Below, in pieces: positions 1-59,632 of a stretch of 59,632 bases of DNA. A program made the translations under genes and the position numbers. The DNA lies in assembly GCA_002104905.1 (NCBI GenBank), contig MCFE01000548.1:1-59632 (forward strand), given 5' to 3'. This DNA comes from Basidiobolus meristosporus CBS 931.73. Taxonomy: Eukaryota; Fungi; Basidiobolomycota. The notes beneath the pieces are model-generated. The model worked only from the letters and a program-made list of their open reading frames with translations. It ran no database searches and was not told where the DNA came from. Position 1 is the stretch's first letter; every line of letters begins with the position of its first letter.

Positions 1-1374
1 GCTTTCGCCAGCAAACGCATCATGAAAGGTGGATTCTACACTTTGCGACTTGGCCTTGTGAGAAGTCGGCTTGATGAGCGGTTCGGTTATAGTTTGGATC
101 TCAGCTTTATGAGTGACACCGCTTGATAACTTTGGTGCCGCTTGAGGTACATAATCATTCGACTTCTCTGGTATATGGATACTTGCTTCCTTGCTGTTCT
201 CAGGCTCTCGTTGACGCTTTTTGGTAGGCACTGGCTGAAGCTCAGGACTCACTCTGGGCTCATCCCTCTTTTCGATCGGTGAAGTATTAGTATAGTGGGG
301 AGCCACGCGAGAGTCAGAATTACTCTTTGAGTCCTGAGATTTCTCGTCTTGATTCGCCTTGGGCACTTTGATTTCGAATGGCTTTGATGCAACAGTGTGC
401 CTAACAAGCCTCTTGGGACGTGTTGGTTTGTGTTTAGGGATTGCTGAACCTTGATCAGCGCCTAAGGTTTGCTCCGCAGGTTCATGGGATAATCTAGTCT
501 TCGTCTCAATGTCGTTAGAGCTTGGCACTCTAATAGGCTCTTTAGCCCTGGAATGAGACGCTTCTCCGGATTTAACTGAAGACTTGCTTGACTTGGTGAA
601 ATCATTGGTCAGTGAGGATTTTTTGGTCTGTTGTTCAACCGCCAGCTTGCTGGTTATTGAGCTCTTCTTTGCCGCGGAACTGTCAAAAGTAAAGACGAAA
701 CTATCGTTCATGTCGGTGTCCTGTGTGATCCCGGTTTTCCCAATACCCATGGAGGTGTCATCTTCACTCTCTTCTTCGGATTTCACTCTTTTGGTGTACT
801 CGGATACTTTCTTTGCTTTTCCCAAACGTTGTGTATCGGATTTGGCGCGAGTGCTAGGAACCTCTTTTGTGTAGGAGATATTTGATAGAACCTTTTTGGT
901 GAAGGTTGAGGGGGCAAAAGTCAATTCATCAAGAAGATCGCTTCTATCTTGGTCCACTGAATCCTCAGCCTCGTCAACGGGAATGTCAGAATCTGACAAC
1001 TCCACGTCCGATATCTCCCTGCAATGAAAATAAATATTCAGACACGTGATAATATCGAGTATTGTGTATCACTTGTGATTACTCTTTTTGCTTTTCTAAA
1101 AACGCAGCACGTAAATCGGCAACTAGTTCGGCGTTCTAATATATTCAGGCAAAAGGTCAACTATTGAAACGAAGCAAGTCTACGCCTATGTACATACCTT
1201 CCTGGTCAAACCTTTAATATTGTGTTTCTGTAATAAAGATGATACCAAAGTTTAATAAAGGCCTGAAGGGAGAACTTGAAACTACATATGACAACTAACC
1301 CGACATAAGGCCTGGAGCTCAGAGCGCTTTAGCCTGTCTAAATCTCTTGGGCTTATCGAAGTGCGTTTGCGCAT
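1..1374 (-). CDS. Partial gene (runs off left edge): N-terminal SAP-like helical motif followed by a long S/K/E/D-rich low-complexity region
   Basis: Not in the ORF track. Spliced exons 1374-1300, 1227-1198, 1135-1083, 1018-<1 (three GT-AG introns, frame kept) give MRKRTSISPRDLDRLKRSELQALCRKHNIKGLTRKNAELVADLRAAFLEKQKEE...; last exon has no stop down to base 1. Confidence 0.75.
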
Positions 1375-1902
1375 CGTATTGGGAATATGAATATTCTTGA
1401 CTTGGATAAAGTTAGGATAGATACAGTGTCAAAGCAATAACCTGTTGCTTTTTAGAATGTGTGGATTTTTGGTAGGGGGTATGTCAAGTGAAATAGAGAG
1501 CCTCAACTAATGTATGTAAATCCAAATATTGAGTCTGGAAAATCAAACATAAAGCTGGACTACTGTAAACAAAAACAATAGGGTTCCTGCACTTTGCGAT
1601 TAAATCCTATATACACATTGACACCAAAAGCCAATCAAGGACCCCGTCCCCCTAGTTCCTTATGATGCGTGCTCAATTTATTCGCGGTTTCTATGCGACA
1701 ATTGCACCATTGATATCATGAGATTAAGTGCACTGCTATATTTAAGCCATGATGTCAGGTGGACAGGGATTTACGTGTTGTAGAGAAAAGCCACTATTAC
1801 CTCGAATTCTCAGTGGTCCAAAATTTCCATTAATGTTGGTTTTATGGCTACCAGAAGTCCAAGCTATTGATTAAATCTCTCTTCACTATCGTCACCGATA
1901 TA

Positions 1903-2604
1903 ATGAGTCTAAGTCCGAATGCCACTTCCCCGGAGCCTCGTCAAGAGACTTCGAGCGGTCACGGCTATCAGCCAATAAACAACCATCCCTATGTGGGTTC
2001 ATCTTACCAACAAGACTTTGACGCCCCTGAGATAGCGTCTCGAACCATGACAGAACGAATGGAAGAAGGCGGTGCGAATGTGAATCGTTTCGAGACATCT
2101 GTTAATCTTCGCATAGACATAGAAGCGGCCTTGACTTACGTGTTATTTTGCTTCAGTGGTCCGTAACCCTCTGGTACACGATTTGCATCTCGACTAATAC
2201 CCCTCTTTATATAACAGGGGTGATTTTCCTGATTGTGGAGCAAAAGAACGATTACGTACGCTTTCACGCCTGGCAATCTAGCTTCACGTTTGGTGTTTTC
2301 TTTGTTAGTGATAATTTTTCGGCCTCTGCACAAAGCACCACGCTAACCCGTTGGACCGATAGGTGGTTCAATTCGTAATAGGCTTTATCTCCACCGTCTT
2401 ATGGTGGATACTTTTGGTGCTAGAAATTGGACTTGCAGGCTTTTTGGCGTAAGAACCCACCCACTACTAAATATATATTCCCAATTACATTATGGACTAA
2501 GATTGTCTTTCAGGTACCGAGCCTATGTCGATAGTGCCACGCTTGAACGCTATTTATTGCCATTCTTTGGTGACCATGCATCCCAATGGGTTGATAACGA
2601 ATAA
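1903..2604 (+). CDS. Conserved fungal small membrane protein (UPF0132/DUF4870-like), multi-exon
   Basis: Segments FETSVNLRIDIEAALTYVL, GVIFLIVEQKNDYVRFHAWQSS and DSATLERYLLPFFGDHASQWVDNE* lie in successive ORF pieces; exact splice sites not all resolved. Confidence 0.75.
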
Positions 2605-4062
2605 TTTCATCGATTTTTTAAGATACGTTTGGTCCATCATCCATCCCAAACCTTTCAGCAATATTATTTGCGTTGAAATTTTCGCGAATTATGGAAATCA
2701 TAATATTAGGATTGGTGATCTATTTCGGTGAATTTATGCATGCAATTCTTGATAGAAAACCCAACCCAAAAAAACCCAGTAAATACCAGATAAACTATAT
2801 CCATGATATATTAGTAGCCAAATTTGCTTTCAATATCAGGGGTATCTTGTGCCGATGATTACAATAAGTCTCTGTACTTTCAAACAAAGTCAACGCGCGT
2901 GTTGATGTTTACTACAGAGAAACAGCTCACCACTATTTAGGTATACAACTGTACCAATAGATAATTAAGCTAAAAACTCTCCGATAGCGCCCTAACAACA
3001 AGCATACAGTAAATACAGATATCGCAAGAACATCATTGGGTTACTATACTAGGACACAAGTGTATCTTTAGATCTCTGCGAAGTCAGCGGCAACCGGTAA
3101 ACCCCGTACGAGAAAAGGCCAAGCGGTAGTCACAGAAACACGCACTTATCATTATGTCATTTTAAACATTAAGCTGGCTGCACTAAGGTCGAAAACCTCA
3201 AAGAAATAAATCCATCCGATATTCAAAATTACCTTCCAATGGGCACCACCGATCCTTATGAATCTAGAAGTATGTAATCTTTCCACGCCTTCCACGAAGA
3301 AACCGCATGTCCTCATCTTGGAACTGTTTGCTTTTATTTGGAACTATTCATGGGTGATGGAGTCGTAGGGTGACTAAATATAGGACATATATGTTAAATT
3401 CTACCAGGCGATTGAAAAAAGAAGATTAGTTGGTGATCCTAAATCAAGTTACTCTACTCCAATGCAACATAGAGTGTTCTTCATGTAAAGAGGATTCCTA
3501 AGGAAAGTGCCAGGGTACGTGTCTTAGAACACCACACGGTAACGAAATTGACGGATTTCTCACTTTCCATTTTAGGGAATTACAAGAATGAGCAGACATA
3601 TCGAATCGAGCCGATCTATTTTTAACCTGGTTATTCGTGGAAAGATACATAGGCAGTTCGGTGCAGTAACCAGAGCCATATATGTTTCAGGGAGAGCTGA
3701 ATAAGTTGCGATAAACTTTATTTGACAAGATGGATTTCCAAAATTCTTTACGAACCATGTTTTTATCATCGTGTTGGTGGACGCAACTTTTGTTATTAAT
3801 AAGAGGGCATGAAGTCGTTCATTGGTGGCAGTGGTGTTGTTTTCATTCAGCTCAATCTGGATAAAAGAATTAATCCCGTTTTTCTTTCTTGATATTTAAG
3901 ATCAAGGCTGGACTTGGATAGTTCACTTACTGAAGCTTCATTCATCTCTCGCCTGTTTCATAGTCCCCCTCACACTTCCTTTAGAGTATTCCCACACGGG
4001 AATAGCAAATTCCGCATTTCTTACTAATTTTCTTCATATAGTCTCCTTATTCTTTCACTAAC

Positions 4063-7000
4063 ATGGCTCAGGAATCTAATAGAGCCATACCCGCTTCCCC
4101 TCAGTCGAGTGGCAATGATAATAGCTTCGTTGAGTTGGAGCATCTCGAGCGCTCCAACCCACACAGCTACTTCACCAGGATGAACTCCCATAATTTTTAC
4201 AGACAACCAACCCAACCAAATCCTCAACCTACCAACGGCCCACCATCCCACACTTTTTCGGATTTCAGTGCTGATCTAACTGAGAGCGAAGCTGCTTACC
4301 CAACCCGGTACAATGTTGACTCCGAGAGTGACTCAACATACAGCGACAGCATCCATGGCCCAACTTCCCAACAAAGATCGCCTTACATGACGCCGGGCGT
4401 TGACATGAATAATCTGTTCGCATCGATGATGCAAGGCCATTTTGAAAATAGCCGCTATGCCAATTTTGCCACATCCACCGAATCCCTGGTTGCTTTGCTG
4501 GAAAACAAGAACGGTGCTAACAGCAGTACTTCTTCACGTAGCAACTCCTGGGTCTCCAACAGCTACCCCCCAGTGATGGACAATAATGGGCAGCCTCTTA
4601 GTCATATATCCAAGAAAGAAAATCCCTGGCCAACTTGGAAGGACAGCGAGGTTCCGATCACCAGGGTGGAGATTGCTGATATATTCGAGGATTTACAGAG
4701 GCGTTTCGGCTTTCAAAAGGACAATATGCGCAACATGTATGACGCGTTCATGACCATGCTTGACTCCAGAGCATCAAGAATGTCCACTTCCCAGGCCTTG
4801 GTTACCCTTCATGCCGATTATATCGGCGGGGAGAACGCCAATTATAAGAAGTGGTTCTTTTGCGCTCATCTTGACAAAGATGATCCCGAATACTTCCAAG
4901 CGAGAGGTGCCACCCGCAATAACCTCCCGACCGACAAAGATATTGAATCCCAGGATTCTCCCGAGACAGCCCAGTCACTTTGGTTCAACCGTATGGCTCA
5001 AATGTCGCCATACGATAGAGTTCGGCAGGTGGCCCTTTATCTCATGATTTGGGGTGAGGCATGTATCATTCGGTTTACTCCCGAGGTTCTTTGCTTTGTC
5101 TTCAAGCTTGCATGGGATTACTACACTAGCCCTGAATGTCAAGCTTCACTTGAGCCTGCAGTTGAGGGGGAATATCTGGAGAACGTTATTCGGCCACTGT
5201 ACAATTTCATCCGTGACCAGCAATATGAGGTTGCCGATGGAAAGTATGTGCGCAAGGAGAAAGACCACCATGAAATCATAGGATACGACGATGTGAACGA
5301 GCTGTTTTGGTCTCCTAAAGGGTTGGAGAGAATCATTTTGCAAGACCGTGCGACGAAGCTTATGGAATACCATCATTCCAAGAGATACCACAAGCTTGCC
5401 CAGGTTCATTGGGAGTCTGCTTTCCAGAAAACATATAAGGAACGGCGATCATGGCTTCATATCGCTCTCAACTTCTCTAGAATATGGATTCTCCATATTA
5501 TCGGGTTTTACTACTACACCGCAGCAAACGCAACCTATTTCTACACCTTGGAATCCGAGGCCTTTACCCCTCTACCCGCCCAACTCACTGTGTTGGGACT
5601 TGCTGGCGCGTTATCTTCTTTGATCATGATGTTTTGCACTTTCCTTGAATTCGCGTTCTTGCCCACTTCTTGGGTCAACTCGAACATTCTTATGAAGCGT
5701 TTGGTGTATCTTTTGGTAGGCGTGTGCATCAACATCGGCCCGGCAATATACGTTCTTGGCTTCGATCGTGACTCTCAGGTAGCTCTGATTGTTGCTAGCG
5801 TGCATCTCGCCGTCTCCGTTGTTACCTCGCTTGTGTTCATCTTTGTCCCAAGCGGCAAGCTGTTCAGACTTTTGAGCAAGAACACCACCGGCACATCGAA
5901 AAACCTTACCAATCGGACATTTACCAGCAATTTCCCTTCAATTCCTAAACGTGATCGCCTAGTATCGTTCGCTCTATGGATCTGCATTTTCTCATGCAAA
6001 TTCGCCGAAAGTTACTTTTTCCTGGCTCTTTCCTTCAAGGATTCTCTCGAGTCGACGTACAACGCTCGCAATCAATGCAGTGGTACTAACGTCACTGCTC
6101 TGTGCTACATCATGGTGTATGTAAGTATGATCCTTATGATATTGCTCGATCTGCTTCTATTCTTCCTGGATACCTACCTGTGGTATACCGTGTGGAGCAC
6201 TGCATTCAGTGTAGTACATTCATTCTATCTTGGTGATTCGTTCTGGTCCAGCTGGAGAAACGTTTTTGGTCGTATCTCAAGCCACATTTTCACTCAACTG
6301 CTAGCTACTAATGCTATGGATGTGAAGTATAAGCCCAAGATCCTGTGCTCGCAAATTTGGAATGCGTTTGTGATTTCGATGTATCGTGATCATCTGCTTT
6401 CACTTGATCACCTGCAAGCGCTTCTGTACCAACAGATACCTGGTGAGGAAGGCCGCCCATCACTACAAACACCAGCACTCTTGGACCCCAAGCTACCCCT
6501 GAACGACTGCTTCCCCAGTGGAAGTGAAGCTGAGCGTCGCATGACGTTTTTCGCTCAGAGTCTATCCATGCCCATGCCCAAGCCTGTTTCGGTGGATCGT
6601 ATGCCCACCTTCACAGTCTTCACCCCCCATTACGCAGAGAAAATCCTCCTGTCGCTTAGAGAGATTATTCGCGAAGACGATCAGTATACGCATGTCACCT
6701 TGTTGGAATATCTGAAGAAGCTTCACCCTCTTGAATGGGACAACTTTGTCAAGGATACCAAGATACTGGCCGATGAAAATGCCATGTTCCTAAACAACAG
6801 TGATCCACTGCTGTCGGAAGCATCCAAATCAGAAACCAAGGGCCCTACAGACGATCTACCATTCTACTGCATCGGGTTCAAGTCAGCCTCGCCCGAGTTC
6901 ACCCTGAGAACCAGAATCTGGGCCTCGCTCCGGTCTCAAACCCTGTATCGTACCATCTCCGGATTCATGAACTATTCGAAGGCGCTTAAACTTTTGTATC

Positions 7001-9561
7001 AGGTGGAGAATCCGGAAATGGCCCAGCAATTTGGTGGGTTCAATGAGGGATTGGATCAAGCCATTGAACAAATGGCCCGCAGAAAGTTCAAATTCGTGGT
7101 GTCCATGCAGCGATTCACCAAATTCTCGAAGGAAGAAAGGGAGAATGTCGATTTCCTATTCAACTCCTATCCAGAATTGCAGGTTGCCTATTTGGATGAG
7201 GTGCCGTCTCGAGTGCAGGGTGAACCTCCCCGTGTTTATAGTTGCTTGATTGACGGATATTGTGAACTTGGCCCTGACGGAAAACGTAAGCCCAGATACC
7301 GGATCCTTCTTCCTGGCAATCCTATCCTTGGTGATGGCAAGTCCGACAACCAGAATCACTCCATCATCTTCACCAGAGGTGAGTACCTTCAGCTCATCGA
7401 TGCCAACCAGGACAACTATCTCGAGGAAGCCCTGAAGATCCGAAATGTTCTTGGAGAGTTTGAGCAGTTTGACGGGACCAACCTTGACCCATATGCACCA
7501 CAGACTGGCCCATCAAAGCCACCAGTTGCCATCGTCGGGGCGCGCGAGTACATCTTCTCGGAGAACATCGGAGTGCTGGGAGATGTAGCGGCAGGGAAGG
7601 AGCAGATCTGGGGTACGGTCACTGGGCGCATCATGGCCAAGGTCGGGGGCAAGCTTCATTACGGACATCCGGATTTCCTGAACTCGATCTTCATGACCAC
7701 CCGAGGAGGAGTGAGCAAGGCCCAGAAGGGACTTCACCTCAACGAGGATATCTATGCTGGTATGAACGCGTTCGAGCGAGGTGGAAGAATCAAGCATACC
7801 GAGTATTTCCAGTGCGGCAAAGGACGTGATCTTGGCTTCTGCAGTGTTTTGAATTTTGTCACCAAGATTGGAACTGGTATGGGAGAGCAAATGCTATCTC
7901 GAGAGCAATACTATATCGGAACACAACTACCATTGGATCGATTCTTGACCTTCTACTATGCCCATCCTGGATTCCACGTAAACAACATCATGGTTATGGC
8001 CACAGTACAGCTCTTCCTTCTCACTCTGACATTTGTGTCAACTATGGCTCAGCTCATGGTGACTTGCGACTACGACAACTTCAATGGAATTCTCCAGCCC
8101 ACAAATTGTTACAATTATTCGCCAGTTATTCAGTGGATTCAGAGAACAGTGATCGCCATCGTGATGATGTTCCTAGTCAACTTTGTTCCGTTGTTCTTGC
8201 AAGTTCTCTCTGAGCAAGGTTTCTTGCGCAGTATCTCACGCCTTGGCAAGCAGTTCTTCTCCCTCTCGCCTTTCTTCGAGGTGTTTGTGACACAGATCTA
8301 TGCCAACAGCATTGTCTCCAACCTGAGCTTCGGCGGGGCTAGATACATCGGTACAGGGCGTGGCTTTGCCACCAGCCGTATACCGTTCTCGATCCTGTAT
8401 GCTCGGTTCGCCAACTCCAGCATCTACTTTGGAATGCGTGTTTTCTTGCTGTTGCTCTTCTTGACTTTGTCGATGTGGATGCCACACTATATTTACTTCT
8501 GGTACACGGTAATTGCCCTTACCATTTCGCCGTTCTTCTTTAACCCGCACCAGTTTGGCTTCACGGACTTCATACTGGATTACCGCGAGTACCTTCGCTG
8601 GCTCTCTTCAGGCAACTCATCATCCGACAACAATTCGTGGATCTCTCACTGTCGCTTGGCCAGAACTCGGATCACTGGTTACAAGCGCAAGAGGCTTGGA
8701 GACTCTAGACGCAGACTCGGCGGAGGAGTTCCAAGAGCCCGCTTCTCGGCCATCTTCATGATTGAATTACTATTGCCAGTTCTCATGGCGGCTATGCTTT
8801 CCGTAGCTTTCACGTTCGTCTCCACCACCCACAAGGGACCCACTTATGCTCTCGCACGTATTGCCATTATTGCCCTTGCTCCACTTGCCTTCAACGCCGC
8901 AGTGTTGATCGTCCTTTTCGTTATATCGATCTTCGTCGGGCCAATCGTCGGGGCATTCTACGCACATTTCGGATCTATCATGGCAACATTCGGACATTTC
9001 TTGGCGGTTCTGATCTTCAGTGCCGACTTTGTGTTTGCCTGGTGGCTTGAACAGTGGCTGCTTTCCAATGCGATTCTGGCGATGATCACCACATGCTTTG
9101 TTCACCGCGCAATCTTCCGAGTTCTCATGGCTTCCTTCCTTACCAGAGAGTTTGGACAAGACGAAACGAACATCGCTTGGTGGAGCGGAAAGTGGTACGG
9201 CCGCGGACTCGGATGGATGGCCTTCTCACAGCCGCTGCGTGAGTTTGTCTGCAAGATCATCGAGATGACATACTTCGCCACTGATTTTGTCATTGGTCAT
9301 AGTATTCTCTTTGTTTTGTTCCCATTCTGCCTGATCCCTGGCATGGATAAGCTTCACTCGATGACGCTGTTCTGGTTGCGTCCCAGTCGTCAGATCAGAC
9401 CACCTATCTACTCGCTCAAACAAAGACGTGAGCGTCGCTTCGGAGTCATTGTCTACACCTTCATCTTTATCATTATGTTCGCATTCTTCTTTGGAGTCTA
9501 CATCGCACCCCTCTTCTACTCCAAATACTTCCCTTACAAAACTCATAATCTTCCCTTTTAA
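4063..9561 (+). CDS. FKS1: 1,3-beta-glucan synthase catalytic subunit (GT48), copy A, intronless, 1832 aa
   Basis: Motifs LLSLREIIRE, LRTRIWASLRSQTLYRT, NPILGDGKSDNQNH, IDANQDNYLEEALKIR, KLHYGHPDF, LHLNEDIYAG, YFQCGKGRDLGF; many TM helices. Confidence 0.98.
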   Translation: MAQESNRAIPASPQSSGNDNSFVELEHLERSNPHSYFTRMNSHNFYRQPTQPNPQPTNGPPSHTFSDFSADLTESEAAYPTRYNVDSESDSTYSDSIHGPTSQQRSPYMTPGVDMNNLFASMMQGHFENSRYANFATSTESLVALLENKNGANSSTSSRSNSWVSNSYPPVMDNNGQPLSHISKKENPWPTWKDSEVPITRVEIADIFEDLQRRFGFQKDNMRNMYDAFMTMLDSRASRMSTSQALVTLHADYIGGENANYKKWFFCAHLDKDDPEYFQARGATRNNLPTDKDIESQDSPETAQSLWFNRMAQMSPYDRVRQVALYLMIWGEACIIRFTPEVLCFVFKLAWDYYTSPECQASLEPAVEGEYLENVIRPLYNFIRDQQYEVADGKYVRKEKDHHEIIGYDDVNELFWSPKGLERIILQDRATKLMEYHHSKRYHKLAQVHWESAFQKTYKERRSWLHIALNFSRIWILHIIGFYYYTAANATYFYTLESEAFTPLPAQLTVLGLAGALSSLIMMFCTFLEFAFLPTSWVNSNILMKRLVYLLVGVCINIGPAIYVLGFDRDSQVALIVASVHLAVSVVTSLVFIFVPSGKLFRLLSKNTTGTSKNLTNRTFTSNFPSIPKRDRLVSFALWICIFSCKFAESYFFLALSFKDSLESTYNARNQCSGTNVTALCYIMVYVSMILMILLDLLLFFLDTYLWYTVWSTAFSVVHSFYLGDSFWSSWRNVFGRISSHIFTQLLATNAMDVKYKPKILCSQIWNAFVISMYRDHLLSLDHLQALLYQQIPGEEGRPSLQTPALLDPKLPLNDCFPSGSEAERRMTFFAQSLSMPMPKPVSVDRMPTFTVFTPHYAEKILLSLREIIREDDQYTHVTLLEYLKKLHPLEWDNFVKDTKILADENAMFLNNSDPLLSEASKSETKGPTDDLPFYCIGFKSASPEFTLRTRIWASLRSQTLYRTISGFMNYSKALKLLYQVENPEMAQQFGGFNEGLDQAIEQMARRKFKFVVSMQRFTKFSKEERENVDFLFNSYPELQVAYLDEVPSRVQGEPPRVYSCLIDGYCELGPDGKRKPRYRILLPGNPILGDGKSDNQNHSIIFTRGEYLQLIDANQDNYLEEALKIRNVLGEFEQFDGTNLDPYAPQTGPSKPPVAIVGAREYIFSENIGVLGDVAAGKEQIWGTVTGRIMAKVGGKLHYGHPDFLNSIFMTTRGGVSKAQKGLHLNEDIYAGMNAFERGGRIKHTEYFQCGKGRDLGFCSVLNFVTKIGTGMGEQMLSREQYYIGTQLPLDRFLTFYYAHPGFHVNNIMVMATVQLFLLTLTFVSTMAQLMVTCDYDNFNGILQPTNCYNYSPVIQWIQRTVIAIVMMFLVNFVPLFLQVLSEQGFLRSISRLGKQFFSLSPFFEVFVTQIYANSIVSNLSFGGARYIGTGRGFATSRIPFSILYARFANSSIYFGMRVFLLLLFLTLSMWMPHYIYFWYTVIALTISPFFFNPHQFGFTDFILDYREYLRWLSSGNSSSDNNSWISHCRLARTRITGYKRKRLGDSRRRLGGGVPRARFSAIFMIELLLPVLMAAMLSVAFTFVSTTHKGPTYALARIAIIALAPLAFNAAVLIVLFVISIFVGPIVGAFYAHFGSIMATFGHFLAVLIFSADFVFAWWLEQWLLSNAILAMITTCFVHRAIFRVLMASFLTREFGQDETNIAWWSGKWYGRGLGWMAFSQPLREFVCKIIEMTYFATDFVIGHSILFVLFPFCLIPGMDKLHSMTLFWLRPSRQIRPPIYSLKQRRERRFGVIVYTFIFIIMFAFFFGVYIAPLFYSKYFPYKTHNLPF

Positions 9562-10061
9562 TGTACAGTAGTAGCGTATATCCCATTCAGTAGATAAAAT
9601 AAATCTTTTCCCAATCTGGACGTATAGCGGTTTCTGGTTCGCATGGTTCCACTGAACTCACCTTATCCAACTCTATTTATCCATAGCTGTGCACTAATCA
9701 AAGGCCAGGCGAGTGCGGACTCCATCTATATTTAACTATTGGTACCAACTAGCACGGACACCCAAATAGGTGGCAAGCGTGTTGTTTGGTAATCCAAAGA
9801 TCCAGATCCTTTGAGGAGATGGCTGTGTTCCATTGGATATGGGTGGAATGAGTCAGAAGGGTCGATTGTGCTATTATTGGCTCGATAGGGGCAGAGATAA
9901 CCCTCTTTTGAACGAATCAGAGCTTGTTTCAATGGGCTGCTTAGGATCGCAGCGGGGTAGGTGAGAAATATGAGTCTCGAGGCAGGGTCGACCATCACCC
10001 AAGTTGCTCCATTCAGCTTCTTCCCTAGTCACTAATAGTCTAGCATAAACGCGGTATATCC

Positions 10062-10979
10062 ATGAGTTCCGATAGCCTTGGGTCACTTTCCATACCAACA
10101 ATAACCGCCTCCCCAGGCACAAACTCACTCTCTGTTGGAGATGCTCAGGGAACACCGAGTAGAGATTTGTGGACACGTGAGGAGACCCTTACTTTAATTC
10201 ACAGTTGGCGTTCTTTCACGAGCGAGAATATCAAGGGGAAATATTCCAAAGTCGCCGAAATCTTAAGACAAAAAGGATACAACAGAACCGCTCGCCAATG
10301 CGAGGATCGCTGGAAAACCCTACTCAAAAGATACAAGGTAAGCTGACCTTTCTCACCCGCGACAACTCAGGTCGTGTTAGCTCATTGGCTGTTGAATTAC
10401 TAGAGATTTATACGTTACAAAGCCCAAGGTGGAGGCGGCCAGTTCTTTCCTTTTGAGAAAGAGATGGAACAAGCAATCGAGGAGCGAACTACTATTCACA
10501 CACCTACCATTTTGGGGCAAAGCGCAGGTGCAGATTCCATGAGCATTTTCATGTCACAACAACCTACTCTTGCCACTGCCCCCTCACACAAACATGAAGG
10601 GCTGGTGGCTAATGCAGTCCCCAACCTGATGATGTCAGATGTTCACTCTTTTGTGAGCCCTTCATGTAACGGTGGACGCCACTCTTCCGAGGATGCTAAA
10701 GATGATGATGATCCGGAAGAGGATGTCGGTAATTATAGGTATCAGAATGCTTTCCAACAGGATGTTGTTGACTCTCTAAGGTCTATTGAGAAACTTCAAC
10801 GCGATTCACATCAACTACAATTCAAAATGATTGAAGAGAATCGACGAGGGATGGAGGTTCAATACTCAGATCTCACCGAAAGGTGGAACCGTATGGAGGA
10901 GAGACAGGGGCAGCTTATAGCTATTTTGGCACATCTTGCTGGCGCACCCCACCTTGCTCAACTCTCCAAACCTCAATGA
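10062..10979 (+). CDS. Trihelix / Myb-SANT (GT-1-like) DNA-binding protein with C-terminal coiled coil
   Basis: WTREETLTLI...YSKVAEILRQKGYNRTARQCEDRWKTLLKRYK; intron 10338-10403 (GTAAGC...TAG) joins in frame to RFIRYKAQGGGGQFFPFEKEMEQ. Confidence 0.85.
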
Positions 10980-11515
10980 TGTACCAGTAGCCTAACCTTT
11001 GCTATATATGTCATCTACCTTATTCCTGTAAAGTATCAGCATTTCGCTTAACCCGAGTCTATAGTAATTGCATCAAGCAGATATTCGTTCACCCACTCTG
11101 CCATTGTTCCCATTTTCACTCACTCTCACTCCCACTCTTCACTCCCTTCACTTTAATATTCCATTTTCCTACTCTACGAGCCGCATCTAGTAATAAACTC
11201 TTGTGAATAGACGAGCAATCTCTGTCAAAGCCATTGGCCATCCCCGGATACGGGTAGTTCTCTACTGCACTGCGAGTATTTATTTGATGCAATGATGGTC
11301 AAAACGGGAGATAGAGATCAACCATACGGGAATGAGTGGTGGAATATACCAAACAGTTAATAAATAGCCGATGGCTTGTTCGAGGAGTAAGGGCAAAGAT
11401 GAGGCATGTATGATAAATGGGGGGGGGTGATTGTTGCAAATGCCAGGCTGCTTTGGCTGATCCGTGGAATGGTACAAGAATAGTTACAAGTAAAGGACGC
11501 TAAATCGAGTGGCTG

Positions 11516-14500
11516 TTAAAACGGTAGGTTCCTGCGGTTGTACAATACATGCTCCTTGTAGAAGAGTGGCCCTAAGAATGCGGCGAAGAAAAACGCCAAC
11601 ATGATTACAAATACAATGGAGTAGAAGAATATCCTGACGCGACGCTCTTTTCTTTGCTTTAGCGAATAGATGGGCGACCGGATTTGTCTGCTTGGGCGTA
11701 GCCAGAACAGCATCATCGAGTGAAGCTTATCGATTCCCGGAATGAGGCACAGCAGGAACAACAAGAAGAGGATCACGTGGCCGATGATGAAGTCGGTCGC
11801 GAAGAAGGTCATCTCGATCAGTTTGCAGAAGAACTCACGCAGAGGCTGAGAAAAGGCCATCCACCCGAGTCCTCGACCTGACCATCTGCCACTCCACCAG
11901 GCCAGATTAGTCTCATCTTGGCCGAATTCTCGTGTTAACAGTATAGACATTAAGATTCGGAAGATGGCTCGCTGGACGAAGCAGGTGGCGATCATTGCTA
12001 ATATGGCATTGGGCAAAATCCATTCTTCAATCCACCACACGAATACGAAGTCCGCTGCAAAGATCACTACTGATAGAGCATGTGCGATAGCCGCAATCAG
12101 CGATCCGAAACTAGGGAAGCATCCCCGCAACATAGGTCCAAAGAAGAAAGATACGAAGAAAAGTACGATTAGGACTGCGGCATTGAGGGCCAGAGGTGCT
12201 CCCGCGACCACACCAATTCTTGCAAAAGCGTAGGTGGACTTTTTGGGAGTTACCGACACAAATGAGAATGCTATCACAACAAACACAGCAAGCAAGACGG
12301 GAAGCAGCAACTCCATGATAAAGATGGCCGAGAAGCGAGCTCTTGGAACCCCACCGCCGAGTCTGCGTCTAGAGTCCCCTAGCTTCTTGCGCTTGTAACC
12401 AGTGATCCGAGTTCTGGCCAGGCGACAATGAGCAATCCAAGAATTGTTGTCGGATGATGAGTTGCCTGAAGAGAGCCAGCGAAGGTACTCGCGGTAATCC
12501 AGTATGAAGTCAGCGAATCCAAATTGGTGTGGGTTAAAGAAGAACGGCGCAACGGTCAAGGCCACCACTGTAAACCAGAAATATATGTAGTGAGGCATCC
12601 AAATAGATAGCGACAGGAACAGTAACAACAAAAAGAGCCGCATTCCAAAGTAGATGCTGGAGTTGGCGAACCGAGCATACAGGATCGAGAACGGTATACG
12701 GCTGGTGGCAAAGCCACGCCCTGTACCGATGTATCTAGCCCCGCCGAAGCTCAGGTTGGAGACAATGCTGTTGGCATAGATCTGTGTCACAAACACTTCG
12801 AAGAAAGGTGAGAAGGAGAGGAATTGCTTGCCAAGGCGCGAGATACTGCGCAAGAAACCTTGCTCAGAGAGAACTTGCAAGAACAGTGGTAGGAAGGAGA
12901 CAAGGAACATCATCACGATGGCGATCACTGTTCTCTGAATCCACTGAATAACTGGCGAATAATCGTAACATCCAGGAGGATTCAGGATTCCATTTACGGC
13001 ATTAGCGTAATCGCATGTTGTAAGGAGTTGCGTCAGCGAGGAAACGAATGTCAGTGTGAGAAGGAAGAGCTGGATGGAGAACATAATCATTATGTTGTTG
13101 ATGTGGAATCCAGGATGGGCATAGTAGAAGGTCAAGAATCGATCCAATGGTAGTTGCGTTCCGATATAGTATTGCTCTCGAGATAGCATTTGTTCTCCCA
13201 TACCAGTTCCAATCTTGGTGAAGAAGTTCAATACGCTGCAGAAGCCGAGATCACGTCCTTTGCCGCATTGGAAATACTCGGTATGCTTGATTCTTCCACC
13301 TCGCTCGAACGCGTTCATACCAGCATAGATATCCTCGTTGAGGTGAAGTCCCTTCTGGGCCTTGCTCACTCCTCCTCGGGTGGTCATGAAGATCGAGTTC
13401 AGGAAATCCGGATGTCCGTAATGAAGCTTGCCCCCGACCTTGGCCATGATGCGCCCAGTGACCGTACCCCAGATCTGCTCCTTCCCTGCCGCCACATCTC
13501 CCAGCACTCCGATGTTCTCCGAGAAGATGTACTCGCGCGCCCCGACGATGGCAACTGGTGGCTTTGATGGGCCAGTCTGTGGTGCATATGGGTCAAGGTT
13601 GGTCCCGTCAAACTGCTCAAACTCTCCAAGAACGTTTCGGATCTTCAGGGCTTCCTCGAGATAGTTGTCCTGGTTGGCATCGATGAGCTGAAGGTACTCA
13701 CCTCTGGTGAAGATGATGGAGTGATTCTGGTTGTCGGACTTGCCATCACCAAGGATAGGATTGCCAGGAAGAAGGATCCGGAACTTGGGTTTTCTTCGGC
13801 CATCGGAGCCAAATTCACAGAACCCATCGATAAGGCAACTAAAGAACAAAGACCCCTCACCTTGGATATGAGATGGTGCTTCCTCCAAATATGCGATCTG
13901 AAGATCCGGGTACGAATTCAATAGGAATTCGACATTCTCCATATCTGACTTCGAAAAGTGGGCATATCGCTGCATGGACACCACGAATTTGAATTTGCGA
14001 CGTGCCACCTGCTCAACAACATTGTCCCACCCTTCATTCAAGCCACCGTGTTGTTTAACCGTTTCCGGATTTTCAACTCGGTACAGCAGCTTGATCGCCT
14101 TCGAATAGTTCATGAATCCGGAGATGGTACGATACAGGGTTTGAGACCGGAGCGAGGCCCAGATTCTGGTTCTCAGGGTGAACTCGGGCGAGGCTGACTT
14201 GAACCCGATGCAGTAGAATGGCAGATCGTCAGTTTTGAGGTCTGGGTCGAGTTTCTGATTCTCTTGGAAGAAGTCGTCGCCCTCCTGAGGGAAAAACGAA
14301 TTCTCCTCAGCCAGTATCTTGGTGTCCTTGACGAAATTATCCCACTCGTTAGAATGGAGTTTCTTCAGATATTCCAACAAGGTGACGTGAGTATATTGGT
14401 CGTCTTCTCGAATAATTTCTCGAAGCGAAAGGATGATCTTTTCAGCGTAATGGGGAGTAAAGACCGTGAAGGTGGGCATCCGATCAATGGTCATTGGCTC

Positions 14501-17192
14501 AGGGGTTGGAATAGCCATGCTTTGTGCAAAGAATGAGATACGACGCTCAGCCTCTCCCTTGGGGAAAGATGGGACTTTGCTAGCCTTTACGTTGGGAGAA
14601 AGAATCTGGGGGGCTTTCAAGACTGGTGAACCATCTTCCGTGCTAGGTAACTGGAAACATACCGTTGAAACTGGGCTTAGTACTCATGATTCTAGACACA
14701 CGATTCCAAAGAGTCATACCTGCTGGTAAAGTAGGGCCCGGAGATTCTCGATTGAAAATAGATGGTCTCTATACATCGAGATAATGACAGCATTCCAGAT
14801 CTGCGAACAAAGAATCTGAGGCTTGTACTTGACCTCCATAGACCGTGTCTCGAGGATTTTCGAATAGATTTGCTTGGGAAGGCCCTCAAATATACTCTTC
14901 CAATTCGACCAGAACGACTGTCCCAAATGGAAGGAGTGGACAACGCTAAATATCGTGCTCCAAACTAGAGAACGTCCGAAGGCTGGTTAGTAGGATGTAG
15001 AGTAGAAGGCAAACGACGGGATACTAACCAGTATACCACAGGTAGGTATCCAAAAAGAACAGAGTTATATCCAGCACAACCATCAGGGCTATGGTTATAT
15101 ACACCACCAGGTAGCAGATGAACGAGGAGGATGCAATAACACTACACTGATTCGCTTGCGCCTCATAAGTGGATCTCAAGGAATCCCGGAAGGACAATGC
15201 CAAGAAGAAGTAACTCTCAGCGAACTTGCATAGGAAAATGAAGAACCAAAGTGCGAAAGAAACCATGCGATCCCTGAACGCCATCCTCGGGAAGTTACTG
15301 GTAAAAGTACGGTTGGTGAGATTCTTGGATGTTCCAGTTTTGTTGTCGCTCAACAGTCTAAATAACTTTCCACTGGGGACAATGGCGAAAACGAGGGTGG
15401 TGACGATGGAAACAGCCAAATGAACACACCCTACGATCAGGGCGGTGTTCGAGTCTCGGTCAATCGGTATAATGTACAAAGCCGGAGCAATATTGATCAG
15501 AGCCACTATCAACAAGTACACCAACCGCTTCATTAGGATACTCGAGACAACCCAAGTCAAAGGTAAGAACGAGCACTCGCATAGCGTACTGAACATCATT
15601 ATCAATGAAGCCAGGGCGCCTCCTAGGCCGAGCACTGTGAACCTCACTGGCAATGGAGGGTCAGTCTCGTTTTCTTCGGTATATAAATAAGCGGCATGGG
15701 TGAGCGTATAGTAATAGAATCCAACCACATGTATTATCCATATCCTTGAGAAATTGGCAGTTATATGCAGCCAGGAACGACGTTCCTTGAAAGTTTTCCG
15801 GAAGGCATAGGCCCATTTGACATCTCTCAGTCTGTGGTATCTCTGAGATGGGTGGTAATCCATGAGTCTGGTTTTGTTATCCTTCATCACAATCCGCTCG
15901 ATGCCTGCAGGAGACCAGAATAATTCATTTACATCGTCATAGCCGATCACTTCGTGATGATCCTTTTCTTTTTGAACGTAGCATCCATCGACCGCCTCGT
16001 ACGATTGGTCACGAATGAATGTGTAGAGTGGCCTGATAATGGTATTCAAGTATTCATTCTCGTGAGCAGTATAGCTGCTGCTTTGACACTCGGTGCTTGT
16101 ATAATAGTCCCAAGCAAGCTTGAAAATGAAACAAAGTGCTTCGGATGTGAATCTAATCACGCATGCCTCACCCCATATCATTAGGTATAGCGCGATTTGA
16201 CGAACCCGGTCGTAAGGAGACATCTCGTACATTCTTTTTCTCCAGAGCTCATGCGCCGCTCCTATCGACTTTTGTGCCTCTATGTCCTCGTTAAAAGCTG
16301 CGTCGGGCCCTCTTCTGGTATACATGGGGAATTCCGGCTCATCTTTGTCCAGATGTGCGCAGAAAAACCATTTGCGGTAGTTTGCGTGTTCACCACCTAT
16401 ATAGTCGGCATGTAAAGTAACAAGCGCCTGCTCTGGAGTCATCCTGGAGGCTCTGGAATCCAGCATGGTCATGAATGACTCAAACATATTCTTCACGTTG
16501 TCTTTTTGAAAACCGAAAACCCTCTGTAGTTCCAAGAAGATCTGGTGAATTTCCTCCTTCCGAACAGGGAGGTACCTATCGTTCCCCCATGCAGGCCACT
16601 GGTTTTCCCGAGGAGGCTTTGGCTCCGAGAATGGATTTGCTGGTCTTTCAAGTGCTGTCCGTGATTCGCAGCGTGATGAGGAACGACTGGTGCCATTCTT
16701 ATTTTCAAGTATAGCAACCAGAGAGTCGGTGGATGTGGCGAATTTGGAGTAACGACTATCATCAAGATGCTCTAGAAGCATTGAAGATAACAAATCTTTT
16801 TCCGCAGACGGGGAGTATTTGTAAGGGTTTTCTGGGCGGAAATTCTCGCTACAAGTAGAGTCGCTCTCCGAGTCTACATTATATATATTCTTCCCTTTTC
16901 TACTGTCTATTTTGTCGAGAAATGGGTCGGAATGAGCTGCTGGAGTTGGTTCGACTCCTGTGTTTATGGATTCATAACGGCTGTGTGTTGAAGACTCAGT
17001 GGGGTATCTGGTAGCGTTACTTTCAGGATAGTTATGTGGTGGGCGACTTTGTTGATAGGAAGAGTCTTTGTGAAGGTTGAAAGACCCTTCGGTGGTGTGA
17101 AGCTGTGATAATTCTAAAGGGGTTTCATTGTTATTTGACGGAGTCTCTACCCTCCGGGAAAAGTTGTAAGGGGCTTCACCTGTGTTTGTCAT
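11516..17192 (-). CDS. FKS: 1,3-beta-glucan synthase catalytic subunit (GT48), copy B, two introns, about 1847 aa
   Basis: Exons 17192-15029, 14964-14720, 14650-11516; introns GTTAGT...CTAAC...TAG (64 nt) and GTATGA...CAG (69 nt) restore a frame colinear with copy A. Confidence 0.96.
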
Positions 17193-18542
17193 CACAGGGA
17201 GTGCTTAACGGTAACAATATATAACTGCACACTTCAAAAAAAACGAATACCCAAGGTTGAGTAAATGGTAATACGAATAGTCGGAGAACAAGGTTCTGGC
17301 CAAGCCTTGGAATAATGAGGAATCGGGTGAAGAAAAATCTAGGACTTCGAAATAAGCTTTTAAAGCAACTCAACCCAGCATCGAATTAAGAAATGATCAC
17401 TATTTAATCATTGAGAATCAGTCTTATAGCAATGACCGATTCAGAGATTGTATTGGCAATTCAGATCAGTATATATACATGTATATATTTATATAGATAC
17501 TTGGCGGTTCTCCAATTCAATGAATTGCCTGATTTGGAAGAAATAAACTTAGAAACCCCCACCAATGAAGACAGTCATAGCTTTCTATCCTCAAAACCTA
17601 TGGGTTGTCATCCAGTATCCTTCGCCGCGCACCCCTAACCATCACATCACTACCATACCTCACAGCGTTCCCCAAACATAATTCTTGAAGAAATGAAGAT
17701 ACCCATGGTTGAGCGTAACGTCACTGTATGACATCCGAGTTTATAACATAATTCATCTTGTATCTTCCCCAATGAAACTTTACCCAACCATTGGCTAAAT
17801 GACAGAAGGCCTCAATCGCATCACGGACTATATATAAATGGTTAGTAGAAGTACAACTTCTGACTCACGAATCACCGTGGAGGCTAATTATAGACATGAT
17901 GCAATTATAGATCTAGGTTCCGACTGGCATACGTCAACCTTTACACTAACGACCCCTCCAGAAAGGAGCAATTGTGGCGCATTGTACGTAGTGGAGTTCC
18001 ATGTTGTGTGTGGAGCGTGGCCCACAAGTCTTTCTCCACAGTTGTGATGTCTTCTTGTGGCTCGATTGTAGTCGCGTGTTTCATCAGGCGTTCCTACTCC
18101 TTTTTACAGCGTTGACAACTCGTGTAGCACGGGTTTAATTAAGTGCATAGCGATATTTGCCATATGTGATTGTCAGGCGCCTTATCGTATTGTGAACGAG
18201 CGAGTACGATGGATCGGGTTTTACTCAATGACTGATGTGCGAAGCCACATGTGATATTCATGTTGCGGATGAGAACCATGTCGCATTTCTTCCCATTTGG
18301 TATAGTGTTTAGTTCAGGTCAATGGGTCCTACAGAGTCGCACAACCTTTGTTCTACCGTCACTCACGCATACTTTGAAGCACAGTCTATAGCTTTATTAC
18401 TGATTTACACAGGAATGTGGGTGAATTCCTTATCACAATTAGAATCTAGATACGTAGGACTAAAATGGGGGCATAACATGTATATGGAAGATACTCACTC
18501 CACTCCCGTCATGTTCGAAAAGGTGAGTATAATGCCGATCGC

Positions 18543-21409
18543 TTACTGCGGGACTGGAACGTTGTTGAAATACTTCGGAGCAGCTTGTGGTAACCAGTTT
18601 GCCTGAATCCCGGAAATCCCGCGAAGATAATGCTTGGTAGTGAATACCTAGAGGTGACGCTATCATAAGCAAAGAAGAATACCCGGGAGATTCGTGTGCT
18701 CACGTACCAATTCGTTGTAAACGATCGCTTCGACTTTCTTCCCAAACATCACTGACGCTGGGTGAATGTAAACGGTCTTGCAAAATAAACGTCATTGTTA
18801 GTCGTGCTAGTGAATACCTTCGATAAATTTGAACTTACCATCCCTCCCACAACTGTCTTATACCCGCCGTCAGGCTGCAGCAAGGCGGTGTTCTGGAAGA
18901 ATCCGGCCAAGAAACATTTGAGCACCACGTCGTAATCTTGACCACACGATGTTGTGGGCGAGATGTTTAGTCGTGTGCACAGTTGGGTCAGTTGCTTGCG
19001 GACATCCTAGGGAGATCGTTTCAGTAGACCGAGACAAGTGTTCTCAAGGTGACATCGAGCATACCATGACATGCTTCATAGCTCGAACATTGATGAAGTT
19101 TTCCCTACACCAGTCACGGTCTCCATTCACCGATAAATATGCGGTGAGCACGTTCAGGAGAGTGATGTGGTCACCTATGTAAGAGGGTTAGGTTTCATTC
19201 GGACGGGAAGCTGATCGAAAGTAAGTACCATCTCGGCTAATGAACTTCTTTTTGGCTTCAGCGGCCTCCGCGCGTTTGTCGTGAGGGGAGAAAAACACAC
19301 CGTCCACAGATAGTAGAGATATGATGGCAATGATTTCCTGTGTGCATTTGGCTTTCTGTACAACAGATGAGCCACGTATTTCGCAAGTAAGTAATCGTGG
19401 TAAGTACTGACCTGCGACTCGAAAAGAACTTTGGAATACATGGGGTCTAGAGGGAATTCCGCCATTTTCTTGCCTAATTCGGTCAGTTCACCAGAATCGC
19501 TCAACGCTCCCAATGCATACAGCTGTTCCAACGCACGGATCACTAGATTGAGCGCTTTTAGTTCAACCGAAAAATAAAATTGAGGTCTATTGAATCAATA
19601 CGTGATGTTCGGGATGGGCGGTCCATGTAATCAAATCCAAGGATATCGTGGACCCCAGAGGCTTTGAGCAAAAGCACTGCAGAGGCTAGGTTGCATCTTT
19701 TAATCTCGGGTTCGGTATTCTCGTCCAAGCTGTCGAAGGTAGCTTCGGTATAGAGGCGATAGCAGATACCAGGTGCCTCACGACCGGCACGACCAGTTCT
19801 TTGTCGAGAGGAGGACTTGGAGATTGGGCTAATCAAAAGGGATTCTATGCCTGAGAAGATGCGTAAATACCAACCGCATGGGTGGTGCCCGGGGATTGTG
19901 ACTTTCTTACCGATTTTGGAGTTGTAACCTCTGACTTTGACTAAGCCCGTATCTATCACGTAGCGAATACCGCTGATTGTGATACTGGTCTCAGCAATAT
20001 TTGTAGCCAGGATGACTTTTCGCGTATTTGGTGGGGCCGGGGAAAACACTTTGGCTTGCTGTGCAGGGGGGAGGGCGGCAAAGATGGGACATGGCAATAT
20101 CTAATCAAGGTCAGTCTGGCTTGCATAACAGCGCATATGTAGCCCATTGATATTTAGATGTGCATACCTTCATGCCGTCGTTGGGCAGTTGACTCCCGTG
20201 CTCATTGATAAGCTTCTCCATGCTTTCAATCTCCTCTTGGCCTGTGTATGGAGAGCACTGTTAGAATCGTAGGTTGATGGGATCAGTGCTACCTAATCGT
20301 TACCGGTAAGAAACACTAGAATATCCCCGGGCTGCTGCTCCATGTGGATCTGGAAGATTGTCAGCAGAGCCGAATCCAAGTAATCTGATTGAGGCTCGAC
20401 AGTATTGAAAATCCGAACAGAGTGCTGGCGTCCAGATATATATAGAATCTTGGCGCTAGGTTTCATGGTCAAATGAGTGTTCTTCGTAGCATGCCAATGC
20501 AGAACTTACTTGTTGAAGTACTCGGAGAATCGCTCAGCATCTAGTGTTGCACTCATGATGATGATTTTCAGTGGAGTTACGTTCGAACCATTCTTTTCGT
20601 TTTCTTTGGAGAGTTCCAGTCTTTTCTTTTGGAGCTCTTTCACCATTCCAAACAAAATATCGGTTCTCAAAGTCCGTTCGTGTGCTTCGTCGAGGATTAC
20701 GCACGAATAACGTGACAACATGGTGTCCGACAATAGCTCACGGATAAGCATACCATCGGTCAAGTATTTGATGAGCGTGTTTGGGCTGCTAGTGTCATCG
20801 AAACGAACTGTATACCCAACCTGACAAAGTAAAATGGGTTCATTCCTAGGCGTGCAAAAATCCCCGTTTCTCTGGTTTACCTTGTTCCCGAGTGTGGTGC
20901 CTACTTCTTCGGAGACACGTCTTGCCAAACTTGTCGCGGCCACTCTTCTCGGCTGTGTGACAGCAATGGCTCCGGTTTTCGCAAATCCGGATTCAAGTAG
21001 GTATTGCGGAATTTCTAGGTAAAAGTCAGAAAAGCGGGCATAGCCCTCAAAGGTCGAGAAGAAACTTACGCGTGGTTTTTCCGGAACCTGTTTCACCTAC
21101 CAGGACCACCGTGTCGTTCTCGTTGAATTCCTTTATGAGCTGTTCTCGAGCTGAGCATTGCAACGTATTAGAGGGAAGAAGGGTAATTCACATCGATGGG
21201 CTAGCTATACCAGAGTAAATTGGAAGAGCTTCTCGGTGCGGGCGTAAGGTGTTGGCCTTTTGTCTGAGTTTCTTATATAGAGCCTTCTTCCCAGCATTTC
21301 CGCTCGAGGGATTCTCTTGTTCCTGAGACAAACCGACCGATTCGTCGGGGGTGATTGCATTATCGTTCTCATCGAAATAAATCTTCCGGCCGGATTTGAC
21401 AGGCTGCAT
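18543..21409 (-). CDS. DHX33: DEAH-box RNA helicase, DHX33/Dhr2-like, many introns
   Basis: [45 protein letters not shown]2 segment (MAEFPLDP) and OB-fold exon ([10 protein letters not shown]); short N-terminus without S1 domain fits DHX33/Dhr2. Confidence 0.88.
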
Positions 21410-21766
21410 GATAGACTCTCTTTATCGGGTTCTCAAAGTGGTCCAAATTACTGTGTTTCCGCTTTGACTTGGTCTAGCTATTGCATACAACCGAAGCACT
21501 TCTTTTTTTTTACTTTTCGAGATGCGGTCACAATTTGGATATTTTTTGACCATTAGCTCGATATTTTTTTATCTCCACAGGCATCAGGTAGCCTACTCAA
21601 TCTTCCCCTTCAGAACATGTTTAGTTGATCATTCACCATAAAACTAGAAAAAAAATATCCTACAACCCTCGAAAATTTGGGGCTCGACCTGGGTGATGTA
21701 TAGGATTCAAGTAAATTCATCACAAGACACCGTTCTATCAAGTGTGTAAATAGCACAAGTTCAACA

Positions 21767-24758
21767 ATGGGTCCAGTAGATAGGAATAAGAGCTTAGATT
21801 CCGAGGAAGTTTTGCAAGCAGTCATTCTTGCCGACAGTTTCAATGAGAGATTTATGCCTCTAACCCTAAACAAGCCAAGGGTATACTACTTTCGTTGGTT
21901 TTTACCTCCATTCAGCCGCCTTTGCTAAATGTTCTTCAAATGCTTCAAGTGCTTGCTGCCTCTTTGTAATATACCTCTTATCGAATACACTCTGGAGGCT
22001 CTCGCAGTCGCTGGTGTTCAGGAGATTTTCATATTTTGCTGCGCCCACTCGGATTTAATCAAAAAATACCTCGCGTAAATATGCTCCATTCAGAGTATCC
22101 CCTAGTTTCTTTGCTGAAACAATCGCATGCCCTTTTTTAGAGACTCCAGATGGAAGAAGCCTTCCGCTTACATTAGAGTTGAGGTTGTGGTTGTTCAAGA
22201 GTGTTATTCCATTGGTGATGCTATGCGTGAACTCGATGCGAAATCCATCGTCAAGAACGATTTCATCCTGGTCAACGGAGACGTAGTTTTCAACATCGAT
22301 CTTACCAAGGCATTGGAGAAGCATAGGTAACAGAAACCGTGTTCGGTTACTACCACAATATTTTAATGTATGCATATTTTCACCAGGGAGATTCGCCAAG
22401 CTGACAAAAACGCTATTATGACGATGGTATTTGAGCTTTGGTGAAGTCTTACAGTTTCGCACCAGTACTAATCTCAAGCGTCTCTTAGGTCGTAAGACAG
22501 GCAAGCCCACTTCATCCAGCTAGGTTTGGATCCATTTATGGTAGTTGCTCTCTATACTGGCAGTAGTACTCAAGCCTATTCAACCTATAGAGCGAAGGGT
22601 GAGGACGGAGTATTTGTTCTCGACTCCAAGTCTGAGGAGTGTGTGTACTATGAATCGGTGGAGGCTTATCCCCGAAAGAAGAGATTTGCTTTCGACACTG
22701 AGATCTTCGAGAAGCATCCAGAGATTCAGATTCGCAACGATCTCATAGATTGTCAAATTGACATCTGCTCAGTCGAGGTAACCTGGAGTGCTTCAAATCT
22801 CTCGATCCTTCCTCAAATCTGACCACCTTCACCTCAAAGGTCCCCGCTCTATTCACCGAGAACTTTGATTACCAAAGCATGAGAAGAGACTTTGTCCACG
22901 GGATTTTGACATCAGATATCCTCGGCAAAACCATTTACTGCAACATCATTCAGGATGAATATGCTGCCAGAGTATGCAACAGCCAGCTTTACGAAGTTGT
23001 GAGGTAATTGGTCGAGTCTAGTGAGCATCCCATTACTCCAAAGCAGAGGTACTTATCTTTCTTATACAGCAAAGATATTCTCTCTAGATGGACATACCCC
23101 ATGGTCTTGGAGGCCAACATCCTCGAAGGCCAAAGCTATAAATACAGTAGAGGACACATCTATAAAGAAGATAACGTCGTGCTTGCTAGGTAGGCGCTTT
23201 ATGCTGCTAGTGTTACAGGTGGATGTTCGTTTAACTGGGTCCTGGAACGAAGATCATGCACCCTTGGTGAGAAGGTTGCCATTGGGTCTGGAACAGAGAT
23301 TGCCGAGAATGCCAAGATCTCCAACTGCGTTATTGGACGCAACTGTCGCATCGGTATGTTACTAAGTTCGCGCCTTGTCTGAGCCACTTCTCACATCCGG
23401 TCAAAGGTCCAAACGTGGTCATTGATGGTGCATACCTTTGGGACGGCGTCGTTATCAATGCCAATTGCAAAGTGGTTCGATCCATCTTGGCCAACAACGT
23501 AGTTTTGCACGAAGGCGTTTCGGTCGAGAAGGGCTGTATACTTGCTGAGAAGGTAGAGCTGTTACCGTAGTGATGCGTGTTTAGTAATGTGCCTAACTTG
23601 CGAATCAAGGTTGAAGTTGGCCCTCAGATCACACTCAAGGAACTCACCAAACTTTCTCTGGAGAAAAGAACATCCGAATTCGGCGATAGTGACGAGGAAG
23701 ATGGTGAAGAATCTCAAGGTAAAGCACATAGACTTGACTTTAGTGAACTTGGTGGTGTTGAACAGTGATTTCCATTAGGATACGATTCCAACGTTGTTGG
23801 TACCCTTGGGAGAGGTTACGTCTGGGTTGATCAGCTTGGGGACGACGGAGATGAAGATCCCAGAAATGTGGAAGTTGCTGACCTTGGTATGCATTTGCAC
23901 TCATTTGCACCTGGCCTGGGAATCCAATTTTACTGAACGTTCCATATAACAGCTCGTGACTTGGCCAACATCTATCTGTCAGATGAGGAATCTGCTGCCT
24001 CAGATGCCGAATCCGAGGCTTCTGATGTCTCTTCGCTTGATGAGCCTCAGGATGACGATTTCAATAGAGAAGCTATCCAGACACTCGAGCGTGCTTTCGC
24101 TGATTCTTTGAGTGTCGATATTGCTTCTTTAGAACTGAATACCCTCAGAATGGCCTACGATGCCAGCTTCCACGATGTTAGAAGCGTCCTCATTCCTGCA
24201 GTGCTCAAGCAAGTCGACTTGAACAAATTCCAAGAAAGTCTGAAACAGGTACAGTGCAAAGTTCTCTAAAGGTACTCTCTTGACTGCTGCTAACCTATCG
24301 ACAAATCCACCATCAGCTTCTCGCCCGTTGGAGTCCATTGATCAAGAAGAGTATTCACTCTGAGGACGACCAAATTGATGCTTTGGTTACTCTACAGGTA
24401 GACAACACGGAGTTGTGTGCGTGTAATTCTGAGTGTTTATTCATGTGCTTCTCTTACAGGAATTCTGCGCCGATAGTGAGCCTCATTCTAAGCTCTTTTT
24501 GTTCGCCCTACGCTTCTTCTATCAATTCGACTTGGTGGAGGAAGATTCGGTCATTGAGTGGTACAATCTCGATACCGACGATATGAACGAGCAAGAGAAG
24601 AAATTGAGACAGATGGTAAGTGAAACTGAATTCCTCCTGCGCTGCTGAACATTCGGTTAATTCTCTGGTTGATACTCTACTAGGCTACTCCTTTCATCAC
24701 ATGGTTGGAAGAGGCAGATGAGGATAGTGACGAGGATGATGAGGACGATGATGAATAG
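21767..24758 (+). CDS. GCD6: Translation initiation factor eIF2B epsilon subunit, multi-exon
   Basis: LQAVILADSFNERFMPLTLNKPRCLLPL, NDFILVNGDVVFN, IRNDLIDCQIDICS, left-handed beta-helix exons, W2/HEAT C-terminus ending WLEEADEDSDEDDEDDDE*. Confidence 0.95.
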
Positions 24759-24822
24759 TTTACTACGCTTGTTTAGAATAATAAATAAATGTCTACATGT
24801 AGTGTGCCTACACTTGTTTAGA

Positions 24823-26288
24823 TCACCGAGAATGCCCTTGGTTTTTGAGATAGAGTTCAGTCAGCCATTCCTCGTACACTCCCACATCTATGCTGTCGAG
24901 GTATTGGTGGGCTGCCTCGATTCCTTCTTTGCACATCTCAGCATACTTTTTGGGATCGTTGATTAGCTCAGTTATTGCAGCCACCCAAGGATCAACATCC
25001 TGCTCAGGGACCAAATACACTCCCCAGTTCCTGATGTACTCGGGGTCAGTGGACCATTCTCCAGTCAGCATATTGACAGGGATCAGCCCTTTGGTGACAC
25101 CACATTTGGCCTCCGGTAAACCACCAACATTACTTGCTAAAACAGGAATCCCTCGAAGCATCGCCTCCACCACTATCAGCCCGAACGCTTCACGCCATAC
25201 CGAGGGGACTAGGAGAATTTTGGTTAATCCCCAGAGCTCCTCCATATCCCTGAATGTCTCTAGGATGCTATGCAAAGCTTAGTCGGGTCCGAATGAACAC
25301 CCGGTGCTCTATATTTACCTGATGTTCTCCTGGGCTCTGAGAATTTCAATCTGGCCTGGCAGCAGGTTCCATGACTTGACAGCACCAAATGACACATCAG
25401 GAAGCCTCTTTGCTACATCTCGAAATATGTGGAACCCTTTGACGGGGCCTGGGTTGATGGCAGTCACATAACCATGCTTGAAATTGTCGTATGTTCGGAA
25501 AGGCCGAGGGCCAAATGTCAGAGGGTGGATTGGCATGTATGTAGCATCTATCCCACTATGCTCTGCAATGTACTCTTTCAAAGACTTGCTAACCACCCAT
25601 AAGCCATCCACCATCTTCAGACGCTGAGTTTCAACCTCCGACTTGGAGGTACCGAAGTTCGGGAAGCCAGCAAACGGTCCGAATGATAGATGCTCGCAAG
25701 CATGGCAGATGAACACTTTCACGGTAGAGGTGACCTCGGAGAAGATCTTTAGGGAGATGGACTCGTTGAAAATGACGTGGGTGGCCTTGAATTGAGTAAA
25801 CTCGCTCCGAACGAATCCCTGATACGTCTCCATCTCCGTGAACCGCTCCTCATTCTAAACAGAAGGTCATGATCAGGCTGTGCACCTCGTTCTAAGTCCT
25901 ATGAAAGGAAAATTACCCCTATCCAGCTGGTCCGGTGTTTCTTGAACTCCGGCGTGAACACTCTCTCGCAGTCCTCCTGGTCGAAAGCGACCACTTCCAT
26001 GTTTTTGAAGGAGAACCGATAGACTTTTAGCGAAGTAGAGGCACTTCTCGACTCGTCCAAAACAAGAATCTCAGTCGTGTAGGTGAATTCGTCCAGATCC
26101 GAGGGCCATACGTTAGCTATCATTTTGACTGTATGGCCAGACTCGATCAGCCCTTCGGCCAAATGTAGATTTGCTTTGTAGCCGCCAGAAGAGGCGTATA
26201 GACCACGTGCAGATTGGATTAGCAGAAAGCGGAAAGAGTATCGACCAGGGGAAGAACCCTTTCGAGACGAGGTGATATCAGGTTGCAT
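24823..26288 (-). CDS. Glycosyltransferase family 4 (GT-B fold), 3 exons
   Basis: N-terminal FLLIQSARGLYASSGGYKAN; C-terminal LLVPSVWREAFGLIVVEAMLRGIPVLASNVGGLPEA (EX7E motif). Confidence 0.88.
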
Positions 26289-26564
26289 GGCTGTTCATGT
26301 TGGCCCAATCCCCATACCTTTCTTATATTCACTTCATGCTGAACACCGGCTCACGTGCTGCCACAAGCGCTCCCTACGATTGGGACTGAATCCTTGTGAC
26401 GTGACAATCAGCTCACTGAATGAAATCACTAAGCATGAACGAAATGGTGGTAAGAATCAATCAAGTTTATATATTGATCTGGAAATAACCATATGCAGGG
26501 GTAAGGAAGAAACATCAACAAATTATTAGTTTAAATCAGTAGAGTACTCTAACGATAACACAGA

Positions 26565-27535
26565 TTAGTTCTTCTTAGCCTTGGCAGCAGGCTTCTTGTA
26601 AGTCTTTCTAAAGAAGCTGATGAAGAGCACAAGGTAGGAGGAAAGAAGAGCACATCCAAATAATGCAGCCCCGATGGTTCCGGAGCAAGTACCCATGTTA
26701 GGCATGTATGGGAAATGATTAAACGCGAAGTAAGTATAAGTACAGAAGTAAACAAAACCAAGATCAAGAACAAATTGAGTAATCTGGAGTGTGGTAAGGT
26801 ACTTCTTCCACCAGATGCGGGCGCCAGAGGTGGCCCTGTAGTAGTAATAATACATGAGGACGTGAACAATGAGGTTCAAGGTGATGGGAACCCAGGACTA
26901 CAAAGGAGGCGAGTTAGTACAATGGAGCTGGGACATTGCCAATTTCGAGACAATACGTACGACTGAGGTGTTGCCCATCAACTGGCTGTAGCAGAGAACC
27001 ATTGTCAAGCTGTGGTGGTAATAATGCAAGAATTCTGCAAATGGATTAGCACTTGTTCATCAAGATACGTTGGCGAGGCACACTTACCAAGCTTCTTCTT
27101 CTTCAAGACCAGGAAGAGGGTATCAATAAGCTCGTAGTACTTCACCAGATAATTCAGATAATACAGAAGCTCCAGGCGTTGAGTCCAAGCGTTACGGTCG
27201 CAAATAGCATAGAGAAGTCCACCACGAGCATAAATAGGAATGATGTTCTCTAGAATAAGGACCAATAGACCGAGGGACACAAGGGTCAGGAAGATGTTGT
27301 GAACTTTGAAGAGGAAGTCAAGCTTGAATGGCTTTCTATTTTTCAAGAGGTATTGGCCGCCAAAAATGATGGCCAAGTAGAGGATGCATGAGACGAAAAC
27401 TTCGGTCGGAGTTGAAAGGGGAGTTACACCTTCGATGAAACGGAACTCAGAAGCGGTTTGGCCGGTGACTGCCTTGTACAGCTTTTCGAACAGCGGCTCG
27501 AAAGAAATACCAAAAGGACGCTCAGGGTTCCACAT
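26565..27535 (-). CDS. ELO: Fatty acid elongase (ELO/GNS1-SUR4 family)
   Basis: KYYELIDTLFLVLKKK, LHYYHH box in a middle exon, NLIVHVLMYYYY, LTTLQITQF, C-terminal di-lysine KAKKN; probable ATG at 27535 (MWNPERP). Confidence 0.95.
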
Positions 27536-27960
27536 TAGAAAGGGAGAAAGAGGGGATACAGGAGAGCAACAACCAGTTTTACTTCTTGGCAACTTAAAAG
27601 AATTTTAAATCCACTGCTGGAGGGAATGGTAATTGGGCCAGTTGTTTTGGACGAATATTACTCGAGGATAGCACCAGTGCCTCCATATTAGCCAAGAAGT
27701 TCTTTTTATTGATTATCCTACATTGGGTATTACACGCGATATTTTGGCCTATCAATGGCCACCACCACGTTCAGTAACTTGAAATAATCACAGGGATTCA
27801 TATGATTCGGTGAGTAACCCAACAAAAGGGGTAATCAATTGGTCCTGATTTAGAATTAAGATTATAATTATGGGCAATAGCAGCATTTTATCTAGCATTG
27901 GAATGGGTGAGTGCACCATTGTATAGAGCACTGGAATGGGTGATAGCATGGGCGATGGGT

Positions 27961-29274
27961 TTATTCCTTGAGTTGAAACATAAACACATGTAGACCAAGG
28001 TGGGAGTAAAGTAGTGTCCTATGGAATTTCTCCTGAGCGCGGGCAAAAAATTGCTTCTCCATCTCGGGAACACGAGGTTTGAATCCGATGAGGATGGCGG
28101 TTTTCCGTGATTGAGCCAAGGTACTCATCGTTTCCAGCAGTAGAGAGTGGCTGGAGCTGTTGTACGCTACGTCAGCGGCCAGGACAAGGTCGACCGTAGG
28201 CAGCTCGGACGTATTGCCACCAGTCCACTGCGCAGTTTTCCACAAAGATAATGTCTGTGTGATCACCTCCTCGCCCCATGAAAGCTCGCCCATTCCGACG
28301 CTGATGCTTTTGCTTAATCTGGACTTTTTTTGTGGCGGAGAATCCCCTGAATTATTGGTGAGGCTCAGGAACCCCTGGGTCCTCCGAACGTTACACTCCA
28401 GGACTGGAAGCACTTCGGAGAGATCGGTCAACAGGATTTGTGCCTTGTGAATACGCCGATGCTCTAATATCCGCGATAGCGATAAACCAACCAATCCGCA
28501 TCCACAGCCTAGTTCTATCACATTCAAGTGGCTTTTTTTCTTGTTTAAATTCAGCGAATTGATAAGCCATTGTGTTGCTGCCACATTGATGGTGGGTGTG
28601 GTTGATCTGAGTTGCTGCCAGTCTTCCATGTTTCCCAGATCCATATTTGATAGAATCTCTTCATATGGAGTAGCCGGTAGTTCTCCTGTAGTGACGTTTG
28701 TGAATGTGTTTCGATCAGTTGACTCGATGTATCCTGAGAGTACTGTGAGGTACTCGCTCATGACAATCGCTGCATCCCAGAGTCTTGTGCCCAGAGTTTG
28801 TTTATCCTGACAGGCTTCAGTAATGATAATGTCGAGCGATTTTTCCTCATTTTTCAGGGGGAGTCTGCAAATACGTTCGCACCTGTCTTGGCGTTTGGAG
28901 GATTTGGGAGTCTGAGTTACAATATTGATGGGCTTAGAGTAAACAGGAAGCACCAGGTACTCGCCGACTCTACGGGAGCAACCAAGAATCCCATCAAGCT
29001 CTCCTTTGGGTTCGATAGCAACTTGCAGTTCCGCTGATAGTGATCCCTTCAAATTATCGGGTACCGTCAAGTCCACTTTCCAACCCTGATAGGCATTATA
29101 ATAAGGCTCCAAGGTCAGGGATTTTTCGAGCAGTACTGACCCAGGAGAAGTGGGATTTTCGGAGTACTTTCGAAGAACAACATTCACCTCGATGGGCACC
29201 TCTCCTTCGAACCCAATATCACCTAAATCGGTACATACTGAAGCAAAATACACGTAGGTCAATGAATTGTGCAC
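27961..29274 (-). CDS. Lysine methyltransferase, family 16 (METTL21/EFM-like); true start uncertain
   Basis: LGTRLWDAAIVMSEYL, VIELGCGCGLVGL (SAM motif I), LLTDL, DLVLAADVAYN. Confidence 0.85.
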   Translation of the reverse strand: MHNSLTYVYFASVCTDLGDIGFEGEVPIEVNVVLRKYSENPTSPGSVLLEKSLTLEPYYNAYQGWKVDLTVPDNLKGSLSAELQVAIEPKGELDGILGCSRRVGEYLVLPVYSKPINIVTQTPKSSKRQDRCERICRLPLKNEEKSLDIIITEACQDKQTLGTRLWDAAIVMSEYLTVLSGYIESTDRNTFTNVTTGELPATPYEEILSNMDLGNMEDWQQLRSTTPTINVAATQWLINSLNLNKKKSHLNVIELGCGCGLVGLSLSRILEHRRIHKAQILLTDLSEVLPVLECNVRRTQGFLSLTNNSGDSPPQKKSRLSKSISVGMGELSWGEEVITQTLSLWKTAQWTGGNTSELPTVDLVLAADVAYNSSSHSLLLETMSTLAQSRKTAILIGFKPRVPEMEKQFFARAQEKFHRTLLYSHLGLHVFMFQLKE

Positions 29275-29991
29275 AAGCGGGTAAACTGTGAGGGGTCAAC
29301 TCAGAACGAAAACTCCGATCGGAAGAACTGTTTTCACGTTCCTACAAGTGAATGTCTCACACAGTTTGCAATACTCCTTCGTGTCAACTTTATAAGCCTC
29401 CCAAAAAGGAGCCACCCACTTTCCCGAACAAAAGGAACTAAACATGAAAGACTTCCATACCGGTAAACAATATCGGCCAACTGGCCCCAGGAGCAGCTTG
29501 GCAGGGTGGAGCCTTTTGAAAAGCCAAACGTAACAGCGACATATGATTTGCAAAGTTACACTGGTCACCCAAGCTAAAGAGATGATGCAGAGGCTGAAAA
29601 AAAAGCTAGCGTTCATACCATTCTCGATATTTTTCATCAGTGTGCAAAGTTAATCATACTTGGATAAGCTAAGCATGATTGGTGGGGCGACTAGTTATCC
29701 TTGAAGCGGGCAAGAAGCTAAAACCTTAGCGGGAATGCTTTTTCCAGATTACCGGAAAAACAAATGGAACTGGCAAAAGGATCAAGACATTTGCCAATTA
29801 TGGCACAATCACTCAATACAAGATTTAAACAAGATTTAAACAAGATTCTTATGTCCCTAGATTGAATTGCGTGATTTAATGATTCATACTGATCTGATAC
29901 TTATATAGAGATCCTTTCAAATATATATACAGGTGGATACTAAAAGGAGTTGGAAAAGTCCACCAAAAAATTACAATAACGGATCTCATTC

Positions 29992-30831
29992 TTACAGCGA
30001 GAATGTGTTGGCCAAGACCCTTAGCTGTCGGTGATCTTCACTACATGGGAGTCTATCTAAGCGAATATCCTGGAGTGGCAAAGCCAAGGGTGGAGTTTGG
30101 GCCGAGTTATTGAATACAAGCGGGGCGAGTTTGATCATTGGCGGTCGGCTGGGCTTGTGTTTGCCGGCGTGGTTAAAAAACCTCTGAGCACATTCTTGTT
30201 GAGGACTGGGGTAGGCTGATGTATTCACGGGCATCGCTATTAATGTGGGAGTGGTCGGTACTGGGCTATGTGCCTTGAAGGGATTAGTCAGCTCGTTCGC
30301 ACGAAAAAGATCAGGGGCGATGTCGGGGTAAAAGCCCTTGGGGATTTTGATGTGTGCAAGAGATGAGTCGAAGCTAGGCACCTTGAGAAGCCCAGAAGCT
30401 ACGTGATCCTTGTTGTAGTAAGATATCAAATGGAGTTTTCGACCCGTAGTTGTGGTAACCGACATTGATTGCTTTACTAGCCCGTTTTCTTTGATAGCGT
30501 CGTCATGTTGATTTGTCCGAGCCCTGTCGTCTGAATCACTGTCGCTATTGGAAAGAGTTGGGGATGGGATTTTTCCTTTGTGTCGCGTCTTTAGCTCTCG
30601 ATAGGTGAGAAAACTCCCAAACACGCGTGAGGGGGACCAAATGTAACCATCAGTCCAACGACGGATCCCAGATTCCCCTTCTTCCCAAATAAATACCGAG
30701 CCAGAACGGATGTTTCGTCGCTCCTTGTCTGCCAATCGCCGTTGAACGCGACTAAGGTACCCAAGACGACACGCTTCAAAGATTAGTAAGGCATCATGGA
30801 CAGACTCAATATAGCCGTGGTAAGTTTCCAT
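29992..30831 (-). CDS. Gti1/Pac2 (WOPR) family transcription factor, Pac2-like
   Basis: METYHGYIESVHDALLIFEAC...RRLADKER...IRSGSVFIWEE.ESGIRRWTDG..WSPSR and second WOPR box LHLISYY. Confidence 0.95.
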   Translation of the reverse strand: METYHGYIESVHDALLIFEACRLGYLSRVQRRLADKERRNIRSGSVFIWEEGESGIRRWTDGYIWSPSRVFGSFLTYRELKTRHKGKIPSPTLSNSDSDSDDRARTNQHDDAIKENGLVKQSMSVTTTTGRKLHLISYYNKDHVASGLLKVPSFDSSLAHIKIPKGFYPDIAPDLFRANELTNPFKAHSPVPTTPTLIAMPVNTSAYPSPQQECAQRFFNHAGKHKPSRPPMIKLAPLVFNNSAQTPPLALPLQDIRLDRLPCSEDHRQLRVLANTFSL

Positions 30832-31962
30832 TCGGTGAAAAAATGATGAATCACGTATAAGCTTGTAACGTTGGTAAGACTCAAACCAAGGCAGATCAGT
30901 TCATTAAATACCTTCCCTGGCAATTTATTCATCCATAAACCAATTTAGGAGCCATGTGGACCGTTAAAGATTAGTGGTGAAACTGGTTGGTCTTATCATC
31001 TTCCTAAACTTTCCCAGAATTTCTAGCGAAATCATCCTGCTATAAGATTAGCTCGGTAAAGTAGTGGGCAGTGTATTTTAGGAGATGGGCACACTTGCCG
31101 TTTACGTATTGGTACAAGCAGCCAACGGTTCGTTGTTATGCGAACTTTAATTTCTCACTCTTTCACAATGTTGTTGTATCTTGACAGATCGAGGCCACCT
31201 GTTTAAGATAGCCCGGGATATCTATTGTATAAGCTAGGAAAATAGTGACTGATTCATGCTTAATAATTAACCGGGAAACCTCGAATGGTCATTTTAGGAA
31301 AATGAGATTTGCATCCGACGCTCTTTCTGATTTCGTTAATTATTATCAGTGGGAAGTAGGTTGTTCCTTTGACCAATCGGCTCTTTCAGGATAAGTGCAA
31401 CACAAAAATATTGCGTGCAAGCTCGCATCTGATCTGTGTAGTCTACGGAACATTGAGCCATAGGAAGTAGAGGAGGTATGAGTTGGTTAGTGCGAGCGCC
31501 AGTCAAATGTTGCTTTTCTTTGCGAACAGTGTTGTCAAGATTCTTCGCTGAAGGCGGTCCTTGGTCATTCATACTCCATATAAGCTTAATTCTCTCGGGT
31601 TACAATAATCGACTCTTGTTCCTGATCGCTAAACCAAATACGGCTTATCTGACAGAGCATCATATCATCTTTTTTTAGCAGTCGCACATATATAGTTTAG
31701 TCACAGAAACATCCACTGGAACGAAGCGGCTGGGCTTACCTGATATATATCCTCGATTTCAGCCACTGAGATTTTGTTTTGTTCCTGAAAAGAGCAATGC
31801 AAATCATGTCACAGATCTGAAACACGTTTGAACAGCATTCTTGGATGACACTGACACTTGAGGGATTTATGATCATAGCACACAACGACCCATATAAAAT
31901 GTACTAGTTCGGGTTTGGACCTTTTGTCTCTTCTCTCTTTCTGACCGATATCACGCGAAATC

Positions 31963-32973
31963 ATGAAAGTCCGATACGAGTCGATACTTATTTGTCTTTT
32001 GGCCGTGACGGTCAGTGGAGAATTGGCCAAACCAATTGAAAATGCTGGTAATAAGAACCCCGCCCAGAAGGTAGATCCAAAGTTGGCCAAACCAAGCGAA
32101 GATGCTGGTAGTAAGAACCCCGCTCAGAAAGCAGATCTAAAGTTGGCCAAACCGAGTGAAAATACTGGTAGTAAGAACCCCGCCCAGAAAGTAGATCCAA
32201 AGTTGGCCAAACCAGATGATGCTGGTAGTAAGGGTTCCGCCCCGAAAGTAGATCCAATGTTGGCCAAACCAGGTGAAAATACTGGTAGTAAGAACTCACC
32301 CCCGAAAGAGGATCCGAAGGTAGCTCGATATTGATGGTCATCAAGTTAATATGGTCGGTCCTCGACCAATACCTAACGATCCCCACCACTCTAGAAAATC
32401 CCATACAGCGAGTTGCCAGAAAAGGAGAGGCCGGGAAGTCTGTTTGCCGGCAGATTCGAAAAAAATGTCCCATGCCTACACGCAATCAAGCAGGCCGAGA
32501 AAGAGAACCCGGCCCTTGTGGAATGTTACAAGCACACGGGGCTCTTTTTCTCTCCTCTCACCAAGGTCTGCTCAACCGGATGTCTCGACCAAACAGTGAA
32601 AGCAGCCAAATCGGTTGCTGCCAAGTGTGACACCAAAAGATCGGGCGGCAATAGCAAGGATCTTGTATTCGCTTCATGGTCCGTGGCCGAGCATGCAAAG
32701 CTATTCTGTTCTCCCGATGGGAAGGGATATTGTATTCGAAAGCTCAAGGAATTCGAATTAACTAAACTCCAAAGAAAAAAGGGGGTAGAGCCCACGGAGG
32801 AAAAAAAGAAAACCCTGTGTCAGCCATGCATAAAGGATATCTACAAGTTGATCCAAAATACGCTCAAAAACAGTACAATTCCTCGTGTTTACTATGACCA
32901 GCCCAAGCGTCTAGACGAGGCGAAAGTCGAAATAGAGCATGTTTGTGGCAAAATATTAAATCTAGAGAAATAG
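31963..32973 (+). CDS. Predicted secreted protein (311 aa) with N-terminal 20-aa tandem repeats and a 10-Cys C-terminal domain
   Basis: Signal-peptide-like MKVRYESILICLLAVTVSG; intron 32320-32394 (GTAGCT...CCTAAC...TAG) joins the two ORFs in frame. Confidence 0.8.
32022..32319 (+). repeat. Coding tandem repeat, about five 60-bp units (one of 57 bp)
   Basis: Units of the form TTGGCCAAACCA...GGTAGTAAGAACCCCGCCCAGAAAGTAGATCCAAAG encoding LAKPxENxGSKNPAQKVDPK. Confidence 0.95.
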
Positions 32974-33108
32974 CTGTTCTGAATACTACTTCGGATGCAA
33001 TAAACCCACTCATTACGATTAGAATGCTGTCGCAAGTTGTTCTTTCCAAGGATACCAAGCTGACTTGATGTGTACAATTCTTTTGTCATCTGTATTCCAA
33101 AGTATGAT

Positions 33109-33904
33109 TCAAGGGACGTTCAGCTTGGGGTTCTCAAAGTAGTCCTGTAGGAAAACTTTGGCCAGGTTCGCCAAACACACATTGGATGAGCTGGATAGTA
33201 ACTTCATCGAGGTTCTCATAGACTCGGTTAATATTACTATCGAGGATTAGTACGGGATTAGATACAGGCATATTAGGGAGAATTGTCAGTACCTTTTGCT
33301 GTTTCTGCCGTAGTGAGAAACATCAAGGTTGTGATGCTGGACATGACTGTTTCCACATTTCCACTCGATAAGCAGTTGATGATTAGTGGTATGCCCTCAT
33401 TCTCTTGAATGAGCTGGCGAATGCGTGAATCTAAGAGAGGGAGGTCAAGACAGGATTCTATTTGGGGAGGATCTTTTGGTAATCGGATACTACGCTTACC
33501 CAAGCATAAGTTACATAGGCCACCGATGGAAAACTCTTTGATTTTCTCATCCTCTTCTTCCAAACCGTCTGCGAAAGCAATCGTTCTCTATTAACACCGT
33601 AATGACACAAGGTATCAAGCCACAAATACCCTACCAAGAAACAGATCAACTACATTTAGTTGAAGTAGCCACGTGTAGTTAATTGGATCGTACGCGAAAT
33701 TACCCAGATTCGCTAGAACCTGGTACTTCGCTTCTATAAAACGTACAAGTGTTGGTATCGACTGATTGATGGTCCACGTTTGTTCATAACAGTACCCGCA
33801 TCATCAGTGTCCTGGTATTCTGTCACTAGCTCCTGTAAATATTCGAATCTGTTCAGACTGTTCGGGCCAGTGCGCCGTTTCAATTGGGAATGTGAAGTGA
33901 ACAT
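33109..33904 (-). CDS. ARMC7: Armadillo repeat-containing protein 7 (minor-spliceosome associated)
   Basis: Spliced product [31 protein letters not shown]...[16 protein letters not shown]...LNVVDLFL...[11 protein letters not shown]...ITTLMFL...[12 protein letters not shown]. Confidence 0.88.
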
Positions 33905-34083
33905 GTGTGAAAGCAAGTGATATTTGCATGGAAATCGCGTATCATGGCGCTTAATCAAGCGCAGAAAATTCTTGATTTTAAATTTAGTACGGCTGGGCAC
34001 ATAATGCAACCTATATCAGAACGACGTAACCAGCCAAATAGCTGTCACCAAAAGCTCCACCCTGCCCATCTTCCAACTTTCCA

Positions 34084-35691
34084 ATGGATATTTCGGACAA
34101 GTCGGTGGTATACGGTTTAAGGCATAATGTATTCAAACAACCCTACTTCCTTCATCCGAGATGCCATTCATACTAAAACTTACTTCAGGCAAGGTGTCTT
34201 ACTTCTGTAAAGGGAAGCTCGCTGCGAAATAAATTCCTAGCTGGTACAAGAAAGCTGAAAGAGAGCAATGAGGTAATTCCCGATTCATTGTCTACGCTCA
34301 CTTAAAAATCAACCGTGTAAAATATTACGACCCAGGAAGATCCATTTGGTCGATTTTGATGAAGAAGAAATGGAAGTAAGGAGCCTAATCTATCGCCATC
34401 CACCAGAGATTTGGTCTTTAGAAACATGCCCCAGCGATGAGCAACTCTTTTTCTCGGTTTACGGGCAAAGTAAGGAGAGTTTGGTTTGATTGACTTCGTC
34501 CACGATATTCACCCTCTGCCGTCAGTCAAGGACAACCAGCAACAATTTGCAGGAACTCTCTGGCGAATGGACAACACGAACGTATTAAATACTAGCGCCG
34601 CCGAAGCCCAGGATTTGCCCTTGAAGGAGCTTGTTACCCTTCAAGATGACCGCTCATTGGGGTATATGAAAAAGTAAGCAGGAGTCAGGAGGAGAGATTG
34701 GACTGTATAGGGACTGAGATATCTATCTAGGGTGCTTTGGAATCCTACTGGGGATCACTCCAAAGTGGTTTCTTTGCATGAACAAGGTCTTCATCAGTGG
34801 TCGTTGGAGTCGGGTTATAGTGGCGCCAAAGTGAGCATCTTCAATCACATGCAATTTGGTAGAACATCTAATAATCATTGTCAGATAATTGACTCAACCG
34901 GAGTCTCAAACGAGGGGAGGTTCAATTGTGCAACTTGGAGCCCACACGAACAACAGATTGTTACAGGGAGGAAAGGCAGTGTGTTAGGCTGGGATATGCG
35001 GAACATAAAGTGAGATTTGAAACAGCAAAAACCCACTGTATCCCAGCTGCTGATCATGATTATTCTCGCTACAGAAGCCCCACGTTTAATATCAAGAGCG
35101 CACATACCCTCAACGTGCGATGCGTCGATTTCAACACCAAACGTGAGCATATTCTAGCGACTGGCGGAGATGATTGTAAGGTCAAATTCTGGGATATCCG
35201 CAACACCAAAGCCCACATCAAGGAAATATGCAATCATACGCATTGGTAAATAGAGCCACTTTGTTGCTTGATGTTCGAATTCTGATCAAAGAGCACACAA
35301 CCAGGGTGTGGTCTGTGTCTTTCAACAGATTCCATGATCAGCTGGTTCTCAGCTCGAGCTCCGACTGCCAGGTCAATCTGGAACGCGTGGACTCCATCTC
35401 GAGCAGTAGGCTGAATGAAACGAACACGCGGTTCGACGAGGCCAGCAGTATGCATTCAGCCGCATACGAATAGTAAGTGGTTATGTATATGGATGTTGAG
35501 TGCACTGACTTAGATTGGTTTCTAGCAACACTCAAGACCTTCTGGTCTTTGCTTATGAGGATCACGAAGAGAGTGTTTATTCAGCGGTCTGGAGCAACGC
35601 CGATCCTTGGATATTGGCCTCCCTCTCTAACGACGGTCGACTGGTCATCAATTTCGTGCCTCGGGAAGAGAAGTACAAAATCTTACAATAA
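34084..35691 (+). CDS. EIPR1: WD40 protein TSSC1/EIPR1 (EARP/GARP interactor), many introns
   Basis: [19 protein letters not shown]...; [64 protein letters not shown]. Confidence 0.9.
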
Positions 35692-36279
35692 GCTACTCTG
35701 AAACTGGTTTAATAAATGAAAAGTTGTACTGTTTGCACTTGTATTTTTTCCTATCATGGTTTACACATGGCTACCAGGTATTTCGTGGCCATCACCGATG
35801 ATTGCTGTTTGGCTCCGCATGTCGCCACCCACATGACAATTTATAATAGTGGAAAAGCAAGTCTCTCATGATTTGGCCAATTCTCGACATGGGACAATGC
35901 CTCATAGACAAATAGGATTCCGCTATTTATCAATGACGAACGTGATCTTGCCCATTCTGGGTCATCTGATACAAATGGAATACTGTTAATGAGACTATCT
36001 TTATTCAGCGTCCTTACTAGAATTGAATGCTATTGTTAATTTAATATGTATATATGTTCTTGGAGAATGCATGCATCGGCTTCTCTGATAATTGGTGGAT
36101 TCTTCTCGTTTCCAAGTCAAGATACATTTGTTTATTCTCCTTGTAACAGTTATACCACGCTTCAACTCCAACTCGCTCTATTGTAAATCATCTGTCCCGC
36201 TTTCATCTGTAAATTTCCCTCCCAATTCCACTAAACCATATATAGCAACCTCCTCCCTCTTTCTATACTACTGTTGACC

Positions 36280-39200
36280 ATGAGTACCGCCATTTCCGCC
36301 CACTCTAAAGCGTATATAGCTGAGTTGAGGAAAAAGTCCACAATACAATTCGACTCCAAATACCCGTTGAAGTCCTGGATAGTCTCAGCCAACAAGCTGT
36401 ACGACCAGGTATATATATTTGTTCCTATAGATCTGTGGTCATCGGCTCGTCTTTCTTCAAGTAGGCAGATTACTCACACACCTACTCTCTATTTTCATAG
36501 GCAAAACTCGCACATGATGCCGACGACCTTGAAGCTGCCTATATCTATTTTCTGAAATCTACAAGGTATATAGAAGCTAGTTTTCTTCAGAAAACTTGCA
36601 AGTATCTAACCTCGAAGTATGCAGCATTGTCATAGATTATATACCAAAGCACAAGGAATTCTCAAAGTTCGCCAAAAGCGAAGCATATATTCAATTGAAG
36701 AAGGTAGGGCATCTTTTGTGCGCTACGACACTCTGCTATGTTCTCACTCGATATCTATTCTAGAAAATATTTGAGGCTATTCCGGTGTTCGAATCGGTCA
36801 AAACCAAGCTTGAAAATAGCCTCACAATCAAGCCAGCAACCATCAAGAAAGTTGGTCTACAGAATCCGCGGAGTAGCGTTTCAGAGACAAATGTAATCTC
36901 TGGCCACAATAGCCATGACAAAGACTCCCCAATCTCGCTATCACACATCCAACCACCGCAATCATTATGTGGCTCTGGTAGACCCGTAAATGATATACAA
37001 GGAAATTTAATTGGACCAATGGATAAGGGAGTCCCACCCTCCAGAAATTCCAAATCCTTCTCTGCCCCGAATCCCACGACCATTACTCCGGACGTGCTTC
37101 ACAAATATTTAACAAAAAAGGACGGTGTTCCGTCACTGCTAATTTTGGATGTTCGGCCCAAGGCGGAGTACATGAAGGCCCATATTCGGGGCAAGTATAT
37201 CGTCAACATCGAGCCGTTCACTCTTCGGGAAGGGTTAGTAAAGGGTTCGTGCCTCCAACTTCAACCGGAATTAACCTTTTTTCCAGAATCACATCCTCGA
37301 AAATCGAAACCGCGCTGGTTCTCTCATCGCAATCCGAGCAAGATCTATTCCAAGACCGAGATAAGTTCGACCTTGTGGTAATTTACGACCAGAGCTCCAG
37401 GGCACTAGACCAAAGAGCACTTTTGCACAACGGGAATGTGCTGGAAAATCCCTTGCAGAAATTAGTCCACGCGCTCTACGACTTCGATTTTACCAAGAGG
37501 ACGAAGATCCGGCCTATTCTTTTGGTTGGTGGTTTTGACGCTTGGTGGGATGCCTTTGGTCCTTCCGGGTGTATTACTCACACACCACAGACTGTAAAAA
37601 AGTCCAGGACTGGGTCTATTTCTAATGACCGCCAAATCAACACGAGGTACACACAAAAGCTTAACCTCTTCATTTCCAATGAAACTAAACCGTGCACTTA
37701 AACCAGGTTGCTTGGGTCCACTGCAATTGTTCCAAGGCCTGTAATAGCCAGAAATGTTATTGATTATGTATGGTTTTTTTTGTTGTGGAGTATCTTGACG
37801 AACATTTTTCTAACTCCAACGTTTTCTTTATTTGTCCTACAGTTCCAAATACGAGCTTCGTCTGCTCCACAATCCATGGTTTCCTACGATTCTTCCAGGA
37901 CGGTCAACGGAGGCTTTGGCTCAACATTTGGTTATATTCAACCGAGCTCGGATATTCAGCAGGTTACCGCAGGCTCATCCACCGCCTTAGATATATATCA
38001 GCCTCAGAAGCCTTCAGAACCTGTAGGAATGCAAGTTCAGGATGGGGCTTCTGGTACCAAGAGACGCAACACTTTTCTAGACAACCCATACTATGGATTT
38101 ACTACTACGGGTAACGAGTTTGGTAGTCCACCTGACCCTAGGAAGCTACTACCGGAAGCACCAGTGCCGAGTGTCATGACACCATTGATACCTCAGCAAG
38201 TATCGGAAATGCGTTTAGACCTACCCGTCTTCCAATCTTCGGTTAAAGAACTTGGCTCTGTACGCATCGGTACTACAGGGCTGAAGAACCTTGGAAACAC
38301 ATGCTTTATGAATTCCATTATTCAGTGTTTAAGCGGGACAATCCCACTGGCCAGATACTTCCTCGATGGAAGCTACAAGCGACACATCAACAAAACCAAC
38401 TTCCTCGGCACAGGGGGCGTGCTGGCAGAGGCATTCGGAAATTTAATCCGGGTGATGTGGAGCGAACAGTACAACTTCGTCTCTCCGGTGACGTTCCGCG
38501 AGGCGATCGGTCGGTTCGCAGTGCAGTTTCGGGGAAATGAGCAGCAGGACGCGCAAGAATTCTTGGCGTTTCTCCTGGATGGACTTCATGAAGATCTGAA
38601 CCTGATAGTGACCAAGCCGGCCACGTCCGATGAAGACGACGACGAATACCTGGAGAGACTACCTGAAGAGGAGGCCTCGGCGCTAGCGTGGGAAAAGTAT
38701 CTTCTGCGCAACTCCTCCATTATCGTCGGGTTATTCCAAGGCCAATTCCGATCCCGTTTGCAGTGCACCCATTGCCAGCACACATCCACCACATACAATG
38801 CGTTTATGTATCTCTCTCTACCGATTCCAAAAAACGCCGACACAGTTACGCTTCACCAATGCCTGGACGAATTCGTACGCGAAGAAATTCTGGACGGAGA
38901 CGATGCCTGGTTCTGCTCCAAGTGTAAGGAGCACCGCAAGGCGACCAAACGCCTTACGATCGCGAAACTTCCGGATGTTCTGCTCATTCACATCAAGCGG
39001 TTCTCTTTCAACGGACCGTTCCGAGATAAGCTGAACAACATGGTCACTTATCCCCTTCGAAATTTGGATCTGTCCCAATACCTGCTACCTTCCGCTAGTC
39101 GATCCTCCTCTCGTTATGACTTGTATGGCGTTTCAAACCACACCGGAGGCCTCAACGGCGGCCACTACACGGCACATATCAAGAATGGCTACCGTAACCA

Positions 39201-39303
39201 ATGGCAGTATTTCGATGACAGCAGGGTGTCGGCATGCGACGAATCCAAAGTCAAGTCCAAATCAGCGTATATCTTGTTCTACGTGCGGAATGCGGTCAAT
39301 TAA
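36280..39303 (+). CDS. DOA4: Ubiquitin-specific protease, USP8/Doa4 type (N-terminal dimerisation, rhodanese and USP domains)
   Basis: LLILDVRP (rhodanese); Cys box GLKNLGNTCFMNS, QQDAQEFL, His box YDLYGVSNHTGGLNGGHYTA, FDDS. Confidence 0.95.
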
Positions 39304-39671
39304 TTGTGACTGTGACCGTGACCGTAGCCGTAACCAAGCCTGATGCTTTCCCCTGTATCTGTACACTACACTCGCCCACACAACATCGCGGCACCTACTC
39401 CACCCTTTAATCCACTTCGTTTTTTCTTTGTTCATTTATTCCTTTACTCCATCGGTGCCGTCCCATTAACAAGGTAGATTTGTCTGCATATACTTAAGTA
39501 AAATCACTGAAACATCGACTAGCTCAATGGTAACATGGAAATGAGAGGGGGGGGACATCCAGCGAAATGATTGCAGTGGAAGGGGGTCGTTTAGAGCACG
39601 ACATGAATATTACATCAAAAGGAATCGATCCGTTTCTTGCCCAGGAATGCATCTCCTGCGAATGCATGTGT

Positions 39672-40665
39672 CTAAGAGTTGTTCAACGAAGAGGTGGGCA
39701 ATCCCAAGGAAACCTGGAGCGGTGCGGAGGACTGGAAAAACGATGATCATGAGCATACGGGTACGCGTGAGCGTGATGCTGCGATCTTAAACCACTTACC
39801 TTGGCGAACGTATCCAACTGCAGGTCGATCTTCTCCAAGGCGAGCTTCTTCTCTTTGTTCAATTTGATGAGTTTTAATTTCAGCGCCATCAGCTCCTTCT
39901 TCTCCGCGTCGAGCCTGTCATAGAACGAAAGACTCAGCAACGGGGTGGTGGATTGGGGGGTAACACGGCCCCACCCTACCTTATACGCTCCAGTTGCTCG
40001 AACTTCAGTCGGTTGAGCATCCTCAAGTGGGAATCCTTGGGTTCGGTTAGCTCACCGCTTGCTTTCTCCAGAAACTCCGATTCCGGGACCAACTCCAAAT
40101 CCTGGTAAATAGAACTTTACCCGGGTGAGTCTAGCTGCACGTACAGAGGTCGCGACGGGAAACATGAGAGGTACGTACTCAAAAGCTTTGCACTTTGAAA
40201 TCTCCTGCTGCAGGTGTTGGCGTTCGTATCGCAGGTTCTGCAAGTCCAGGTTTAGACGGTCCAATTCCTGCTTGGAATCGGTGGTCGACGCTTTGATCTG
40301 TCGAGTGTGCGTATACGCTCTTCTGTTAAGCTCTTTCAGGGAAACAAACAAAGCGGATGCATCCTCGTAAAACGCGTTCAGCTTCTCTTTCTACACGGAA
40401 GGTGACCCGAGATCGAGTCCGAATGAGTCAAAGTTTACGAAATGTACGGGTTGGCCCAAACTTAGGCTAAACGGTTTCTAACCTCGGCTGGGTCTTCTGG
40501 CTTTTCTTGCACGATTTTCCTCTGTTCTAACAGTCTTACTCCAAGCTCCGTCAGCTGTTTGCATGTCTTCGATAACTCAGTGATGTGAGTAAGCGAGGTG
40601 TCCACAGTCCCGTTACTGTGTGTTCCATTAGTAAGTAAAGATCCTGTGGGAATGTCAACCTCCAT
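39672..40665 (-). CDS. THOC5: THO complex subunit 5 (FMIP) N-terminal domain protein, multi-exon
   Basis: LFVSLKELNRRAY...KQELDRLNLDLQNLRYERQHLQQEISKCKAFE; MLNRLKFEQLER; splices to SSAPLQVSLGLPTSSLNNS*. Confidence 0.82.
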
Positions 40666-40957
40666 TTTGCTACTACACTAGTGACTTGAGCAGACGGCGT
40701 AAAAGGAGAAAGAAAACCTCGAGCCCGGTTAAACTCTGGATAAAAAGGATTTGGGAGGATTCCCTTGAAATCCTCATCGCGACAAAAATTGATCCCCTCT
40801 ACCATGGTATTCCACATTTAGACGAGTTAATCAAGTTCAACTTCGATTCCTGATTAACTGCTATCATGAATTTGTCTGACAATATGACATAGACACTCGG
40901 AACACGTCCCTTGAGCTCTACATAGTTTCGAGCCCATATAGAAGTTGCCCTTGCGAA

Positions 40958-42002
40958 ATGGTTCTTTCAACAGAACAATGGAAAAAGGTTTGTGACGCTC
41001 ATTGTCACCCTCAAGACGATGTACTTCGACTTGAAGCCATAACACAACTGAAAACCTCTCGACTCGCAGTGATGGGAACAAAGGTGGAGGATTGGCGGGT
41101 CGTGCAAACTCTAGTGGGCATTTGTAAGGCAAACCATGTGGAGGGAAAGGTCGTCCCTTGCTTTGGTAAGTTTTGAAATTACGAGAGGTGAAGAGAACTT
41201 CCTCAGATAGTGAGCTCGCCTTCATCATATAGGTATTCACCCGTGGTATGCACATTTATATCAATCCCCAAACCAGAGAGAGGGTGGGTCACCAACAAAT
41301 CATTACAAGGCAGTCCTGACCTCGAAACACCAGGCGGATGTGGACTCGATTGCTCCTTGCCTACCTGAGCCTGTGAGCTTCCAGGAATGGTCCAGACAAC
41401 TGCGTCGTATCCTGCTCGACCATCCTAGAGCGTTAGTGGGCGAAGTAGGTTTAGATCGTTCAGCCAGACTCCTGCCACCAGGAGCAACCCATTGGCATGG
41501 CGTAATACCTACTACCGTGCAAAGCCAATATACACATCAAGTGGAGATCCTGGAATATCAATTGGACTTGGCAATGGAGCTTGGACGAGGAGTCAGTCTC
41601 CATTGCGTTCAATCGTTTGGAAAGATGCTGGACATGCTGACCAGAAAGACGCGTGAGATGGAAACGGATCGCATAACACAACCATTCAACATTTGCTTTC
41701 ATTCTTACGGTGGATCAGTAGATATGCTGAGGTCGCTTCTGAAACTTCGAACCGCCTCGTTGAACATCTACTTCTCATTCTCAGTGGCCATTAATGGACG
41801 GCTAGGCACACGGCTGACCGATCTAATCAAGGCAGTGCCGGATGATTGCCTGCTAATCGAATCAGACTTGGCCTCACCAAGAGAGCTGGATGATTTCATG
41901 GAGGAGATTGTGGAAAGGGTGTGCTGTGTGAAGGAGTGGTCAACTGAACAGTGCCTGGAAACGACCGAGGCGAACTGGATAAGATTCAGCAATGGAGGTT
42001 GA
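40958..42002 (+). CDS. TatD-family deoxyribonuclease (Scn1-like)
   Basis: DAHCHP, GIHPWY, VGEVGLDR, SLHCVQ, FHSYGGS, LIESD motifs across three exons. Confidence 0.92.
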
Positions 42003-42637
42003 GGAAATCCATATTTTACTGAAATAAAATGGCTCAGGTGAATGTTAATACAAATACTGATCATATCAAATGAAAACGATAGAGGTGAATTACATAAGGT
42101 GGCTTGTCTATGTCGTGAATTGGTGGTGGTTTGGTGGCTATTATCTATTACAAGAGGATCAAGGAGAATTCTGCCAACAACAGTAAAAATCCAAAATTAT
42201 TGATGACACTTTTGAGCATGCCTCCACCAGTAGGCGTCCTCCAGATTTCCTGACTTCGAATTCCTGGGTGACTCGTAAGCAACCCATTGTCCGCATTTAT
42301 GACAGAGTGCTTCCTTCAGACCCGTTACAGCGTGGATTCGTGTTTCAACTGGGGACGCAAATGGCCGACCAGTATTTGAAGAAATCCCGTGTTGATAATT
42401 TAGATGATACCTGCATTCGCAATGATGGGCATATCAATGGATTGCTACCAAGAGAATGTCTGATGCTGCACGTACCAATATGCACTAGTCTTGATTTTCA
42501 ACCACAGACACCGATCTTTACATAGGGGACATAGACCTTCTTTCGCTTTACCTACTCCACGAACCCATAGAGGTGTGTAGCTTGGGATGTGATAGTCAGT
42601 AAACGGAGCAACCCAGGTTGGCTAAACAAATACTAGC

Positions 42638-45448
42638 TTACATGTCACCCTCGAATCTAGGAGGCTGTCGATGGGGCTTTGGTTTGTCAGCCTCTAGCAA
42701 TATTGCAGGTATATCATTGTCCGAAGGCTCTCCAGCATCACTACGAAGAGGTGTCGACTGATTTCCAAGATCACGAGGTAACGGTGAGTGGCTTGAGCCC
42801 CCTAGCCGTGGTGAACTCTGGTTACTATCAACTGCACTGTCTGGGCTAAGCTTAATCTTCGGTGGCTGCTCATCATCAGTTGAAAGAATATCCTGCTTAG
42901 AATCTTCGGGAACGGTCAGATTATGCTTCTGGTCAGCACGAGGCATTGTTGGACTAAGATTGAGTAGGGTTTGGTTGATAAGTGCTGTAACAAGCGGAGA
43001 TTGTGATGGTTTGGCTGATTTCTTTGCTCTCTTGGATTTAGCGCGCCTGTTGGGTTCAGGTGAATTACGCTTGACTGGTGAGTATTCAACCGCCTTCTGG
43101 TACATCTTTGACGAAGAGATAGAGTTTGCTGGTGGTGACGACAACGATCTCTTTCTGGGGGGACGTTTCTTGAACTCTAGATCTTCGCCCGTTAAGATGC
43201 GATTATGATGTGGGCTTACAGAACCATGCAAAAGACCAAAACCTGACAACTGCTCCTTTGCCCTGGTAGGATGTAAAGCAATGTTTTCTGCTCTACATTC
43301 TAAACACGACCATACAGGCCCATCCACCCGCAGCATAGTATGGCTCTCACACCCCAGATGATAGTGAGCTTGGCATGTACGGCACGTTGCCAACTGCCCG
43401 TCCACTCGAGGATTAATTGGTAGATTACACGCGCGGCAATTGAGTGCTGACGAAATTTGACTGGAAAAAGACCATCGTGATGGGTTCCTGTTGATGAATG
43501 TTGTCATTGAGGGCAGCTCAGGGCTAAATTTCAAAAACTTCTCAATGATATCCTCTTTGTTCTGGCCATGCCCTGATATGGAAGGAAGATCCTCCAAAGT
43601 GGACTCCAGTACCTCTAAGCCTCCGGTGTCGTATAAAGCAGTCAAGGCATCACGTATCTCATTCAAAAGCATGTTAAGTCCTCGATTCTCTTGCTCAAGG
43701 CTAGCGTATTTGTTTTGAATCCGGGTTTTTGCTCGATCCATCTGATGTATTGAATCGTGAAGGGATCGCAGCATATCTGATTGCCGTCCATGAGTTTGTT
43801 CCAAGCAATGCATAGCGTATTGGCGTTCTGTTGGAAGAAAAATGAGTCTTAGGCTTAAATCAAGAAAGATCATGAATATACCAACCTTCCTGGAAAAGCG
43901 CATATTGGTGCTCAAATTTCTCGAGCAATCCAACCCTTCGACTGTCATGAGATGAGGATGATAAACCACCCTACGAATCAATAAAATCAATCATGTTGTC
44001 TACATTGCTGTATGAAGTTATCGTATTACCATATGTTTTGAAGCCTCTAATAGCATATCCAGAGAGTTGATTTGTCGAGGTCCACAATCAGAGTTTGGAG
44101 TTGAAACACGCTCGTACATTCCTGGCCCATTCAAGGTTTCAGTAGATCTACTCCCCTCAATGCCTTGCCCCTTGGCCCGCCGTATTTTAGGCTTGTGTGC
44201 TTTGGGTTTAATTCGGCATAGTTCCGTCATGGGCAAAGCGATCAAACCTCGAGGTGGACTACCATGTGTTTGCTCATAATCATTCAATCTTCTTGACCAT
44301 TCAGCCCAGGGATTCATCTTGGTTCAGTATTAGCAAATCACTGTAAGCAATACAATAGCAAGTAAGACGCGTACCTGAGGAACCGCTCGAAATCCGTGCT
44401 CCTTACAAAATGAAAAGTATGGCTCCTGTCCAGGGTTAAGCTTTGATGTATCGACCACTTCCTCTAATAGGTCCCAGGCCTGTGCACAAGTGGCGTGGAA
44501 AAATTTCCCGCATCCGTTAGAATCGCAGGTCTGTTTGTATAACATTGAAAGTTAGTTTAAATCCCAATCCATACATACTACCTATGCACTTACAAGACAA
44601 GCGCCCAGTTTGGAATCATTGGGGTTTGTACAAATAGAACATTGCTGGAAGGAAATATACATGAGTTTTGGTGAGCTGTAAAATAAAAGAAACTGAGTAG
44701 TACTTTTCCGAATCGGTCTTGTTTTACTCTGCTCAAACTGATACCTCGCAAGTGATCCGAGTCTGCAATGTCTATCTCGGGAAACCACAAAGCACATACA
44801 ACATGAACCCAGGCATCGTTGTGGTTGGTGGGTTTCATTGCTCCACCTTTGATCGGGCATAAACTACATTTCTGGAAACATATTAGAAGGCACTTCCAAC
44901 GGAATCTCAACATATTTTCTCCAACTTACAATTTCTAGGCTATTTGGCGATTTACATCTGTCACAAAACCAAGGAATCTCTTTTACGGAGTCGCCTTCAA
45001 GCCCGTAGCATTCTGAGGAAAATTTATCAGATATTAAGAATACGATAAGTGGTCGAACTTGGGAAAAGCTACCTTCATGAACACACACATCGCAAGTTGG
45101 CGAAGCGCAATATAGAAGCTCATTGCCTTCATTGGAGCCAGTATCCAGACATATACAGCAATTATCCGGCTGCATCAAGGCCTGAAATAAATGAAATTGT
45201 ACTTTGTTATAGCGAACGTAATCGCACCGCATGATAAAGCTTTCTTGACTTACCCAATCTGTTAGGAAAGAGAGCCACTTGGGCTCTACACCTTCAGGAG
45301 GACGCGCTGGATCCAAAACGGATTGGTTATTAATCGATACCGCTGGAACATTTGTACCAGCGGAATCAACGATTCCAGACATATTATGTGATAGACCGTT
45401 ATTGAAATTAGAAGGAGAAGAAGGCAAGCTTGAAAAAGAGACGCTCAT
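42638..45448 (-). CDS. PHD-Zn knuckle-PHD (PZP) chromatin reader with coiled coil and an additional C-terminal PHD-like finger, multi-exon
   Basis: CCICLD...YCASPTCDVCVH...WFCDRC; CSLCPIKGGAMKPT...WVHVVCALW; CSIC...CGKFFHATCAQ; later CRAC...CRTCQAHYHLGC...WSCLEC. Confidence 0.85.
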
Positions 45449-46684
45449 AAATCTAAAGAAAATATAACAGTACGGCTACTAAGGAGAAGGACTTATTTGT
45501 CAAATTTAACAAAGAAGTGAGTATTTGTGTGTAGACCTCAAAGGCGAAAGGAGACTGAGGTAACTAAATTGACGTTTAGAGAGGACTATGTTAAATGGGA
45601 TTTAATGATAACCTAAAGAGCATTCACAGTCACTAATAAAAAGTCAAAGAAAATGCACATCCAACTTAATCAATTGGATGCGTGACCAGAGAAAAAAGGG
45701 AATTCTGAAAGAAAAAAATCAGACAAAATTGTAGTATTAAAAGAGTGAATTGAAAAAGGGAGCCAATCATATTGGATCGACCTGTGGAATGAACGCAGTC
45801 CCAAGAAACAGTACAGTCACCACCACTCATTCCTTTATAAGAATCACATTAATTCGTCAGTATAAGAAAAGTCACGAGAAATCGGCAGACGTCGCCAACA
45901 CCACGATGTCCAATCCAAAGACAGAAATCGAGCAAAATATAATGCTTACGAGCGAGAATATTAACCATGCATTAGGTGACCACGTGTTCGCCTTGTCTGA
46001 ATGCCTATAATTATTGAGGATTGTACACGTATTACTTTATTGGCCTTTTTGCTTCATAATATTGATCTTTATGCTTAAGCTCATGCACACTCTGACGGAG
46101 ATGAAACTGCCCCTAGGCCTATATTATGCTCCATCCCAATCTCAACATCACCATCCTAGATCACCCATTATCTAGTTGTTTCCATTGGCCCTCTGGCCAA
46201 GTACACAATTTCTTGATTGGCTGGGGGTAAAATGACCGTGGATTAGGGATTAAATTTCATCCATTATGCATGCCTTGCAAGCTCTGTGTTAGAAGAGGAT
46301 TATAATTGAGCAATATAATTAGCAGTGTATTAACTGGAGTAGGGTGATATGCATGCGTTCTGATAAGAATTATTGGATGCCATAATCCAAACTCATTCCA
46401 ACCTCGTTTGCTTTCATGAGGACAAGTTTGGTTTGTGGTAATCGATGAATCTGCACGATCTTCTCAGTAGCATGGTTAAATCACGTGATATGCTTGGATT
46501 AATGTCATCAACAGTTGTGTTATTCCAAATCATAACAAAACATCCAAGATGTTGTTATCTCTGATTGGCGAAGGCGGTCTGTTTGTTTACGAATAATGAG
46601 AAATTTAAAAATCATTCATTCATGGTATAATATCTCGACTTCCTCTCTTTACTTGAATATCTTTATTTTTTCTGACCGTAGACA

Positions 46685-49460
<2,776 letters not shown>

Positions 49461-49968
49461 TTCGACTTTTCCAATACATAGTTTAATTATTTGTACAAAA
49501 TGTTGATAAAATAAATTCCATATGAGGTTTGTGGATTATTGTCAGTACTACTATCATTCTGATTATCCATGTTATCCCAGTCATAGCTTAACGGTGTCGG
49601 TTGTGCTACCATAGACAAGATAAGATAAAGTGGGAGATTGAGAGGATTCATCCGCAGATTCCCAATCATAGAGATTGACCACCTTTGCCTGGGAAGATGC
49701 GCATCGTGACTTGTTTCTCTGGATGGCAATTCCCAAGCCTGCGCACATTGTGAATTTATCCACACTAGGCACGGCCATTGGTCCGCAAGGGGTCGGTGGA
49801 TGTGTGTAGTTGGTTTCCAACATCGGATTATTTGGGGAAGTAGCAGGTAAAACTCAACCATAGAACCTGATTTCGGTGAGAATTTTTGCAGGGTCCGGAT
49901 CAAACGCCAGATATAAAGGTGGGTTTGAGGGGAGATTATGAGGGGAGATTACTTGTTTACCTGTAGCA

Positions 49969-50880
49969 ATGGGTGAATTCGAAGCCTTGGATGCGGATCT
50001 CATCTTCAAGAACAATTTTACCACCATTCTCATAGCATTTGCATTCCCAATCGCGATTCAGGGAACATACCGATCTATCAAGATAGCGTTATCCGAAACT
50101 CTACTGATATATAAGCTGAACCTTTTTCAAAGCTCATTGCTCCTGATCAATGTGGTGGTAGACCTTGTGGCAGTGTTCTATCGAAAGCATGATTGTCTTT
50201 TCCAATTCTACCTGTATCAGGTGATATCGTACTGTGCCTTACTGTTGATCTACTGGATCTTATTCCTCAAGGCCTACTATGCCAACAAATCCACCAAGTT
50301 CATTGGCTTTGTATTCGTAATTTGCCAACTGGCTCGATTGGCCGGTATGGTGCAAACAATTCGCTCTTCTACAGTGTTCCGAGAGTCAATTGGAGTGTGC
50401 ACCGTAGAAAGTGCCGCGAAATGGTCGCTACTGCTGTTGGTGTCAGAAACGGTGATTGTGCTGTTTCTAAGCTTTATGTTTATGAAGAAGATCTTGACCC
50501 AATCCGACTACATCCCTTCCAAAGCGTATGCCATGCTGATCAAGCATGGGTTCGCCCTTCCAGTGGTGATATGCATTGTGAATATCATCTTTTCCATTCT
50601 GATGTTTAGTAAGATTCCGGCCATCACTGTTGAACATTTGCTGCGGATAGGGTGTAAGTGAATACGTCTTTCCTTGGTCTTTTGTATCAACTAACTTCTT
50701 TCAGGGATCACGAATGCGTGGCTCATCATGAAGCAGAGTGAGCATTCCTATTATCTGCACAAAAGGGATCAGGTCTTTGAATCGTCCAATTTGCAAACTG
50801 CTGTTATGAGTGCGAGCCAGCAAGACCTGAATGCCAAAGATACATGGGACCTCTACTTGGGAGTAAAGCATCCCGTGTGA
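49969..50880 (+). CDS. Multi-pass (6-7 TM) membrane protein of unknown function, 286 aa
   Basis: Repeated hydrophobic helices; intron 50654-50704 (GTAAGT...CTAAC...CAG) gives an in-frame second exon WITNAWLIM...KHPV*. Confidence 0.72.
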
Positions 50881-50962
50881 GCACTACTAGAACCACTCAA
50901 TATACGAAGCATCCCGCGTGAGCGCTACTTGAACCACTCAATATACGAAGCATCCCGCATGA
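50866..50962 (+). repeat. 41-bp minisatellite, about 2.4 copies
   Basis: AAGCATCCCGYGTGAGCRCTACTWGAACCACTCAATATACG at 50866 and 50907, partial copy at 50948. Confidence 0.9.
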
Positions 50963-51269
50963 ATTTGATTACCATTGCTACACTGCTTGGAATACCCTAT
51001 ATACGACGGGTGCGCCTGCTAGTGTACGACCATCCCAGAGGGCTGATACGGACTTGGCGCACTAACGTAGACTTTGAGCCGTCTGCTCATACTGCTTTCC
51101 ATCTGGATTTGAAAATATCAAGTTGGTATGGATGCTTGCATAATATACTCTATGTCGGATCAGGCTTACAGCCAATAGAATCTATATAATATACTAGAGT
51201 CTGAGACCAATAAAGCGTTCAGTATTGGGATTGGTGGCGAGTTTGACAACATTGATACGGATAACTATT

Positions 51270-51282
51270 CCTAACCCTAACC
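51270..51282 (-). repeat. Short interstitial telomere-like seed (CCTAACCCTAACC on +)
   Basis: About two CCCTAA units, in the opposite orientation to the TTAGGG junctions farther right. Confidence 0.4.
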
Positions 51283-53179
51283 TGATACGCTTCTGGATTG
51301 ATGCCTTGTTCAATCACTATAATGCATTTGCCTGATAGCTATTTCCCCGGCACCAACATCCGCGCATAGAGGTTGTGCTTGAAGGTTATTTATCATATAA
51401 GTATATGCTACAAAGGAATGAAATTTTGTAAGTCATTCGGTGATAACTGCTAGAATGTGGTTGTTGCTAATTCAGTATTGCCAGTTTTAACACTGTCTAT
51501 TGAGCAGTGTTGGAAACAATGTTGGAATATGTTGTACATTATACTGGAAGGATAAATACCAAGTCTGATACTTGTTAGGCCACTATGGAAGCTTCTGATA
51601 AAACTTTTAAGGCATTGTTTAGCTATACTGAAGCAATGATGCCACAGAAATTACTAAGACTCTACAAAATTACACATTTGCTACCAATAACTATGCACAG
51701 CAGTGTGCAATATGTTGTCAGTGTTATAAGAGCTTTGAACTTACTGGGAGAAAAGTGGGCTACATGATTGTTGCTTAATGATTGACTAATTGTAAAAGTG
51801 GTATTTTTACTCTTACATGGTCTAGGCAGGGAAGCTATATAGAATATATCTTGGAAGGTCTCAAGAACAAATGTGCAAAGTTTGGGGCTGTTTGGACAAC
51901 TTCAAAATTTCCCATGTTCTGGGTACCTGATATTTAGGTGAGAAATAAATCAAGTCCCATCATGAAATTTAGGCAAGATTGTCCAAGATTTGTAGACTAT
52001 TTTTGATAGTTGAATTGTGGCCAAAATGGCCAGTAGGTTGGGGGAACTGAGTAGAATTTCTGGACAGTCACTGGCCATATTTACTAGACAAGTCTGACTA
52101 ATTAGCATTTCCAGAATTTTAGCCAATCAGAGCCTTCCCCTTGCCCAATGGTTGATAGGGTGTAGGTGTTATAGTCAGGACCAGAAAAGGTCAAACATGC
52201 AGGGTGCTTGGAGGATGCAATCCCCTACAATTCTCCCATACTATTCAAATCCCTTTGAATTACTTTTCTTTCATCATTGGTTTTGATCACAAGGGTTGCT
52301 ACTCCTCTACCTAAGCCTAAAAACTCTAACCACATATGCCTTACTCTGCATTTTGCATTTATGCATCATCATAAATAAATATATTTTGGCCCCTTATTTG
52401 CTTCCCTACTGTTGCATCCAAGAGAAAAGTGTAATAAAACTCTTGAATGAGTTAACTGAACCCAAGTGACAACTAAGTGCAGAATCTTAGAATTGTCAAG
52501 AGTGTCAGAAATATTAGCAGAGAGGTTCTGGTCTAATATTGGTCTTATATATAGCTGAGTTGGGCTATAAAGGTAACAGAGTAGGTTTGCTATGCAGGCT
52601 AGGCTTGGTGTTCTTGAGAGTGCTAGATATGCTAAGCTTGGGTAGAAACTAGAATTGATTTGTTGAATTCTTAATTTTGTTGAGACACACACTAAACCAA
52701 AAGGTTCAGTAAACTTTATTTATACTTTTCTGATTGAGTTGCATTGGTAAGCACCAAGAGACTGGACTAATTGAAATCTGATGGGGTGTTGATAGGTGCA
52801 TAAGATAAATGAATAATTGCCTCATTAATCAGCTGATATCTTGGCAACTGCTAAGTGGTTGGATAAATCTCAGATGACTAATCACTTGGAAAGGCTTAGC
52901 AGATCAGTTGAGGATGTAATGACCACATGAAAATTGATAAGGTGTGACAGCTAAATATAGATTCTGAGAAGTGATAAAATAAACCATAACAGGGATTAGT
53001 ATGTTTGGATTAGGGAAAATCATTTAGGGTACTAGATTTTCTAATGGTGTGAAATTGGCCAAGTTTTAAATGTTGATGCACAACACCAGCACTCTTTGTA
53101 TGAAATTACTAAGTGTTTATAATCAATTTGTTGCCAAAGTGTTATCTAAGATGCTATAGTTTATAAATGTTACTATTCA

Positions 53180-53513
53180 TTAGGGTTAGGTTTAGGGGGG
53201 AGACAGTCACCAACAGGTAAAATCTTTATTTCAGTTGAAATAAAGAAGCCAGCGCTACTGTTGTAGCTTTGATATAAGAGTGTGTAGCTGAGGGGAACTT
53301 GTAGGTAAGTTAATAAGAAGTGATGATAGTTCTTCAGTGCTCAAGACACTGTTCAGTGGGAAGGGGGGTAGCAAGAGAGGTAAGAATGACTTGTGAACAA
53401 CATTAATGAGGGAAAGTGATAAGGATTGATATTCATCATAAAGGGAGTGTGCTGCTGCAGATATTGCTGCCAAAGGTCTGTCAAGTACTTCAGGTAGGCC
53501 AGCTTGGGTTTTT
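53180..53513 (-). mobile_element. Unit A1: heavily 5'-truncated non-LTR retroelement, lineage A (3' end only)
   Basis: About 98% identical to 54917-55230; begins on + with TTAGGGTTAGGTTTAGGGGGG, then the shared hairpin module and the ORF2 C-terminus (...KLQQ*). Confidence 0.88.
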
Positions 53514-54593
53514 AGGGGAGGGAAAGTCACCAAGTTGGTGAAATCTTTATTTGAGTTAAGAACTAATCTAAGTACAAATAAAGAAGCCAATTAAGAGGTC
53601 TAGAACCTCTCTAATAAGTAATCTAATTTATGTTTTGTTTCATCTCTAATGTTTATTTCAATAAAGTAAAGCTCATCAGGGGTAAATATGAAATTCAAGG
53701 GATTTGGGGGAAGTACAAATTGTAGATGTTTCTGATCAATATAATCCAAGACTGGAACCCAGCCTGGAATTAGGTGTAGTAGGAAAGGTGTGTGGACTTG
53801 TAAGTAGCTCTGCCACATAGATCTTAGATGGTCCTGAGCCAGTAGTCTTGGTTTCTCAGCTTTTTGAAGTTTTGAAGCAAGCTCTGTTACTACAGCAGAG
53901 CCAATCAGGGTGTGCCAGCAAGAAGATTTCAGGGAGGAGTTAGATTTAAGCCATTGTTTGATGGAGGGGTTATGTGATTTCTGAAGTTTGACTAGGAAGG
54001 AAGCACAGAGATAGACCATTTGGATTTGGTATGGGTAGAACCCAAAGGCTCCATTAGTTGCATGGATATAGGGAGATACTGGAAGATAAGGTACCAAGGA
54101 TCTGATACACTGATGGAGAAATTTATCCAGGCAGTGAAGTTCTCTAGAGGTTAGGGGTATAATGTGGAGACCAAATTCAAGTACTGGCAGTATATACTGC
54201 TTCAGAAGTATAGGGATCTTTTGAATTGGAGTGTCTGGAGTGACTACTACCAGAAGCTTTTTGATAGCCTGTTGGGCAAGACGGATCCTATTATTCAGGT
54301 GGAGCTTTGAGTCAATCCCATGTTGACAAAATGGCAGACCTAGATATATTGCAGTTTGTTGTGGCAGAATGGTAGTGTTCTGTATAGTTGTAGTGCACCC
54401 AATTGGGACTGTCTTGGAAATTGAGAGTGAGAGGTTGTTGGCAGCCAAGTACTTCTCAATGATGGCAGTGTCTGCTATGGGATTAGGAGTAGCAATCTTG
54501 ATATCATCTGCATAGAGAGTAAGTAGTGGATAGGGAGAGTCTGGTGAGGGGCCTTTTGGAAATAAAGGAAAGTTGTGTAGGAATATCACAAAA
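53512..54593 (-). mobile_element. Unit B1: 5'-truncated non-LTR retroelement, lineage B
   Basis: About 98% identical to 58433-59513; RT C-terminal half with LYADD and YLGLPF; begins on + with TTAGGGGAGGG plus the module. Confidence 0.9.
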
Positions 54594-54666
54594 ATACTAG
54601 GGAAGTAGAAAATAAGGGAATGAGCACATCTGTCAGTGGGTGTCACTGTCACCCCACTACAGCACG

Positions 54667-54879
54667 GTAACCATACCCCAACAGGTTTTAAGGATACCCA
54701 CTTGCTACATTTACTAGTGTCTAGCGGAAGTTATCAATCATCAGCCATGTGGTAATAAAGTGCTTTTATTTTTCATCATGATAGTTTTACATGAGTCCTT
54801 AACACACTTTCATAGTGTGCAGTAACCACACCCCAACAGGTTTTAAGGATACCCACTTGCTACATTTACTTGTGTCTAG
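54667..54879. repeat. Two 58-bp direct repeats in the non-coding spacer between B1 and A2
   Basis: GTAACCAYACCCCAACAGGTTTTAAGGATACCCACTTGCTACATTTACTWGTGTCTAG at 54667-54724 and 54822-54879 (2 mismatches). Confidence 0.92.
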
Positions 54880-54902
54880 GGTGTAGGTGTTATAGTAAAG
54901 GC

Positions 54903-57389
54903 TAGGGTTAGGGGGGAGACAGTCACCAACAGGTGAAATCTTTATTTCAGTTGAAACAAAGAAGCCAGCGCTACTGTTGTAGCTTTGATACAAGAGTGTG
55001 TAGCTGAGGGGAATTTGTAGGTAAGTTAATAAGAAGTGATGATAGTTCTTCAGTGCTCAAGACACTGTTCAGTGGAAAGGGGGGTAGCAAGAGAGGTAAG
55101 AATGACTTGTGAACAACATTAATGAGGGGAATGTGATAAGGATTGATATTCATCATAAAGGGAGTGTGCTGCTGCAGATATTGCTGCCAAAGGTCTGTCA
55201 AGTACTTCAGGTAGGCCAGCTTGGGTTTTTCTGACTGCAGAATATAGTGTGCAAACTTCTTGACTTCAGGATCTCCAAGTATAGTTCTCCAGCAGGAGCC
55301 AGGTGTTGTGTGGTGTGTTCTCTTCCAGGCCTTTATCAGCGGGTTGTTGCAGTTGTGAAGTCTGAGGTATAATCTGGTTCTAAGGTAGAGAAGTCGTATC
55401 TTATAGTGCATAAACCCAAAAGCACCAAGAATAGCATGTCTGTAGGGGCATTCAGGCAAATGAGGCACCAAGGAGGTAATGCACCATACTGCAAACTTGT
55501 CAGCTTAGTGCAGTCTCTAGAAGTAAGAGAGAGAAGTGGTAAGCCAAATTCCAGGACAGGGAAGACAAACTGCTTGAGTAGAAGGAGGCAGCTGGGAGCT
55601 GAAGTTGTAGGAGGAGTAACAGCCAGTAGCTTGTGGAGTGCTTGTCTTGCCAGGATAATTCTCTTCTTCAGGTGTGCTCCAGAGTCTAGTCCAGTAGGAA
55701 GGAAAGGAAAGCCAAGATATGTAGCAGAAACCTGAGCAGGTAGAGTGGAGTTCTCCAAGCTGATGGGAGAGCCCAAAGGTACTGTCTTTGCAATGGAAAG
55801 CTGGAGATTATTCTTCTGCAGATACTGGTGGATGGCCTGGGAGTCTTGTTGCACATTGGAGGAGGATATTCTGATGTCATCAGGAAAGAGAGTAACCAGG
55901 CAGTCAGCTGAGAGTCTTGGGAGGTCATTCAGGAAGATGGCAAGCAGTATAGGACCAAGCACAGAGCCTTGAACCACTCCATTAGGAACTGAGAACACAG
56001 CTGATTGCTCACTTGGGTGAAGAATTCTTGCTTGTGGATCCAGAAACAGAGACCTGACAAGGAGGGTGAGAGATGTACTGGAGAAGCATTGCAACTTGGA
56101 CCAAAGCAGATTTCTGTCAACTGAATCAAAGGCCTTAGTAGTATCAAACAGAATAGAGGGATACTTGCACTGGAGAGAGTGATCTTGGCTAAGTATGACT
56201 GCATATTCCAAGGAGAGGCCAGGAACAAAGCCAAACTGCACAGGATGAAACTTGAGGGAGTCAGAGTAGAGCTCCTGAGCAAGCAGAAGCTCAAACACCT
56301 TTCTGCAGGTGGGCAGCAGAGATATTGGCCTGTAGGAGCTAGGATCCAGGTGCTTTCCTTTACCCTTGTACAGTGGCAGAACATTTGCAAAGGACCATTC
56401 TTCAGGAGTAGAAAGCTGGGCTGAGCATTGCTGAAACAGTGGAAGCAGAAGTGCAGACATGGCCTTGGTACTAGTCTTCAAAAGCTCATAGGAGATTGTG
56501 TCCACACCTGGAGCAGTAGAGTTGGGAAGCCTCTTGACCACATTATGGATTCTCCTTTGATCAAGTGCAAGTGGGATGGGCAGAGTCTTGAAGTCAGGAT
56601 GAAAGCCAGGAGTTGAGTACTGCTTTGTAGAGAAGAAGATGTTAGCCAGCTGTTCTGTTGAGGGTAACTTCCTGGAAGAGGGCCTCATTGCCCTGTAGAG
56701 TCTTGATACTGTTCTTGTTATAGAGTTGGAAGATTGCAGAGGCAAAGAACTCATAATATGATCCCAGAGCTGAGTATGCAGAGTGTGGTGAATTGCCTTG
56801 GAGTGGTGTATGGCTGTCAGGAGGAGTTTCTCTGTTTTTGGGTTAGGGAAACTCAGGTAGGTTTGTTGCAGGGCTGAAACAATGGATTCCCATTTTCTTG
56901 AGGTAACAGCAGTAGTCTTGCATGGCAGTGAGAGGGAGGCAGACACAAGAATCAGATGCTTCACAAAGAGCCATGCATAGTTGAGATCATCTGGCAGAGA
57001 AAGTAGCAAGCTGGCAAGCTTCAAGTAGTTCCCAAAGTCTTTCTTCTGATTCTTGGTAGCTTTGTGGGTGAGCACAGTACGTTTTGGCAGCTTCTTCTTC
57101 ACAACTGGTTGCATAGAAAGGGACCAGGCTGGGTGGTCAGAGGCTCTCAAGGATCCTAGCTCAGCTCCAGAGAATTGCTTAACTTCATTCACAAAGTAGA
57201 GGGCAGCAGCAGAAGGGCAGATCCAGTCAACACATCTTTTCTCAGATTGAGCACCTAGTGCTAGCAGATGGCTTTCTCTCAGGAAGTTCAGTAGGAATGT
57301 AGACCTTGGCTTCATTCTTGCAGTCAGAGTAGTCTTGTTCTCAGGATGGGGAATGTTGAGATCTCCAAGCAAGATAACAGGTGTTGATA
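54903..57389 (-). mobile_element. Unit A2: non-LTR (LINE-like) retroelement, lineage A, 5'-truncated inside the APE endonuclease
   Basis: APE remnants PVILLGDLN and SDH; RT motifs PGVDTISYELLK, YRPISLLPTCRKVFE, QFGF, FDTTKAFDSV, GVVQGSVLGP, FPDD, YLG; 3' end TAGGGTTAGGGGGG plus module. Confidence 0.93.
54971..57389 (-). pseudogene. A2 ORF2 (APE-RT), frameshifted near 55501
   Basis: ORFs 55336-57372 and 54971-55471 join into one frame (LDKFAVWCITSLVP, cf. lineage B LDKFLHQCIRSLVP) if one G is added at about 55501; could also be a sequencing error. Confidence 0.8.
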
Positions 57390-58417
57390 TAGGGTTAGGG
57401 GAGGGAAAGTCACCAAAGTAGGTGAAATCTTTATTTGATTTCAGACAAGTCTAACTACAAATAAAGAAGCCAGCTGGGAATAGAAGATTCCCAAGGTAAA
57501 CACTAAGTTGAATATGAATAAATCTAAGCTAAAGTTAAGGCAGTATCCCAGAGTACACTGGAGTTCAGGTTCATGGGGGAGTGAAGTAGATAAGCTTGAG
57601 AGATATAATAATCTTTTAAGAAGTGGGTAACAGCAGGCGAAGGGGAGTTATTGATAAGTGAAGTGAATCTTGAGAGCAGAGATTCCTCTAATGAGAAGGT
57701 CTTGTAAACTGGAGAATCAGGAAACTCTTTAAAGGCATGGTCAGTAGGTTCCCAGTAAAACTGGTCAGAGACATTTTGAGAGAACTCTTTGGCAATACTT
57801 TTGTCAAGTACTACCTCCAGAGTGTGATTGTTGATAAATCTCATGTTAACAATCTTGGATAAATTGTAACCTTGTTGCTTGAGATACATCCTATGCTCAG
57901 ATATAGGAATGAACTCAACATTGGCAAAGTAGCAGACAGCCCAGTCAGTAGCAGGAGGCAGATCAGAAGTAGAAGGAAACTTTCTTTTAGTCTTGGGAGG
58001 AGCAGCAGGATGTCTTGAGGAAGCAGGAACAGACTTTTTGACAGCTTCAGAGTAGGAAGAGTGAGCAGGAGCAGATAATTCTTGGGGAGTCTTGTTGGCA
58101 GGAAGAGTTGGCACAGGGACAATTGATTCTTGCAGATCAGAGAAGGCAGAAAACAGCTTGTGAACTTGCTTCTTGAGTAGAGCATTTTCAGCTTCAACAA
58201 GTGCAAGCCTTTCCTCCAGGAAAGAAATCTGAAGGGAATGGAGTGAAGGCATAAGAAATAAGAAGAAGAGGGTAGGATGGGGTGGGTGGGTGGGAAAATT
58301 AGCAGGAAGAAGAGAAGGAAGGAGCAAAAATTCCAGAAGTCAGAATTTATAGATGGATGGACAAGGGTAGATGGATGGATTATTCCTGGGTTAGGAAAAC
58401 TAGCAGGGAGAAGAGAA
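57390..58417 (-). mobile_element. Unit C: RT-less element with a single ORF1-like gene and the same telomeric 3' module
   Basis: Starts on + with TAGGGTTAGGGGAGGG plus the hairpin module; only about 130 nt between ORF stop and terminus; no ORF2. Confidence 0.8.
57524..58252 (-). CDS. Non-LTR ORF1-like (gag-equivalent) protein, 242 aa from the first ATG
   Basis: N-terminal coiled coil (FLEERLALVEAENALLKKQV), SYSEAVKK motif, P/K-rich linker, RRM-like beta-alpha-beta segment (VCYFANV...LKQQGYNLSKIVNMRFINNHTLEVVLD). Confidence 0.68.
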   Translation of the reverse strand: MPSLHSLQISFLEERLALVEAENALLKKQVHKLFSAFSDLQESIVPVPTLPANKTPQELSAPAHSSYSEAVKKSVPASSRHPAAPPKTKRKFPSTSDLPPATDWAVCYFANVEFIPISEHRMYLKQQGYNLSKIVNMRFINNHTLEVVLDKSIAKEFSQNVSDQFYWEPTDHAFKEFPDSPVYKTFSLEESLLSRFTSLINNSPSPAVTHFLKDYYISQAYLLHSPMNLNSSVLWDTALTLA

Positions 58418-58439
58418 GGGTTAGGGTTAGGGTTAGGGG
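58418..58439 (+). repeat. Telomeric-type (TTAGGG)3 tract at the C/B2 junction
   Basis: GGG TTAGGG TTAGGG TTAGGG G. Confidence 0.92.
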
Positions 58440-59632
58440 AGGGAAAGTCACCAAGTTGGTGAAATCTTTATTTGAGTTGAGAACTAATCTAAGTACAAAT
58501 AAAGAAGCCAATTAAGAGGTCTAGAACCTCTCTAATAAGTAATCTAATTTATGTTTTGTTTCATCTCTAATGTTTGTTTCAATAAAGTGAAGCTCATCAG
58601 AGGTAAATATAAAATTCAGGGGTTTTGGGGGAAGTACAAATTGTAGATGTTTCTGATCAATATAATCCAAGACTGGAACCCAGCCTGGAATTAGGTGTAG
58701 TAGGAAAGGTGTGTGGACTTGTAAGTAGCTCTGCCACATAGATCTTAGATGGTCCTGAGCCAGTAGTCTTGGTTTCTCAGCTTTTTGAAGTTTTGAAGCA
58801 AGCTCTGTTACTACAGCAGAGCCAACCAGGGTGTGCCAGCAAGAAGATTTCAGGGAGGAGTTAGATTGAAGCCATTGTTTGATGGAGGGGTTATGTGATT
58901 TCTGAAGTTTGACTAGGAAGGAAGCACGGAGATAGATCATTCGGATTTGGTATGGGTAGAACCCAAAAACTCCATTAGTTGCATGGATATAGGGAGATAC
59001 TGGAAGATAAGGTACCAAGGATCTGATACACTGATGGAGAAATTTATCCAGGCGGTGAAGTTCTCTGGAGGTTAGGGGTATAATGTGGAGACCAAATTCA
59101 AGTACCGGCAGTACATACTGCTTCAGAAGTATAGGGATCTTTTGAATTGGAGTGTCTGGAGTGACTACTACCAGAAGCTTTTTGAGAGCCTGTTGGGCAA
59201 GATGGATCCTATTATTCAGGTGGAGCTTTGAGTCAATCCCATGTTGACAAAACGGCAGACCTAGATATATTGCAGTTTGTTGTGGCAGAAAGCTAGTGTT
59301 CTGTATAGTTGTAGTGCACCCAATTGGGACTGTCTTGGAAATTGAGAGTGAGAGGTTGTTGGCAGCCAAGTACTTCTCAATGATGGCAGTGTCTGCTATG
59401 GGATTAGGAGTAGCAATCTTGATATCATCTGCATAGAGAGTTAGTAGTGGATAGGGAGAGTCTGGTGAGGGGCCTTTTGGAAATAAAGGAAAGTTGTGTA
59501 GGAATATCACAAATAGTAAGGGACCTAGTACAGATCCTTGGACTACTCCATTTGGAACCTCATAAGTCTCTGATGTACAACTTGGATGCAAAATTTTGGC
59601 TGAGTTCTCACAAAATAGAGAACGTACAAGAA
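58418..59632 (-). mobile_element. Unit B2: non-LTR retroelement, lineage B, continues beyond the window
   Basis: Frame open from the right edge (LVRSLFCENSAKILHP...GVVQGSVLGP...LYADD...YLG) to stop at 58521; same 3' module as B1. Confidence 0.92.

Follow-up and report, generated by a model that had tools for sequence, protein, structure and literature searches.

A telomere-dedicated family of APE-type non-LTR retrotransposons with ORF1-only and SINE partners in a fungal genome

We describe a telomere-dedicated family of APE-type non-LTR retrotransposons that, together with non-autonomous partners, coexists with normal telomeres in a fungal genome. The system comprises the LINE lineages A and B, both of which encode an RT, the lineages C and F, which have ORF1 only, and a SINE of ~0.53 kb (E). 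Its members form head-to-tail stacks at a contig end, and the same stacks lie under TTAGGG telomeres at other contig ends examined, which identifies a telomere-dedicated system existing beside normal telomeres. Telomere-specialised retrotransposons bear on the relation between telomerase and retroelements and on how chromosome ends survive the loss of their caps. Within a limited reach of the literature, no published account of such an APE-type telomere system in fungi was found.

The array at the right contig end

The stretch of DNA that was analysed (the window) comprises positions 1 to 59,632 of contig MCFE01000548.1. Positions 53180-59632, at the right contig end, are a single-polarity, head-to-tail array of 5'-truncated non-LTR elements, whose units open, on the + strand, with 1-3.5 copies of TTAGGG ahead of a conserved two-hairpin 3' module. 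The telomere motif TTAGGGTTAGGG, searched with at most one mismatch, has 7 + strand matches from 53180 to 58438, where 0.22 would be expected by chance in the whole window; the observed total was reached in 0 of 100 shuffles. A first-pass annotation had placed five units (A1, B1, A2, C and B2) on the minus strand, each beginning on + with a TTAGGG tract. These were recovered as described, with starts read directly at 53180 for A1 (TTAGGGTTAGGTTTAGGGGGGAGACAGTCACC), 53512 for B1 (tttTTAGGGGAGGGAAAGTCACC, one TTAGGG unit), 54902 for A2 (CTAGGGTTAGGGGGGAGACAGTCACC), 57389 for C (ATAGGGTTAGGGGAGGGAAAGTCACC) and 58418 for B2 (GGGTTAGGGTTAGGGTTAGGGGAGGGAAAGTCACC), and with coding capacity on the minus strand only. 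One correction concerns B1, whose homology to family B stops at 54596; a sixth repeat, D, occupies 54597-54899.

Unit A1 (53180-53513, minus strand) consists of the final 327 nt, at the 3' end, of LINE family A, with TTAGGGTTAGGTTTAGGG ahead of it on the + strand; it is 5'-truncated at its joint with the later B1, and the joint has TT as a 2-nt microhomology. B1 (53512-54596, minus strand) comprises the last 1087 nt, at the 3' end, of LINE family B and covers the C-terminal part of ORF2. Segment D (54597-54899, no strand assigned) belongs to a different repeat, has a 155-nt duplication inside it and lacks the two-hairpin 3' module; the degenerate telomere-like stretch at its end, TAGGGTGTAGGTGTTATAGTAAAGGCTAG, is found at other junctions too. 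A2 (54900-57388, minus strand) is the 3'-terminal 2.49 kb of family A, truncated at the point of C addition, with its 3' module at 54905-55006 and ORF2 from residue 117 to the stop, a portion that holds the C-terminal part of the APE domain, the linker and the RT. Unit C (57389-58417, minus strand) is a complete ORF1-only element of 1029 nt, with a 3' module at 57403-57495, an ORF at 57524-58255 (243 aa counted from Met) and a 5' UTR that is G-rich on the + strand. B2 (58418-59632, minus strand), the 3'-terminal 1.2 kb of family B, has 3.5 TTAGGG units ahead of it and its 3' module at 58441-58532. The contig end at 59632 falls within B2, so the window's own end is without a terminal telomere tract. 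Identity is 97-99% between A1 and A2 and 98% between B1 and B2; RVT_1 is present in A2 and B2, and homology to ORF1 and ORF2 was found by tblastn.

Position 53180 had also been given as the start of the array. It is the start of unit A1 but not the left limit of the TE-rich zone, which begins further left with a fragment of SINE family E (52007-52156, minus strand; element positions 255-403, 87% identical by blastn) and an unrelated repeat of 0.7 kb (52410-53094). The SINE fragment has the polarity of the array and is an older, decayed part of it. Element copies are absent from bases 1-52000 of the window. An Rfam scan of 52500-59632 at E values up to 1 gave no match, and so no hammerhead or HDV-like ribozyme, and a tRNA scan of 52000-59632 found none.

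Element proteins and the shared 3' RNA module

Full-length family A elements are ~4.6 kb and carry ORF1, with a coiled coil and an RRM-like domain, and ORF2, with an N-terminal APE-fold endonuclease followed by an RT. In the A and B lineages one UGA with CUN after it connects the two ORFs in frame, and this junction is conserved. The ORF2 products of A and B are 47% identical and match RVT_1 at 2e-25 and 5e-20, respectively. LINE RT relatives number in the thousands by HMMER, and the nearest named relatives outside are arthropod LINEs, with 31-36% identity in the RT core. The elements are APE-type non-LTR retrotransposons (LINEs); the earlier assignment of the RT to this type is borne out by the RVT_1 matches, the APE-fold model and the catalytic residues.

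The endonuclease domain is predicted to be a complete APE fold. The Pfam match to APE is weak (3e-4), and neither a single sequence nor a family profile of the region matched the PDB by sequence; an AF2 model of ORF2 residues 1-210 matched APE1, ExoA, L1-EN and TRAS1-EN at probability 1.0 in a fold search. The catalytic residues (N, Y93, D126, N128, H131, D171 and S200-D201-H202) are kept in every member whose sequence covers them, the first N being covered by part of the alignment. The sole exception is the first metal ligand, which is Asp rather than Glu family-wide. The lineages that conserve these residues are mutually only 43-75% identical.

Over its C-terminal 240 aa, ORF2 has no CCHC motif and no match to the restriction-enzyme-like (REL) endonuclease, the motif of which in the CRE clade runs CCHC...RHD...E...R/KPD. 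ORF1 has no CCHC knuckle and no gag match in Pfam. The C protein also has a coiled coil and an RRM-like domain; it is homologous to A ORF1 (E 6e-20) and 35% identical to its C-terminal half. Foldseek returned weak RRM-like rows alone (E ~0.06) for the ORF1-only protein, with a model that is poor outside residues 100-170. The ORFs of the elements are open and conserved.

Families A, B, C and F, SINE E and relatives in other samples have in common a 3' module made up of hairpin 1, UU, hairpin 2 (UCACC-loop-GGUGA) and a spacer of 6-9 nt, ending in a single-stranded C-run and then 0-3 UAACCC units. Compensatory changes occur in 3 of its 15 base pairs. The tail is the complement of the telomere repeat, and we infer from the DNA copies that the transcript ends in CCCUAA-type sequence. 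An AAUAAA stands ~30 nt upstream of this putative RNA 3' end, so element RNA could instead be cleaved and polyadenylated, which counts against a CCCUAA tail. This AAUAAA supplies one strand of the conserved hairpin 1 and so may not be a plain poly(A) signal, a reading that was dropped.

Junctions, age order and genome-wide distribution

Exact 3' junctions number ~1,180 across the genome, with a strand bias of roughly 9:1: 18-mers of the B/C-type junction occur 389 times forward and 43 reverse, and those of the A-type junction 690 and 58. The (TTAGGG)4 pattern is biased likewise (7604 forward, 81 reverse). Exact junction matches lay at the contig end in all 20 contigs sampled, ~0.4-6.4 kb from the end, on the plus strand at right ends and on the minus strand at left ends, and annotated fragments had one polarity in 93 cases and the opposite in 0. 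One junction match, on the minus strand, is internal (C136:42598). Enrichment at ends with uniform polarity, as proposed for a chromosome-end system, was thereby found, and a scatter of internal copies in both orientations between TSDs was not, there being no copy in bases 1-52000 of the window and no TSD at element junctions. Nor does the other condition that would have refuted the proposal, a locus far from a chromosome end, apply here.

Twelve of the 18 right ends sampled terminate in (TTAGGG)n, in tracts of 181-235 bp (~30-39 repeats) at 11 of them and of 50 bp at the twelfth. These caps indicate that the elements supplement telomerase-type telomeres without taking their place; with this limit, the chromosome-end interpretation first suggested is supported. 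The assembly appears to have very many telomere-bearing contig ends.

The telomeric sequence between copies is short. Of 68 junctions, 65 have 0-9 exact telomere bases before the G-run of the element and the other 3 have 19-20; when imperfect units are included, internal tracts are mostly of 1-2 repeats and none exceeds about five, with TTA and GGGTTA as the modal forms. Some junctions have no TTA at all, the element standing directly on internal sequence of an older element. At one locus (L028), a B copy is joined via TTA alone to a truncated, unrelated repeat (H). A reading of this flank as broken unique DNA was rejected, as it is repeat H; attachment without a telomere tract is still shown there. 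Junction microhomology measures 1-4 nt; of 36 junctions, 15 have at least 2 nt, where the null is 1/16 (p ~1e-9). Neither a TSD nor poly(A) was found at the 68 junctions, and no junction in the window has an LTR, in agreement with the initial description of the window.

Each of 35 A copies has its own 5' truncation point. Logan contigs, in independent sets from two runs, contain more than 150 distinct joints of truncated A, and their depth along A declines from 3' to 5'. Nested insertion into older copies was considered and rejected, since no older copy continues beyond its neighbour. When two copies of a family occur in one array, the distal copy is the nearer to the reference in 26 pairs versus 7 (p 7e-4), and by locus in 13 versus 3 (p 0.011); judged by this sequence comparison, distal copies are younger. 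The polarity (93 of 93) and this age order accord with the initial proposal that 3' ends point inward and that each copy sits on a truncated older one. The arrays also contain secondary TE insertions, namely H in A copies, with TSDs, and a copia element in L015, and at L013 a run of very short copies (A[2-122], A[1-125], A[8-1007]).

Mechanism, related systems and significance

The best overall explanation, which we consider probable, is a telomere-dedicated LINE system in which RNA tails prime on tract-less G-strand ends that are then recapped. The RT would bind the 3' module, and ORF1-only elements and the SINE would be copied in trans. The target would be a chromosome end that had lost its telomere tract entirely or nearly so; 1-4 nt of the CCCUAA tail would pair with the G-rich strand at its 3' end, reverse transcription would lengthen that strand outward, and frequent early halts of synthesis would produce 5' truncation. 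The new end would be capped with ~200 bp of TTAGGG, presumably by telomerase, and TTAGGG-like and G-rich motifs near element 5' ends may aid this capping. Later loss of the tract would allow the next element to land, and repeated loss and landing would make arrays grow outward, with the oldest copies inside and the youngest outside. Attachment to ends with little or no tract is proposed because long tracts would be expected between elements if priming took place on a normal G-overhang, and the internal tracts are short.

Since the APE domain is retained, the 3' OH may come from a nick, within the repeat tract or at its base, rather than from a free end. Conservation of the APE catalytic residues across such divergent lineages argues that the endonuclease is in use, for which a purely free-end mechanism would have no need, and both microhomology and outward age order are also expected from endonuclease-dependent insertion into the terminal tract. 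SINE E copies are mostly full length (11 of 15), so truncation is more likely to reflect incomplete reverse transcription than erosion, which weakens the part of the mechanism that invokes an eroded end.

A TRAS/SART-type entry, in which the APE nicks the G-strand in duplex TTAGGG and the resulting 3' end pairs with the CCCUAA tail to give integration in fixed orientation, is a live rival, though it seems to us rather unlikely. It predicts fixed polarity relative to the repeat and location beside the terminus, it would employ the complete APE fold with catalytic residues kept across divergent lineages where covered, and 5'-junction microhomology is normal in LINE integration. SART1 can work with a target of as few as three repeats, and its insertion is at a defined repeat (PMC7265360). 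However, random nicking in a tract of ~30-39 repeats should give a broad spread of tract lengths, whereas 65 of the 68 junctions hold no more than nine exact telomere bases and no internal tract exceeds about five repeats, and several junctions, with no telomere unit or TTA alone, lie on arbitrary internal sequence. Poly(A) is absent, and the copies are mostly 5'-truncated, whereas TRAS/SART are reported to be full length at telomeres (PMC4700185).

Much of each array could also stem from one event if the RT switched from one RNA to the 3' tail of another, leaving head-to-tail concatemers with RNA-templated repeats between. Such template jumping, which we regard as quite improbable, would account for the uniformly short inter-element tracts with their two modes, the very short copies in series at L013 and the microhomology, yet ages differ within arrays, identity rising outward, and secondary TEs have inserted there. 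Arrays therefore accumulate over time, and template jumping explains some adjacent pairs only. Very improbable, in our judgement, is spread mainly by subtelomeric recombination or duplication between ends, or inflation by repeat assembly, with little ongoing retrotransposition. Identities of 97-99% between copies, a C truncated at 209 and followed by the terminal tract in two contigs, 1.7 kb of proximal sequence in common to L021 and L031 (98% identical) and near-identical telomere coordinates in C21 and C22 are what it would produce; against it stand the 35 truncation points among 35 A copies, the more than 150 different joints in independent contig sets, the open and conserved ORFs and the presence of related arrays in other samples.

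Priming on denuded ends, the reading that we favour, resembles what is said of the endonuclease-deficient Athena/Coprina PLEs of rotifers, fungi and others, whose RNA carries short telomeric repeats in reverse complement at its 3' end and which are said to attach to exposed G-rich telomeric ends and occur at termini only (PMC8557442). The present family has such repeats at its 3' end and a terminal location, but unlike those PLEs, whose RT is without an EN, it has a LINE-type RVT_1, an N-terminal APE and a LINE ORF1, no hammerhead ribozyme or other Rfam family beside the repeats, and ORF1-only and SINE partners. With HeT-A/TART/TAHRE of Drosophila it has in common head-to-tail arrays in which 5' ends face outward and 5' truncation varies, and also a split of labour between RT-encoding and ORF1/gag-only elements; it differs in that (TTAGGG)n caps the arrays and is not replaced as the terminus, in having telomere-repeat units rather than oligo(A) at junctions, and in an ORF1 without CCHC knuckles.

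TRAS/SART of Bombyx and Tribolium (R1 clade) are likewise APE-type LINEs specific for telomeric repeats in fixed orientation, require their 3' UTR (a need that we infer here) and coexist with telomerase-type repeats, and the TRAS1 EN structure is among the APE fold matches. Their copies carry a poly(A) tail, are reported to be full length at telomeres and lie inside repeat tracts (PMC4700185); in the present family poly(A) is absent, truncated copies predominate, 0-4 repeat units separate copies, ORF1 is without CCHC knuckles, and an in-frame UGA joins ORF1 to ORF2. MoTeR (Magnaporthe), FoTeR (Fusarium) and Cnl1 (Cryptococcus) are also fungal non-LTR elements that form arrays with truncated copies in or beside telomere repeats (PMC12857005). 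They belong to the CRE clade with a C-terminal restriction-enzyme-like endonuclease, in contrast to the N-terminal APE and absent REL motif here, and the present host is apparently not a member of Dikarya. L1 insertion without endonuclease at dysfunctional telomeres is described from mutant cultured cells (Morrish et al. 2007, as cited in PMC4700185), and the priming of a LINE RT on an uncapped chromosome end proposed here would be similar. Unlike those opportunistic events, it would be the usual and specialised way of life of the elements, served by a dedicated 3' tail complementary to the telomere.

We make no claim that the host depends on the elements, and telomerase is not replaced. A further, tentative reading, possible though short of probable, makes the elements the chromosome-end repair partner of telomerase: module and tail would act like a telomerase-RNA template with its boundary helix, the LINE RT would extend denuded G-strand ends without endonuclease cutting, and the 5' TTAGGG-like motifs of LINE, ORF1-only element and SINE would seed capping by telomerase.

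Known systems each display one feature of this family: TRAS/SART an APE, with poly(A); Athena/Coprina a telomere-complement tail, with no endonuclease; HeT-A/TART the division of labour between gag-only and RT elements, without telomerase; and MoTeR/FoTeR/Cnl1 a fungal host, with a restriction-like endonuclease. Here a LINE with an intact APE is combined with a tail complementary to the telomere, with ORF1-only and SINE partners and with normal TTAGGG caps, and one genome offers more than 1000 datable junctions. Whether a LINE RT primes on free chromosome ends, and whether the host benefits, can now be tested in a culturable fungus. If the repair-partner reading is true, LINEs would have converged on the labour split of HeT-A/TART and the annealing of Athena in a telomerase-positive, early-diverging fungus.

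A polar array of TTAGGG-started units

Seven + strand matches to TTAGGGTTAGGG (at most one mismatch) lie within 53180-58438, against a chance expectation of 0.22 across the whole window, and a short TTAGGG stretch can be read directly into a G-run at five places. These are the starts of A1 (53180-53513), B1 (53512-54596), A2 (54900-57388), C (57389-58417) and B2 (58418-59632), where A and B are RT-encoding LINE families and C is an ORF1-only element. TTAGGG is followed in family A by G(3-6)AGACAGTCACCAACAGGTGAAATCTTTATTT, and in B and C by the near-identical motif GGGGAGGGAAAGTCACCAA..GGTGAAATCTTTATTT. The pairs A1/A2 and B1/B2 are 97-99% identical. All protein-coding potential of the array units resides on the minus strand, and no poly(A), LTR or target-site duplication was found at any unit boundary in the window. 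The polar array proposed in the first-pass annotation is thus real, judged by its seven motif matches and five unit starts, and its accompanying claims of minus-strand units and of boundaries free of poly(A), LTRs and target-site duplications are borne out.

The extent of the array needed revision. The five starts stand, and positions 54597-54899 belong to a sixth, different repeat (D) that is without the 3' module shared by the other units. Likewise, the TE-rich zone does not start at 53180; it begins further left, with a decayed SINE fragment of the same polarity as the array (52007-52156) and an unrelated 0.7-kb repeat, H (52410-53094). Within bases 1-52000 of the window, no element copy was found at the DNA or protein level. 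An FKS1-type glucan synthase is encoded in the window, which marks the host as fungal. The window spans the entire contig and breaks off inside B2, and it therefore ends without a terminal telomere tract.

Repeat D contains 155-nt internal tandem units (window 54597-54899; L021:1719-1770; L031 reverse, ~2411-3599; L numbers denote the other contig ends and loci compared). Its end is a degenerate telomere-like string, TAGGGTGTAGGTGTTATAGTAAGGGCTAG, which recurs just before A-type 3' ends on other contigs and at read joints. D may represent an additional element family that lacks the two-hairpin module, or else a remnant of variant repeats. H, at ~0.7 kb, also occurs at L030:3609-4305, L013:2626-3322, L024:7787-8483 and twice in L019. 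It sits within A copies in either orientation, with ~10-13 bp of flanking A sequence duplicated, and is a separate transposable element colonising the arrays. LTR retrotransposons are found in or beside arrays as well (L015:4976-10000; L025:1-1686): a copia-type element has split an A copy, and an ORF of the Ty3 gag-protease type adjoins an array.

Element families and their shared 3' module

Full-length A is ~4.6 kb, and longer family A copies elsewhere in the genome yield a 922-aa ORF2 (L025:4928-7693, minus strand) with RVT_1 at residues 466-678 (2e-25) and weak similarity to the APE profile, in the profile's C-terminal half. In an alignment with relatives, the catalytic Asn, Tyr93, Asp126/Asn128, His131, Asp171 and Ser200-Asp201-His202 are kept, and Asp stands in place of the first metal-binding Glu across the whole family. 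An AlphaFold model of ORF2 residues 1-210 (pLDDT mostly >80) matched APE1, ExoA, L1-EN and TRAS1-EN with probability 1.0 and E 5e-9 to 4e-8. Given the RVT_1 match, the catalytic-residue alignment and the structure-model matches, the earlier assignment to the APE-LINE type holds and the predicted A endonuclease looks intact. ORF2 of B is 47% identical to that of A.

ORF1 lies directly upstream of ORF2 in the same frame, and the two are separated by one UGA codon with CUA, CUU or CUC after it (L025:7685-7705, minus strand; also L004, L005, L007, L009, L014 and L028). This UGA-CUN junction is kept in both A and B as well as in relatives from other samples (L032:2112-2117, L033:2669-2674, L039:1449-1454), and family A ORF2 lacks a separate ATG ahead of the first APE strand. 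From its sequence, the arrangement looks like programmed stop-codon readthrough giving an ORF1-ORF2 fusion, which would be unusual among LINEs.

C is a complete element of 1029 nt. It encodes a protein of 243 aa with homology to A ORF1 over the latter's C-terminal half (35% identity, E 6e-20). The predicted fold comprises an N-terminal coiled coil and a beta-alpha-beta-beta-alpha-beta domain, for which a structure search returned weak, RRM-like matches. F is a second ORF1-only lineage with 42% identity to C, and E is a non-coding SINE of ~530 nt with a constant 5' end.

In the RNA sense, all families share a common order of parts at the 3' end: hairpin 1 (UCUUUAUUUx...x'AAAUAAAGA), UU, hairpin 2 (UCACC-loop-GGUGA), a pyrimidine-rich spacer of 6-9 nt, and a single-stranded C-run followed by 0-3 UAACCC units. 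RNAalifold recovered both hairpins across 11 lineages, with 3 of 15 pairs staying paired despite two-sided changes. If a single RT mobilised these elements in trans, a module common to otherwise unrelated or non-coding elements would be expected. Between hairpin 2 and the C-run, the spacer sequence is CUGUCU or UUGUCA (window 54905-54940, RNA sense; L033:5490-5519). In ciliate telomerase RNAs, the template boundary is set by a (CU)GUCA motif lying immediately upstream of the template; the likeness is probably a coincidence.

TTAGGG-like or G-rich motifs also occur on the G-strand near the 5' ends of all families, including AAAATTAGGGTTAGGGTTG and (TTAGGG)2 in the A 5' UTR (L014:3990-4010), GGGTTAGGGATAACC and GGGTTAGGG in the SINE head (L013:1885-1900), and GGGGTGGGTGGGTGGG and GGGTTAGG in C (window 58270-58295 and 58390-58400). 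Speculatively, these could seed re-capping.

Chromosome-end location, outward growth and attachment

Exact matches were counted genome-wide for the A-type 3' junction 18-mer (690 forward, 58 reverse), the B/C-type 3' junction 18-mer (389 forward, 43 reverse) and (TTAGGG)4 (7604 forward, 81 reverse). Because junctions and telomere repeats share the same strand bias, the elements are co-oriented with the G-strand. The ~10-90-fold excess of both on the + over the minus strand of contigs also means that the telomere stands at the right end of nearly every telomere-bearing contig as written, which probably reflects assembler convention rather than biology. In the first 20 contigs in file order with A-type matches, + hits lay 0.4-6.4 kb from the right end, or minus hits near the left end, without exception (20/20). 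Among G-strand-oriented loci, 93 annotated A, B, C, E and F fragments had one polarity and 0 the opposite. Copies in the sampled contigs thus occupy the ends with uniform polarity, as the first-pass annotation anticipated. Of 18 right ends sampled, 12 finish to the last base in a TTAGGG tract (181-235 bp in 11, 50 bp in one); these tracts adjoin a truncated copy of A, C or E without a gap, sharing 2-4 nt of microhomology with it. One clearly internal A-type junction (C136:42598 of the source assembly, minus strand) was seen among ~200 listed hits. It lies >42 kb from a contig end, has a polarity opposite to that of the array at the contig's other end, and may reflect insertion at an internal site, an old fusion or a misjoin.

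Two further observations concern individual ends. A subtelomeric gene with an SNF2-related helicase domain occurs at one contig end, and at another end a copy 98% identical to it breaks off midway and runs directly into telomere-like sequence and an A element (L021:1-1722 against L031 reverse, 5192-6914), which looks like a healed terminal deletion. C is cut at position 209 and followed at once by the terminal tract at both L016:8567-8774 and L018:7189-7395, and at 204 at a third contig end (L017:6710-6906). The shared cut reflects either a preferred telomere-addition site (...AAGC/TT) or duplication between ends.

Across 68 measured junctions, exact telomere-pattern bases ahead of the element G-run numbered 0-9 in 65 and 19-20 in 3, with modes at 3 (just TTA) and 7 (GGGTTA). 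At some there were none, and the G-run directly borders an internal part of the older copy. Internal tracts thus reach at most ~5 units counting imperfect ones (mostly 1-2), against ~30-39 at the majority of termini. In cases where a reference allowed the older copy to be traced, its last bases overlap the telomere pattern by 1-4 nt in most cases, and by at least 2 nt at 15 of 36 junctions (chance 1/16; p about 1e-9). The older copy never resumes beyond its neighbour, and nested insertion was therefore rejected. The distal of two same-family copies was nearer the reference in 26 of 33 pairs (p 7e-4) and at 13 of 16 loci (p 0.011), so arrays grew outward over time. The 35 A copies have 35 different 5' end positions, ranging from 75 to 3982, and Logan contigs from two runs of the source sample contain >150 different truncated-A joints to element 3' starts, with depth along A falling from ~1.07 million at the 3' end to 0.36 million at the 5' end. 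Of 15 copies each, 11 are full length for the SINE and only 2 for C; that the SINE is mostly complete suggests that LINE truncation is largely due to incomplete reverse transcription and not to erosion.

Polarity, terminal location, short junction tracts, microhomology, age order and the shared 3' module are established, together with an intact RT and, as modelled, an intact APE fold. On this footing, the CCCUAA tail of the RNA would pair with the 3' end of the G-strand, and the RT would extend the end. The end would be nearly stripped of telomere repeats at the time of attachment, because a tract still in place would have left ~200 bp of repeats enclosed between copies, and internal tracts are short. 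Telomerase-type capping would follow, since terminal tracts are present. Least certain in this scheme is what the conserved endonuclease does. A nick by it within telomere repeats, as in TRAS/SART, would yield identical polarity and age order; we rate it lower because it fits poorly with the contrast between internal and terminal tract lengths, with repeat-free junctions and with truncated copies. TART, too, keeps an APE domain. Template jumping may account for part of the series of very short copies.

Relatives and known telomeric retrotransposons

Relatives were sought among 1.84 billion cluster representatives by a word-index search and a full HMMER scan, which agreed. The family itself accounts for only ~5 clusters (49-95% identity), all on short metagenome or Logan contigs. 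Beyond them scores fall steeply, to matches confined to the RT at 27-40% identity; the few of these with names that were looked up were arthropod proteins. Contigs of close relatives share the ORF1-UGA-ORF2 layout and the 3' module, which again ends in CCCCCTAACCC(TAA); another truncated element with its own module comes directly after. The lifestyle is therefore common to related organisms and older than the young copies in this genome.

A 2023 survey of telomeric retrotransposons lists SART/TRAS, GilM/GilT, Zepp, MoTeR, Tx1-1_ACar, Athena and HeT-A/TART/TAHRE (PMC10088271), to which a 2025 paper added FoTeR; MoTeR, FoTeR and Cnl1 are assigned there to the CRE clade and carry a restriction-like endonuclease at the C terminus (PMC12857005). 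Athena and Coprina are PLEs that lack an endonuclease and use reverse-complement telomeric repeats together with hammerhead motifs (PMC8557442). The present family is not of the CRE clade. It is nearest in its working to Athena, by tail annealing, and to HeT-A/TART, by polar arrays and a gag-only partner, yet is a member of neither. Like TRAS/SART it is of the APE type, but it does not show the poly(A) tail or the full-length, in-tract copies of those elements. In the literature searched, the coverage of which was incomplete, no account of a family like this one from early-diverging fungi was found. The elements form a real, genome-wide and telomere-dedicated APE-LINE consortium that coexists with canonical telomeres.
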